64,000 nt of DNA from Candidatus Latescibacterota bacterium (GTDB taxonomy: Bacteria > Latescibacterota > UBA2968 > GCA-2709665), in contig CAXXXF010000007.1 in assembly GCA_963667175.2 (NCBI GenBank), positions 140,796 to 204,795 on the forward strand, written 5' to 3'. Positions within the stretch are counted from its first letter, which is position 1. Every line of letters starts with the position of its first letter. Positions 1 through 64,000 of this stretch are shown one piece after another. The position numbers and the translations under genes are program-made. The notes under the pieces were generated by a model. It did not search any database and was not told the origin of the DNA. It was given only the letters and a program-made list of their open reading frames with translations.

Positions 1-715
1 CTTCCTCGTCGCCCAACCCGAAATAGAGCCGCAGCACTTCTGCTTCCCGCGCATCGAGTGTTTCAAGGACCATCCTGACCTGATCCTTGACGGACTCGTC
101 GACCACTTCAAGGTCCGGCGCCTTTTGAGAGCTGTCCGGCAGAATGTGCAGCAGGCTGTGGTCGTCGTCGTCCTTGAACGACGCATCGAGCGACCAGACA
201 TCCCGTGCCCTGAGGAGGGTATCCTGCACCATGTCCACCGAGACGCCGAGCTTTTCAGCGATCGTCTCGGGATCGGGATCGGCCTCTTCAGATTGCCGAA
301 TCTCTCGCGACACCTTCGCGATATTGTGCAACAGATCGATTCGGTTTATAGGTAACCGGACCACGCGGGAATCCTGCGCAAGACTTTGATGGATGGCCTG
401 GCGGATCCACCAGACCGCGTAGGATATGAACTTGAACCCGCGCGTCCCGTCAAATCTTTCCGCGGCCGTCATCAGACCCATGTTTCCCGCACTGATGAGA
501 TCGGCCAATGGCACGCCATGGTTCTGATACTCCCTGGCGACGCTGACGACGAAACGGAGATTCGATGCAACCAGCCTGTCCCTGGCCCGCTGGTCTCCCT
601 TCCGGATCCGGTGCGCGAGCGCAATCTCGGTCTCGGCAGTCAGCGGTTCCGAAGAAGCGATATCCCTGAGGTAGAGGTCCAGAGATTCGCTATCCTGAAT
701 CATGATTCCAGCCAC
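1..715 (-). CDS. Sigma-70 family RNA polymerase sigma factor, RpoD/RpoS-like, lacking region 1.1 (3' end runs off the window)
   Basis: Manual translation from GTG at 715 (GGAGG upstream): MIQDSESLDLYLRDI...LVASNLRFVVSVAREYQNHGVPLADLISAGNMGLMTAAERFDGTRGFKFISYAVWWIRQAI, which covers regions 1.2 and 2.1-2.4. Absent from the ORF track because it is truncated. Confidence 0.95.
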   Translation of the reverse strand, partial: MAGIMIQDSESLDLYLRDIASSEPLTAETEIALAHRIRKGDQRARDRLVASNLRFVVSVAREYQNHGVPLADLISAGNMGLMTAAERFDGTRGFKFISYAVWWIRQAIHQSLAQDSRVVRLPINRIDLLHNIAKVSREIRQSEEADPDPETIAEKLGVSVDMVQDTLLRARDVWSLDASFKDDDDHSLLHILPDSSQKAPDLEVVDESVKDQVRMVLETLDAREAEVLRLYFGLGDEE

Positions 716-753
716 GGTCCGACCTCCAGAGTATTAGTGTGCGTTATCCACGT

Positions 754-1302
754 TTACGTCGTCAAAACGTGCGCCCTGAGCGCCTCCGGCATCGCGCCGT
801 GCAGGCGCATCTGCCGCATCAGCAGACCGTTCATCTCCTCTGCCGAACGGGACATGAGAAACGTTGCGGTGAAATCTTCATGGAACAGCCTGCACAAATA
901 GCCCAGGAGGGGCAGATATCTTATGTCGCCCTCCCCGGGTACCGACACAAGGCAGATGAGTCGAACCGGCTCCCGGTGCGTCTCCGAGTGAAAATCGACG
1001 CCGCCCGGAGAAATGCCCAGCGCCATACCCAGATGCGCAGCCGAACCGCAACGGGCATGGGGAAAAGCAATCCCGTTCCCGACCGCGGTGCTCTCCAGGT
1101 CTTCTCTGTCCAGAACCGACTGCAGGAACCGCAGACTGTCGGTCACGTACCCCGATGCGTGCAGCCGGTCGACAAGCGCCTTGATTGCGCCCATACGGTC
1201 GCGGGGCGCCAGGCTTGCGACCATCGTCGCCGGATGGAAGCCGACCACGCCGCTCAAGTCCGTTTCCCATTCACTGCTGTAGTAGAATTTTGACAGCGCC
1301 AT
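754..1302 (-). CDS. PTS EIIA-like protein (fructose/mannitol/Ntr type)
   Basis: Motif VLDREDLESTAVGNGIAFPHAR with the phospho-His; GVDF...PVRLICL. Confidence 0.9.
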   Translation of the reverse strand: MALSKFYYSSEWETDLSGVVGFHPATMVASLAPRDRMGAIKALVDRLHASGYVTDSLRFLQSVLDREDLESTAVGNGIAFPHARCGSAAHLGMALGISPGGVDFHSETHREPVRLICLVSVPGEGDIRYLPLLGYLCRLFHEDFTATFLMSRSAEEMNGLLMRQMRLHGAMPEALRAHVLTT

Positions 1303-1537
1303 GTTGTATTTCGCGTACGCGGGGGTTAAGAATCCGAACAGACGGGGTCGATTTTATCCGCATCGAATTGCAGGGGATGAGCCCGGCATGACGCCAAGTG
1401 CAATTTGTGCAGATTGTTCGACTTGAACCGTCAGTCGCCACATGACAAAAAATGCTCGATAACCAACGCAAAGTTCGCGGTTTTGATAAAAACCTAACGT
1501 ATCAGAGATTCCAATGGAATGGTCGCCATAGACTTTA

Positions 1538-1553
1538 AGCAACTTTAATGCCA
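1538..1553 (-). promoter_or_regulatory. Sigma-54 (-24/-12) promoter facing the PTS-IIA and sigma factor genes
   Basis: Minus strand reads TGGCAT-TAAAG-TTGCT, matching TGGCAC-N5-TTGCW with correct GG-N10-GC spacing. Confidence 0.8.
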
Positions 1554-1651
1554 GATTTCTCGAAAAAAACATAAATGATTAATATTAAAAAACTTGCGCC
1601 CGCCGATTCCAGACGCCGGGCGCGACAGACTTGTCTCACTTTGCCAGATAA

Positions 1652-1697
1652 CGCAAATTTTGCATCCGAAAATCCGACAGATTGCGCAAATTTTGCA
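1652..1697. promoter_or_regulatory. Paired enhancer (UAS) sites for a sigma-54 activator
   Basis: Two identical near-palindromic 13-mers CGCAAATTTTGCA at 1652-1664 and 1685-1697, 33 bp apart and about 100-145 bp upstream of the -24 box; an AT-rich IHF-like tract lies between (1563-1595). Confidence 0.7.
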
Positions 1698-1747
1698 GCA
1701 GGGCGCGGCCGGGGCGCCGAATAAACCGGATGCGCAGTCTCTCCTGC

Positions 1748-3109
1748 TCAGGAGCCGAGGCTGTATTTCTTGATCTTGTAATGCAGGGCCCGGACGCTGA
1801 TACCCAGCACGCGGGCGGCTTCCTGACGGTTGGACGTGACGTGTGCCAGCGTGTTTTCGATCAGAAGGCGTTCCGTTTCCTCTATTGAGGTACTCAGTGG
1901 AATGACGAGATTCTTCGGAACCGGAGCGGACGCACGGACGCCCGAGGGGAGACGTTGAGGACCGACCTCGGTCTCCGGACACGTCACGACGATCCGTTCC
2001 ACGGTGTTTTTTAACTCCCGGACGTTTCCCGGCCAGGCGTAGTTCAGTATCATCCGCATCGTGTCCGGCAAAAACCGTTTCCTGGGTTTGCGATGTGACG
2101 CGCAAAGTTCATCCAGAAAGGTCTCCACAAGCAGCGGAATATCCTCTTTGCGGTCCTTCAGTTGCGGAAGCCGAATGGGAACGACGTTGATCCTGTAATA
2201 CAGATCTTCCCGGAAACGACCCTCCTTCAATTCCTGATCCAGGTTTCTGTTCGTGGCGAATATGATCCGCACGTCGGCCCTTGTGGACACGCTGCTGCCG
2301 ACCGGTGTATATACCTTCTCCTCCAGAACCCTCAGAAGGTCCACCTGGTTGGCCAGTGGAATCTCACCGACTTCGTCCAGGAACAGCGTGCCGGCCTCCG
2401 CGGCGGCGAACCGGCCCGGCACGTCGGCGTGGGCGCCCGTAAACGCACCCTTGACGTGACCGAACAACTCACGTTCGAACAACGTTTCCGGAACGGCGCC
2501 GCAATTCACGGCCACGAGGGGACCCTCGCGGCGGCTGCTCCGCTGGTGGATCGCCCGGGCCACAAGCTCCTTGCCCGTGCCGGTGTCGCCCATCACCAGT
2601 ACGGGCACATCCGTTATTGCAGCTTGTGCCAGCGTTTCGCAGACCTGCCGCATGGCCGGACTCCGGTTCACGATCTCTCCGAAAGCCTCGGTCGATCCCA
2701 GCCAGGCCCGCAGTTCCTTGTTTTCCGCGACCAGAGCCTGATGCTCGAGGAGATGCTGCAGGGAGAGGTGCAGGCGTTTGAGATCCACCGGCTTCGCCAG
2801 GTAATCATACGCACCCAGGCGCATGGCGTCTACCGCCGTGGATACCTCACCAAAGGCGGTAATCATGATAACGCCGGTATCGGGGCTGGTTTTCTTCAGA
2901 CGCTTCAACAGGCCAATCCCGTCGATTCCCGGCATCTTCAGATCCAGAATGGCCGCATGGTAAACTCGCGCACTCAGACGTTCGGACGCTTCCACGCCAT
3001 TATATGCGACTTCGACCGAATACCCGACGTTCGTCAAGGACTCTTTAAGTCCCTCGCATATGTGGTATTCGTCGTCGGCAACGAAGATCCTGATATCTTT
3101 GGTTTCCAT
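1748..3109 (-). CDS. Sigma-54-dependent response regulator (NtrC family: REC, AAA+, Fis-type HTH)
   Basis: REC DLKMPG; Walker A GDTGTGKE; GAFTGA; Walker B FLDEVGE; FREDLYYRINV; WPGNVREL; C-terminal HTH. Confidence 0.97.
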   Translation of the reverse strand: METKDIRIFVADDEYHICEGLKESLTNVGYSVEVAYNGVEASERLSARVYHAAILDLKMPGIDGIGLLKRLKKTSPDTGVIMITAFGEVSTAVDAMRLGAYDYLAKPVDLKRLHLSLQHLLEHQALVAENKELRAWLGSTEAFGEIVNRSPAMRQVCETLAQAAITDVPVLVMGDTGTGKELVARAIHQRSSRREGPLVAVNCGAVPETLFERELFGHVKGAFTGAHADVPGRFAAAEAGTLFLDEVGEIPLANQVDLLRVLEEKVYTPVGSSVSTRADVRIIFATNRNLDQELKEGRFREDLYYRINVVPIRLPQLKDRKEDIPLLVETFLDELCASHRKPRKRFLPDTMRMILNYAWPGNVRELKNTVERIVVTCPETEVGPQRLPSGVRASAPVPKNLVIPLSTSIEETERLLIENTLAHVTSNRQEAARVLGISVRALHYKIKKYSLGS

Positions 3110-3254
3110 GTCTATCCGTCCATGTGTCCGTTACGTTCGGTCGCGTGCGGCCGGCATCCGCCGTGGTGACGCAAAATCAAGACCGTTCGTGCGAGTCCGC
3201 GGAAGCCGACCCCGAACTCGGAGCGAATCGGTACCGTTCTCCGGCGCCGGACCG

Positions 3255-4328
3255 CTAACGCCGGGGTTCGGCGGTGGGCAAATGAACCCTGAAAACGGCG
3301 CCCTTTCCCGCTTCGCTCTCCACCTCGACGTGGCCCCGATGCTGAAAGATGATCTGCTGGGCGATGGAGAGCCCGAGGCCGGTTCCTTCATCACGAGTTG
3401 TATAATAGAACTCGAAAATCCGATCGACTTCCTCGTCCGGAATCCCGCGTCCGGTATCCGAAATCGAGAGGCAGACCTGACGTCCGTCGGAATCCAACCG
3501 CGTCCGGGCGGAGAGTTCCCCGCCCGACGTCATGGCCTGGAACGCATTTACCGTCATGTTCAGGACGGCCTGGCCCAGTTGACTTTCATCTCCATCCACC
3601 GCGGGAAGACCTTCAAGGAGATCCAGATTCAGCCGAATGCCCCGTTCGCGAGCCTCCGGTGAGACCAGGTCGAAAACGTGCTGCACCACGCTGTTGAGGC
3701 TTATCCGCTGCAGATCCAGCCTCGGGGTTCTGCTAAACCTCAGGAAATTGTGTACAATCCGGTCAAGCCGCTTCATTTCCATCTGCGCAATATTGAGCCT
3801 GCGATAGACACGGCCCCTCAATCCCTGTTCCGCGTCCTTAAGGTCATCTTCCAGGAGCTGCAGTTGAATGTCCACCGCGCCCAGCGGGTTCCGGACCTCG
3901 TGAGCGACGGATGCAGCCAGGCGCCCGAGCGCGCTCATCTTTTCCTCCTGGTACATCCCCCACTCCATCCGTTTCAGGGCCGAAACGTCCTGCACAACCA
4001 GAACCACTCCCTGGCCCGTATCCGCGTTCAGGCACGACGTGGTAGCACCCAATCGACGCATTCCACCCTCTTCCTGCTGCAATATCACGTCTTTCGGTTC
4101 ATGACACAGACTCCCTCCAAACCCGGCCTTCAGAATCTTCAGCAGTTCGGGATGCCCGTCAAACAGCTCGTCGACGCTGCGGCCGATCACGTCGCGCTCC
4201 GCCAGTCCCAGCAGGCAAATCGACGCCCCGTTGGCCAACACGGCACGACGACGACGGTCGAACGCGATTACGCCTTCATTCAGGCCCTCCAGCAACTCGA
4301 TGCTGTATTCCGCGGCAGATTTCGCCAT
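3255..4328 (-). CDS. Cytoplasmic PAS-domain sensor histidine kinase
   Basis: N-terminal PAS; H-box AHEVRNPL; N, G1 (DTGRGI) and G2 (GTGLGL) boxes; no transmembrane segment. Start taken at ATG 4328 of the longer ORF. Confidence 0.93.
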   Translation of the reverse strand: MAKSAAEYSIELLEGLNEGVIAFDRRRRAVLANGASICLLGLAERDVIGRSVDELFDGHPELLKILKAGFGGSLCHEPKDVILQQEEGGMRRLGATTSCLNADTGQGVVLVVQDVSALKRMEWGMYQEEKMSALGRLAASVAHEVRNPLGAVDIQLQLLEDDLKDAEQGLRGRVYRRLNIAQMEMKRLDRIVHNFLRFSRTPRLDLQRISLNSVVQHVFDLVSPEARERGIRLNLDLLEGLPAVDGDESQLGQAVLNMTVNAFQAMTSGGELSARTRLDSDGRQVCLSISDTGRGIPDEEVDRIFEFYYTTRDEGTGLGLSIAQQIIFQHRGHVEVESEAGKGAVFRVHLPTAEPRR

Positions 4329-4459
4329 GACGGCTCTCCCGTCGGCTGCATTCCGGTCCAACAGTCCGCTGAAAAAGTCGCTCTGCAGGCGAGGTCGAGT
4401 CGTTGTGGCCGAAGACACGGCGCGTAACCGACTCGAGTCCCTGGATTCGGGGAAGGATC

Positions 4460-4540
4460 GCCTGCCTGCTACAGGCAGGCAACGCCGTATTTCGGTCGCA
4501 AGGGCCGGACGCCTGCCTGCGTGCGAACGCACAGGCAGGC
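4460..4540. repeat. Pair of REP-like palindromes
   Basis: GCCTGCCTG-cta-CAGGCAGGC (4460-4480) and GCCTGCCTG-cgtgcgaacgca-CAGGCAGGC (4511-4540) share identical arms. Confidence 0.7.
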
Positions 4541-4982
4541 AGCCCGGATGGACTTTGTCGACGGGCTGTTAACGTATGCATCCCATCTCCAAAAGGCAAG
4601 ACCGATTCTCTGTCAGAACGGCACGACCCGACGGAGGTTCCAGCCGGGCGCCACTGAAGGAACCCGCCCGATCCGGCGCCGACGTTCATACGCACAACTT
4701 CTTCAGCAGGAACGAGTTGAAACGCGCTTTGGTTCTCGTGGCGAAGGAGGTTCAGACGCAGGACAGCTGAACCTGGCCCTCGTCGATTTCGACCTCGAAG
4801 ACGAACGTTCCCTTTGCGACGCGGACGTGCGCGGACTCCGCGAGACGGGGAGGCGAAGACCGAAAACGGCGCCGGACGACCCGGCTGTTTACGGGTCCGT
4901 TTCGTTCGCTCCGACAAGGGATCGATCCCGTGTAACAACCGGTTGTTATTTTCTCTATCTTTAGAAAAAATAAAGAAAAAAC

Positions 4983-5011
4983 TTGACAACACTCACGTCT
5001 TGGTTTACTTT
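4983..5011 (+). promoter_or_regulatory. Sigma-70 promoter upstream of rho
   Basis: TTGACA-17 bp-TACTTT preceded by an A-rich UP-like tract. Confidence 0.7.
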
Positions 5012-5241
5012 TTCGGTGGTATTCTTCAACTTCCTTCCCACTTTTTCACCGCACACAACCAGACGGCTCCTCGCTTCAGGCATCCCTGGTTACCCGGACT
5101 TCCTCGAACCGCCTCCTTTTGTCAGACACATCCGATTCACGTTTCCGCCGGTTTCTCCGGCCGGCCGAATCCGGCCAGAATCCCCGAAAGATCAACCGTC
5201 CGTATCATGTATTCCGCAATTTCAGCAAATTGGATTCGCCA

Positions 5242-6549
<1,308 letters not shown>

Positions 6550-6640
6550 AACCGCCCGTACAGGGGCTACCCGCCGGACCGATTCGCCTCCGCGGACTGA
6601 CGCCGCCCGCGATCCGGCGCTCCCCTCGCATGTTGAAATC

Positions 6641-6669
6641 TTGCGTACGGATTCTGTTTTGTATATATT
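6641..6669 (+). promoter_or_regulatory. Putative sigma-70 promoter for rpmE
   Basis: TTGCGT-17 bp-TATATT. Confidence 0.55.
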
Positions 6670-6720
6670 TACGTTTCTGAGTTCATCGTCGACTTCAACG
6701 AATCAGAGGACGTTTACCAG

Positions 6721-6978
6721 GTGAAACCGAATATTCATCCCGATTACGTCGAAACCACCATTACCTGCGCCTGTGGAAATACGCTGACGACCCAGGCGAC
6801 CGTGCCCGGCCTTCGGGTGGACATCTGCTCCAACTGTCATCCGTTTTACACGGGCAAGCAACGACTGGTGGACACCGCGGGTATGGTGGAGCGATACCGG
6901 CGGCGATACAATATGAACGACGCGGAAGCAGGCGAAGATCCGAGTCCCACGAAAGCGCCGGAAGCCGCCGTAGATTAG
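6721..6978 (+). CDS. rpmE: 50S ribosomal protein L31, zinc-binding type
   Basis: MKPNIHPDY...CACG...[14 protein letters not shown]. Confidence 0.98.
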
Positions 6979-7000
6979 CAAACCATATTTTTGGAAAACC

Positions 7001-7056
7001 AGGTGAAACGGCATCGTCCACCCGCCGGTGGCCGCGCGTACCGCTTCGCCTTTTTT
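7001..7056 (+). terminator. Terminator-like stem-loop between rpmE and prfA
   Basis: AGGTGAAACGG...CCGCTTCGCCT arms followed by a T tract. Confidence 0.5.
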
Positions 7057-7111
7057 GTTGTCTGTCGTGAGGGCGCAGGCCTGCCAAATGAAAAACTGAT
7101 GAGGGAGTTGC

Positions 7112-8200
7112 ATGTTCGGTCAACTGTCAGACGTGGAAAGACGTTTCGAAGAGATCCGTGCGGAAATGGCGCGGCCCGACGTGGCTGCCGATCCCGATAG
7201 ATTCAGGGAACTCACGATGGCGTTTCGCGGTCTGGAAGAAATCGTCAACACCTATCGCGAATACCGGCAAGTCGCGGCGAACCTGGCGGAAGCGGGAGAA
7301 ATCATCCGGGACTCGAACGACGCCGAGCTTGTTGAAATCGCCCGGGAGGAACACGCCGAACTCGAGCGCGATGAAGCCAGACTCGCCGGGAGACTTCAAT
7401 TCCTCCTGATCCCCAGAGACCCCAACGACAGCAAAAACACAATCGTGGAGATCCGTGCGGGCGCCGGGGGCGACGAGGCGGCCCTGTTTGCCGCCGATCT
7501 GTACAGGATGTACGCCCGCTACTCCGAATCGAAGGGATGGCGCGCCGAACTCCTCAATGCCAACCCGACGGGCATCGGCGGGTTCAAGGAGGTCATCTTC
7601 TCGGTTGGTGGAAGCGACGTCTACGGCAATCTGAAGTACGAAAGCGGCGTCCACCGGGTGCAGCGGATTCCCGAGACCGAATCCAGCGGTCGCATTCACA
7701 CGTCCACTTCCACGGTTGCTGTCCTGCCGGAGGCGGAAGAAGTGGATATCGCAATCAAACCGGAAGAGATACGCGTTGACGTCTACCGTTCCTCGGGGCC
7801 GGGAGGCCAGAGCGTCAATACGACAGATTCCGCCGTCCGAATTACGCACCTGCCCACCGGCCTGATCGTACAATGCCAGGATGAGAAGTCCCAGCACAAG
7901 AACAAGGCCAAAGCGATCAAGGTTCTCCGCGCCCGGCTCCTGGACCGCGCCGTGCAGGAGCAACGGGACACAACGTCGCGAAACCGGCGGGCTCAGGTGG
8001 GCACGGGGGACCGAAGCGCTAAGATTCGCACCTACAATTTTCCCCAGGGCCGGGTCACCGACCACCGGATCAAACTGACGTTGCACAAGCTCGAAGAGAC
8101 GCTCGGGGGCGACCTGGACGAACTCATCAACGCCCTGCGCCTGGCCGACCATACCGAAAAAATCAAAGACATCGAACAGAAGCCCGCCATTTCCGCCTGA
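7112..8200 (+). CDS. prfA: Peptide chain release factor 1
   Basis: GGQ motif, PxT (PET) specificity motif, EIRAGAGGDEA, RTYNFPQGRVTDHRI. Confidence 0.99.
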   Translation: MFGQLSDVERRFEEIRAEMARPDVAADPDRFRELTMAFRGLEEIVNTYREYRQVAANLAEAGEIIRDSNDAELVEIAREEHAELERDEARLAGRLQFLLIPRDPNDSKNTIVEIRAGAGGDEAALFAADLYRMYARYSESKGWRAELLNANPTGIGGFKEVIFSVGGSDVYGNLKYESGVHRVQRIPETESSGRIHTSTSTVAVLPEAEEVDIAIKPEEIRVDVYRSSGPGGQSVNTTDSAVRITHLPTGLIVQCQDEKSQHKNKAKAIKVLRARLLDRAVQEQRDTTSRNRRAQVGTGDRSAKIRTYNFPQGRVTDHRIKLTLHKLEETLGGDLDELINALRLADHTEKIKDIEQKPAISA

Positions 8201-8235
8201 TGCCGACCCGGTCCGGGGGCTTCGACGGGAAGAAC

Positions 8236-9111
8236 ATGATCGGACGTTTCACTCCGCCTACCGTCTCCGACGTCCTCGCCAGCGTGGAGCGCAGCCTCGC
8301 GGAGGCCGGTGTGCCGGATCCTCGCGCGGACGCCGAGTGGCTGCTTGCCGCGGTTCTGAAGACCGGGCGTTCCGGCATCTATACGAATGCGCGTGCCCGG
8401 CTAACGCCGGGGCAGCATACACGCCTTCAAGACCATGTTCGTCGACGGCGCCTGCGTGTGCCGCTTCAGCACCTGCTGGGCGAGACCGAATTCTTCTCCC
8501 TGCCGTTCCACGTCGGCCCCGACGCGCTCATTCCCCGGCCCGAAACCGAGATTCTGGTAGAAACGCTTGTCGACTGCCTGGATGCCGACACCGGAGCACG
8601 TATTCTGGATATCGGCGCCGGCGCCGGTCCCATCGCCGTCGCGCTTGCGCATGCGCTTCCCAAGAGCCGTCTGATCGCAACCGACGTTTCTCCAAAAGCC
8701 CTTCGGCTGGCGGCCCGCAATGCCTGTCGCAACGATGTGCTGCAACGGGTCGCCTTCGTCTGTGCAGACCTCCTTACCGCGTTCCGAACCCGCGCCGTAT
8801 TCCACGCGATTGTCTCGAACCCACCTTACGTCGCATCCCGCGACCTGCGGGCGCTTCAGCCCGAAGTCCGATGCTTCGACCCGCCGCTCGCACTGGATGG
8901 CGGCCCGGACGGGCTGGCCTTCCACCGCTCGATCGTCGCGCGGGCGCCGGCGCTCCTCTACAACGGCGGCTGGCTGGCTCTCGAAGTGGCCGACGGCGCC
9001 GCTGCCGACGTGGCGCAATTGCTGGCGGATGCCCCCGGACTCAGCCATGAACGGACTGTCCCGGACCTGACGGGAACAGAACGCGTCCTGCTGGCGAGAA
9101 AACGCACGTAG
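8236..9111 (+). CDS. prmC: Release factor glutamine methyltransferase
   Basis: LIPRPETE, DIGAGAG, SNPPY, ALDGGPDGL; follows prfA; start could be 8200 or 8236. Confidence 0.96.
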   Translation: MIGRFTPPTVSDVLASVERSLAEAGVPDPRADAEWLLAAVLKTGRSGIYTNARARLTPGQHTRLQDHVRRRRLRVPLQHLLGETEFFSLPFHVGPDALIPRPETEILVETLVDCLDADTGARILDIGAGAGPIAVALAHALPKSRLIATDVSPKALRLAARNACRNDVLQRVAFVCADLLTAFRTRAVFHAIVSNPPYVASRDLRALQPEVRCFDPPLALDGGPDGLAFHRSIVARAPALLYNGGWLALEVADGAAADVAQLLADAPGLSHERTVPDLTGTERVLLARKRT

Positions 9112-9139
9112 CGGACACCCCTCCCTCCAACACATCTCC

Positions 9140-9168
9140 TTGACCCCCAAATTGCCGGTCGCTATATT
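9140..9168 (+). promoter_or_regulatory. Putative sigma-70 promoter
   Basis: TTGACC-17 bp-TATATT upstream of the lyase-like gene. Confidence 0.6.
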
Positions 9169-9258
9169 AGCGCAGGAAACCGCGAAAAAACAGGCCTCGA
9201 GACCATGTGCTGGCGGCGACCCGGGGCACCTGCCCGGTCCCGGATCTCAGGAGCATTG

Positions 9259-11130
9259 ATGACCGTTCCCGACGTCGATCGTCTCATTCCCGAAACGCTG
9301 GAACGTCCGTACCTCTACTTCTCCGGCTCCGACCTGGAACGCATTCGGGAGTTCTGCCTGGACGGCTCCCACGCGGAGGTTTACACACAGACGCGCAAGC
9401 GACTCGACGCCCGACTGGATCAACCGTTCCCGACGCCGCCTCCCAGAGAGGAAAGCTACCGGAACGGCGTCTGGGAATCGTACAGCCGGCTGTCCGCCGA
9501 GGCCCGGAACCTCCTGGAAGACTATGTACTGGCCTATACGGTCGACCGGAACCCGGCCTACTTCGAAAAGGCATGGGAAGGCCTCGCTTCAATCATGAGT
9601 TGGCCTTCGTGGGTCCACCCGGTCCACGAATTCATGCTTCTGGATCTGGACGGCAGCCATACCTGTGCGAGTTTCGCGGCCGCGTACGACCTGCTCTACG
9701 ATGCGCTTTCCGAAAATCAGCGCCGCGAGCTCGAATTCATGATCTTCGCGCGTGGACTGGGCCATTGCATCGGGGGCATGCAACACCATTTCTGGGCGTC
9801 GAGATACGACAGCAACTGGTGTTCCGTGTGCGTCTCCAACATGGGTCTGTGCGCCATGGCCCTGCTCGACGCAAAGCACGTCCATCTTCGGACGGGAGTT
9901 CGCCCTCGTGAAGCCATGCTCGGCGTTGTTCGGGAGTGCGTCGAGCGCGTCACGAAATTTTACGACGCCATTGAGAACGACGGCTCCTGGAAAGAGGGTC
10001 CGGGATACTGGAATTACGGCATCAGTACGTCCTTTCCCTTCTCCGACGCACTCAGGCGACTCACCCGCGGGCAGATCAACCTCTACGATCATCCCAAACT
10101 CCAAAATACGGTCGACTTTCCCATCAACTGCTTTCTCCCGCCCGACCGCGTGGTCAATTTCGCCGACTGCGGCAAACACTTTCCCGCGGGAATGGCCTTC
10201 CGCAAATTCGCGCTTGAATATGACCACCGTGCCGCGGCGCACTTCGACCGGCTCACAACCGATCGCCGGCCGTCCATCAAACTGGCGGAGCTTCTATGGG
10301 ACGCGTCCGGGACCGTTCCGGAACTCCCCTCCCCTCCCCATCCGTCGGCCTACTTTCCCGATGCCGGCTGGTGCGTCATGCGAGGGTCATGGGAGGATCC
10401 CGACGCCCCGGTCCTGGCGTTGAAGATCGGCGCGACGGTCGAGCCCCACGGCCACGCCGACGTTGGAAACTACATAATCCACGCCGGCCAGAGAACCGTC
10501 GTGCGCGAACTGGGCATCGGGCGCTACGGGGACCCCGGCGAATGGATCTTCAAATCGACCCACGGTCACAATCTGCCGCTCTTCGACGGGCAGGGTCAAC
10601 CCGATGAACGACGCCTTGTCGGAACCGTGGAAACTGTTGAATTCACCGGTACGCACGATACGCTCAGGGCTTCCATCGCCCCGGCTTACGGCATCGACAA
10701 ACTGCCGGTCTTTGTCCGTCATTACGTCTTCCTGCGACCCGTGCACTTTATCGTCATCGACGAGATCGAAGTGACGGACACGACACGAATGGAATCCCGA
10801 ATTCACGTTTCCGGGACGGCACAGGTCTCGGGTTCGTCGGCCATGATCGCGGCGGCAGAACCTGTAGTGAACGCCCGGCTGCTGACCCCGTCGGGCGCCG
10901 TGTTCGCCACGGGTAGACACAAGGACCTGAAACCCGGGCACGGCGACGCCGAGAGTCTGGAAGTCGAATATCTCAAAATCGAGACCGAACTGAAGCCCGG
11001 ACGCGCCAGGTTCGCCGTCGCCTTCGGCATTGACTGTGATACGGCAGACGTGGCGTTGCGATACGCCGACGGCCACATCACCGTCTCCAGCCCGAACCAC
11101 GCACTCAGCCTCGTCTCGGCACTGGTCTAA
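9259..11130 (+). CDS. Heparinase II/III-like (oligo)saccharide lyase family protein
   Basis: Helical N-domain with SNW and DGSWKEGPGYWNYG; beta domain with HGHAD and STHGHN; AGGAG RBS; no signal peptide. Confidence 0.8.
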   Translation: MTVPDVDRLIPETLERPYLYFSGSDLERIREFCLDGSHAEVYTQTRKRLDARLDQPFPTPPPREESYRNGVWESYSRLSAEARNLLEDYVLAYTVDRNPAYFEKAWEGLASIMSWPSWVHPVHEFMLLDLDGSHTCASFAAAYDLLYDALSENQRRELEFMIFARGLGHCIGGMQHHFWASRYDSNWCSVCVSNMGLCAMALLDAKHVHLRTGVRPREAMLGVVRECVERVTKFYDAIENDGSWKEGPGYWNYGISTSFPFSDALRRLTRGQINLYDHPKLQNTVDFPINCFLPPDRVVNFADCGKHFPAGMAFRKFALEYDHRAAAHFDRLTTDRRPSIKLAELLWDASGTVPELPSPPHPSAYFPDAGWCVMRGSWEDPDAPVLALKIGATVEPHGHADVGNYIIHAGQRTVVRELGIGRYGDPGEWIFKSTHGHNLPLFDGQGQPDERRLVGTVETVEFTGTHDTLRASIAPAYGIDKLPVFVRHYVFLRPVHFIVIDEIEVTDTTRMESRIHVSGTAQVSGSSAMIAAAEPVVNARLLTPSGAVFATGRHKDLKPGHGDAESLEVEYLKIETELKPGRARFAVAFGIDCDTADVALRYADGHITVSSPNHALSLVSALV

Positions 11131-11170
11131 CCGACGGCACACCCACAACGGTCTCACACCCATCCGGCCC

Positions 11171-11935
11171 ATGCGAATTACGACCTGGAACGTGAACGGC
11201 CTCCGCGCCGCACTCCGCAAGGGCTTTGCCCGGCACGTCCGACGAATCTCGCCGGACGTGCTCCTCCTCCAGGAAGTCCGCGCGCTCCCCGAGCAACTGC
11301 CCGGCCGGTGGATGAATCCGCGCGGCTGGCATGTCCACTGGCATCCCGCGGAACGCAAGGGGTATTCCGGGGTTGCGATCTGGTCCCGCCATCGGATCGA
11401 GGTCCTCGGCAAGGGGATCCATGAGTCCGATCCGGAAGGACGCATCCTTCAGGCACGGGTAAACGGTGTCCGGGTGGTCAACGTCTACCTTCCCTCGGGC
11501 TCATCCAGCGAAGACCGTCAGAAGATCAAGGAAGACCTCTGGATGGCCAGGTTTCTGCCCTGGTCGAGGCAATACGCGAAACGGGACGAGCCCGTGATTC
11601 TTGGCGGCGATTTCAACGTCGCTCACACGGAGAGAGACATTTTCTATGCGAAAGGGAACGAAAAAAACTCGGGATTCCTGCCCCACGAAAGGCAGTGGAT
11701 GACCGACCTGCTGGCCGAGGGTTGGAACGACTTTGTCCGGCAGCATTTCGGAGACGTCCAGGGGCCCTATTCCTGGTGGTCCAATCGCGGGAGGGCCCGC
11801 GAACTGGACAGGGGCTGGCGAATCGACTACCTGCTCGGCAATGCCGCGGTCGCCGGACGTTTCCGTAGCGCCGCCGTTCACCGCCGGTCCGGGCTGACCG
11901 TTTCGGACCATGCCCCCGTCAGTATCGATCTCTAA
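11171..11935 (+). CDS. xth: Exodeoxyribonuclease III / AP endonuclease
   Basis: TWNVNGLRA, LQE, GYSGVA, GDFNVAH, GWRIDY, SDHAPV. Confidence 0.96.
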   Translation: MRITTWNVNGLRAALRKGFARHVRRISPDVLLLQEVRALPEQLPGRWMNPRGWHVHWHPAERKGYSGVAIWSRHRIEVLGKGIHESDPEGRILQARVNGVRVVNVYLPSGSSSEDRQKIKEDLWMARFLPWSRQYAKRDEPVILGGDFNVAHTERDIFYAKGNEKNSGFLPHERQWMTDLLAEGWNDFVRQHFGDVQGPYSWWSNRGRARELDRGWRIDYLLGNAAVAGRFRSAAVHRRSGLTVSDHAPVSIDL

Positions 11936-11998
11936 CGAATCCCGCGCAACACCCGTTCGGGTTCAGGCCCGCGGTCCACACGAAAAGGAGAGTCGCCC

Positions 11999-12745
11999 TT
12001 GACCATCCGACCCAACCGAGTCAAACGAATACTCGCCGACGGCGGCATCGCCTGCGTTGCGGGCGGTCTGACACATCCCGACGACGTCGACGCCTTTGGC
12101 CCCGTCGGCTTCGACGGCGTCTGGCTGGAAGGAGAACACGGCCCCGTAAACGCGGCCGACCTCGGCAACCTCACGAGGGCCAGCGACATCTGGGGAATGA
12201 CCTCGATCGTCAGGGTCAACCGCAACGATCAGGCCCTGATATACCGCACCCTGGACCGGGGCGCGCAGGGCATCGTCGTACCCCACGTCAACACGGAGGC
12301 GGAGGCGCGCAACGTCGTCGACGGCGGCAAATTCGCGCCGGCAGGCAAACGCGGCCTCTTCACCAGCCGCCAGGGCTATGGCGTCCCCGGCTACCTGCGC
12401 GCCGCGAACGACGAGACCCTTCTCGTCGTGCTCATCGAGGATATCGCCGCGGTTCAAAACCTGGATGCCATCCTCGGGGTGGATCAGATTGACGTTTTCT
12501 TTGTCGCTCCTTCGGATCTGGCCGCCTCGATGGGCCATATCGGAAACAACGACCATCCCGACGTTCAGCGCACGGTCGACGAGACCCTGGCCCGGATCGG
12601 GGACGCGGGACGCACGCCTGGCGCCCTGACCGGAAATGATAACGTGGAGAAATACACGGGCCTCGGCGCACGCTTTCTATTGACCAATATCGGACCCTGG
12701 ATCGCCGCCGGGGCGGCCGACTACCTGGGCCGGGCGCGCGGATAA
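11999..12745 (+). CDS. HpcH/HpaI-family aldolase
   Basis: EGEHGP, LDRGAQGIVVPHV, IED, APSDL; AAGGAG RBS with TTG start. Confidence 0.9.
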   Translation: MTIRPNRVKRILADGGIACVAGGLTHPDDVDAFGPVGFDGVWLEGEHGPVNAADLGNLTRASDIWGMTSIVRVNRNDQALIYRTLDRGAQGIVVPHVNTEAEARNVVDGGKFAPAGKRGLFTSRQGYGVPGYLRAANDETLLVVLIEDIAAVQNLDAILGVDQIDVFFVAPSDLAASMGHIGNNDHPDVQRTVDETLARIGDAGRTPGALTGNDNVEKYTGLGARFLLTNIGPWIAAGAADYLGRARG

Positions 12746-12858
12746 CGGGCTTCACGTCGACGGTGCGCCGCGAACCGGCTCACCCACCTGCCGAAACTCA
12801 GCAATCCATCCGGGGCCGTACCCCGGAAGTTCGAAGTCAGACCCGAAGCGAGAGCGCT

Positions 12859-15594
12859 ATGGAGACCCATGCCCATCCAGTACGACACCCCAGGACCCTG
12901 TTCAAGTCACAGGATCTGGGAGTCGCCCGCGAAAACATCGAGCGCCACGCGTGGGCGCGGCGATTTCTGGAGAATCTCCTGGAGGCGGTGGCCACGGTTC
13001 GCCACGTGACGGCGGACGATCTGAAGGATTGGATTCCCCGGGAAACGCCAAACAGCGAACTGTTTACCATGTGTCCCGCGTGCGAAGCGGCCCCGGTGCA
13101 CGGACACTATGAATGGAAACCGGAGAATCCCGACCAGCTGGTCTGCACGACCTGCGGGACCGTCTACCCCAATTCGGACTTCCCCGAAGAGGTGGTATTC
13201 AGGACCGACTTCGGCGGGGGTCAGGAAATCACGTACTACACGGGCCGGCACTGGGACCTCATCGGGTTTCCCTTTGTCTCGTCATGGACCGCCAATATCC
13301 GCGCCCGCAAATGCGAGTATATGGCGCGAATGGCGCGACAGTGCGCGCTGGCCTACGTCCTGACGCAGGAGGTCGGACACGCCGAAAACGCCAGGGATAT
13401 CCTCCTGCGATTCGCCGAGGTCTATCCCGGCTATATGGTTCACTCCGGGTACGGCGAATTCTCGGACGCGCCGGCGGAGGTCGCCGCGAGAAATATCCTG
13501 GATCTGCCCAGGCCGGAACTGGTGGTGCCGCCAAACCGGCCGGACCGAAAACTGCACGTGGGGTACTGGATGGCCGGACGCGCGACGGGCGTGGGCATGG
13601 AGGGCACGTTCGTCTCCGACGTCACCGTCGCCTACGACCTCACACGCGGCGCGAAGACCGACGGCCGACCCGTGTACACCCCGGTCGATTGCCGGAAGAT
13701 TGAACGCGACCTCCTGCTTGAAAGTACGATCCTGCTGCTCGCGGACCCGAACTTCAATAACAAGAGCGCGACCAACCGCTCTGCCGCGGGCCTTGTCGGC
13801 CTCTGTCTCGATGATCCGGACCTGGTCCGTTTTGGCCTGGACGGGTTCAATCATTTCGTCTACGACTGGTTCCTGGAAGACGGCATGAGTTCCGAATCGC
13901 CCGGGTACGGATTCATGACGCTCAACGGCATTCGGCATTTCGCCGACGCGGCGCATGGGTACTCCTTCCCCGCGGACGCCGCCTTGCCGGAAGGGCGCCG
14001 GCAGGAACTGGACGTCTACGGCGACAGCCGTTACAGGGCCGTGCTGGAGGGATACGTCGCCAGTCCCATGCCCGATCTGGGCTATGGCGTCATCGCCGAC
14101 GACGTAACCGCGTGCAGGATGTCCGTCGATATCGCCGATATCATCGCCGCCCGATACGGGGGCGCGAACCACGTCGCCCTCCTCGCCGAGCTGTGCGAAT
14201 TCGATCTGGATAATCACGGCGGGGAGTACGCCCTGTTCCACCGCGCCCCGGACTTGAAAGCCGACCCGTCGGCGCCCCTCGTCCTGACCGACCGGTTCTT
14301 TCCCGCCCTGCGCATCGGCCTCCTGCGCACCGGCGAACGCGGACGCGCGAGTACCGCTCTTCTAAGCGCCTCGGATTGGGGTGGACATCACCACGAGGAC
14401 AGTCTGAACCTTGTTTACTGGAAGGACGGGTACGAAGCCCTGACCGACCTCGGATACCTTTGGGACCGGCCCGACAAATTCAATACCGTTCGTTCCATCG
14501 CGCACAACACCGTGATCGTTGACGAGCAGGACCAGAAACGCGACGGGCGGGGCGGCAGCTTGCACCTGTTTGACACCGGCGGACCCGTAAAGGTGGCCGA
14601 GGTCTCGTCCCGGGCTTACGACGTCGACACCTATCGCCGCCTGTGCGCCGTAATCGACCACGGCGCCGGGGACAGCTATCTGCTCGACTGCTTCAGCGTC
14701 AACGGCGGCCGTGTTCACGATTATCTGTTCCACGGGCCGGCGGCGGAAGGCACGCTCCGGAACCTGGAGCTTCAACCGACCGACGCCGCCTGGCACGATC
14801 TGGAGAACGTGACGGCCGCTCGGACAGACGCGCCGTGGTCCATCCACTTCGACCGGGACGGCCAGCGGTTCACCGCCTACGCGCTGCCGGATGGCAGGGA
14901 ACAGGTGCTTGTCGGAAAGGGATGGGGCGAACGGGGCACCGGCTCACGCGAAAACGTCCGGACCGGGGAGACCGTTCCTTACGTCATCCGCCGCCGTACC
15001 GGCGCCCCCGCCGGCAGCGTCTATCTCGGCCTCTTCGACGTCAGTCCCCGTACCCGTCCGTTCGTAACCTCGGTGGAGCGCGTGACGTCCGGGACCCGCG
15101 ATGCCGTGGGTGTCCGTGTTACACACGAATCGGGCACAGATCTCGTAGCGGTCTGCCGGGAGGGTCGAACCGCTGTTCTCGACTTCCCGGAAGGCACTCT
15201 CGAATCGAATGGCCGCGTTTCCGTATTCTCCCTGGCGCACGACGGAAAACTGAGGTTCTCGTACCTTATCGGCGGCACGACGTCCAGACTGAACCTCCAC
15301 GTGCTCGAACTGCGGGACCCGGTTCTGGGTGGCGCAATTTCGGACGTGATCACGGACAACGTCAACAGCCTGTACCGAATCGACCGGCCGCTGACCGAAC
15401 GGGGTCTGGTCGGCGGCACGCTGCTGGTCCGGGGGGGACCCTATGACACGGGTTTTCCCATCCTTCACGTCGAATCGCACGACCGATCGGCACGCGTCTA
15501 CACCAAACGCGACGGTGTCGGGTACGATGCCATACCCGCCAAGACGTGGGAGATCGTATCCGGCGTCAGTACCGAACATCCAGCTAATGATTGA
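12859..15594 (+). CDS. Large heparinase II/III-like protein with N-terminal CxxC...CxxC insert
   Basis: HPRTL start, CPAC...CTTC, DGMSSESPGY, GHHHEDSLNL, AHNTVIVDE. Confidence 0.75.
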   Translation: METHAHPVRHPRTLFKSQDLGVARENIERHAWARRFLENLLEAVATVRHVTADDLKDWIPRETPNSELFTMCPACEAAPVHGHYEWKPENPDQLVCTTCGTVYPNSDFPEEVVFRTDFGGGQEITYYTGRHWDLIGFPFVSSWTANIRARKCEYMARMARQCALAYVLTQEVGHAENARDILLRFAEVYPGYMVHSGYGEFSDAPAEVAARNILDLPRPELVVPPNRPDRKLHVGYWMAGRATGVGMEGTFVSDVTVAYDLTRGAKTDGRPVYTPVDCRKIERDLLLESTILLLADPNFNNKSATNRSAAGLVGLCLDDPDLVRFGLDGFNHFVYDWFLEDGMSSESPGYGFMTLNGIRHFADAAHGYSFPADAALPEGRRQELDVYGDSRYRAVLEGYVASPMPDLGYGVIADDVTACRMSVDIADIIAARYGGANHVALLAELCEFDLDNHGGEYALFHRAPDLKADPSAPLVLTDRFFPALRIGLLRTGERGRASTALLSASDWGGHHHEDSLNLVYWKDGYEALTDLGYLWDRPDKFNTVRSIAHNTVIVDEQDQKRDGRGGSLHLFDTGGPVKVAEVSSRAYDVDTYRRLCAVIDHGAGDSYLLDCFSVNGGRVHDYLFHGPAAEGTLRNLELQPTDAAWHDLENVTAARTDAPWSIHFDRDGQRFTAYALPDGREQVLVGKGWGERGTGSRENVRTGETVPYVIRRRTGAPAGSVYLGLFDVSPRTRPFVTSVERVTSGTRDAVGVRVTHESGTDLVAVCREGRTAVLDFPEGTLESNGRVSVFSLAHDGKLRFSYLIGGTTSRLNLHVLELRDPVLGGAISDVITDNVNSLYRIDRPLTERGLVGGTLLVRGGPYDTGFPILHVESHDRSARVYTKRDGVGYDAIPAKTWEIVSGVSTEHPAND

Positions 15595-15619
15595 CAAATT
15601 CGGTCGATTTTGTTACGTT
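15591..15619 (+). promoter_or_regulatory. Putative sigma-70 promoter overlapping the upstream stop codon
   Basis: TTGACA-17 bp-TACGTT with an extended -10 TG. Confidence 0.6.
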
Positions 15620-15697
15620 GAAAGGTCTTATCCCAATCTTGCAACGCCAGCATTCGAAGGTTGACTCCAGGCTCGCACACCGCCGTCTCTAAGCCCT

Positions 15698-16663
15698 ATG
15701 TTAGACCAGATACTTCAGCCCATTCAGCCCCAGATCCGGCGTTTCGAAAGGCGATTCACGGAGACGCTGGCCTCCGACGTCAATCTGGTTCAGGCCATGG
15801 GCAGCCATATCCTGACGACGAAGGGCAAGATCATTCGTCCGGCCCTTTCTCTCCTTACCGCACAGGCCATCGGACGATGTTCGGACCGGGTGGTGGATGC
15901 CGCCGCCGGCATTGAAATCATTCACACGGCGACCCTGATCCACGATGACGTCATCGACCTTGCCGACAAACGCCGGGGCGCGGAGGTGCTCAACCTGAGA
16001 TGGGGCAATAAAGCAGCCGTTCTGATGGGCGACTTCCTGCTGGCCAGGGCATTGCAACTCCTGGTCGGTCTCGATTCCATGGAGGTCATGCGAGCCGCCA
16101 CACGCGCAGTCAGCCGGATGATCGAGGGTGAGATTCTGGAGGTGGAGAGCGGAAACGACGCTGAAGCGGCGCGCTATTTCAACATGATCGACAAGAAGAC
16201 GGCATCGCTCATGGCACTGGCCTGCGAGGTTGGCGCCATATTGGGGGGCGGCACCCCCGAGCAGGTCTCACGGATGTCCGCGTTTGGCAAGGAAGTGGGT
16301 ATCGCCTTCCAGATCACCGACGACCTGCTGGACTTTATCGGGGACGAAGCGTCACTCGGAAAGCCGGTGGGCACAGACGTCCGTGAGAAAAAACTGACGT
16401 TGCCACTGATTCGCGCTCTGGCCAATTGCCCCAACGGCGACGCCGAACAGATCCAGGCAAAAGTGCGCAACGGCATTGAAACCGATGCCGAACTCCAGGA
16501 CGTCTTCCATTTCGTACGGCGTTACGACGGCATCGAAGCCGCCCGCCGGGAAGCGCGGCAGTACGCCTCCTCCGGCCTGAAGAGCCTGGCCGAACTGAAT
16601 TCGTCGGACGCCAGAAATGCGCTGGAACTCGCCGTAAGACACGTGGTCGATCGACGTAAGTAG
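15698..16663 (+). CDS. Polyprenyl diphosphate synthase (IspB-like)
   Basis: HDDVID...RRG and FQITDDLLD aspartate-rich motifs, KKTA, GKPVGTD. Confidence 0.95.
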   Translation: MLDQILQPIQPQIRRFERRFTETLASDVNLVQAMGSHILTTKGKIIRPALSLLTAQAIGRCSDRVVDAAAGIEIIHTATLIHDDVIDLADKRRGAEVLNLRWGNKAAVLMGDFLLARALQLLVGLDSMEVMRAATRAVSRMIEGEILEVESGNDAEAARYFNMIDKKTASLMALACEVGAILGGGTPEQVSRMSAFGKEVGIAFQITDDLLDFIGDEASLGKPVGTDVREKKLTLPLIRALANCPNGDAEQIQAKVRNGIETDAELQDVFHFVRRYDGIEAARREARQYASSGLKSLAELNSSDARNALELAVRHVVDRRK

Positions 16664-16725
16664 GTCGACGCGACCCTATATCCAACTCCCGGATCCGTCG
16701 CGTTTACAGGAGTCAAGACCATAAA

Positions 16726-19278
16726 ATGAAAAGAGAAAACGTCCGAATCCTGATTATCCTCGCGTCCATCCTGCTGGCCCTGTACTACCTCTTTCCGACG
16801 TACCGGTATTATTTCGACCCGCCGGCGGACCCTGATCGAATTGAAGCCGTCAAACGGGAAGCCGTCAACCTGGGCCTGGACCTCCAGGGCGGAATCCATC
16901 TGGTTCTCGAAGTGGACCCCACCGGTCTTTCCGAAGACGAACGGACGGACGTTGTGGACCGCGTCAAGGAAATCATCACCAACCGGGTCGATCAGTTCGG
17001 CGTGGCCGAACCCATTATCCATAGAGAGGGCGAGTGGCGTATCGTGGTCGAACTTCCCGGCGTACAGGACGTGGAGCGTGCCAAGAACCTCATACAGACG
17101 CAGGCGCGCCTCGAATTCAAGATCCTCGCGCCGGTACCCGACCGCTTCGGCGTACTCGACAAAATCGAAACGCGCCTGGCCGCGCGCGCCGGGGAAGACA
17201 CCGCGAGAAAGGACGCGGCCGGCCTCTTTGAAGAGGACGCCGTGGATGAAAAACCCTCAATCAAACGGTACGTGCTCTCGCTCGGCGAAGATCTGATCGT
17301 TCCCGCCGACAGGATACAGACGGTAAAGGCACTCCTGTTTGAAGATCCGGAAATCGTGGAACTCATCCCCGGCGATACCCAGTTCCTGTGGGGAAATGAA
17401 GTGGAGGAACTCGGAGACGGCCAGAAGTACCGCCGGCTCTATTATCTGTATAAACGCATTGAAATGACCGGCGAAATCGTCCAGGATGCCAAGGTCACAA
17501 AGGGTCAGAGTTTTGAAAACGCGGGTCAGCCCATTATCAACTTTACCACAACGAACGACGGCATCAAGCTCTTCTCCCGTGTGACCGGGGCCCACCTCGA
17601 AGAACGCATGGCCATCATTCTCGACGACCAGGTCTACTCGGCGCCCACCATTCGCGCAAAAATCCGGGATGGGCGGTCCATTATCGAAGGCAGCGGCGAC
17701 CTGGAAGAGGCAAAGGACCTGGCTATCGTGCTGCGGGCAGGGGCCCTGCCGGCCAACGCGCCGATTGTGGAAGACCGGACGGTTGGTCCTTCGCTGGGAA
17801 GGGACTCCATCGAGCAGGGACGGAAAGCCGCGCTGATCGGCCTGGCCATTGTCATGGTATTTATGATTCTCTACTACGGCCTCTCCGGGCTCGTGGCCAA
17901 TTTTGCGCTATTCCTGAACCTCGTGTTTGTGATGGCCATCCTGGCCGGCTTCGGCGGCACGCTCACCCTTCCCGGAATCGCCGGGATTATCCTCACGATC
18001 GGTATGGCCGTGGACGCCAACGTGCTCATTTTCGAGCGCATTCGCGAGGAACTGCGCAACGGCAAGACCCTTCGCGTCGCTGTCGAAGACGGGTACGGCC
18101 GGGCGCTGCTTACGATTGTCGACGCCAATATCACCACGGTCATTACCGCGGTCGTGCTTTACCAGTTTGGAACGGGTCCGATCCGGGGCTTCGCGCTGAC
18201 GCTTATGGTCGGTATCCTCTGCAGCATGTACACCGCGCTGTTCGTCACACGGACCCTTTTCAATATCGCGATCAATCGCTGGCAACTCAGCTCCATCAGC
18301 ATCGGCAGACTGACCATATTCCGCCGACCGTCATTCGACTTCCTCAGTCTGCGCAAGCCCGCGTTCGTGCTATCGGCGTTTGTTATCCTGATCGGTCTGG
18401 GTTCCACAATTACCAGGGGTGGCTACAACCTCGGCATCGACTTCGCGGGAGGCACGCTGCTTGAGTTGCACTTTGATCCTCCGGTGCAAGTCGCCAGCCT
18501 TCGGGATGCCCTTGAAGACGTCGACGTGAAGGGGGAAAAACGGGACCTGAGACACAGCGAAATCAAGGTTTTCGGACCTGCTTCCGATATTCTGATTCGG
18601 GTTGAAGAAGAAGCGGAAGGGACAGTCACGGCGGACGCCATAAAGAACACGCTCAAGGCGCAATTCGCGTCCAGCATTCCGGATCCCGCGCAGTGGCTGA
18701 GGCGCCAGGAGGCCGTTGGGCCCAAGATTGGCAGCGAACTCAAGCAGAACGCGGTCAACGCGATTCTCGTCTCTCTGGTTCTGATTGTGCTCTACATCTG
18801 GTGGCGCTTCAAGCAGATTCAGTTCGGTATCGCCGCCGTCGTGGCTCTGTTCCACGACGTGCTGATCACGTTGGGCGTATTTTCCCTGATGGACAAGGAG
18901 ATCTCTCTTGCCATCGTGGCTGCGCTGCTCACGATCGTCGGTTATTCGTTGAACGACACCATCGTGGTGTACGACCGTATTCGCGAAAATCGAAAGCTTT
19001 ACCGGCGAGACAGTGCGGCAGAGGTCATCAACCGGAGCATCAACGAGAGCCTCAATCGTACCGTTCTCACCTCCGGCACAACGTTGCTCGTTGTCCTGGG
19101 CCTGCTGCTCCTCGGCGGGGAGGTCATTCGCGATTTTGCGTTTGCACTGATGATCGGGGTGATCGTAGGGACCTATTCCTCGTCGTTCGTGGCCAGTCCT
19201 CTCGTGCTGGTCTGGCAGAATGCGGCGGACCGCCGCAAGGAGGCGGCAGCCGCGACCGCCCGCCGCGCGCGCGCGTAA
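16726..19278 (+). CDS. secDF: Fused protein translocase SecD-SecF
   Basis: LGLDLQGG, GMAVDANVLIFERIREE, GIDFAGG, GYSLNDTIVVYDRIRE in one frame. Confidence 0.97.
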   Translation: MKRENVRILIILASILLALYYLFPTYRYYFDPPADPDRIEAVKREAVNLGLDLQGGIHLVLEVDPTGLSEDERTDVVDRVKEIITNRVDQFGVAEPIIHREGEWRIVVELPGVQDVERAKNLIQTQARLEFKILAPVPDRFGVLDKIETRLAARAGEDTARKDAAGLFEEDAVDEKPSIKRYVLSLGEDLIVPADRIQTVKALLFEDPEIVELIPGDTQFLWGNEVEELGDGQKYRRLYYLYKRIEMTGEIVQDAKVTKGQSFENAGQPIINFTTTNDGIKLFSRVTGAHLEERMAIILDDQVYSAPTIRAKIRDGRSIIEGSGDLEEAKDLAIVLRAGALPANAPIVEDRTVGPSLGRDSIEQGRKAALIGLAIVMVFMILYYGLSGLVANFALFLNLVFVMAILAGFGGTLTLPGIAGIILTIGMAVDANVLIFERIREELRNGKTLRVAVEDGYGRALLTIVDANITTVITAVVLYQFGTGPIRGFALTLMVGILCSMYTALFVTRTLFNIAINRWQLSSISIGRLTIFRRPSFDFLSLRKPAFVLSAFVILIGLGSTITRGGYNLGIDFAGGTLLELHFDPPVQVASLRDALEDVDVKGEKRDLRHSEIKVFGPASDILIRVEEEAEGTVTADAIKNTLKAQFASSIPDPAQWLRRQEAVGPKIGSELKQNAVNAILVSLVLIVLYIWWRFKQIQFGIAAVVALFHDVLITLGVFSLMDKEISLAIVAALLTIVGYSLNDTIVVYDRIRENRKLYRRDSAAEVINRSINESLNRTVLTSGTTLLVVLGLLLLGGEVIRDFAFALMIGVIVGTYSSSFVASPLVLVWQNAADRRKEAAAATARRARA

Positions 19279-19298
19279 CACGGCAACCCGAATGCCAC

Positions 19299-19331
19299 AA
19301 AGAGCTCGGCGAGAATACCGCCGGGCTCTTT
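19299..19331. terminator. Bidirectional terminator between convergent secDF and PBP1A
   Basis: AAAGAGCTCGGCG-loop-CGCCGGGCTCTTT. Confidence 0.75.
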
Positions 19332-19376
19332 CTATTTGTCCGCGACCGGTTTGACCGGTCAGTGCGGAAAGGGGCG

Positions 19377-21527
19377 CTAAAACTGATACGCCCGTTTCGC
19401 GTTCTCCCGATCCTGTTTCCGGAGGTCGGGCTGCCGGACGACAGCCGCCGTATGGTCCGGACAGGGAGACGTCGGTTCGGCGCCGGGCACGAAGACTTCC
19501 TCGAATCGCGTCGGGCAGTAAATGGACGCCACGTCAAATGTATCGCCGCATACCTCAAGTTGGGCGACGCCCGGCGGCAGCGCGAAATCTTCCTCGGGTA
19601 AATTGAGTGCGCGATGTACTTTCTTCATGAATTTCGCCCACACCGGCAACGCCACGACCGCGCCTGACATCCTGCTTCCGAGAGAAACCCGATAATCGTC
19701 GAAGCCAATCCACACGCCGGCCACGATCTGCGGCGTAAAGCCCACAAACCACGTGTCCGCGAAATTCTGTGTGGTACCCGTCTTTCCGGCTGCCGGCCGC
19801 CTGAACCCGTAGTATGATCGAGCGCCTGTACCCGTACCGCGCCAGGTACCCTTTGGCGTCCGCTTGTACATATCCATGACGGACCGGAGCAGGCTCGTTG
19901 CAACAGCCGCCGCCTCCGCACTGAGCGCCTCGTGCTCTTTGCCCTGAACCCGGCTTTCGACAACGTTGCCATCCTTGTCCGCGATCTTCAAGATGGCGAC
20001 CGGTTCCACCAGGATGCCGCCGTTGGGCAACGTCCCGTATGCCGCTACGAGGTCGATCAATTTCACTTCACTGGTGCCCATGCCCAGGGACTTCACCGCC
20101 CGGATTTCGCTGCTGATCCCCATCCGGTTCGCCAGCCGCACCGCGGTCCGCGGTCCGACGTCTTCCAGAATTTTCGTGGTCACCACGTTCCGGGACATGG
20201 CGAGAGCCTCCCGCATGGTCATCCAGCCCAAGAACTTCCGATCGTAGTTCTGAGGCCGCCACAAGCTGCCGTCATACATCTCCACGGTGACGGCCGTATC
20301 CGGATAACGGCGCGTGGGTGGGATCTTCTGTGCGATTGCCGACGCGTAGATGATCGGCTTGAATGCCGATCCGGGCTGGCGCAGCGCCTGAACGGCCCGG
20401 TTGAACTTCGTCTTGGTGAAGTCGCGGCCGCCTACCATCGCCAGAATGTGTCCCGTACGGGGATCCAGCGCGACCAGCGCTCCCTGTAGCACCGTCGCCC
20501 TCAACGTGTCTTCCCGGGTTCTGATACCAGACCAGAACGCCTTATCCGGCCGGCTCCACCGTTTTTTCGCATCCACCCGTTTCTGTGTCGCATTCAGGTG
20601 GCTCAGCAGGGTCTCCTCGGCAATGGACTGGATTCGACTGTCCACCGTCGTATGCACCGACGCGCCGTCCTTGTACAGGAGATTCCAGCCGTAACTGTTC
20701 TCCAGGTATCGACGAATGTACTCCGTGAAATACGGCGCTTCGCCGATCTCTTCATCGGCGGTATCCTTCAAGACAATGGGCAACCGCGTGGCGGACAGGT
20801 ATTGGTCCTGAGTGATTCTGCCCGTGTTTCGCATCAGACGAAGTACGAGGTCGCGACGATCTATAGCGCGTTGTGGATGGTTGATCGGTGAATAGAAGTA
20901 GGGTCCCCTGAGCAGTCCGACCAGCAGTGCTGACTCGTCCAGCGTCAGTTCCGACGCGTCCTTGCCGAAGAACCGCTCCGCGGCGGATTGAAGGCCGTAC
21001 GCGCCGTTGCCGAACAGGACCTTGTTGAAATAGATCTCGATGATTTCCCGTTTCGTGTACGTCCGTTCGAGCAGCACCGCCGTCAGTTGCTCCTTTACCT
21101 TCCGCGTCCACGTCTGTTTCTGATCCAGAAACAGATTCCGGGCGAGTTGCTGCGTAACCGTGCTGGCGCCGTGGCCCTTCAGACTGCCTTCCTGCGTCAG
21201 ATTGCGCAATACGGCGCGAAAGATATCGGGCAGGCTCACGCCCCAGTGCCGCCAGAAGAGTTGATCCTCCGTCGCGGTCAGCGCCCAGATTGCGGTGTCG
21301 GGAATCCGGTCGTACGTGATCGGCACCCGATTCTCGACCCAGAACCGCTTCAGCACCGCTCCGTCGGCGGAAATGATGCTCGTGGTCCGCGCGGGTTCCA
21401 CCTCCTCCAGCTGCGCAAACGACGGCAACTCGTCCTTGAATCGCAGCACCACCCCTCCCGCCACGCCCGCGTATACCAGCACACAGACACCGCAATAGAG
21501 CAGGATGCGTCGCACGTAGAATTTCAT
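19377..21527 (-). CDS. Class A penicillin-binding protein (PBP1A family)
   Basis: N-terminal TM; transglycosylase ED..FWRHWG and GASTVTQQLARN; transpeptidase SAFK, SRN, KTG. Confidence 0.96.
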   Translation of the reverse strand: MKFYVRRILLYCGVCVLVYAGVAGGVVLRFKDELPSFAQLEEVEPARTTSIISADGAVLKRFWVENRVPITYDRIPDTAIWALTATEDQLFWRHWGVSLPDIFRAVLRNLTQEGSLKGHGASTVTQQLARNLFLDQKQTWTRKVKEQLTAVLLERTYTKREIIEIYFNKVLFGNGAYGLQSAAERFFGKDASELTLDESALLVGLLRGPYFYSPINHPQRAIDRRDLVLRLMRNTGRITQDQYLSATRLPIVLKDTADEEIGEAPYFTEYIRRYLENSYGWNLLYKDGASVHTTVDSRIQSIAEETLLSHLNATQKRVDAKKRWSRPDKAFWSGIRTREDTLRATVLQGALVALDPRTGHILAMVGGRDFTKTKFNRAVQALRQPGSAFKPIIYASAIAQKIPPTRRYPDTAVTVEMYDGSLWRPQNYDRKFLGWMTMREALAMSRNVVTTKILEDVGPRTAVRLANRMGISSEIRAVKSLGMGTSEVKLIDLVAAYGTLPNGGILVEPVAILKIADKDGNVVESRVQGKEHEALSAEAAAVATSLLRSVMDMYKRTPKGTWRGTGTGARSYYGFRRPAAGKTGTTQNFADTWFVGFTPQIVAGVWIGFDDYRVSLGSRMSGAVVALPVWAKFMKKVHRALNLPEEDFALPPGVAQLEVCGDTFDVASIYCPTRFEEVFVPGAEPTSPCPDHTAAVVRQPDLRKQDRENAKRAYQF

Positions 21528-21653
21528 CACGTTGCAGACTTCCAATCTGAATCAGGCCCGGGGCTCAGCCGACGTCCCGTATTTCCGGAGGAGCGCCGGG
21601 AATTTCGCATCAGGTTACTTCCTGCAGTCCGATCGTACCCGAAGACGAGCATT

Positions 21654-24359
21654 TCAGGACGTCACCGCTTCGAGGTTCTCGTTCAACCTGCCGAGCGCAC
21701 TCCGGTACTGTGCGTGGCGTCCCTTCTCCTTTGTGACTACCTCGGCGGGCGCATTGTTCAGAAAACCCGTGTTACTGAGCTTCCGATCCAGTCCGCCCAG
21801 CAGCGCCTCCATCTTTTCGATTTCCTTCTTCAAACGCTTACGCTCCAGATCGAGATCGATCAGCCCCTGCAACGGCACAAAGATCTCGACGTCCTTCAAC
21901 ACGGCGCTGGCAGAAGCCGGCGGCCGGACGATATCGGCGCCGATGCGAAGGTCCGCCACCCTGGCAAGCGCGCCAAGGTAGACCTCGAACCGGGTAAGGA
22001 CGTTCGCAACCTCGACCGAATTCACTTTCAAATGGACGTCGGCGCGCCTGCCAGGCGGCACGCGCATCGTGCCACGAATATTCCTGATTGTACCCACCAC
22101 CTTCCGCAATAGCGCCATCTCCCGTTCCGCCGTCTCGTCGAATCGTCTCCGGTCCGCCTCCGGCCACTTCGCGACAATCAGAGCTTCCCCGGAGTGGGGA
22201 AGTTGCTGCCACAGTGCCTCGGAGACAAACGGCGCCATCGGATGAAGCAGACGCAGGGCGCCCTCCAGTACGTGGACGAGCACGCGACGCGCGGTCGTTC
22301 CCGGTTCCGGGTCGACGTCATTCAGCCGCACCTTGGCGATTTCCAGGTACCAGTCACAATACGCGTTCCAGACGAACTCGTACAGGGTCCTGGATGCTTC
22401 GTCAAAGCGGTAGGCCTCGAGTGATCCGGTCACGGCGCACACCGTGTGGTTGTACTGGCTGAGTATCCAACGGTCCGCGGTATCGAACGGATCCACCTGC
22501 GGCGTCGCCGCCGAATGGACGTCGTCACGCTCCAGGTTCATCTGCACGAACCGCGCCGCGTTCCAGATCTTGTTGCAGAAATTCCTGCACGACTCCGTAA
22601 TCGGAGAATCCTGCAGATGATTGTCGACGACGTCGGCGTCAAAACGGACGTCCTGCGAACTGCCGCACTGGTAAAGCAGCGAAAGACGCGTGGCGTCGGC
22701 GCCGTACCGTTTGATCAACTCCCTGGGGTCGATTCCGGTACCCAGCGACTTGCTCATTCGTTTCCCGTCACGCGTCTGGACGGTCGGATGCACAAGTACG
22801 GTCCCAAAGGGAATCTCATCCACGAACTCCACGGCCGTCATGATCATTCTCGCCACCCAGAGGTAGAGAATATCCCTGCCGGTGATCATCAGGTCGGTCG
22901 GATGAAACGTCTTCAGGTCCTCGGCCTGATCGGGCCATCCCAGGGTGGCGAACGGCCACAGGGCCGACGAGAACCAGGTGTCCAGAACGTCCGGATCCTG
23001 CGCAAGGTCCCGGCTCCCGCAGGCATCGCAGCGATCGGGCGCATCCACTCGAACCAGCATTTTTCCGCACCCCTCGCAGGTCCACACGGGGATCCGGTGT
23101 CCCCACCAGATCTGACGGGAGATGCACCAGTCCTGGATGTTTTCCAACCACTCAACGGAATACTCCCGAAACCGATCCGGTACGTATTTGATCTTACGCT
23201 TCTTCAAAGCGGGCAGCGCCTGATCCGCCAGGGACCTCATAGCCAGAAACCACTGGTCCATCGGCAGCGGCTCGATGGACGTGCCACACTTATCGTGGTG
23301 CGGGACCATGTGTTCGTAATCCTCAATGCGTTCGAGCAGTCCCAATTCCTTCAGGTCGGCAATCACCGCGTTTCGGCATGCAAAGCGGTCCATGCCGCGA
23401 TACGCCCCCGCCTCGCCGGTCATCTCTCCGTTGAATCCAATCACCTGGATCTCGGGCAACCCGTGCCGCAGCCCGATATCGTAGTCATTGGGGTCGTGCG
23501 CGGGCGTCACCTTAACGGCGCCGCTGCCCATCTCCGGGTCCGCGTACCGATCGGCCACGATGGGAATGGGGCGATCCATGATCGGCAACATGACGCGTTT
23601 GCCGATCGCCCGCTGCCAGCGCCGGTCTTCCGGATGCACCGCCACGCCGGTGTCTCCCAGCATCGTCTCAGGTCGCGTCGTGGCGACGACCACGTCCGGC
23701 CCCCCCTCCAGACCCGGATAGCGAATATGCCACAGGTGTCCCTCGTGTTCCCGCTCCTCCACCTCCAGGTCCGATATGACCGTGCCGCAACTCGGGCACC
23801 AGTTTACCATCCGCCTGCCTCGGTAGACCCATCCCCGTTCATGGAATCTCACAAAAGCCGACAGGACCGACCGGGCGTAGCTGCGGTCCATGGTATACCG
23901 TTCCCGGTCCCAATCGTAGCTGCATCCCATTTCCCGGAGCTGTTTGAGTATGGTTCCCCCGTATTGCTGTTTCCAGGCGACGATTCGTCCCAACATCGTC
24001 TCCCGGCCAATATCGTGGCGCCCTTTTCCTTCCTCCGCGAAAAGCTGCTGTTCCACCTTCATCTGGGTGGCAATTCCGGCGTGGTCGGTGCCGGGCAGGC
24101 AGAGCGTCCGATAGCCCTGCATGCGCTTCCAACGCACCACGGCGTCATGTATCGCATGCTGCAGCGCGTGCCCCATGTGTAGCTCTCCCGTGACGTTCGG
24201 CGGCGGAATTGTAATGGCATATGCCTTTCCGGCCGCCTGGAACTCCGGGCTGAAATAGCCCTTCTCTTCCCAGAAGGCGTACCAGGTTGCTTCCACCGAC
24301 CCCGGATCGTACTTTTTCTCGAGCACGGCCTGTTCTCCCGTACCGCCAATCCGCACCAC
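21654..24359 (-). CDS. valS: Valine--tRNA ligase
   Basis: PPPNVTGELHMGH, ATTRPET, DWCISRQ, DVLDTWFSS, RMSKS, C-terminal coiled coil. Confidence 0.99.
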   Translation of the reverse strand: MVRIGGTGEQAVLEKKYDPGSVEATWYAFWEEKGYFSPEFQAAGKAYAITIPPPNVTGELHMGHALQHAIHDAVVRWKRMQGYRTLCLPGTDHAGIATQMKVEQQLFAEEGKGRHDIGRETMLGRIVAWKQQYGGTILKQLREMGCSYDWDRERYTMDRSYARSVLSAFVRFHERGWVYRGRRMVNWCPSCGTVISDLEVEEREHEGHLWHIRYPGLEGGPDVVVATTRPETMLGDTGVAVHPEDRRWQRAIGKRVMLPIMDRPIPIVADRYADPEMGSGAVKVTPAHDPNDYDIGLRHGLPEIQVIGFNGEMTGEAGAYRGMDRFACRNAVIADLKELGLLERIEDYEHMVPHHDKCGTSIEPLPMDQWFLAMRSLADQALPALKKRKIKYVPDRFREYSVEWLENIQDWCISRQIWWGHRIPVWTCEGCGKMLVRVDAPDRCDACGSRDLAQDPDVLDTWFSSALWPFATLGWPDQAEDLKTFHPTDLMITGRDILYLWVARMIMTAVEFVDEIPFGTVLVHPTVQTRDGKRMSKSLGTGIDPRELIKRYGADATRLSLLYQCGSSQDVRFDADVVDNHLQDSPITESCRNFCNKIWNAARFVQMNLERDDVHSAATPQVDPFDTADRWILSQYNHTVCAVTGSLEAYRFDEASRTLYEFVWNAYCDWYLEIAKVRLNDVDPEPGTTARRVLVHVLEGALRLLHPMAPFVSEALWQQLPHSGEALIVAKWPEADRRRFDETAEREMALLRKVVGTIRNIRGTMRVPPGRRADVHLKVNSVEVANVLTRFEVYLGALARVADLRIGADIVRPPASASAVLKDVEIFVPLQGLIDLDLERKRLKKEIEKMEALLGGLDRKLSNTGFLNNAPAEVVTKEKGRHAQYRSALGRLNENLEAVTS

Positions 24360-24419
24360 TTCAGGATAGACGGAAACTCAGATTGTTGTCTTCGTATGAG
24401 CCCGGTCGTCGTCCGGTCT

Positions 24420-25202
24420 TCAACTTCCGTAGGGCGCCGATGGCGACTCCGCAGCCAGCATGCGATTCAGAAAGTCCAGTGACTTGACCTGGCCCCGGTT
24501 CTCAATATGGCGCCATAGAAAGCTGCGCAAGACGCGCCGCGCTTCGCTGACGTCGACCGACCGGAACCCCTTCTCTTCGACTCGGTCCGCACGCGCTGTC
24601 TGAAGTTGCTCAAGGAATTGAACGGTGGGCATCTTAACCCCGATTCCGCCGCGCTCGCAACGGCGGCAGACCGTGCCGCCCCTTCCTGCGTCGAAACAGA
24701 CCCGGTCGCCGGATATCCCCCCGCCGCACTGGACGCATCCGCTCAAATGGGGACGATAACCCAGCGCAGCAGACGCCCTCAGTTGAAAATACCAGAGCGG
24801 CAACTCAACTGCGAATTCCTCGATCGTCTCCATCCATCGAAGCGCGTCCAGGGTAACGCTGCAGAGGAGAGAATTCGGATCTTCATCAGGTGTCAGGCGA
24901 TCCAGGAGATCACACACCGCGCTTGCGTAGACAAGGCGCCTGTAATCTCCCTTAAGGCCTTCAAAAGCATGCAGAATATCGCCTTCGCTCAGCGTCTGCA
25001 GATCTCTGTTTGCGCGGCGATACAGGACATATGCTCCCCAGGTCAACGGCTCTACGCTTGCGCCGAACTTGCTCCTGGGACGCCGGGCGCCCCTGGCGAC
25101 AACCCGTACCTTCCCGGTGGAACGGGTGTAGATGACCACCACTTTGCTGCTCTCGCTCATCCGATAACCGCGCAGAACCAGGCCCTCGGTCTTCGATATC
25201 AT
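24420..25202 (-). CDS. recO: DNA repair protein RecO
   Basis: TEGLVLR...ESSKVV...GKVRVVARGARR; CxxC...CxxC zinc motif. Confidence 0.95.
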   Translation of the reverse strand: MISKTEGLVLRGYRMSESSKVVVIYTRSTGKVRVVARGARRPRSKFGASVEPLTWGAYVLYRRANRDLQTLSEGDILHAFEGLKGDYRRLVYASAVCDLLDRLTPDEDPNSLLCSVTLDALRWMETIEEFAVELPLWYFQLRASAALGYRPHLSGCVQCGGGISGDRVCFDAGRGGTVCRRCERGGIGVKMPTVQFLEQLQTARADRVEEKGFRSVDVSEARRVLRSFLWRHIENRGQVKSLDFLNRMLAAESPSAPYGS

Positions 25203-25546
25203 CTTCGGGTGACCGCGGCCGGGTCGCGCGCTCCGGGATAAACCATATAGACCGTTTCGTTTTCCTTTACCATACCGTACCGCTCACGCGCGATTCTCTC
25301 AATGATCGCCAGGTCGTTCTTCAATTTTTCGACTTCGGCCTCCAGTTGCCTGTTTTCCGCCTCCACGGTTTCAATCTCACCGCGCAAGGCCTCGATCTGC
25401 CGGGCCCGTTCCCGTATCTGCAGGTAGCCGCTGTCTCCCGCAAAAAACAAATACACGAACCACAGCGCCGGCAGCGCCCACAAAAATCGATACACCCTTC
25501 TGCGAGGCGCGTACAGAAATTCCCGTTTGCCTCGATAGAATTTCAT
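25199..25546 (-). CDS. Septum formation initiator (FtsB/DivIC family)
   Basis: TM helix, coiled coil and IERIARERYGMVKENE; start ATG 25546 inside the longer ORF. Confidence 0.9.
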   Translation of the reverse strand: MKFYRGKREFLYAPRRRVYRFLWALPALWFVYLFFAGDSGYLQIRERARQIEALRGEIETVEAENRQLEAEVEKLKNDLAIIERIARERYGMVKENETVYMVYPGARDPAAVTRR

Positions 25547-25628
25547 TACGATGACCCCATTGGATGGTGGCAACGCCGAAGACTTCAAACTGGAGAAACA
25601 GGACGCCGAAAGCGCTGGCGAGGCCAGA

Positions 25629-26783
25629 CTAAAGCACCACCAGGTCGTCCCGGTGAACCACCTCTCCTCCCGTCTCCACGTCCAGAATCGAACCCGCCTC
25701 GCCGGTTGACATGCCCAATATACGCTGCACGTCTTCCGAACCGTACTTGACCACGCCGCGCGCCACCTCCAGCCGGCGCCGGTCTTCAACGGCAATCAAC
25801 TCTCCGGCCTCAAAGACGCCGACCACCTCCAGGACACCCGAAGGCAGGAGGCTCTTTCCACGTTTCACGATTGCTTCTACAGCGCCGTCGTCCACAACCA
25901 CGGCGCCGTTGCGACGAGAATTGGCAATCCAGGCCTTCCGGCCGGGCTGTCTCTTCCGCGCGGCAAGAAACAACGTGCCCGCCGGCGTCCCTGCGATGAT
26001 CTGTTCCAATCCGATGCTGTGGCCGTTTGCGATGACGGCCAGCCGGCCCCCCCGCGTCACGCTCCGCGCCGCCTCCAGCTTTGAACGCATGCCGCCAAGG
26101 CTCACCCCGCCGCCGGCTTTCCCCACTCTTTCGATCATATCGGGGCGGACCTCCTTAACCCGTGCAATGAGGCGCGCACGTGAGTTCCGGTCGGGATCTT
26201 CAGAGAAGAGTCCATCCACGTCGGTGAGAATAACGAGAAGGTCGGCGTCGACCAGATGCGTGACGAGCGCGGAAAGGCGATCGTTGTCGCCCACCGAAAG
26301 CTGGAGTTCCTCAACGGCCACGCTGTCGTTTTCGTTGAGAATCGGAACGGCGCCGAATCGAAACAACGAATCCAGCGTATTCCGCGCGTTGACGTAACGT
26401 CTCCGGTTGTCCAGGTCATCGGCCGTCAGCAGAACCTGCCCGACCGGAACGTCATGGGCTCGGAACGCGAGCTTGTACGCGTTCATCAGCAACCCCTGTC
26501 CAACCGCCGCCGTTGCCTGCAGCGCTGCCAGGCGACGCGGCCGTTCGACCAGGCCCAGCCGTCCCATGCCGGCCCCTACAGCGCCCGATGAGACGACGGC
26601 GACCTGAGTTCCCGTTCGGCGCAATTCCGCCACGTCAGCGGCCAGACGATTTATCAGCTGCAGATTCAGCGCGCGATCCTGCTGCGTCACCAGACGGGTC
26701 CCCAGCTTTACCACGACACGCCGGATACCCCGAAAGAGCTCCTTTCGCTCCGGACATGCCGCGCCATGCCCGAAATCGCCCAT
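25629..26783 (-). CDS. proB: Glutamate 5-kinase
   Basis: VVKLGT, VSSGAV, NENDSV, GDND, GGMRSK, C-terminal PUA domain; start approximate. Confidence 0.96.
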   Translation of the reverse strand: MGDFGHGAACPERKELFRGIRRVVVKLGTRLVTQQDRALNLQLINRLAADVAELRRTGTQVAVVSSGAVGAGMGRLGLVERPRRLAALQATAAVGQGLLMNAYKLAFRAHDVPVGQVLLTADDLDNRRRYVNARNTLDSLFRFGAVPILNENDSVAVEELQLSVGDNDRLSALVTHLVDADLLVILTDVDGLFSEDPDRNSRARLIARVKEVRPDMIERVGKAGGGVSLGGMRSKLEAARSVTRGGRLAVIANGHSIGLEQIIAGTPAGTLFLAARKRQPGRKAWIANSRRNGAVVVDDGAVEAIVKRGKSLLPSGVLEVVGVFEAGELIAVEDRRRLEVARGVVKYGSEDVQRILGMSTGEAGSILDVETGGEVVHRDDLVVL

Positions 26784-26836
26784 CGATCCATCCCCGGTTC
26801 GAAGCCTCTTACCTGGTCGCGCCTTGCAAGAATCCA

Positions 26837-27625
26837 TTACAGTTCCACCCTGACACGGCGCCGTACACACACGCCCCGCGTGGCCAGGTATGCTTTCACC
26901 TGGGGAATGCTATATTGCCGATAGTGAAAGATCGACGCCGCTAGAGCCGCGCTCGCCTTGCCCCGATGAAGCACCTGATACATGTGCTCCGGCCCGCCCG
27001 AACCCCCGGAAGCCACGATCGGCACGTCCACAAGCTCTGCCACCGCGCGGTTCAGCTCGACGTCGTACCCCTCCCTCGTGCCGTCGGCATCAATGCTGTT
27101 CAACACGATCTCCCCCGCGCCCCTGTCGACCAGTTCCAGCGCCCATTCCAGGACATCCTTGCCCGTCGGCGTCCTGCCTCCGTTGATCACGACCTCCCAT
27201 TCCGGCCGTTCGGACTTTCCCCCCCGGCGAACCGCGTCGATGGATCCCACGATCGCCTGCGTCCCGAATCGCTCCGCGCCGCGGGTAATCAACTCAGGTG
27301 TACGAACAGCGGCCGAATTAATGGATGCCTTTTCGGCGCCGCCTTCGATGATTGTGCGGATATCATCAAAGGTCCGGACGCCGCCGCCCACCGTAAACGG
27401 GATAAACACCTGTTCTGACACCTGGCGCACGAGATCGGCCACAATCTCCCGTTTCTCGGCCGACGCCGTAATGTCGTAAAGTACGAGTTCGTCAGCCCCT
27501 TCCTCGTCGTACCTGCGGGCCAGATCGACGGGGTCTCCGGCGTCCCGGTCCGCCGAAAATCTCACACCTCGGACATTTCGCCCGTTCTTGACGTCCAGAC
27601 AGGGTATGATGCGCTTTGCTAGCAT
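26837..27625 (-). CDS. hisF: Imidazole glycerol phosphate synthase cyclase subunit
   Basis: [37 protein letters not shown]. Confidence 0.98.
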
Positions 27626-28224
27626 ACCCGCTCCGCGAAATTCTTCAGGATAAGCAGTCCGAGGTCCTGGCTCTTCTCGGGGTGAAACTGGAGGCCGTAG
27701 GCGGCCCCGCGGCCCGCGACGGACGTATAGTCCAACGCGTAATCCGTTGTTGCCACACAATCGGATTCCAGGTCGGGATCAACATAGTACGAATGTACGA
27801 AATAGAAAAACGCATCGTCGGGAATGCCCTCGAGAAGTGGCGTCTGCCTCCGGATGCGAACCTGGTTCCACCCAATCTGGGGGACTCGCACACCGTCGGG
27901 AAACCGCCGTACCTTCCCCGGGAAAACGCCGAGTCCACGATGTCGCCCCATCTCATCGCTTTCGGAAAAAAGAAGCTGGAGACCGACGCAAATGCCCAGG
28001 AATGGCCGGCCGCTGTCGATCGAATCCAATAGGGGCTCGATCAGCCCGCCCGCCTTGAGATTCACCATCGCGTCTCCAAAGGCCCCGACCCCGGGCAAGA
28101 CCACGCGGGCGGCGCTGTTCACGTCTTCCGGGCGGTCCGTAATCGACGCGGCGTGACCGACCCGCTCAAATCCCTTTTGCACGCTGCGCAGATTGCCCGC
28201 GCCACAGTCTACAATCACGATCAT
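27619..28224 (-). CDS. hisH: Imidazole glycerol phosphate synthase glutaminase subunit
   Basis: [27 protein letters not shown]. Confidence 0.98.
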
Positions 28225-28260
28225 CAGATGCTCCGTCCGTATCCCCGCGTTACCGACTGC

Positions 28261-29079
28261 CTACTTTCCAAGCTCCTCGGATCGCCGGGTCGCGGCCTCC
28301 ACCGCCTTCATCAACGCGGCGCGAAATCCGCCCAGCTCCAGGGCCTGCAATCCGGCAATCGTCGTGCCACCGGCGGACGCGACCTGGTCTTTGAGCACGG
28401 CCGGGTGCTGCCCGCTCTCGATCACCATCTTCGCGCCGCCGAAAACCGTCTGCGCGGCCAGCTTGAGCGCGACGGGCTTCGGAATCCCCATCCTGACGCC
28501 CCCGTCAGCAAGCGCGTCGATCATCACGTACACGAAGGCGGGGCCGCTGCCGGAGAGCCCCGTTACGGCATCCATTTGTGCTTCACTCAAGCGTACGGAC
28601 TCACCGACCGTCTCCAGAATGGCTTCAGCGGTCGCGATATGGGTTTCCTGCGCGAAACGGCCCGCGCAAATGGCGGAAACGGACACGCGAATCTGCGCAA
28701 GGATATTCGGCATCGCCCGCACGACAGGGATCCTCCCGCCCAGAACTTCCTCGATCGCCCCGGTCCGTACGCCGCCCATAATCGAAAGCACCGTCTGCCG
28801 GTCGGTAAGGGCCGCTGACGCGGGCGCGACAACCGAAACCCAGATCTGGGGCTTCAGGCCAAGCACGACCACGTCGTGTTCGGCGGCTGCGGACGCGGCG
28901 TCGCGGCTGGTGTTCACCCCCAGCGCCGTGCGATGCGCCTCCAGCAACGTCGTATCGATATCCACGGCCGTCACCCGTTCCGGCGCGACGGCGCCGGACT
29001 GCGCCAGACCGGAAATCAACGCGCCACCCATATTTCCGGCGCCAATGACGGCGATGCTCTTGCTGCTTATCTCATCCAT
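28261..29079 (-). CDS. proC: Pyrroline-5-carboxylate reductase
   Basis: IGAGNMG, RAMPN, TGLSGSGPA, SAGGTT. Confidence 0.97.
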   Translation of the reverse strand: MDEISSKSIAVIGAGNMGGALISGLAQSGAVAPERVTAVDIDTTLLEAHRTALGVNTSRDAASAAAEHDVVVLGLKPQIWVSVVAPASAALTDRQTVLSIMGGVRTGAIEEVLGGRIPVVRAMPNILAQIRVSVSAICAGRFAQETHIATAEAILETVGESVRLSEAQMDAVTGLSGSGPAFVYVMIDALADGGVRMGIPKPVALKLAAQTVFGGAKMVIESGQHPAVLKDQVASAGGTTIAGLQALELGGFRAALMKAVEAATRRSEELGK

Positions 29080-29137
29080 ATGGGTGTTTCGATTCTCCGC
29101 GCCTGCGCGGCTCCCTGGTGTTCTGGAGGTTTGGGGA

Positions 29138-30067
29138 TCAACGGTTGACAAAGGTCAACCAGCCGTGACGGTCTTCCGTCTCCCCCGAAACGACGCCGAA
29201 GAAAGCGTCCTGAAGGGCTTTCGTGATGGGCCCGCGGGTCCCTGCTCCGATAGGAATGTGATCGATTTTCGCGATTGGCGTCACTTCGGCCGCACTGCCG
29301 GTAAAAAAGACTTCGTCGGCGATATATAGCGACTCTCGCGGAATGGCGCGCTGCGTTACCGCGTAGCCCAGGTCACGTGCCAGCGTGATCACCGAGTGAC
29401 GGGTAATGCCGGGCAGAATCGACGATCCGGTGGAGGGCGTGTAAATCGCGCCGTTCTTCACCATGAAGATATTTTCTCCGCTGGCTTCGCTCACGTGGCC
29501 CTGCGCGTCCAGCGCGATTCCTTCCACGTATCCGTCGGCGATCGCTTCCAGCTTGATCAACTGCGAGTTCATATAATTGGCGCCGACCTTGGCGAGCGAC
29601 GGCATCGTATTCGGCGCCAGCCGGTTCCACGAGGAGAACCGCACCTCGGCGCCCTTTTCGAGCGCTTCCTCCCCCAGATAGGCGCCCCATTCCCACACGG
29701 CAATCACGACTTCGACGGGACAGGACGAGGGATCCACACCCAGACTTCCGTATCCTCGAAAGATCACGGGACGCACGTAACAGGCCTGAAGGCCGTTTGT
29801 GCGGATAGATTCCAGAATAGCCCGAGACAATTCCTCAGGCTCGTACGGAATTGGCATCCGGTAAATCTTGGCCGAATCGTACAGCCGGTTCACGTGATCC
29901 GCCAACCGGAAACAGGCCGGCCCGCTGTGCGTTTCGTAGCAACGAACACCCTCGAATACGCTGGATCCGTAATGCACGACGTGCGACAGCACGTGAATTC
30001 TCGCGTCGTCCCAATCCACGAACTTTCCGTTGAACCAGATCTTGTCCGCCTTCGGCATCGGAGGCAT
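29138..30067 (-). CDS. ilvE: Branched-chain amino acid aminotransferase
   Basis: [40 protein letters not shown]. Confidence 0.97.
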
Positions 30068-30166
30068 TTCTAATCCTTTTTGGATGAATGGACGCTTTTC
30101 CCGTGGAATCCCCAGCGGAAATAATGCCGGCATCGGCAACCCACGAAGGCGAATCCCACGTTGCCG

Positions 30167-31000
30167 CTATTGGCTTTTGCAATTCTGCCTGACGGTATCG
30201 CAAGACGCCCTGAGCGCGCGACAGATACGCTCAAACTGGGGTATGGAAATCGCTTCCGGTCTCAACCTGAAGTCGATTGCCGCTGCCGCGCCCGCGCGTT
30301 CCAGGGCCGCAGTCCCGCCGTTCACGATTCCACGCAGGGTATTTTTCAGCATCTTTCGCCGCTGGGCGAATGCCGTCCGGACCACGCGAAAGAAAAAATC
30401 CTCATCCTGAATCCGGTAGGGAACTTCCCCCTGGAAGTCCAGCCGAATCACGGAGGAAAAGACCCGAGGCGCCGGAAAAAACACGCCTGGACTCAGGTCG
30501 AACAACCTCCTGGGCCGGGAATACAACTGAACGGAGATCGAGAGGACCCCGTATTCCCTGCTGCCCGGCGCGGCGACGATTCGACAAGCGACCTCCCGCT
30601 GAACGGTCAGGACGGCTCTCTTTAACCGGCAACGGGATTCCAGGATCCGATGGAGTACCGCGCCCGTGATGTTGTACGGCAGGTTGCCGACCAGAACCGC
30701 CCTTTCGAATCCTTCCGCGCGAATCAGGTCATGAAAATCGATCGTCAGTACGTCCTGGTTGCGCAGGCGCAATTCGCTACCGAATCGGGACCGCAGAAAA
30801 CCGCACAGCGCCTCGTCCCGCTCGATGCCGATCACCCTGGCCGATTCCGCCAGCAGACGGCCGGTCAGTGCGCCGCGGCCGGGGCCGATTTCGACGACCA
30901 GATCGTCGGCGCCCGCGCAGACCGCCTTCACGATCCTGTGGACAGACCCCGTGTCGGTCAGGAAATGCTGTGCCAGGCCCTTTTTGGGCTTGTTCATCAC
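30167..31000 (-). CDS. rsmA: 16S rRNA adenine dimethyltransferase
   Basis: KKGLAQHFL, EIGPGRGALT, GNLPYNI, QRRKML. Confidence 0.97.
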   Translation of the reverse strand: MMNKPKKGLAQHFLTDTGSVHRIVKAVCAGADDLVVEIGPGRGALTGRLLAESARVIGIERDEALCGFLRSRFGSELRLRNQDVLTIDFHDLIRAEGFERAVLVGNLPYNITGAVLHRILESRCRLKRAVLTVQREVACRIVAAPGSREYGVLSISVQLYSRPRRLFDLSPGVFFPAPRVFSSVIRLDFQGEVPYRIQDEDFFFRVVRTAFAQRRKMLKNTLRGIVNGGTAALERAGAAAAIDFRLRPEAISIPQFERICRALRASCDTVRQNCKSQ

Positions 31001-31770
31001 GTCAACCCGAATAGCCGAACGGCGTTTGCGGTGGTTCGGGCTGCGAGGCCTTCCAATGGCTCGTCCGCGCAGCCCGCGATAAATTCGGCGATCTGCCTGA
31101 CGTAGGCCGGTTCATTCCGCCGTCCCCGATACGGCGCCGGCGCAAGATACGGGCAGTCGGTCTCCAGAAGCACCCGATCGGGCGGAGCGCCCATCGCCAC
31201 GGGCAACGACGTGGAACGTGTATAGGTCACCGTTCCGCCGAATCCCAGATGGAAGCCAAGATCCACGGCCCGTCCGGCCTGGCCCTCACGTCCGCCGAAA
31301 CAGTGCAATGCCCCGCCGGCCGCCTGGCCGCCCTCGGCCTCGAGGATGTCCATCACCCGGTCCTCCGCGCCGCGACTGTGAATAATGAGCGGAAGTCCCG
31401 CCTGAAGCGCCAGGTTGATATGGAAGCGAAAAATCCGCTCCTGGAGAGGTCGGGGCGCATAGTCCCGAAAGAAATCCAGACCCGTCTCACCCACCGCCAC
31501 AACGTTTTCATTCGCGGCAAGCCGGCCCAGCGCCGCCAGGCCGTCCGGGTCGGCCAGTTCGACGTCGTGCGGATGGAATCCCGCAGTTGCGAAGACTCCC
31601 TCGTGCCGGCAAGCCAGATCCAGCGCACGCCGGCTTACGTCCAGGTTTGTGCCGACGTTCACGATGCGGGTTACCCCTGCCGCCCGGGCCCGCCGGATCG
31701 TCGCCGCTTCCTCCCCGAGAAACTGTGGAAAATTCAGATGGGCATGGGTATCGACAAGCATTGTCCTCAA
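30997..31770 (-). CDS. TatD family nuclease
   Basis: DTHAHL, GFHPH, GETGLD, HSR, HCF, ETDCPYL. Confidence 0.96.
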   Translation of the reverse strand: MRTMLVDTHAHLNFPQFLGEEAATIRRARAAGVTRIVNVGTNLDVSRRALDLACRHEGVFATAGFHPHDVELADPDGLAALGRLAANENVVAVGETGLDFFRDYAPRPLQERIFRFHINLALQAGLPLIIHSRGAEDRVMDILEAEGGQAAGGALHCFGGREGQAGRAVDLGFHLGFGGTVTYTRSTSLPVAMGAPPDRVLLETDCPYLAPAPYRGRRNEPAYVRQIAEFIAGCADEPLEGLAARTTANAVRLFGLT

Positions 31771-33671
31771 CCCACCTCCGCTCCGTCGGGAACATCGGCG
31801 TCCGGCTGCAGCAGAGCGACACGCCCGTCCGCCGACGCCGCCAGCAGCATCCCTTCCGACGCCACCCCGCGGATTGTCGCCGGCTCCAGATTCGCAACCA
31901 CCACAATCTGACGGCCAACCAGCGATTCGGGGCGGTAGTGTTCCGCGACTCCGGCGACGATCTGCCGACGCTCTTCACCCAGACTGACCCTCAGCGTCAG
32001 CAACCGGTCGGCGCCGGAGACCCGTTCGGCGGACTCCACCCTGGCCACGCGAAACTCGAGCTTCTGAAACTCCTTGAACGGTACCAGATCCTCTTTCCTT
32101 TCAGCCATTTCAATAGTCTCCGAGAAATCCTGTTCGATCGATTCGATCCTGGGAAAAATCGGACCGCGCGCACTCACCTGCGCTCCTGCGCGAAGTCCGC
32201 CCCAGAGGCGAAGGCCCTGTATCGTCTGCGTTTTCACGTCGCCATCGGCGCCGATCTGCTCCCACATCTCGTCCGCCTTATCCGGCAGCACCGGAAAGAG
32301 CAGCACGGCCAGATAGCGCATGGTTTCGAGAAGGCCGTAGATCGTCGCCTTCAGCAACTCCCGGTTTTCCGGATCCCTGGCCAGGTTCCAGGGCGCCTGC
32401 GCTTCCGCGAACCGGTTGGCCTGCCGAACAAGGTCCCAGATCGCATCCAGGATTCCCGTGGGGTTCATGTTGCCCAGCGCATCCATCACGCCGTCCAGTG
32501 TGCGGTGCGCCTGCTCCTTCAACGCGGTAAGTGCGGGGTGATTCACATCCGATTCGGGGACTTGCCCGTCCAGGTACCGGCAGGCCATGACCACGGTGCG
32601 ATTCAGCAGGTTGCCCAGATCGTTCGCCAGCTCGGAATTGTACCGGTGGATAAATCCCGTTTCGCCGAAGGTGCTGTCCGTACCCAGCACCATCTCGCGA
32701 ACCAGGAAATATCGAAAAGCGTCTACGCCGTATTTCTCCGCCAGATCCAGGGGTCGTATCACGTTGCCCAGTGACTTGCTCATCTTCTCCTCGTCGACAA
32801 GCCACCACCCGTGGGCCATCACCGTTTCGGGAGTATCGACGCCCATCGCCTTCAACATCGTCGGCCAGTAAATACAATGGGTCGTCAGAATATCTTTGCC
32901 GATCAGGTGGCAGGAAGCCGGCCACCACCGTGCGAAGGCTTCGGTATTCTGAAGATAACCCGCAGCCGTAATGTAGTTGATCAGCGCGTCGAACCACACG
33001 TAACACACGTATGATTCGTCGAATGGCAACGGAATGCCCCAGGACAATCGGGCCTTCGGGCGGGATATGCACAGGTCGTTCAGCGGCCGGCGCAAAAAGC
33101 CGAGCATCTCGTTTCTGCGCGTGGCGGGAAGCACAAGCCGCGGGTCGTTCCGGATGCGGTCTGTCAGCCACGCCTGGTATTTCCCCATTCGAAAGAAATA
33201 ATTCTTCTCCGATATCCTCGTCACCTCCCGCCCGCATTCCGGGCATTTCCCGTCGACCAGATCCTTCTCCGTCCAGAACCGTTCGTCCGGCACACAATAC
33301 CAGCCCTCGTAGTCGTCGGCGTAGATTTCTCCGGCGTCGTAGAGGCGCTGGAGAATGCGCTGTACCACGCGCCGATGCCTGGGTTCGGTTGTGCGAATGA
33401 AGTCATCGTACGAGACATTCAATGACGACCAGAGCCTGCGGAAGCGTTCGACCATCTCGTCACAATGATCCTGCGGGTCCACGCCTCGGGCTTTCGCCGC
33501 CTGCGCCACTTTCTGACCGTGCTCGTCCGTCCCGGTCAGAAACAGCACTTCGTCGCCCGCAAACCGATGATATCTGGCGAACACATCCGCAATGACGGTT
33601 GTATACGCGTGTCCCAGATGCGGCTCGTCGTTCACGTAGTATATCGGGGTTGTTATGTAGAACCGCCCCAT
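31767..33671 (-). CDS. metG: Methionine--tRNA ligase with C-terminal tRNA-binding domain
   Basis: ITTPIYYVN..HLGH, TGTDEHG, YVWFDAL, KMSKS. Confidence 0.99.
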   Translation of the reverse strand: MGRFYITTPIYYVNDEPHLGHAYTTVIADVFARYHRFAGDEVLFLTGTDEHGQKVAQAAKARGVDPQDHCDEMVERFRRLWSSLNVSYDDFIRTTEPRHRRVVQRILQRLYDAGEIYADDYEGWYCVPDERFWTEKDLVDGKCPECGREVTRISEKNYFFRMGKYQAWLTDRIRNDPRLVLPATRRNEMLGFLRRPLNDLCISRPKARLSWGIPLPFDESYVCYVWFDALINYITAAGYLQNTEAFARWWPASCHLIGKDILTTHCIYWPTMLKAMGVDTPETVMAHGWWLVDEEKMSKSLGNVIRPLDLAEKYGVDAFRYFLVREMVLGTDSTFGETGFIHRYNSELANDLGNLLNRTVVMACRYLDGQVPESDVNHPALTALKEQAHRTLDGVMDALGNMNPTGILDAIWDLVRQANRFAEAQAPWNLARDPENRELLKATIYGLLETMRYLAVLLFPVLPDKADEMWEQIGADGDVKTQTIQGLRLWGGLRAGAQVSARGPIFPRIESIEQDFSETIEMAERKEDLVPFKEFQKLEFRVARVESAERVSGADRLLTLRVSLGEERRQIVAGVAEHYRPESLVGRQIVVVANLEPATIRGVASEGMLLAASADGRVALLQPDADVPDGAEVG

Positions 33672-33835
33672 TCAACCAACCTTCCCCGTTTCTGACCGGC
33701 TGTCAGCGATTGCGCCGCCGGTCGAAGCCAACCCGCCGTGAGACGGCAGACGCGAGACGAAAGAAGCGTCAAAGCGCGAGAGACCCCTGGTGGCGGATCC
33801 GGCCATCGTCCGGATTACGCCCAGCTACACATCGT

Positions 33836-34933
33836 TCATACTGAGTTGGCGTTCTGACCGTGCGCAGCCTGTTTGCCTACGCTCCTGATCTCGCGCCAGA
33901 GTGAAACGAGGCCAACGTAGAGATTGACGTTGCGGCGATTCATCTCGCGCAACGACTCGATCTTTGCAGCCGCGCGCTGCACGTCCTCAAGGCCGAACGC
34001 GCGGGACAGCCGTCGTATATCGTCAACCCTTCGACGGTGGGTCACGCTGCCGGAATCGCCATAGAGGAGTACCAGAACGTCCCGCAGCCACACCTCCGCG
34101 CCGCCGAGCAGTCGCAGGGCTTCATCCCGGTCTGAAGCCAGTTTTTCAAGCGCAGCATGGGTTCTGGCCTCGTCGTCCCACAGGAGCGCCGCCAGGAACC
34201 GGTACGCCCGGCCCTGCAGGTCATCGACTTCATTCTCAATCATGTCCAGCGCGCGCCTCAGGTTTCCGCCGCAGGAACGCGCGACGGACGTCGCCGTATC
34301 GGCGTCGACTCCTGACCCGTCCATCAACATCCCGACCATATCGTCAATCGCCACTGCCGGAAACGCCACCCACTGACATCGGGAGACAATGGTCGGAAGC
34401 AGGGTCTCCTGCATGGATGAGGTTAGAATCAACAGAGACCGTGAAGGCGGTTCTTCCAGCGTCTTGAGCAGCGCATTGGCAGCTTCCGCGCGCATCCGAT
34501 CCGCGTGCAGGATGACCGCCACCCGCCACCCGCCACCGAACGCGCCGTATGCAAACTGCTTCTGAAGCGTTCGAATCTGCTCGATGGAAAGCGTGGCGTG
34601 ATCGGCGGGCAGCGGATAGCCGTAAGGATCGCTTGCGACCTGCCGCAACGTCTCTCGTTCCATATCGGGCGGCGTTCGCGCTGAAAACGGAAACAGCAGG
34701 GTAAGGTCCGGGTGGTTCAAAGCCGCAGTCTTCCTGCATCCACGGCAATTCTCGCAGCACCCCGCCCTCCCCTGGTCGCAGTAAAGGCTTCGCGCCATTT
34801 CAAGGGCTGCGGCAGTCTTGCCCGCGCCCTCGGGTCCGGTGAACAGGAGCGCGTGCGGCAGATTCGGACCGCGAGCCATCCGCTCGAGCCTCTCTATCAG
34901 GCGTTTCTGCCCTGTCACTGCGTGGCTGAACAT
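33836..34933 (-). CDS. holB: DNA polymerase III delta' subunit
   Basis: HALLFTGPEG, zinc Cys cluster, HPD, ANALLKTLEEP, TIVSRC. Confidence 0.93.
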   Translation of the reverse strand: MFSHAVTGQKRLIERLERMARGPNLPHALLFTGPEGAGKTAAALEMARSLYCDQGRAGCCENCRGCRKTAALNHPDLTLLFPFSARTPPDMERETLRQVASDPYGYPLPADHATLSIEQIRTLQKQFAYGAFGGGWRVAVILHADRMRAEAANALLKTLEEPPSRSLLILTSSMQETLLPTIVSRCQWVAFPAVAIDDMVGMLMDGSGVDADTATSVARSCGGNLRRALDMIENEVDDLQGRAYRFLAALLWDDEARTHAALEKLASDRDEALRLLGGAEVWLRDVLVLLYGDSGSVTHRRRVDDIRRLSRAFGLEDVQRAAAKIESLREMNRRNVNLYVGLVSLWREIRSVGKQAAHGQNANSV

Positions 34934-34954
34934 GCGCCGACGCCCGTAACCTGA

Positions 34955-35461
34955 TTAATGTAAAGCCGCGCCTGCGGCGTTCACGTGGTCTGAAGAACGT
35001 CCGTTCAACGCTTTCAACATCACAAATGCATCTTCGCCCGTCGAGCGGTAATATCCGCGACGAATCGCAACCGTCCGAAATCCGAGTTTTCCGTAGAGCC
35101 CGATCGCGGACCGATTGGAAACGCGCACCTCGAGGGTTACGATCTGCACGTTTCGACCCGGCAACCGTTCCATCACGGCCTCCAGAAACCGCCGCCCGAG
35201 TCCGCGTCGCCGAAGACCGGGATGTACCGCAAGATTGGCCAGATGATATTCATTGGCCACAAGAAAGCCAACCGCATACACGACGACCCGTTCGCCGCAC
35301 ATGTAAACGGGACAATACCTGTTTCCCCGGTTCAGCGCGTCTTCAAAGTCCGTTCTGTGCCACGGGTCCGCGAAACCCTCGCGTTCGATTTCCAATACAG
35401 CGTCGAGATGCCCTGCGTCCATTTCGCAGAGCATACAATCGGAGGTCGCCCTGTCTCGCAT
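34955..35461 (-). CDS. rimI: Ribosomal-protein N-acetyltransferase
   Basis: NLAVHP..RRRGLG, LEVRVSN, YY...EDA; follows tsaB; start approximate. Confidence 0.92.
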   Translation of the reverse strand: MRDRATSDCMLCEMDAGHLDAVLEIEREGFADPWHRTDFEDALNRGNRYCPVYMCGERVVVYAVGFLVANEYHLANLAVHPGLRRRGLGRRFLEAVMERLPGRNVQIVTLEVRVSNRSAIGLYGKLGFRTVAIRRGYYRSTGEDAFVMLKALNGRSSDHVNAAGAALH

Positions 35462-35495
35462 CGAATTCGGTCTCCCGGTAGCGGGCGCCGCCCCG

Positions 35496-36179
35496 CTATC
35501 GTGCAATGCCGGCACTCTCCGCCTGACTCAGGCGATGGTATTCGGGTTCCGCCGTCGTCGCGTCGACCGCGTTTCCGGCCCGCAGGCTTTCAACCCCCAA
35601 AAGCGCGACGGATGAGCCGCTGGGATGGATGAACGCCGGGGCGAACCGGGCGTCCGTGCCCATATACTCCCGGATCCGGTTCCGGTAAGTCACGCCGCCC
35701 TCGCCGACAATCAGCACAGGTCCTGGCAGCCTCGGCATCAATTCGTCGAGAGGCGTCGCCGTGTCCGGACGGCGCGCCGCCAGACAGCCGCCGTCGAGAC
35801 CGTACACGCCCGCATAGACGTTTCCGCGACGGGCATCGAGCATTGCACAGACCGGCAGCCCTTCAATCACAACCTGCGCCGCCAGGCCCTTCAGCGTCGG
35901 CACGGCCAGAAGCGGCAGGTTCAACGCGAGACACAGGCCCTTCGCCGCGGCCATGCCGATACGCAGCCCCGTAAACGAACCCGGCCCCGACCCCACCGCC
36001 ACGCCGGCCAGGTCCGCGAATTCGACTCCCGCGTCCCCCATGGCCCGTTCAGCCATCGCCATCGTCCGTTCCGAGTGCCGCAGCCCGGTATTCTGCGAAA
36101 AGGACGTGAGCACCCGATCGTCGTCCACCAGCCCGACACTGCACACCGGTGTCGAGGTTTCAATGCCCAATACGTACAT
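35496..36179 (-). CDS. tsaB: tRNA threonylcarbamoyladenosine biosynthesis protein TsaB
   Basis: LGIETST, GPGSFTGLRIG, DARR. Confidence 0.96.
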   Translation of the reverse strand: MYVLGIETSTPVCSVGLVDDDRVLTSFSQNTGLRHSERTMAMAERAMGDAGVEFADLAGVAVGSGPGSFTGLRIGMAAAKGLCLALNLPLLAVPTLKGLAAQVVIEGLPVCAMLDARRGNVYAGVYGLDGGCLAARRPDTATPLDELMPRLPGPVLIVGEGGVTYRNRIREYMGTDARFAPAFIHPSGSSVALLGVESLRAGNAVDATTAEPEYHRLSQAESAGIAR

Positions 36180-36196
36180 CGCGCCGCCCGGCGACG

Positions 36197-37219
36197 TCAT
36201 AACAAGCGCCCCTGATTTCCCTCCGGCGGGGTTAGTCCAAGGTGACGATAGGCCAGCGCCGTGGCCTGGCGCCCCCTGTGGGTACGCAGCAGATAGCCTT
36301 CCTGAATCAGGTACGGCTCGTAGACGTCCTCAATGGTATCGGATTCTTCGCCCAGGGCCGCTGCCAGGTTGTTCAGGCCAACCGGACCGCCGCCGTACTT
36401 CTCGACCAGCAGGGCAAGAAGCCGGCGGTCCATCTCGTCCAGTCCTTCGTTATCTATGTCGGCCAGTTCCAATGCGCGACCTGCGACGTCGAGGGTAATC
36501 GTTCCCTGCGCGCGCGCCTGCGCGTAATCCCGCGACCGACGCAACAACCGGGTCGCGATCCGTGCGGTACCCCGAGACCGGCGCGCAATCTCGAAAGCCC
36601 CCTCGGGCTGAATGTCGATCTTCAGTATTCGTGAAGCACGCTCAACGATGGTCTGTAATTCCGGCTCGGTGTAAAAGTCCAGCCGTTCGACGATTCCGAA
36701 CCGGTCCCGCATCGGACCGGTCAGCAGGCCGTAGCGCGTGGTGGCGCCGATGAGCGTAAAGCGGTCGAGGGGCACCCGGTAAGAACGCGCCCCGGGTCCG
36801 CTGTCGAGCATAATGTCCAGCACGAAGTCCTCCATCGCGGGATACAGCGTTTCCTCCACAACCCGGTTCATCCGATGGATCTCGTCAATGAAGAGGACGT
36901 CTTTTTCGCCCAGGTTGGTCAGCAGGCCGGCGAGGTCCGCGGCGCGTTCGAGCACGGGCCCGGAAGTCGGCACAATTTCGGCCCCGAGTTCGTTGGCGAC
37001 CACGTACGCCAGCGTTGTCTTACCCAGCCCCGGTGGACCGTACAGAAGCGCGTGGTCCATGGCGTCTCCCCGGTGCATTGCCGCATCCACCGCGATCCGC
37101 AGTTTTTCCTTGACCTTCTCCTGCCCGGTCATGTCGGCGAATCGCCCCGGGCGCAACTGGTCTTCGCCTTCAAGCCGGTCCTGGTCCTGCATATCGGGAT
37201 CGCTTATCCGTCCATCCAT
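36197..37219 (-). CDS. ruvB: Holliday junction branch migration helicase RuvB
   Basis: [28 protein letters not shown]. Confidence 0.99.
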
Positions 37220-37262
37220 GCCGGTCTGTCTTCCGTTATCGTACGGGACCCTTGCATGTTTT

Positions 37263-37856
37263 CTACAGTCGCCTGAGCGCCTCTCGAATGATCTCTTCTA
37301 CGGGCGCTTCGTTACCCTGGTCGCCAATCACACGGTTCACCACGCTGCGGGCCTGAATCTGGGGGACGCCCAGACCCGCAAGCGCCATTGCCGCTTCCTC
37401 AGCCCTTCCCGCAACCTCGGGCGAGACCCGGTCCCGGATTTCGTCATCGGGAACATCGCCGATCCGGTCCTTCAATTCCAGCACCAGCCGCTGCGCCAGT
37501 TTCTGGCCGATCCCCTTGATCTGCGTGAGTCCGCGGGCGTCTTCAGACGCCACCAGCCTGCGAAAAACCCGGATTTGAACGCCGGAAAGAATCTTCTGGG
37601 CCAACGGGGGCCCGATGCCGGATACCGAGATCAACAGCTCGAACAGGTCCCGCTCGGCCTCCGTCGCGAACCCATAGACCGTCAGCGCGTCCTCGCGGAC
37701 GTGCAGATGGGTCAATATTCTGAGATTCTCGCCCGGCGCCCGGCTGGCGTTATAGCTTGACAACGGAATGTGAACGCAAAAGCCTACGCCTGCAACGTCG
37801 ATAACCAGATGCGTCGGGCTGTTCTCGGCCAGCTTGCCTTCGAGATAGGCGAACAT
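37263..37856 (-). CDS. ruvA: Holliday junction binding protein RuvA
   Basis: HVREDA...[25 protein letters not shown]. Confidence 0.98.
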
Positions 37857-37860
37857 TCAG

Positions 37861-38520
37861 CTACCGACCCTTCCGTTTCGCCCCGGTTGCCCGGGTCCTG
37901 CCGACGCCCAGTTGGGAGAGCTTCTCATTCAAGCGGTCCATCCGCCCTTCGCGCGCGGGTCCCGCGACGGTCGCCGTCCTCCTTTGGCCGGCGGCCCCGT
38001 CACGCTGGCCGAGATTGCCCGGCACTCGAAGCCGGTTCACGTGGCACACTGCAACAGCCAGCGCGTCGGCAACGTCGTACGAACCGGTCACGCGTTTCTC
38101 ACCGAACAGATTTCGCATCATGAACTGCACCTGTTCCTTGGATGCGCCCCCGCGACCCACGACGGACTGCTTTACCTCCCGAGGCGCGTATTCGAAGACG
38201 GGAAGGTCGGACCTGGCGAGCGCCACCATGATCGCCCCGCGGGCTTCGCACATCTTCATCAAGGTTTTCACGTTGGCCTGATAGAAGGCGTGTTCGACCG
38301 CAACCTCGTCAGGCGCGTATTCCTCAACCAGCCGCAGCACGCCAACGTGAATCTCCAGCAGCCGCTCGGAAAAAGAAAGCCTTGCGTCGGGTCGCAGGCG
38401 CCCGCACGCGACCAGCCGGCTCTCCCTGCGCCGGGATTCCACAACTCCGTAACCGGTGATGACGCTGCCCGGGTCGATACCTATGACGCGCAAAAGGTCC
38501 GCCTTTCGAGGTGTACTCAA
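37861..38520 (-). CDS. ruvC: Holliday junction resolvase RuvC
   Basis: GIDPG, AVE, EY.P.EVK, KEQV, DVADALAVA. Confidence 0.97.
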   Translation of the reverse strand: MSTPRKADLLRVIGIDPGSVITGYGVVESRRRESRLVACGRLRPDARLSFSERLLEIHVGVLRLVEEYAPDEVAVEHAFYQANVKTLMKMCEARGAIMVALARSDLPVFEYAPREVKQSVVGRGGASKEQVQFMMRNLFGEKRVTGSYDVADALAVAVCHVNRLRVPGNLGQRDGAAGQRRTATVAGPAREGRMDRLNEKLSQLGVGRTRATGAKRKGR

Positions 38521-38580
38521 CGTGCGTTCAGGAGACCGCGCCAGGCTTCCGTGCGCAGTCCTGCAAGCGGGCCCGGACGG

Positions 38581-39333
38581 CTATGGCGAAATCAATGCGG
38601 CGAGCTGCTCGTCATCCATTTCGAAGTTCGCATAGACCCGCTGTACGTCATCCTGGGATTCCAGCGTCTCCAGGAGCCGAATCACCTGGGCCGCTGTCGC
38701 TCCCTCAACGGGAACCGTATTCTGCGGCACCCGCGTCAACTCTGCGCGCTCAATGGGAATCTGCCGGGCCGCAAGCGCCTTCTGCACCGCGTCGAAGCCC
38801 TGCGACGGGGTGTAAACCTCGTACACGGCGTCTTCTTCAATGATGTCTTCAGCGCCGGCTTCGAGGGCGGCCATCATCAACGTGTCTTCATCGACGCTGT
38901 CACGCGACACGACAACCAGCCCCTTCTGATCGAAGACCCAGGCTACCGATCCGCTTTCGGCCATGCTGGCGTTGTGCTTGTTGAGAAGATGGCGCACCTG
39001 CGATACCGCGCGGTTCTTGTTGTCCGTCAACACCTCGATGAAGATGGCGACGCCTCCGGGACCGTATCCTTCGTAGACCGCCGACTCGTATGATTCGCCC
39101 GGAAGGTCGCCTGTTCCCTTCCTTACGGCGCGCTCGATGTTGGCAGCCGGCATATTTTCCGACTTGGCGTTCAAAATGGCGGCCCTCAGCCGCGGGTTGT
39201 TCGCCTCGTCGCCGCCGCCCTCCCTCGCGGCTACCGTGATTTCCCTGATCAGCCTGGTAAACAGCTTGCCGCGGGCGGCATCCGCGCGTCCTTTCCTGTG
39301 CTTGATATTCGCCCATTTCGAATGACCGGCCAT
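38581..39333 (-). CDS. yebC: YebC/PmpR family protein
   Basis: MAGHSKWANIKHRK, YEGYGPGG, TDNKNR, DDVQRVYAN. Confidence 0.97.
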   Translation of the reverse strand: MAGHSKWANIKHRKGRADAARGKLFTRLIREITVAAREGGGDEANNPRLRAAILNAKSENMPAANIERAVRKGTGDLPGESYESAVYEGYGPGGVAIFIEVLTDNKNRAVSQVRHLLNKHNASMAESGSVAWVFDQKGLVVVSRDSVDEDTLMMAALEAGAEDIIEEDAVYEVYTPSQGFDAVQKALAARQIPIERAELTRVPQNTVPVEGATAAQVIRLLETLESQDDVQRVYANFEMDDEQLAALISP

Positions 39334-39624
39334 GGACCGCCCACCTCCTTCGGATGGCTAAGGAATCCCTCACGAAAAATCGCCCTAACTATTTGATAAT
39401 ATAGAAACAAATAGGTATTTAGGCAATACAAAAAGGAGCGGATTCAGATGCGTATTCGCTTTCGCCGATTCAGGCTCCACACCGCGGTGAAGCACCGGGC
39501 CGCAAGATGTATTCCGGGCGATGCGAGCTTCAGTCACTCGATGCCGGCCCGGCCGCCGCAACGCGTTCCCCCTCCAGACCTCGGATTGATTCCGAGGTCA
39601 TCCCGTTACGGAGAATGGTCTGCC

Positions 39625-39664
39625 AAAAAAGAAAGAAGGGCGATGTCCAGGAGGACATCGCCCT
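39625..39664 (-). terminator. Intrinsic terminator after the EF-G gene
   Basis: Perfect 12-bp stem AGGGCGATGTCC/GGACATCGCCCT followed on the minus strand by a U-rich tract. Confidence 0.85.
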
Positions 39665-39689
39665 GAGGCCGTCGGTTCATCGTTCCGAC

Positions 39690-41780
39690 TTACGCCTCTA
39701 CGGCTTCGCCCTCCTTCTTCGAGGCTTCTACGATCTTCCGGGTCAGATCGGCGGGTACGGGTTCGTAGTGGTCGAACTCCATCGTATAATCACCGGTACC
39801 CTGCGTCATCGAACGGAGCGACGTGGAGTACTTGTACAGCTCCGCCAACGGTACCTCCGCGTGGATGACCTGAAAGCTGCCTTCGGGGTCCATTCCCTGG
39901 ATCCGCCCGCGACGGCTGTTCAGGTCGCCCATCACATCCCCCATAAATTTATCGGGCACCATCACCGTAACACGATAAATGGGCTCCAGCAGAATCGGCC
40001 TGGCGTTCATGAATGCCTTCTGGAACGCCTGTGAACCCGCCATCTGAAAGGCCATTTCGGAAGAATCTACCGGGTGATAGGATCCGTCGTAGACCGTGAC
40101 CCGCGTATCCACAACGTTGTAGCCGGCAAGCACACCGCGCTGGATGGCTTCCACCACTCCTTTTTCGACGGCGGGAATATAGTTGCGTGGAATGGCGCCG
40201 CCCACGACCTCGTCCTGAAATTCGTACCCGTCGCCGCGGTTCGAGGGCTCGATTCGCAGGTAGGCCTCGCCGAACTGACCGCGCCCGCCCGTCTGCTTCT
40301 TGTGCCGGTGGTGCCCCTCGGCGTGAGAGGTGATTGTCTCGCGATACGGGATCCTCGGCTGAATCGTATTGACCTCAACGCCGAATTTCTGCTTCAGTTT
40401 GTCGAGAACGACGTCCAGGTGCAATTCTCCCTGGCCCTGAACGATGATCTGTTTCAGTTCGGGATCGTACCCGGCGATGAAACTGGGATCCTCTTCGTGG
40501 ATGCGCTGCAATCCCATACTGATCTTTTCTTCGTCGCCGCGTGACTTCGGCTCGAGAGCGATACGGATCAGCGGATGGGGGAATTCCAGAGGCAAAACCT
40601 CGACGGCGTCGCGGCGGTCGCACAATGTATTGCCGCTGTGCGTGTCCTTCAGCTTGACCAGCGCTCCCATGTCGCCGGCGGAAACGGATTCGATCTCCTC
40701 ACGATCCTGACCGTTCAGGGTGTAGATTTGCCCGATCCGTTCGACTGTTTTTGCGCTCGAATTGTATACCTCGGAGGATGCCGGCAACGTACCGGAAAAC
40801 ACGCGCACGAAGGAGAGGTCACCGACGGTTTCGGACAGGGTCTTGAATACCACGGCGGCGAGCGGCGCGTCCGCCGACGGCAGAAGGTCGGTCGATTCGT
40901 CCGTAGCGAGCAACCGTCCGCAGGTGGCGGGCAATTCAGACGGCGCCATCATGTTGTCAACGAGAAAATCGAGCAATCGATCCGTTCCGACGTTCGATGA
41001 GGCATCGCCGCACAGGACCGGAACCGTTGTTCCGTTCATGATGCCGACCTTCAGTCCGCGCAGGAGGTCCTCTTCCGAAAGGTCCAGGTCCTCCAGGTAT
41101 TTCTCCGTCAGCTCATCGTCGCTTTCAGCCGCCGCTTCGACGATCTGTTCCCTGAGGGACTCGACTTCGTCGCGACGTTCGTCAGGCACCTCGCCGACCT
41201 CGGGATTTCCGCTTCCGTCGGCCGGATACGTCAGAAGCCTCTGATGCAGAATATCGATGATCCGGCTAAAGCCCGCGCCCTGGTTGACAGGTATTTGAAA
41301 CGGCAGCACGCGTCGCCCGTACTGCTCCTGGAGTGCGTTCAATACCTTTTCGAAGTCGGCGAATTCCTTGTCCAGGTGGTTGACAAAAAACAGACGAGGT
41401 CGCCCGAACGATTCTGCAAATCCCCATGCCTTGTCCGTCCCGATCTCCACGCCGTTGGCCGCGTGGACAAGCAGAACCGCATTGTCCGCCGCCCAGAGCG
41501 CCGCCTTGGCGTCGCCGATAAAATCCGCATAGCCAGGTGCGTCTAAAATGTTGATTTTATTGCCTTTCCAACCGCAGTGCAGCATTGACATGCTGATGGA
41601 GATCTTTCGGGCGATTTCTGCTTCTGTGAAATCCGACGTCGTCGTGCCGGCATCGACGGTCCCCAGCCGATTGCTTCCGCCGGCTGCAAAAATCAGGGCT
41701 TCGGCCAACGAGGTCTTTCCCGTGCTGCTGTGTCCCACGAGGGCGATGTTCCGTATCCTGTCAGGCGTCTCGATATTCAC
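39690..41780 (-). CDS. fusA: Elongation factor G paralog (EF-G2 type), outside the str operon
   Basis: IRNIALVGHSSTGKTS, DAPGY, GQGELHL, KKQTGGRGQFG, DSSEMAF; GTG start with GAGGAGG. Confidence 0.95.
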   Translation of the reverse strand: MNIETPDRIRNIALVGHSSTGKTSLAEALIFAAGGSNRLGTVDAGTTTSDFTEAEIARKISISMSMLHCGWKGNKINILDAPGYADFIGDAKAALWAADNAVLLVHAANGVEIGTDKAWGFAESFGRPRLFFVNHLDKEFADFEKVLNALQEQYGRRVLPFQIPVNQGAGFSRIIDILHQRLLTYPADGSGNPEVGEVPDERRDEVESLREQIVEAAAESDDELTEKYLEDLDLSEEDLLRGLKVGIMNGTTVPVLCGDASSNVGTDRLLDFLVDNMMAPSELPATCGRLLATDESTDLLPSADAPLAAVVFKTLSETVGDLSFVRVFSGTLPASSEVYNSSAKTVERIGQIYTLNGQDREEIESVSAGDMGALVKLKDTHSGNTLCDRRDAVEVLPLEFPHPLIRIALEPKSRGDEEKISMGLQRIHEEDPSFIAGYDPELKQIIVQGQGELHLDVVLDKLKQKFGVEVNTIQPRIPYRETITSHAEGHHRHKKQTGGRGQFGEAYLRIEPSNRGDGYEFQDEVVGGAIPRNYIPAVEKGVVEAIQRGVLAGYNVVDTRVTVYDGSYHPVDSSEMAFQMAGSQAFQKAFMNARPILLEPIYRVTVMVPDKFMGDVMGDLNSRRGRIQGMDPEGSFQVIHAEVPLAELYKYSTSLRSMTQGTGDYTMEFDHYEPVPADLTRKIVEASKKEGEAVEA

Positions 41781-41942
41781 GCGCCTCCTCCTGTAATTAC
41801 CCGGAAAAGCAACGGCGTGTCCGCCATCCGCCAGTGCCATGGTCTCAAGGCAAAAAGACCGCCGGCCGCCTACACGAACCAGACACGAAGCCGATAATTA
41901 ATACAGAATCGCCACGCGTGTCAAGTCATACTTTCTTCCTGC

Positions 41943-41990
41943 AAAAACGTCAACAGGGTCCGGAATTCGGATGAATCCCGGACCCTGTTG
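41943..41990 (-). terminator. rRNA operon terminator
   Basis: CAACAGGGTCCGG...CCGGACCCTGTTG stem followed by a U tract on the minus strand. Confidence 0.8.
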
Positions 41991-41995
41991 GAGTT

Positions 41996-42113
<118 letters not shown>

Positions 42114-42325
42114 AAACAAAAGAGACAACCGAATACGGAACAGGATCTCGCTGCATACAGAACGCACAGGCGATCCGCCGAGAAGCCATTAATTGATCAA
42201 GCCGCACGGCTGATTAGTATCGCTCGGCTGAACGCATTGCTGCGCTTACACCTGCGACCTATCGACCTCGTAGTCTACAAGGAGCCTTCAGGTGGGTTAA
42301 CCCACGGGATATCTCATCTTGGAGT

Positions 42326-42359
<34 letters not shown>

Positions 42360-42405
42360 CTGCCGAACATAGCTACCCAGCGATGCCTCTGGCGAGACAA
42401 CTGGT

Positions 42406-42449
<44 letters not shown>

Positions 42450-42563
42450 ATCTCCTCAAATATCCTGCGCCCACGGCAGATAGGGACCGAACTGTCTCAC
42501 GACGTTCTAAACCCAGCTCGCGTACCACTTTAATAGGAGGACAGCCTAACCCTTGGGACCTTG

Positions 42564-42601
<38 letters not shown>

Positions 42602-42636
42602 GAGCCCTCCCGTCGCTATGGACGCTTGGGGAGGAC

Positions 42637-42674
<38 letters not shown>

Positions 42675-42790
42675 TTCGGCGCTTCCACGCGCAACCGTCG
42701 GATCACTAAGCCCTGCTTTCGCACCTGCTCGACCTGTATGTCTCGCAGTTAAGCTCCCTTATACCTTTACGCTCTATGCGCGATTACCGA

Positions 42791-42824
<34 letters not shown>

Positions 42825-53924: not shown

Positions 53925-55488
53925 CCTGATGACGCTCCTTCTGCTGGCGACGGTGGAACCGGTCGGCGCGCAGGTGACCGCATCCAGTCTGACCGAAATC
54001 CAGCGGGGACGCGTACCGGGCTCTGACTCGCAGGCGGTTTCGACACTATATGAGCAGTTCGACGTCGATTATACCCGGCACGGGCTTCAGGCCGGACTTC
54101 GTGCTGAGATCTTCAATTCATGGCGCAACACCGCTCCGGGATCGCCGCTTTCGCAGGTCGAATACCAGGTTGTGCACGTGTCCCAGAAACACCTGCGCTG
54201 GACGCGGGGGCCCGTGGAGCTGGTTGCGGGCAACTACTACGCCATCCTGGGTCGTGGCGTCACACTCAGGGCCTTCGATCTTCCGGGCGTCATTCTGGAG
54301 AACGGGCAATTCCGTCGCCGCTATTCGCCGTCCCGGGACCTGGAGGGCGGCGTGGCAACCTGGGCGGGGCCTCGGGCCGAGGCCAAAGCCCTGATCGGGC
54401 GACCTGTATTTAGTGACGTTCCGCCCGCGGTTCGAGTGGGAGATCCGCTCCGGAACCTGCCGCGGCGCGACAATTGGCTTGCCGGAGGCGAGGTCTCAGT
54501 ACGGCCTGCCAGCCAGGTCAAGGTTGGCGTTACGGCAGTCAGTCATCACGCCTCCAGACTGGATTCCACCCGAACCTGGTCGGGTTTCCTGGAGCTGGAC
54601 GTCACACCGGCTTTTGAGGCATCCGGACTCTCTGACCTGTACGCGACCGTCTACGCCGAATACGCCGGACTGAATGACGCGCACGTGGACGGCAGCGCTC
54701 TGTATCTTTCGGCCAACGCCGGGATATCCAATCTGGGTGTCAGCCTGGAATACAAGGATTACGAGAATTTCGCCTTCAGTTTCAACGATCCCCCTTCCCT
54801 GGTCCGCGAACACTCGGCCGTCCTGCTCAACCGGGCGACACATGCCCTGATTGCCGATACGGAACAGGGCTATCAGGCGGAGGCCACGTACTCGATTTTC
54901 GGACTGGCCACGTTGACGGCAAACATCAGTAAGGCAGAGAACGAGCTGGCGCCCGGATTCGCGACGACTTTCAATGAACGGTACGTCGGCCTGGACGTCG
55001 AACACCAGCCTGAAGTCCACGGCCGCGCGATATCAACCAGCCTCTTCGTGGATTGGGGCAAGGACGAATTGAAGGGGATCGGGAAGCACAGGACGGCGGG
55101 CGCCGGGATCGAATCCACGACGCCCGGCGGGTCTGTCGCCGGTTTCGATCTGCAGGTTCGGCGCGCGGCCAGACTACCCGGAAATGAACCCGGGTTCTGG
55201 GACGTTTATACCCAGTTCTCGTTCCAGCACCCCTCCGGCGTGGGCGCCGCACTCGTATGGGACCGCACCAGCGACCCTTTCGAAGTCGACGACAACGCCA
55301 CGACGGACCGGATTGAAACGGGTACGCGGACCTGGCTGGCAGTCAGTCTCAACGCCGCCTTCCTCGATAGATACGAAGCCCTCGTCTTCGCCGGTCGCAG
55401 GCGGGGCGGCGCCGCGTGCACTTCGGGGACATGCTACCAGGTATTGCCGTTCAACGGACTTGAAATGCGGTTCAGAACCTATTTTTGA
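53905..55488 (+). CDS. Probable outer-membrane beta-barrel protein (DUF6029-like) with C-terminal CxxxxC
   Basis: GAGGAG RBS; signal peptide; GNYYAILGRG, EYKDY, NDPPSL, GGAACTSGTCY; ends in amphipathic strand MRFRTYF. Family assignment is from recall. Confidence 0.75.
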   Translation: MRAPINSLMTLLLLATVEPVGAQVTASSLTEIQRGRVPGSDSQAVSTLYEQFDVDYTRHGLQAGLRAEIFNSWRNTAPGSPLSQVEYQVVHVSQKHLRWTRGPVELVAGNYYAILGRGVTLRAFDLPGVILENGQFRRRYSPSRDLEGGVATWAGPRAEAKALIGRPVFSDVPPAVRVGDPLRNLPRRDNWLAGGEVSVRPASQVKVGVTAVSHHASRLDSTRTWSGFLELDVTPAFEASGLSDLYATVYAEYAGLNDAHVDGSALYLSANAGISNLGVSLEYKDYENFAFSFNDPPSLVREHSAVLLNRATHALIADTEQGYQAEATYSIFGLATLTANISKAENELAPGFATTFNERYVGLDVEHQPEVHGRAISTSLFVDWGKDELKGIGKHRTAGAGIESTTPGGSVAGFDLQVRRAARLPGNEPGFWDVYTQFSFQHPSGVGAALVWDRTSDPFEVDDNATTDRIETGTRTWLAVSLNAAFLDRYEALVFAGRRRGGAACTSGTCYQVLPFNGLEMRFRTYF

Positions 55489-55521
55489 AGCAAATCTCCA
55501 CTCTCTCAAAGGAGGCCTTCG

Positions 55522-56505
55522 ATGAGTCGAATCGCGACGTGCTTTGTGTCTATGCTCCTCTTCGGACTCAACCCGCCGGAACCCGCGGATGCCCAGAGCG
55601 TCGGCGACGCGGTGCCCGCGTTCTCGCTGACAGGGCTGGATGGGAAAACCTACGCCGCCGCGAACTACAAGGGCCGTGTTCTGGTTCTCTATTACCTGGG
55701 CCACAACTGACCCACCTGCCGGGCGGCGGGTCCGTCCATAGAACAGCAGATCTGGAAGGCGTTTCAGGATGACGGCGTTGCGGTCCTTGGACTCGACGTC
55801 TACAACGGCAGCCAGTCCCAACTTCAAGGGTTTCGCGCAGCGACGTCGATCACGTTCCCCCTTCTGCTGCAGGCCGGCGGCATCAAGAAGACCCACGGGA
55901 CGCACACGTTGCTGGTCGCGGACCGCCACGGGATCGTCCGCCACGTCGGTGGACGATCCGCTTCCGGTCTTAGCACCGCGGCGGCGAGTATCCGGGAATT
56001 GCTGGCCGTCAAGCCGCCGGCAATCAGCCTCGCCAATACATCTCTCGACTTCGGCGATGACGTTCCCGCCGGAGAAGCCAGGACCCTTACGCTCGTCGTA
56101 AAGAATACCGGAGGGGAGTCCCTCAGGATTTCGAACATGGCGTCCGACCTCGAGGGCGTCACGTTCAGCCGGACGAGACTCATGGTCGCGCCCGGCGACA
56201 GCGGTGTCGTCGATGTCACCTTCACACCCTCGGAGGGCGGTCCATTCTCCGGCGCCGTTACCATTTCCAGCGACGACCCTGAAAACAGCAGCGTTACGGT
56301 CGCTATTTCAGGAACGGCTATCGATGTCTCCGTCAATCCCAGGGCCGACTTCGACGATGACGGCGAAGTCGGGTTCAGCGACTTCCTCGAGTTCGCTCGG
56401 GCCTTCAATACCGACAATGCCGCCTTCGACCTGGACGGGAGCGGCCTGGTCGACTTCCAGGACTTTCTGGAATTCGCGAAGAACTTCGGAAAACGCGTGC
56501 CCTGA
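55522..56505 (+). CDS. Exported selenocysteine redoxin (UxxC) fused to Ig-like and dockerin/EF-hand-like domains, 327 aa
   Basis: ORFs 55522-55710 and 55909-56505 share a frame. Reading through TGA at 55708-55710 gives VLVLYYLGHN-U-PTCRAAGPSIEQQIWKAFQDDGVAVLGLDV...ITFPLL with no other stop. Confidence 0.88.
55714..55731 (+). promoter_or_regulatory. Candidate SECIS hairpin
   Basis: ACCUGCC-GGGC-GGCGGGU: 7-bp stem (one G-U) with a G-rich loop just 3' of the UGA. Confidence 0.55.
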
Positions 56506-56523
56506 GCCAAAGACGTTCATTTC

Positions 56524-56561
56524 CAGGAAGAGACACGCTGGTTTCAGCGTGTCTCTTCCTG
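56524..56561. terminator. Perfect 17-bp inverted repeat after the selenoprotein gene
   Basis: CAGGAAGAGACACGCTG-gttt-CAGCGTGTCTCTTCCTG. Confidence 0.65.
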
Positions 56562-56647
56562 TCCTGTCTTGCCGAGATATCGCGAAGCTTCTATTTTGTA
56601 CGGCCCGATTGCAGCGCGCAACCGTCGCACGTTCGCGCAATTCGACC

Positions 56648-58072
56648 ATGGAACCGAACAAAGTCCCGGATACCGATACGCCCGACCTGCTCCAGGCCGT
56701 GCTCTGCTACATTGACCGGCACGAAATGATCCGGAACGGGGACAGGATCGTGATCGGCGTATCGGGCGGCCCGGACTCCGTATCGCTTCTGGATCTGATG
56801 GTCAGGCTTCGCGAATCTCTCGGTATCCGGCTCTGCGTCGCCCACCTCAACCATCAACTCAGGGGCCAGGCATCCGATATGGACGAGCGATTCGTAAGGG
56901 ACCTCGCCGCCTCGACGGGTCTCCCGTTCTATTCGGAGAGAGCCACCCTGCCGCAGGGGGAGTCTCCTGAAGCGGCTGCCCGCGAAGCGCGACTCGCGTT
57001 TCTTGAACGCGTAACGCGAACCGCGGGCGCTTCGCGGATCGCATTGGCCCATACACGCGGCGATCAGGCTGAAACTGTACTGATGCGCCTGTTGCGCGGC
57101 GCCGGCCCGACCGGACTGGGCGCGATCAGACCGATCCGCGACGGCATCTGGATCCGCCCCCTCCTGGCGGTTTCTCGCCAGCAGATTCAGGCCTACGTTG
57201 ACCACCGGAGCCTGCAGGTACGTTGCGACGATTCCAACGCCGATACCCGCTTTCTCAGGAACCGGATCCGGCATCGTCTCCTGCCGAAGCTCGCCTCGGA
57301 ATACAACCCCGCCGTCGAGGCGGCCCTGGCAAGGTCCGCGGAGATCATACAGGGGGAAGATCAACTGCTCGATCAGCAGGCGGAATCGGCGTACCGAATG
57401 GCTCTTCGCTACGAGGGCAAGCGAAAAATAATTCTTGATGAGAACGCCGTTTTCCGTTATCATATAGCACTTCGACGCAGGATTTTCAGAACGGCCTTTT
57501 TTCGGCTTCGGGGCCGCGCGCGCGACCTGGACGAGCAGAGTGTCAGTCGGATGGAGTCCCTGAGTCAGGCACCTGCCGGCGCGGTTCAGGTGGTTTCCGG
57601 TATCTCCGTTCATCGTGCCGGCCCATGGCTTATCGTGAGTCGGCCAACGCCGGCGTTCGAGACCGACGTGGCGGTCCCGGGCGTCACCGAAATCCCGGAA
57701 ATCGGCGCGGTCCTGGAGACGAGAATCCGTCCAGCCTGCCAGGCGCCGGAGCAGGATCTGACGAGCGATCCGTTTCGCGCCTGTTTCGACCGGGATGCGC
57801 TTGCCGGCTGCCTGACGCTGAGAAACCGGCGCAGAGCGGATCGGTTCGCGCCGTTCGGCCTCAATGGAACGCAAAAAATCAGCGACCTGTTTATCAACCT
57901 CAAGATTCCCAGGCCGTTGCGTGACGAAATCCCGCTGCTTCTGGACGGGAAGGCCATCCTTTGGGTGGTCGGCTTGCGTACCGCCGGTCCAACGGCCGTC
58001 ACCCATCGGGCAAAAACCGTGCTGGACGTCGCCTTCAGGGGTGGTTGGGGACGCGCAATCGCTTCCTCTTGA
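56648..58072 (+). CDS. tilS: tRNA(Ile)-lysidine synthetase
   Basis: [35 protein letters not shown]; start ATG 56648. Confidence 0.97.
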
Positions 58073-58095
58073 GCAATATCGTCGAGGCGCTATCT

Positions 58096-60243
58096 ATGGC
58101 AGAGCGTAAAGACCAGGAAGAGACTCCGGCCGCGGAACAGAAGGAAATGAAGCCGCCTGTGCCGGAACTGAATCCTGAATCCGACGGAGACCGTGACGCG
58201 CCCGAAGCGCCGAGGAACCGGCAGCGGCCGCGGCAGAACCGGGAGCCCGGGTCCGGTCCCGAGAACGACGGCAGCGAATGGCGTCGACGCTCAAAGACGC
58301 TCGCATTCTGGGTCTTTTTCGTCCTGGTCGCCCTGTTCGCGACCCGGTTCTTCGGAAGCAGTACCGGCTCGGGCGACGTGGTCCTGAGCTACAAGGAATA
58401 CCGGACGCTGATGAAACAGGGCAAGATCGAAAGCGCCGTCATCATCGACAGTGATTTCTATGGTACGTTGCGCGAACCCGAATATGCAACCAGCCGGGGC
58501 TCGCAACAGGCGTACCGCACCTTTGTGGTCAACCTGGGCGTCATCGGCGAAGAGGCAATAGCCGACTGGGAAAAGTACGAGATCGACTTTCGGTTCCAGG
58601 AAAAACCCTTCGATTGGTTGAAGGTGTTCTTCAACTTCCTGCCGTGGCTGCTCTTCGTCGGCCTCTGGCTGTTCATCTTCCGGCAGATGCAGGGTGGTCC
58701 GAAAGGCGCGTTCAGCTTCGGCAAGAGCAGGGCGAAGCTGGTTTCGGAAGACCGCCCGAAAGTCACGTTTAAAGACGTTGCCGGATCCGACGAGGCCAAA
58801 CAGGAACTCCAGGAAATCATCGAGTACCTCAAGGACCCCCGGAAGTTCCAGAGGCTCGGTGGCAGGATCCCCAAGGGCGTCCTTCTCGTCGGGCCGCCGG
58901 GTACCGGGAAGACGTACATGGCGAAAGCCGTGGCCGGCGAGGCCGGGGTGCCGTTTTACAGTATGAGCGGCTCTGACTTCGTCGAGATGTTCGTGGGCGT
59001 CGGCGCCTCCCGCGTGCGAGACCTGTTCGAACAGGGCAAGGCCAATGCGCCGTGCATCATTTTCATCGACGAAATCGACGCGGTGGGGAGACACCGCGGC
59101 GCCGGCATCGGCGGAGGCCACGACGAGCGGGAGCAGACGCTCAACCAGTTGCTGGTTGAGATGGACGGATTCGACTCCAAGGAAGGCGTCATTCTCATCG
59201 CGGCCACCAACCGGCCGGACGTTCTCGATCCGGCACTCCTGCGGCCGGGCCGTTTCGACCGGCAGGTCGTTGTGGATCGGCCCGACGTCAAGGGCCGGGA
59301 AGGCGTGCTGAAGGTCCACATCCGGAACACGCCGCTGGACAAGGACGTAGACCTGGCCGTGCTCGCGCGCGCCACGCCCGGCTTCTCGCAGGCCGACCTG
59401 GAGAATCTGGTGAACGAGGCAGCCTTGCTTGCCTCCAGGTACGACCGAACCTCGGTGGTTATGGAAGACTTCGAGAATGCGAAGGACAAGGTCATCATGG
59501 GCGTGGAGAGGCGCAGCCTGGTCATCTCCGACTCCGAAAAGAAGCGTACGGCATACCACGAGATCGGTCACGCGCTTGTGGCCAAGCTCGTTCCCGAGTC
59601 CGACCCGGTGCATAAAGTCACGATTATTCCCCGCGGCCAATCCCTCGGCCTGACCACGTATCTGCCGATCGACGAGCGCCACAACTATTCCAGGAGCTAC
59701 AGCGACGCCGTTCTCACCTACGCGTTGGGTGGGCGGGTAGCGGAGAAAATCGTTTTTGGAGAAGTATCCAGCGGCGGGCAGCAGGACTACAAGATGGCCA
59801 CCGACCTGGCCCGCAGGATGGTCTGCGACTGGGGCATGAGCGAGAAGCTTGGCCCCATTTCCTACGGCAACAGACAGGACGAGGTCTTCCTGGGCCGCGA
59901 AATGGCCCAGCGTCGGGACTTCAGCGAAAAAGTAGCGCAGGTCATCGACGACGAAATCCGCAGCTTCGTCCTCACCGCTGAGGAACGGGCGGAATCCCTC
60001 CTTCGGGAGAATATCGCCCAGGTCCACGTTTTGGCCGACGCGCTTCTGGAGTTCGAAGTGCTCGACGACTCCCAGCTCGACCGTATACTCGCTGGAGAAA
60101 AGTTGCAAAAGCCGCCGGAACCGTCGGAGTCTCACAACGGACGGCCCAAACAGGAAGCGGCTGTCGACGCGGAGGATTCGGAGCCAACCGCCGCGGAGGA
60201 AGGGACCGCCGAATCCAAGGAAGCATCCGACAACGACACGTAA
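58096..60243 (+). CDS. ftsH: ATP-dependent zinc metalloprotease FtsH
   Basis: Two TM helices, [43 protein letters not shown]. Confidence 0.99.
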
Positions 60244-60276
60244 ACGCGGATCTCGATTCTCACCGAGGGATGGTAA

Positions 60277-61299
60277 ATGGCCGTGTCATTTTGCCATCCC
60301 TTTCGCATGTCCGGCTTTTCCATGCGATACAGGAAATCCCCCTCTCGTCGGCTCGCTTGCCGGGATCATATCCTGCATCTGGGCTCACGAACCCTGATCA
60401 TGGGCGTTCTCAACGTCACGCCCGACTCTTTCGCCGACGGAGGACGTTATTTCGAGCCGCGGCCGGCCGTTGAACGCGCGCTCAGCATGGTCGAAGAAGG
60501 GGCGGATATCATCGACGTAGGCGGGGAATCGACCCGTCCAGCCGGCACGTACGGCGCGGGCGCCCATCCCGTTTCGACCGAAGAGGAAATCCGGCGTACA
60601 GCGCCCGTGATCGAAGCAATCGCGTCCAGAACCGATCTCATCATCTCCGTAGACACCACCAAAGCGGCAGTCGCGCAAAGAGCGATCGCGTTGGGCGCGT
60701 GCATCGTCAATGACGTAAGCGCGATGCGATTCGACTCCTTGATGCCCGAAACCGTCGCACGATCGGGCGCGGCGGTTGTGCTTATGCACATGAAAGGCAC
60801 GCCCCGAACCATGCAGATCAAGCCGACGTACGGTAACATGCTGCGTGAAATGATCGACTTTCTCAACACTCGCCGGTCCGCGGCTCTGAACGCTGGGATT
60901 GCTCCCGACCGCATACTGATCGACCCGGGTCTGGGATTTGGAAAACGAAATCGCCATAACTTTGAAATCCTCGCCCGTCTGGACGAATTCCACGGCCTCG
61001 GCTGCCCGCTGCTGGTGGGCCCGTCACGCAAGAAATTCATCGGCGCCGCGCTGGAACTTCCGCCGGGAGAACGGCTGGAGGGCACTCTGGCCGCAGTGGG
61101 TTTCTCTGTGGCCGCCGGGGCTCACATTCTGCGCGTGCACGACGTTTGCGCGGCCGTTCGCGCAGTGCGGGTCGCCGAACGGATCGTTGCGGCCTGCGAC
61201 GCAGACAGCGCGACGCCCGGTGGGAATCCGGGCCTCCCGGTGGCACGCGGACATTCAACCCCGCAAACGGGTCAACCTGTTTCCGGGACGGAACACTGA
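60277..61299 (+). CDS. folP: Dihydropteroate synthase
   Basis: MGVLNVTPDSF, DVGGESTRP, DPGLGFGK, SRK, RVHDV; start uncertain. Confidence 0.97.
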   Translation: MAVSFCHPFRMSGFSMRYRKSPSRRLACRDHILHLGSRTLIMGVLNVTPDSFADGGRYFEPRPAVERALSMVEEGADIIDVGGESTRPAGTYGAGAHPVSTEEEIRRTAPVIEAIASRTDLIISVDTTKAAVAQRAIALGACIVNDVSAMRFDSLMPETVARSGAAVVLMHMKGTPRTMQIKPTYGNMLREMIDFLNTRRSAALNAGIAPDRILIDPGLGFGKRNRHNFEILARLDEFHGLGCPLLVGPSRKKFIGAALELPPGERLEGTLAAVGFSVAAGAHILRVHDVCAAVRAVRVAERIVAACDADSATPGGNPGLPVARGHSTPQTGQPVSGTEH

Positions 61300-61327
61300 G
61301 TATCTGCAAACGACGGACGGTAACCCG

Positions 61328-62371
61328 ATGAAGGAGAAACCCGGCGCGTACGCCGCCGCCGGCGTGGACATCGAGCGCGCCAGTCGAACGAAAAAAGGCA
61401 TCGGAAGCCTGGTACGATCGACATTCGGCCCTGAAGTCCTCACCGACGTCGGTGGATTCGGCGGCCTTTTTGCTCCGCAGTGGGAGGCGTACCGGGACCC
61501 GGTCCTGGTTGCCGGAACGGACGGCGTGGGCACGAAGCTCAAAATCGCTTTCATGACCGGTGTCCACAATACGGTCGGCGCCGACCTCGTGGCGCACTGC
61601 GCCAACGACATTCTCGTACAGGGCGCGCGCCCGCTCTTCTTCATGGACTACCTCGCCATGGGGAAACACGAACCCTTCGTGGCCGAGGCCGTCATCGAGG
61701 GAGTCGCAAACGGTTGCAAGGCCTGCGGATGCGCGTTGCTAGGCGGAGAGATGGCGGAAATGCCGGACTTTTATGCGGAGGGCGAATACGACCTGGCGGG
61801 GACGATCGTGGGCATTGTCAACAGGAAAGACGTTCTGGACGGTTCCAGGATTCAAGCGGGCGACACGCTTATCGGACTGCCGTCGTGCGGCCTTCACACA
61901 AACGGGTATTCCCTGGCGCGCAGGCTGTTTTTCGAAACCACGGGATGGACAGTGGACACCCACCTTTCCGAACTCGGCGCCTCAATTGGCGAAGCCCTGC
62001 TGGCGCCTCACCGGAACTACGTGTCGACGGTCTTCCGTCTCATGGAAGCCGTGTCCGTTCGGGGGATGGCCCACGTCACCGGCGGAGGGATCGTCGACAA
62101 CCTCCCACGCACCCTTCCGGACGGACTTGGCGCACGTATTTATCGCGGAACGTGGCCCGAACTGCCCGTTTTCAGCCTATTGCAGCGGGTGGGCGACGAC
62201 GTCGGCGCCGACGAGATGTTCCGGGTATTCAATATGGGTCTGGGCATGCTGCTTGTCGTGCCTTCCGGCCATGCTGAGAAGGCGATAGAAGCATTGGGGC
62301 AAAGCGGAGAGGCAGGCTACGTCGTCGGGGAAGTTGTGAAAGATCCTGGCGCCGGTGTTCAAATCCTGTAG
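61328..62371 (+). CDS. purM: Phosphoribosylformylglycinamidine cyclo-ligase
   Basis: YAAAGVDI, TDGVGTK, GLHTNGYSL, AHVTGGG, FNMGLG. Confidence 0.98.
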   Translation: MKEKPGAYAAAGVDIERASRTKKGIGSLVRSTFGPEVLTDVGGFGGLFAPQWEAYRDPVLVAGTDGVGTKLKIAFMTGVHNTVGADLVAHCANDILVQGARPLFFMDYLAMGKHEPFVAEAVIEGVANGCKACGCALLGGEMAEMPDFYAEGEYDLAGTIVGIVNRKDVLDGSRIQAGDTLIGLPSCGLHTNGYSLARRLFFETTGWTVDTHLSELGASIGEALLAPHRNYVSTVFRLMEAVSVRGMAHVTGGGIVDNLPRTLPDGLGARIYRGTWPELPVFSLLQRVGDDVGADEMFRVFNMGLGMLLVVPSGHAEKAIEALGQSGEAGYVVGEVVKDPGAGVQIL

Positions 62372-62383
62372 CTGGAGTAAGCC

Positions 62384-62575
62384 ATGTTGCTGCGCATTTT
62401 CCTTTTCGTCCTGTTGCTGTGTCTGGTTTACCGCGTGTTTCGGGACGTGTTTCGGTCCGCGTTGCGACGGGTCGTCAATGCAAAGGACCAGGCCCGTACG
62501 GACGGGAAGAAGCCATCCTGGCGCGACAGCAAGAATCGGATCCGGGACGCGGAATTTCGCGACCTTGACAGTTAG
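62384..62575 (+). CDS. Small membrane-anchored hypothetical protein
   Basis: GGAG RBS; hydrophobic N-terminus; acidic C-terminal IRDAEFRD motif. Confidence 0.7.
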   Translation: MLLRIFLFVLLLCLVYRVFRDVFRSALRRVVNAKDQARTDGKKPSWRDSKNRIRDAEFRDLDS

Positions 62576-62662
62576 TGTCCGGTCTCTGTCCGCGCAACGC
62601 CGACGGGCAACGGCACGTCACATGTCTTATGGTTGTTCGCTTCTTTCCCATCCAACACGACC

Positions 62663-63691
62663 GTGGCCAAAACCAAAGCCAGAGCCGGCAATTCTCAGGA
62701 TAAACTGACCGCGCAGATCAAACGGGGCGAATTCGCGCCGCTGTACCTGCTGTATGGATCTGAAAACGTCAGCAAGGAAGAAAGCCTGAGAGCCCTTGTC
62801 GACGCTGCCGTCGAACCCGCGTCGAAAGCCTTCAACCTGGACGTCTTCCGCGGCGAGGAGATGGACGCGGCCGACGCGGTCAGCCGGGCAACCGCCTTTC
62901 CAATGATGGCGTCGCGTCGAGTTGTGGTGGTCAAACGCCTGGATCGTTTGCGGGACACGGAAGCGCGGACGTTTCTGCCCCTGATCGACAAACCGGTTGA
63001 GACCACCGTCCTTGTATTTACCGCGGACAAATTGGACGGCCGCAAGAAGATCTCCGCCGCCTTGCGAAAGAACGCCGTTTCGGTGGAATTCAAGCCGCCT
63101 TACGAGAATGAACTCCCGCGGTGGATTCGCGGTCGCGCGGCCACCCTGAAGAAACGCATCGAACCCGACGCCGCGCACATGCTTCACCTGGGTGTGGGGC
63201 CGAATCCGGGGGAGCTGGTCAGCGAACTCGAAAAGCTGGCCATCTATACAAATGATCGCGATACCATCACGCGCGACGACGTCATCCTGGTTGCCGGCGC
63301 TTCGCGAAATGCGACGGTATTCGAACTCACCGATGCCGTGGGGCAACGCAAAGCGGGCGACGCCCTGGCCGTTCTGCACCGCCTTGTGGAACGCGGAGAC
63401 AATCCGGTGGCAATTGTGGCAATGCTCACCCGGCACATCGGGATTCTTCGCAAGGCCCGGTGGCTCCGGAATCAGGGCCTGCCGCGGTCCGAACTGGCGG
63501 GGAAACTGAAGGTTCCTCCGTTCTTTGTTGCCAATTATCTCGATCAGGCCGCGCGGTTCGACGAACGGAACCTGTGGCACGCTTACGAAGCGCTCCTGCA
63601 CGCGGACAACCGCCTGAAATCTCGGTCTCGCGCGCCTCACGCGACGCTCACAGGGCTCATCTGCCGAATCTGTGCCGGGCCGGCCGGCTGA
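62663..63691 (+). CDS. holA: DNA polymerase III delta subunit
   Basis: PLYLLYG, FNLD, PMMASRRVVVV, ELEKL, VFEL, DNRLKS; start approximate. Confidence 0.93.
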   Translation: MAKTKARAGNSQDKLTAQIKRGEFAPLYLLYGSENVSKEESLRALVDAAVEPASKAFNLDVFRGEEMDAADAVSRATAFPMMASRRVVVVKRLDRLRDTEARTFLPLIDKPVETTVLVFTADKLDGRKKISAALRKNAVSVEFKPPYENELPRWIRGRAATLKKRIEPDAAHMLHLGVGPNPGELVSELEKLAIYTNDRDTITRDDVILVAGASRNATVFELTDAVGQRKAGDALAVLHRLVERGDNPVAIVAMLTRHIGILRKARWLRNQGLPRSELAGKLKVPPFFVANYLDQAARFDERNLWHAYEALLHADNRLKSRSRAPHATLTGLICRICAGPAG

Positions 63692-63741
63692 ACCGACGCA
63701 AACCCGCTCCTTCCGGCGCGTCCCCAACCGCTTACTGATTC

Positions 63742-63770
63742 TTGACACGCCCTTGAAAACATGGTAGATT
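63742..63770 (+). promoter_or_regulatory. Sigma-70 promoter for thioredoxin
   Basis: TTGACA-17 bp-TAGATT with an extended -10 TG. Confidence 0.7.
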
Positions 63771-63898
63771 TGACAACCCGTCCGGATGGACTTTATCAAC
63801 GGGCCGTTAAAATCGGCGCCCCCCTGGCGCGGCGCCTGGCGGTGTCACAATAATCGCTTCAACGTTACTCGAACCCGTTTACGAAAGGCGGTGCGGCG

Positions 63899-64000
63899 TT
63901 GGCAAATGCAATCGCAATAACCGACGACAGCTTTCAGACTGAAGTGGTACAGTCCTCCATTCCGGTGCTGGTGGACTTCTGGGCCGTCTGGTGCGGACCA
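63899..64000 (+). CDS. trxA: Thioredoxin (5' part, truncated by the window end)
   Basis: TTG start: [34 protein letters not shown]. Confidence 0.93.

Follow-up and report, generated by a model that had tools for sequence, protein, structure and literature searches.

Does the TGA codon that cuts a gene of this Latescibacterota bacterium in two end translation, or does it encode selenocysteine (Sec), and what kind of protein would the uninterrupted frame produce? The window analysed here, the whole stretch of 64,000 nucleotides, holds under translation table 11 an open reading frame (ORF) of 62 amino acids (55522..55710) and, in the same frame, another of 198 amino acids (55909..56505, TTG start). 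The original prediction held that these pieces are split only by the TGA at 55708-55710; the ORF list and the sequence confirm that it is the sole in-frame stop between them. With this TGA read as Sec (U), the candidate selenoprotein gene occupies 55522-56505 of the forward strand, comprises 327 codons followed by a terminal TGA stop, and encodes 327 residues with U at codon 63 in the motif YYLGHN-U-PT-C. The features of the gene are as follows.

55510..55515, + strand: Shine-Dalgarno box AGGAGG, 6 nt 5' of the ATG, read from the sequence
55522..56505, + strand: candidate selenoprotein gene, from full-length conservation with one TGA in relatives and dN/dS on both sides of the TGA
55708..55710, + strand: proposed selenocysteine codon UGA (codon 63), from its position in the motif, its conservation and the Sec/Cys column

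Judged from the sequence, the "stop" codon of this split gene is almost certainly read as selenocysteine. Very probably, the locus is an intact selenoprotein gene with hairpin-directed insertion of Sec63, and its product would be an exported oxidoreductase of redoxin, Ig-like and dockerin parts that closes a unit with a TlpA-like and a DUF6029 protein and is probably held at the cell surface. Gene integrity, the pairing of Sec with Cys, the Sec machinery, the conserved hairpin, the domain homologies and synteny were all established by computation and are presented below.

Domain architecture and relation to known redoxins

Four regions were recognized in the 327-residue product.

55522..55593, + strand: predicted Sec-type signal peptide, residues 1-24, cleavage A-D-A/Q25, from sequence features and the A at -1 kept in orthologues
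55600..55947, + strand: thioredoxin-fold redoxin domain, residues 27-142, with U63-P-T-C66, from Pfam AhpC-TSA and Redoxin matches over cut-off and from alignments
56017..56316, + strand: Ig-like domain (DUF1573/choice-of-anchor D/HYDIN-VesB-like), residues 166-265, from Pfam and NCBIfam
56344..56487, + strand: dockerin-like module of two Ca-loop-plus-helix repeats, residues 275-322, from EF-hand/Dockerin_1 and a 2y3n_B profile match

The redoxin domain matches Pfam AhpC-TSA (PF00578) over residues 27-118 (52.8 bits, cut-off 26) and Redoxin over residues 27-142. U63 and C66 align with the CxxC of the solved TlpA-like proteins 2ls5, 3kcm and 3hdc, which places U63 at their first Cys, the nucleophilic position that had been proposed for the TGA. 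Position 63 (C or U), C66, F112 and P113 are invariant in 26 homologues. Sec63 would act as the attacking nucleophile and Cys66 as the resolving residue of the U-x-x-C centre, and most likely the product is an extracytoplasmic thiol-disulfide (selenol-sulfide) oxidoreductase.

By sequence, the best solved relatives of the redoxin belong to the TlpA/ResA group (2ls5, 3kcm, 3hdc, ResA and StoA). The protein shares with TlpA, ResA, CcmG (DsbE) and StoA the thioredoxin fold, the active-site spacing and an exported location, the last being predicted here. However, it has Sec in place of the first Cys, Asn or Ser rather than Trp at the preceding residue, and extra C-terminal domains. Its scores also lie far under the curated NCBIfam cut-offs for ResA, TlpA, DsbE and StoA (ResA-like 41.3 bits against 170, the rest lower), and none of the NCBIfam models names a Latescibacterota Sec redoxin. 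Other TlpA-like-fold proteins with an active-site Sec carry the motif U-G-C, whereas the motif here is U-x-x-C (U-P-T-C). The typical peroxiredoxin (Prx) motif round the peroxidatic residue, given as P-x-x-x-T/S-x-x-C/U in the relevant part of PMC13188914, is absent: G60 stands at -3 and L56 at -7 from U63.

UxxC selenoproteins of PF00578 appear as "Prx-like thiol:disulfide oxidoreductase" in Table 1 of the same 2026 review, PMC13188914, where they are credited to Kryukov & Gladyshev 2004, and "Prx-like 1" is given 225 members in the GOS survey (PMC2398784). The Latescibacterota protein resembles Prx-like 1 in its PF00578 score over cut-off, its U-x-x-C with N-terminal Sec, the abundance of Cys homologues and a SECIS that immediately follows the UGA. 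As far as these published descriptions extend, it is set apart by its signal peptide, at least one DUF1573-type Ig domain and the dockerin; their passages on Prx-like selenoproteins mention neither an Ig nor a dockerin fusion. A further difference is the unit to which the Latescibacterota gene belongs, along with the genes for a TlpA-like protein and a DUF6029 barrel. Since UxxC Prx-like selenoproteins have been catalogued since 2004, this is not a new kind of selenoprotein; what is new is the combination with Ig and dockerin parts, the occurrence across the phylum and the association with a barrel module.

The Ig-like domain that had been noticed by eye is borne out by matches over cut-off at residues 166-265 to DUF1573 (44.6 bits, cut-off 26.1), NCBIfam choice_anch_D (47.4 bits, cut-off 45) and a HYDIN/VesB-like Ig family of Pfam. 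Homologues have one, two or up to 13 Ig-like copies, and the domain may serve as a spacer between redoxin and dockerin.

The original prediction of a dockerin/EF-hand tail stands as regards homology, while the score remains below the Pfam cut-off for Dockerin_1 (16.4 bits in the whole protein and 20.8 in the isolated tail, cut-off 22.9), which nine of ten tails tested do not reach. EF-hand_1 reaches 29.7 bits in the isolated tail (cut-off 25.4) and gives a weak match in the whole protein. A profile built from 11 tails found as its best solved match the cellulosomal dockerin 2y3n_B (E 7.5e-10), aligned over positions 7-58 of 61. On this profile homology, the tail is a true dockerin homologue. 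Like the cellulosomal type I dockerins (PF00404; 2y3n chain B), it has two tandem Ca-binding loop-plus-helix segments in a nearly full-length match; unlike them, it occurs in an FCB-group diderm in which the candidate cohesin-like partners are cargo of the type IX secretion system (T9SS). No cellulosomal scaffoldin was seen. The same module was found in 49 ORFs of the genome, at the end of many unrelated proteins, among them heparinase-like lyases and an HmuY-like protein. A T9SS sorting domain is present in each of the two cohesin-like proteins tested from the genome, and the cohesin-like profile found no relative among solved structures by sequence. A remark on cellulosomes in PMC7081726 is credited there to Farag et al. 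2017; the words dockerin, cohesin, cellulosom and selen are all absent from the Latescibacteria paper by Youssef et al. 2015 (PMC4454575).

Export and cellular location

At the N-terminus there are a single basic residue, a hydrophobic core (10-residue hydropathy of 2.44) and A-x-A before Q25, and the product would be exported by the Sec translocon through the predicted signal peptide (residues 1-24). A lipoprotein reading at Cys7 was rejected: this Cys lies 6 residues from the start and is missing in one orthologue (L021) and in the second paralogue. That selenium is actually inserted and the Sec redoxin exported is an inference, as are its docking, its location, its substrate and the direction in which electrons flow. 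The product would probably reside on or near the cell surface, with its dockerin held by cohesin-like proteins that bear the T9SS sorting domain.

It is possible, though somewhat doubtful, that the protein is a real selenoprotein but remains periplasmic and is fed by DsbD, like an ordinary TlpA/ResA-type reductant, its dockerin tethering it to a periplasmic or inner-leaflet partner and its substrates lying, for example, in cytochrome or copper-protein maturation or in the repair of oxidised proteins. Such a role agrees with the Sec-type signal peptide as the only targeting signal, without a T9SS sorting domain, with the DsbD-type membrane protein encoded in the genome, and with the closest solved relatives, which are periplasmic or extracytoplasmic reductants. 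Homologues of other phyla nevertheless appear to be aimed at the surface: a Calditrichia Sec homologue has its own T9SS type A sorting domain (40.1 bits, cut-off 23), and lipoprotein boxes are present on all three Bacteroidota homologues whose N-termini were read. A periplasmic site also fits poorly with the homologues that have the largest numbers of Ig-like spacers, with the T9SS sorting domains on the only cohesin-like partners tested, and with the company of the other dockerin proteins here, since heparinase-like lyases and HmuY-like proteins usually act outside the cell. Counting against surface display, the protein has only a predicted Sec signal peptide, and its route across the outer membrane is puzzling.

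Hairpin downstream of the UGA and Sec machinery

Placement of Sec63 by a selenoprotein-type mechanism would involve a structure in the mRNA shortly after the UGA, and one conserved element was found there.

55721..55737, + strand: SECIS-like hairpin with loop GGUC at 55729-55732, from alignments A1 and A3, stem pairing, folds and likeness to fdhF

Counted from the U of the UGA, the apical GGUC loop lies at +22..+25; the stem has 4 bp (6 bp in an alternative register) and the spacing from UGA to loop is 18 nt (alternatively 16 nt). For bacterial SECIS elements (bSECIS), the pertinent section of PMC13188914 gives a loop of 3-9 nt, a stem of at least 4 bp, a G in the first two loop positions and a UGA-loop distance of 16-37 nt, and the GGUC-loop hairpin falls within all of these bounds. 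In an alignment of 43 Sec forms G22 is invariant and G23 is at least 90% conserved. GGT occupies +22..+24 in 33 of 41 distinct Sec forms and in none of 24 Cys forms; GGU is missing there in the other eight Sec forms, and one congener has the loop GGAC instead of GGUC. The stem 18-21:26-29 is paired in 90.4% of cells, as against 40-54% when it is slid. Exchanges of GC for CG and among GU, AU and GC were seen in the stem, with a double change at one pair; true compensatory covariation is scarce in so short and largely invariant a hairpin. At third codon positions, columns 16-30 have an entropy of 0.88 bits in Sec forms, compared with 1.38 elsewhere, while Cys forms have 1.64 and 1.34 bits, respectively. 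Synonymous sites at the hairpin are thus constrained in Sec forms only.

The original prediction had also noted a hairpin immediately after the TGA. A hairpin is present there, but the minimum-energy one is no better than shuffles, and the conserved hairpin is in another register (55721-55737). The first 45 nt after the UGA in the window fold at minimum energy into a competing hairpin (-14.8 kcal/mol), whereas the SECIS-type structure alone has -9.3 kcal/mol. As a SECIS, the minimum-energy hairpin at 55714-55731 was rejected (z = 0.48 against shuffles; broken in L011, L012, L020, L021 and L022). The structure first seen by eye is probably a competitor of the conserved GGUC-loop hairpin. An Rfam scan of 55600-55900 (E <= 10) returned no SECIS family and just two chance-level matches.

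Comparison of the window with the K-12 record showed that the E. coli fdhF SECIS has the same GGUC apical loop at the same +22..+25, and its stem, too, begins 11-15 nt past the UGA. In E. coli fdhF, SelB contacts G23 and U24. The window element differs in its stem of 4-6 bp without the long lower helix and in having a competing hairpin that is stabler in isolation. We propose that SelB with Sec-tRNA(Sec) would recognize the hairpin 11-27 nt past the UGA, so that Sec is inserted at codon 63 and translation does not terminate.

The genome contains all of selA, selB, selC and selD: selA was matched with 474.8 bits, the selB wing domain adjoins it, the tRNA-Sec gene (selC) is next to both, and selD (360 bits) itself has an in-frame TGA. 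SelA was found in 82 of the 84 genomes of the phylum with a redoxin match, the exceptions being fragmented assemblies (G018, 80% complete in 820 contigs; G032, 91% complete in 430 contigs). The redoxin match is absent from six families of the phylum (f5, f6, f7, f10, f12 and f14); in five of these SelA is likewise without any match, and in f10 it occurs in 2 of 13 genomes. When the whole genome was simply scanned for in-frame TGA codons in open, GC3-rich surroundings, 1165 candidates came up, of which 475 had loose "redox" motifs; in this form the scan was uninformative.

Among stop codons UGA is the leakiest, and a Cys at codon 63 would yield a working CxxC; near-cognate decoding or an altered code might therefore insert an ordinary amino acid (Trp, Cys or Gly) without any Sec. 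We consider this very unlikely. TGA is the normal stop in these genomes, because it is the terminal stop both of the window gene and of 22 of the 25 complete homologue frames. Moreover, the full Sec machinery co-occurs with the TGA form in all but the two fragmented genomes just mentioned, and the hairpin with its SelB-type loop is kept in TGA forms only.

Conservation of the UGA codon and selection

An orthologue with exactly one TGA is present in 14 of 14 congeneric genomes, with 70-84% protein identity over the whole frame, and the TGA is also kept in most homologues across Candidatus Latescibacterota. The redoxin (E <= 1e-15) was matched in 84 of the 168 genomes of the phylum scanned, often with two or three gene copies per genome; among the 129 matches listed, counted from the output, 123 have one TGA, five have none and one has just a TAA. 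The aligned column 63 was tallied in three sets that overlap in genomes: U in 25 and Cys in 2 of 27 frames; TGA in 18 and TGT in 2 of a further 20 loci; and, in 63 matches over 46 named loci, 39 TGA, 24 TGC or TGT and no other codon. The homologues thus have solely TGA or Cys codons at this column, as had been suggested for a Sec site.

The reading in which the TGA is a genuine stop would make the locus either a nonsense pseudogene or a 62-residue peptide followed by a separate 198-residue Ig/dockerin protein starting at TTG 55909. Precisely these two ORFs result from table 11, and stand-alone Ig-plus-dockerin genes without a redoxin lie beside some homologues. Orthologues in public databases are likewise fragments of 195-241 amino acids, labelled "choice-of-anchor D" or "DUF1573"; these truncated pieces are all that the databases hold of the gene, which agrees with the expectation that ordinary annotation would miss it. 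In 13 congeners, however, dN/dS amounts to 0.13 over codons 26-62 and to 0.21 over codons 64-129, and values of 0.13-0.22 for the mature part on each side of the TGA indicate purifying selection in one frame. The 66 codons from the TGA to the TTG are under this selection and encode the rest of the thioredoxin fold; together with the Pfam domains that span the TGA, this upholds the earlier view that the redoxin continues past it. Codons 64-129 are the stretch that gene callers count as non-coding. A pseudogene would not remain open in one frame in every congener, nor would a stop be expected to persist phylum-wide at the catalytic Cys column, and we regard a genuine stop as most improbable.

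A sequencing or assembly error hiding a TGC, TGT or TGG could be imagined for a window that comes from a metagenome-type assembly of 18 contigs, but contigs of three runs from two studies (X2, X3 and X4) cover 55708-55710 without a difference there while differing at 20 other places, and the TGA is in every congener assembly, which leaves this explanation a negligible chance. There was no RNA run among those listed when sequencing runs were searched for the stretch. The central claim of the original prediction, that the TGA of an exported redoxin is a Sec codon, is therefore supported by the Sec/Cys column, the bSECIS features, the sel genes and the independent assemblies.

The three-gene unit and a possible redox relay

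The redoxin gene is the last of a unit in the order tlpA-like, DUF6029, redoxin, of which the other parts are the following.

53388..53924, + strand: first gene, predicted exported TlpA/ResA-like thiol-disulfide oxidoreductase with C-x-x-C (WATYCKPC), 178 aa, from the ORF, NCBIfam, solved relatives and synteny
53905..55488, + strand: second gene, DUF6029 outer-membrane beta-barrel-like protein, 527 aa, with C-terminal Phe and C505/C510, from Pfam and atlas neighbours
56524..56561, + strand: terminator-like hairpin of 17 bp that closes the unit, -33.2 kcal/mol, z = -7.09

The first product scores 107 bits with the NCBIfam ResA-like model, under the cut-off of 170, and among solved structures it is closest to ResA (E 3e-22) and 2m72 (E 1.4e-17). 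The second matches Pfam DUF6029 with 51.8 bits and has DUF6029 clusters as its atlas neighbours (score 0.97); its gene is single-copy in the genome, and all 13 sequences compared, which come from three phyla, have its Cys pair C505/C510. DUF6029 is described as related to Wzi-like barrels in part of PMC9603273. Two compensatory pair changes in the terminator hairpin (56526/56559 and 56530/56555) were found in strain variants. Every family f1 member sampled has the three genes in synteny; family f2 lacks this adjacency for the DUF6029 gene. At 11 Bacteroidota loci and one Calditrichales locus the genes stand in the order redoxin, tlpA-like, DUF6029.

A further-reaching model, which we consider unlikely but worth stating, places the Sec redoxin at the outer end of a thiol/selenol relay spanning the outer membrane. 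Cytoplasmic reducing power would reach the periplasmic TlpA-like CxxC protein by way of a DsbD-type protein and then pass through the invariant Cys pair of the DUF6029 barrel to the surface-displayed redoxin. The FCB phyla would target this redoxin in different ways, by a dockerin on T9SS-anchored cohesin-like proteins in Latescibacterota, by a T9SS domain in Calditrichia and by a lipid anchor in Bacteroidota, and in Latescibacterota its nucleophile would have been upgraded from Cys to Sec. Such a relay is apparently undescribed in print; of the papers found by a full-text search for DUF6029, the one listed deals with polysaccharide export.

Implications

Among the papers listed by literature searches, judged by title and abstract, none is on Latescibacterota selenoproteins or on a dockerin-selenocysteine protein of this kind. 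The whole family is cut into fragments in the databases, which would be repaired by a family model that accepts U. The gene would add an exported, probably surface-held selenoenzyme to Latescibacterota. Because its SECIS has the fdhF loop at identical spacing, it may support Sec insertion in E. coli as a heterologous host with no need for re-engineering. The gene also marks a conserved unit that combines a predicted surface redoxin with a TlpA-like protein and a DUF6029 barrel bearing a Cys pair, and the Cys version of this unit occurs in cultivable Bacteroidota, which makes it genetically testable. If the relay were true, DUF6029 would gain a function, and it would show how a bacterium keeps a surface enzyme reduced.

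A predicted selenoprotein gene in a conserved three-gene unit

Window 55522-56505 is, with high confidence, a real selenoprotein gene, and seven lines of evidence agree on it: conservation, the Sec/Cys pairing, selection, the Sec machinery, co-occurrence with it, the use of TGA otherwise as a stop, and the assembly; the function and location of the product we infer. It closes a run of three genes on one strand; the first two of these overlap, and 33 nt separate the second from the third.

Features of the three-gene unit (window coordinates)
53388-53924, + strand: TlpA/ResA-like CxxC protein, likewise with a signal peptide
53905-55488, + strand: DUF6029 protein, sole copy in the genome
55510-55515, + strand: Shine-Dalgarno-like AGGAGG (sequence read), preceding the ATG at 55522
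55522 (ATG) to 56503-56505 (TGA), + strand: selenoprotein ORF, its sole interruption the in-frame TGA at 55708-55710
56524-56561, + strand: terminator-like hairpin, 17-bp perfect stem, -33.2 kcal/mol, z = -7.09, closing the unit

Strain variants in two runs carry compensatory changes in the terminator hairpin (56526/56559, G-C to C-G; 56530/56555, G-C to A-T). The order tlpA-like, DUF6029, Sec-redoxin, tilS is retained in every sampled genome of family f1, and the adjacent order redoxin (Cys), tlpA-like, DUF6029 was found at 11 Bacteroidota loci and one Calditrichales locus; the DUF6029 barrel gene is not adjacent in family f2. Beside the unit lies a divergent ORF (51864-52916, - strand), kept in f1 at 75-91% identity, which we take to be a Gfo/Idh/MocA-like oxidoreductase, the family name having been read by eye from the sequence. 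Just two Cys positions of the barrel are conserved, C505 and C510, and all 13 sequences compared have both (eight Latescibacterota, four Bacteroidota and one Calditrichales, about 30% identical overall). An HHpred remark in PMC9603273 links DUF6029 to Wzi-like outer-membrane barrels.

Evidence for decoding of the in-frame TGA

As the original prediction had claimed, translation table 11 splits the gene into ORFs of 62 and 198 aa, and the separating TGA occupies the first position of the U-P-T-C motif, where the CxxC nucleophile belongs. When 61 related genomes were searched in six frames, each of the genus's 14 other genomes yielded an orthologue with exactly one TGA; identity is 70-84% across residues 1-327, or across 1-267 for two forms that have an additional Ig domain. 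The remoter relatives in the family and order mostly have one TGA too. A redoxin-domain match was present in 84 of 168 genomes of the phylum at E <= 1e-15, and among the 129 listed matches 123 had one TGA, five had none and one had only a TAA. At the column of U63, the predicted Sec, 27 translated homologous frames had U in 25 and Cys in two, 20 further loci had TGA in 18 and TGT in two, and a separate scan of 46 named loci counted TGA 39 times and TGC/TGT 24 times, the three sets sharing some genomes. The last set held no other codon, so that the alignment of homologues bore out the expectation of Cys at the TGA column. Across 13 congeneric orthologues dN/dS was 0.13 for codons 26-62, before the TGA, and 0.21 for codons 64-129, the stretch between the TGA and the TTG start chosen by gene callers. 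TGA otherwise serves as a stop in these genomes: it is the terminal stop of the window gene and of 22 of the 25 complete homologue frames.

The TGA is not an assembly slip: three public runs, belonging to two studies, have contigs that cover 55708-55710 and keep it, without a listed difference there; the same contigs differ from the window at 20 other places. Contigs 95-100% alike to window 55400-56600 occur in runs labelled sponge metagenome.

The Sec machinery is present in the genome. SelA is encoded on contig 6 (474.8 bits), where a selB wing domain is its neighbour and tRNA-Sec (selC) adjoins both, and selD lies outside the window on contig 13 (163286-164209, - strand; 360 bits). selD carries one in-frame TGA of its own; selenophosphate synthetase is therefore probably also a selenoprotein. 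Of the phylum's 168 genomes, 131 have a SelA match, and these include 82 of the 84 redoxin-positive ones; the other two of the 84 are fragmented assemblies (G018, 80% complete in 820 contigs; G032, 91% in 430 contigs). The 168-genome scan gave no redoxin match in families f5, f6, f7, f10, f12 and f14, and no SelA match in five of these six, f10 having SelA in 2 of 13 genomes. Outside the window, on contig 4 (86808-87299, - strand), AhpC-TSA matches once more, in a frame that is likewise interrupted by a single TGA; this frame reads FFRGTW-U-RRS, a U-x-x-S motif, and resembles the peroxiredoxin-like UxxS selenoproteins catalogued in PMC13188914.

A tree built by maximum likelihood from 69 redoxin domains (44 with Sec and 25 with Cys, one 41-residue row having been dropped) requires at least five Sec/Cys changes, three of them forced by well-supported branches; this quick tree is unrooted, and the counts therefore carry no direction. 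All 20 rows in the Bacteroidota clade have Cys, and four of the Cys forms are placed among the Latescibacterota Sec forms. Four congeners (L013, L014, L016 and L019) each have two consecutive Sec-redoxin genes, and a locus of the same family (L026) has three forms next to one another, Sec, Cys and Sec.

A SECIS-like hairpin downstream of the TGA

The original prediction had pointed to a hairpin directly after the TGA. This eye-catching structure (55714-55731) is present and is the minimum-energy fold; it was rejected, having z = 0.48 against shuffles and being broken in five orthologues, and the hairpin that is kept lies further on. The latter has the apical loop GGUC at +22 to +25 from the U of UGA, and all 43 Sec forms compared have G22, while G18, C20, G21, G23, C25 and C26 each reach 90% conservation or more. 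Of the cells of its four stem pairs 18-21:26-29, 90.4% are paired, as against 40-54% with the partner slid, and GC/CG and GU/AU/GC exchanges occur. Loop and spacing persist in remoter members even though their stems differ greatly (as in the folds of L029 and L043, and in the Calditrichia form L103). The window sequence can also pair in a second register of 6 bp (columns 14-19:25-30, -9.3 kcal/mol), in which G22, G23 and U24 stay in the loop. The loop is GGAC (U24 to A) in L017 and L081, both of one congener, and likewise in L048 of another family.

GGT at +22 to +24 occurs in 33 of 41 distinct Sec forms versus 0 of 24 Cys forms, and third-codon-position variability in columns 16-30 versus elsewhere is 0.88 versus 1.38 bits in Sec forms and 1.64 versus 1.34 bits in Cys forms, figures that are descriptive only because the sequences are kin; the lowering in Sec forms only is as predicted by an RNA constraint tied to the UGA. 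The bacterial SECIS consensus in PMC13188914 has a loop of 3-9 nt, a stem of at least 4 bp, a G in the first two loop positions and a spacing of 16-37 nt, and the conserved GGUC-loop hairpin fits this model. E. coli K-12 fdhF likewise has GGTC at exactly +22 to +25 from its TGA. An Rfam scan returned no SECIS family at the hairpin. A ribosome at the UGA would presumably melt the 5' arm of the competing hairpin and free the SECIS-like one.

Domain architecture and predicted location

The first 24 residues resemble a Sec-type signal peptide, with one basic residue, a hydrophobic core and a putative A-D-A|Q cleavage site whose A at -1 is retained in orthologues. In the read-through product of 327 residues, AhpC-TSA matches residues 27-118 (52.8 bits, cut-off 26) and the Redoxin model residues 27-142. 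The closest solved relatives by sequence are TlpA/ResA-like (2ls5, 3kcm, 3hdc, ResA and StoA), with whose CxxC U63 and C66 superpose in alignment. The second Cys of U-x-x-C and F112-P113, likely the cis-Pro loop, are invariant in homologues. The peroxiredoxin motif P-x-x-x-T-x-x-C/U, as given in PMC13188914, was not found around U63; this absence and the TlpA/ResA-like relatives argue for a domain of thiol-disulfide oxidoreductase rather than peroxidase type.

The predicted Ig-like domain was borne out at about residues 166-265, where the DUF1573, HYDIN/VesB-like Ig and choice-of-anchor D models all pass their cut-offs; residues 179-265 (56056-56316) also match weakly the NCBIfam OS_HP2 family (seleno)protein model (28.6 bits, cut-off 100). 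The domain fits a spacer, since its copy number varies among relatives: one in the window protein, two in some others and 13 in one. The last, L072 (G044 contig 1, 856649-867344), is a 1695-codon open frame in which 13 tandem Ig-like repeats come after a Sec-redoxin head.

Residues 275-322 gave weak EF-hand and Dockerin_1 matches, in keeping with the dockerin/EF-hand tail first proposed. Ten of ten tails match Pfam Dockerin_1 at E <= 0.023, one above the cut-off and nine below it, and a profile of 11 tails matches the cellulosomal dockerin 2y3n_B near full length (E 7.5e-10), EF-hand proteins being matched over one loop only. The tail is a dockerin homologue. A dockerin-like module occurs in 49 ORFs of the genome (examples L030-L038 and L119-L128); it is C-terminal in 21, and in most others it lies close to the N-terminus, with clusters at about 357-372 kb on contig 4 and 272-297 kb on contig 3. 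Ten such ORFs that were scanned included two heparinase II/III-like lyases and one each of HmuY-like, FG-GAP/ASPIC, CARDB and giant WD40 proteins; the other four matched no Pfam family.

The genome has three cohesin-like matches, and both of the two examined carry a T9SS sorting domain, of which there are 14 in all. These are small proteins on contig 15 (L060, 1159-1920, - strand; L061, 1012-2178, + strand) in which a T9SS type A sorting domain comes after the cohesin-like one; upstream of L060, the neighbouring gene ends in a dockerin-like segment. Among homologues, the T9SS type A sorting model scores 40.1 bits (cut-off 23) on a Calditrichia Sec form and gives a weaker match, below the cut-off, on a Krumholzibacteriia form, and the Bacteroidota forms are two-domain proteins, with lipoprotein boxes in the three N-termini examined. 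The export signal of the window protein is limited to the predicted Sec-type signal. Taken together, the T9SS domains, the lipoprotein boxes and the carriers of cohesin-like and dockerin modules favour a location at the surface or in an extracellular complex. Extracellular, cellulosome-affiliated enzymes in Latescibacteria are noted in PMC7081726, with reference to Farag et al. 2017. Reducing power could come from a DsbD-type protein that the genome encodes.

Relation to known selenoproteins

Ordinary annotation does miss the gene, as had been foreseen: database entries for its orthologues are fragments of 195-241 aa named after the Ig domain, and no NCBIfam model attains its cut-off on the redoxin part. 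UxxC selenoproteins with PF00578 are catalogued as "Prx-like thiol:disulfide oxidoreductase" in a table of PMC13188914, and "Prx-like 1" had 225 members in the GOS survey (PMC2398784). The window protein shares the testable defining features of Prx-like 1, PF00578 and U-x-x-C, and is on these grounds assignable to the Prx-like UxxC kind as a member or branch. Main-text passages of the literature searched gave no description of the Ig-plus-dockerin architecture of a UxxC redoxin, of its phylum-wide spread in Latescibacterota or of its coupling to a TlpA-like/DUF6029 unit. The selenoprotein is thus a known kind in a new form.
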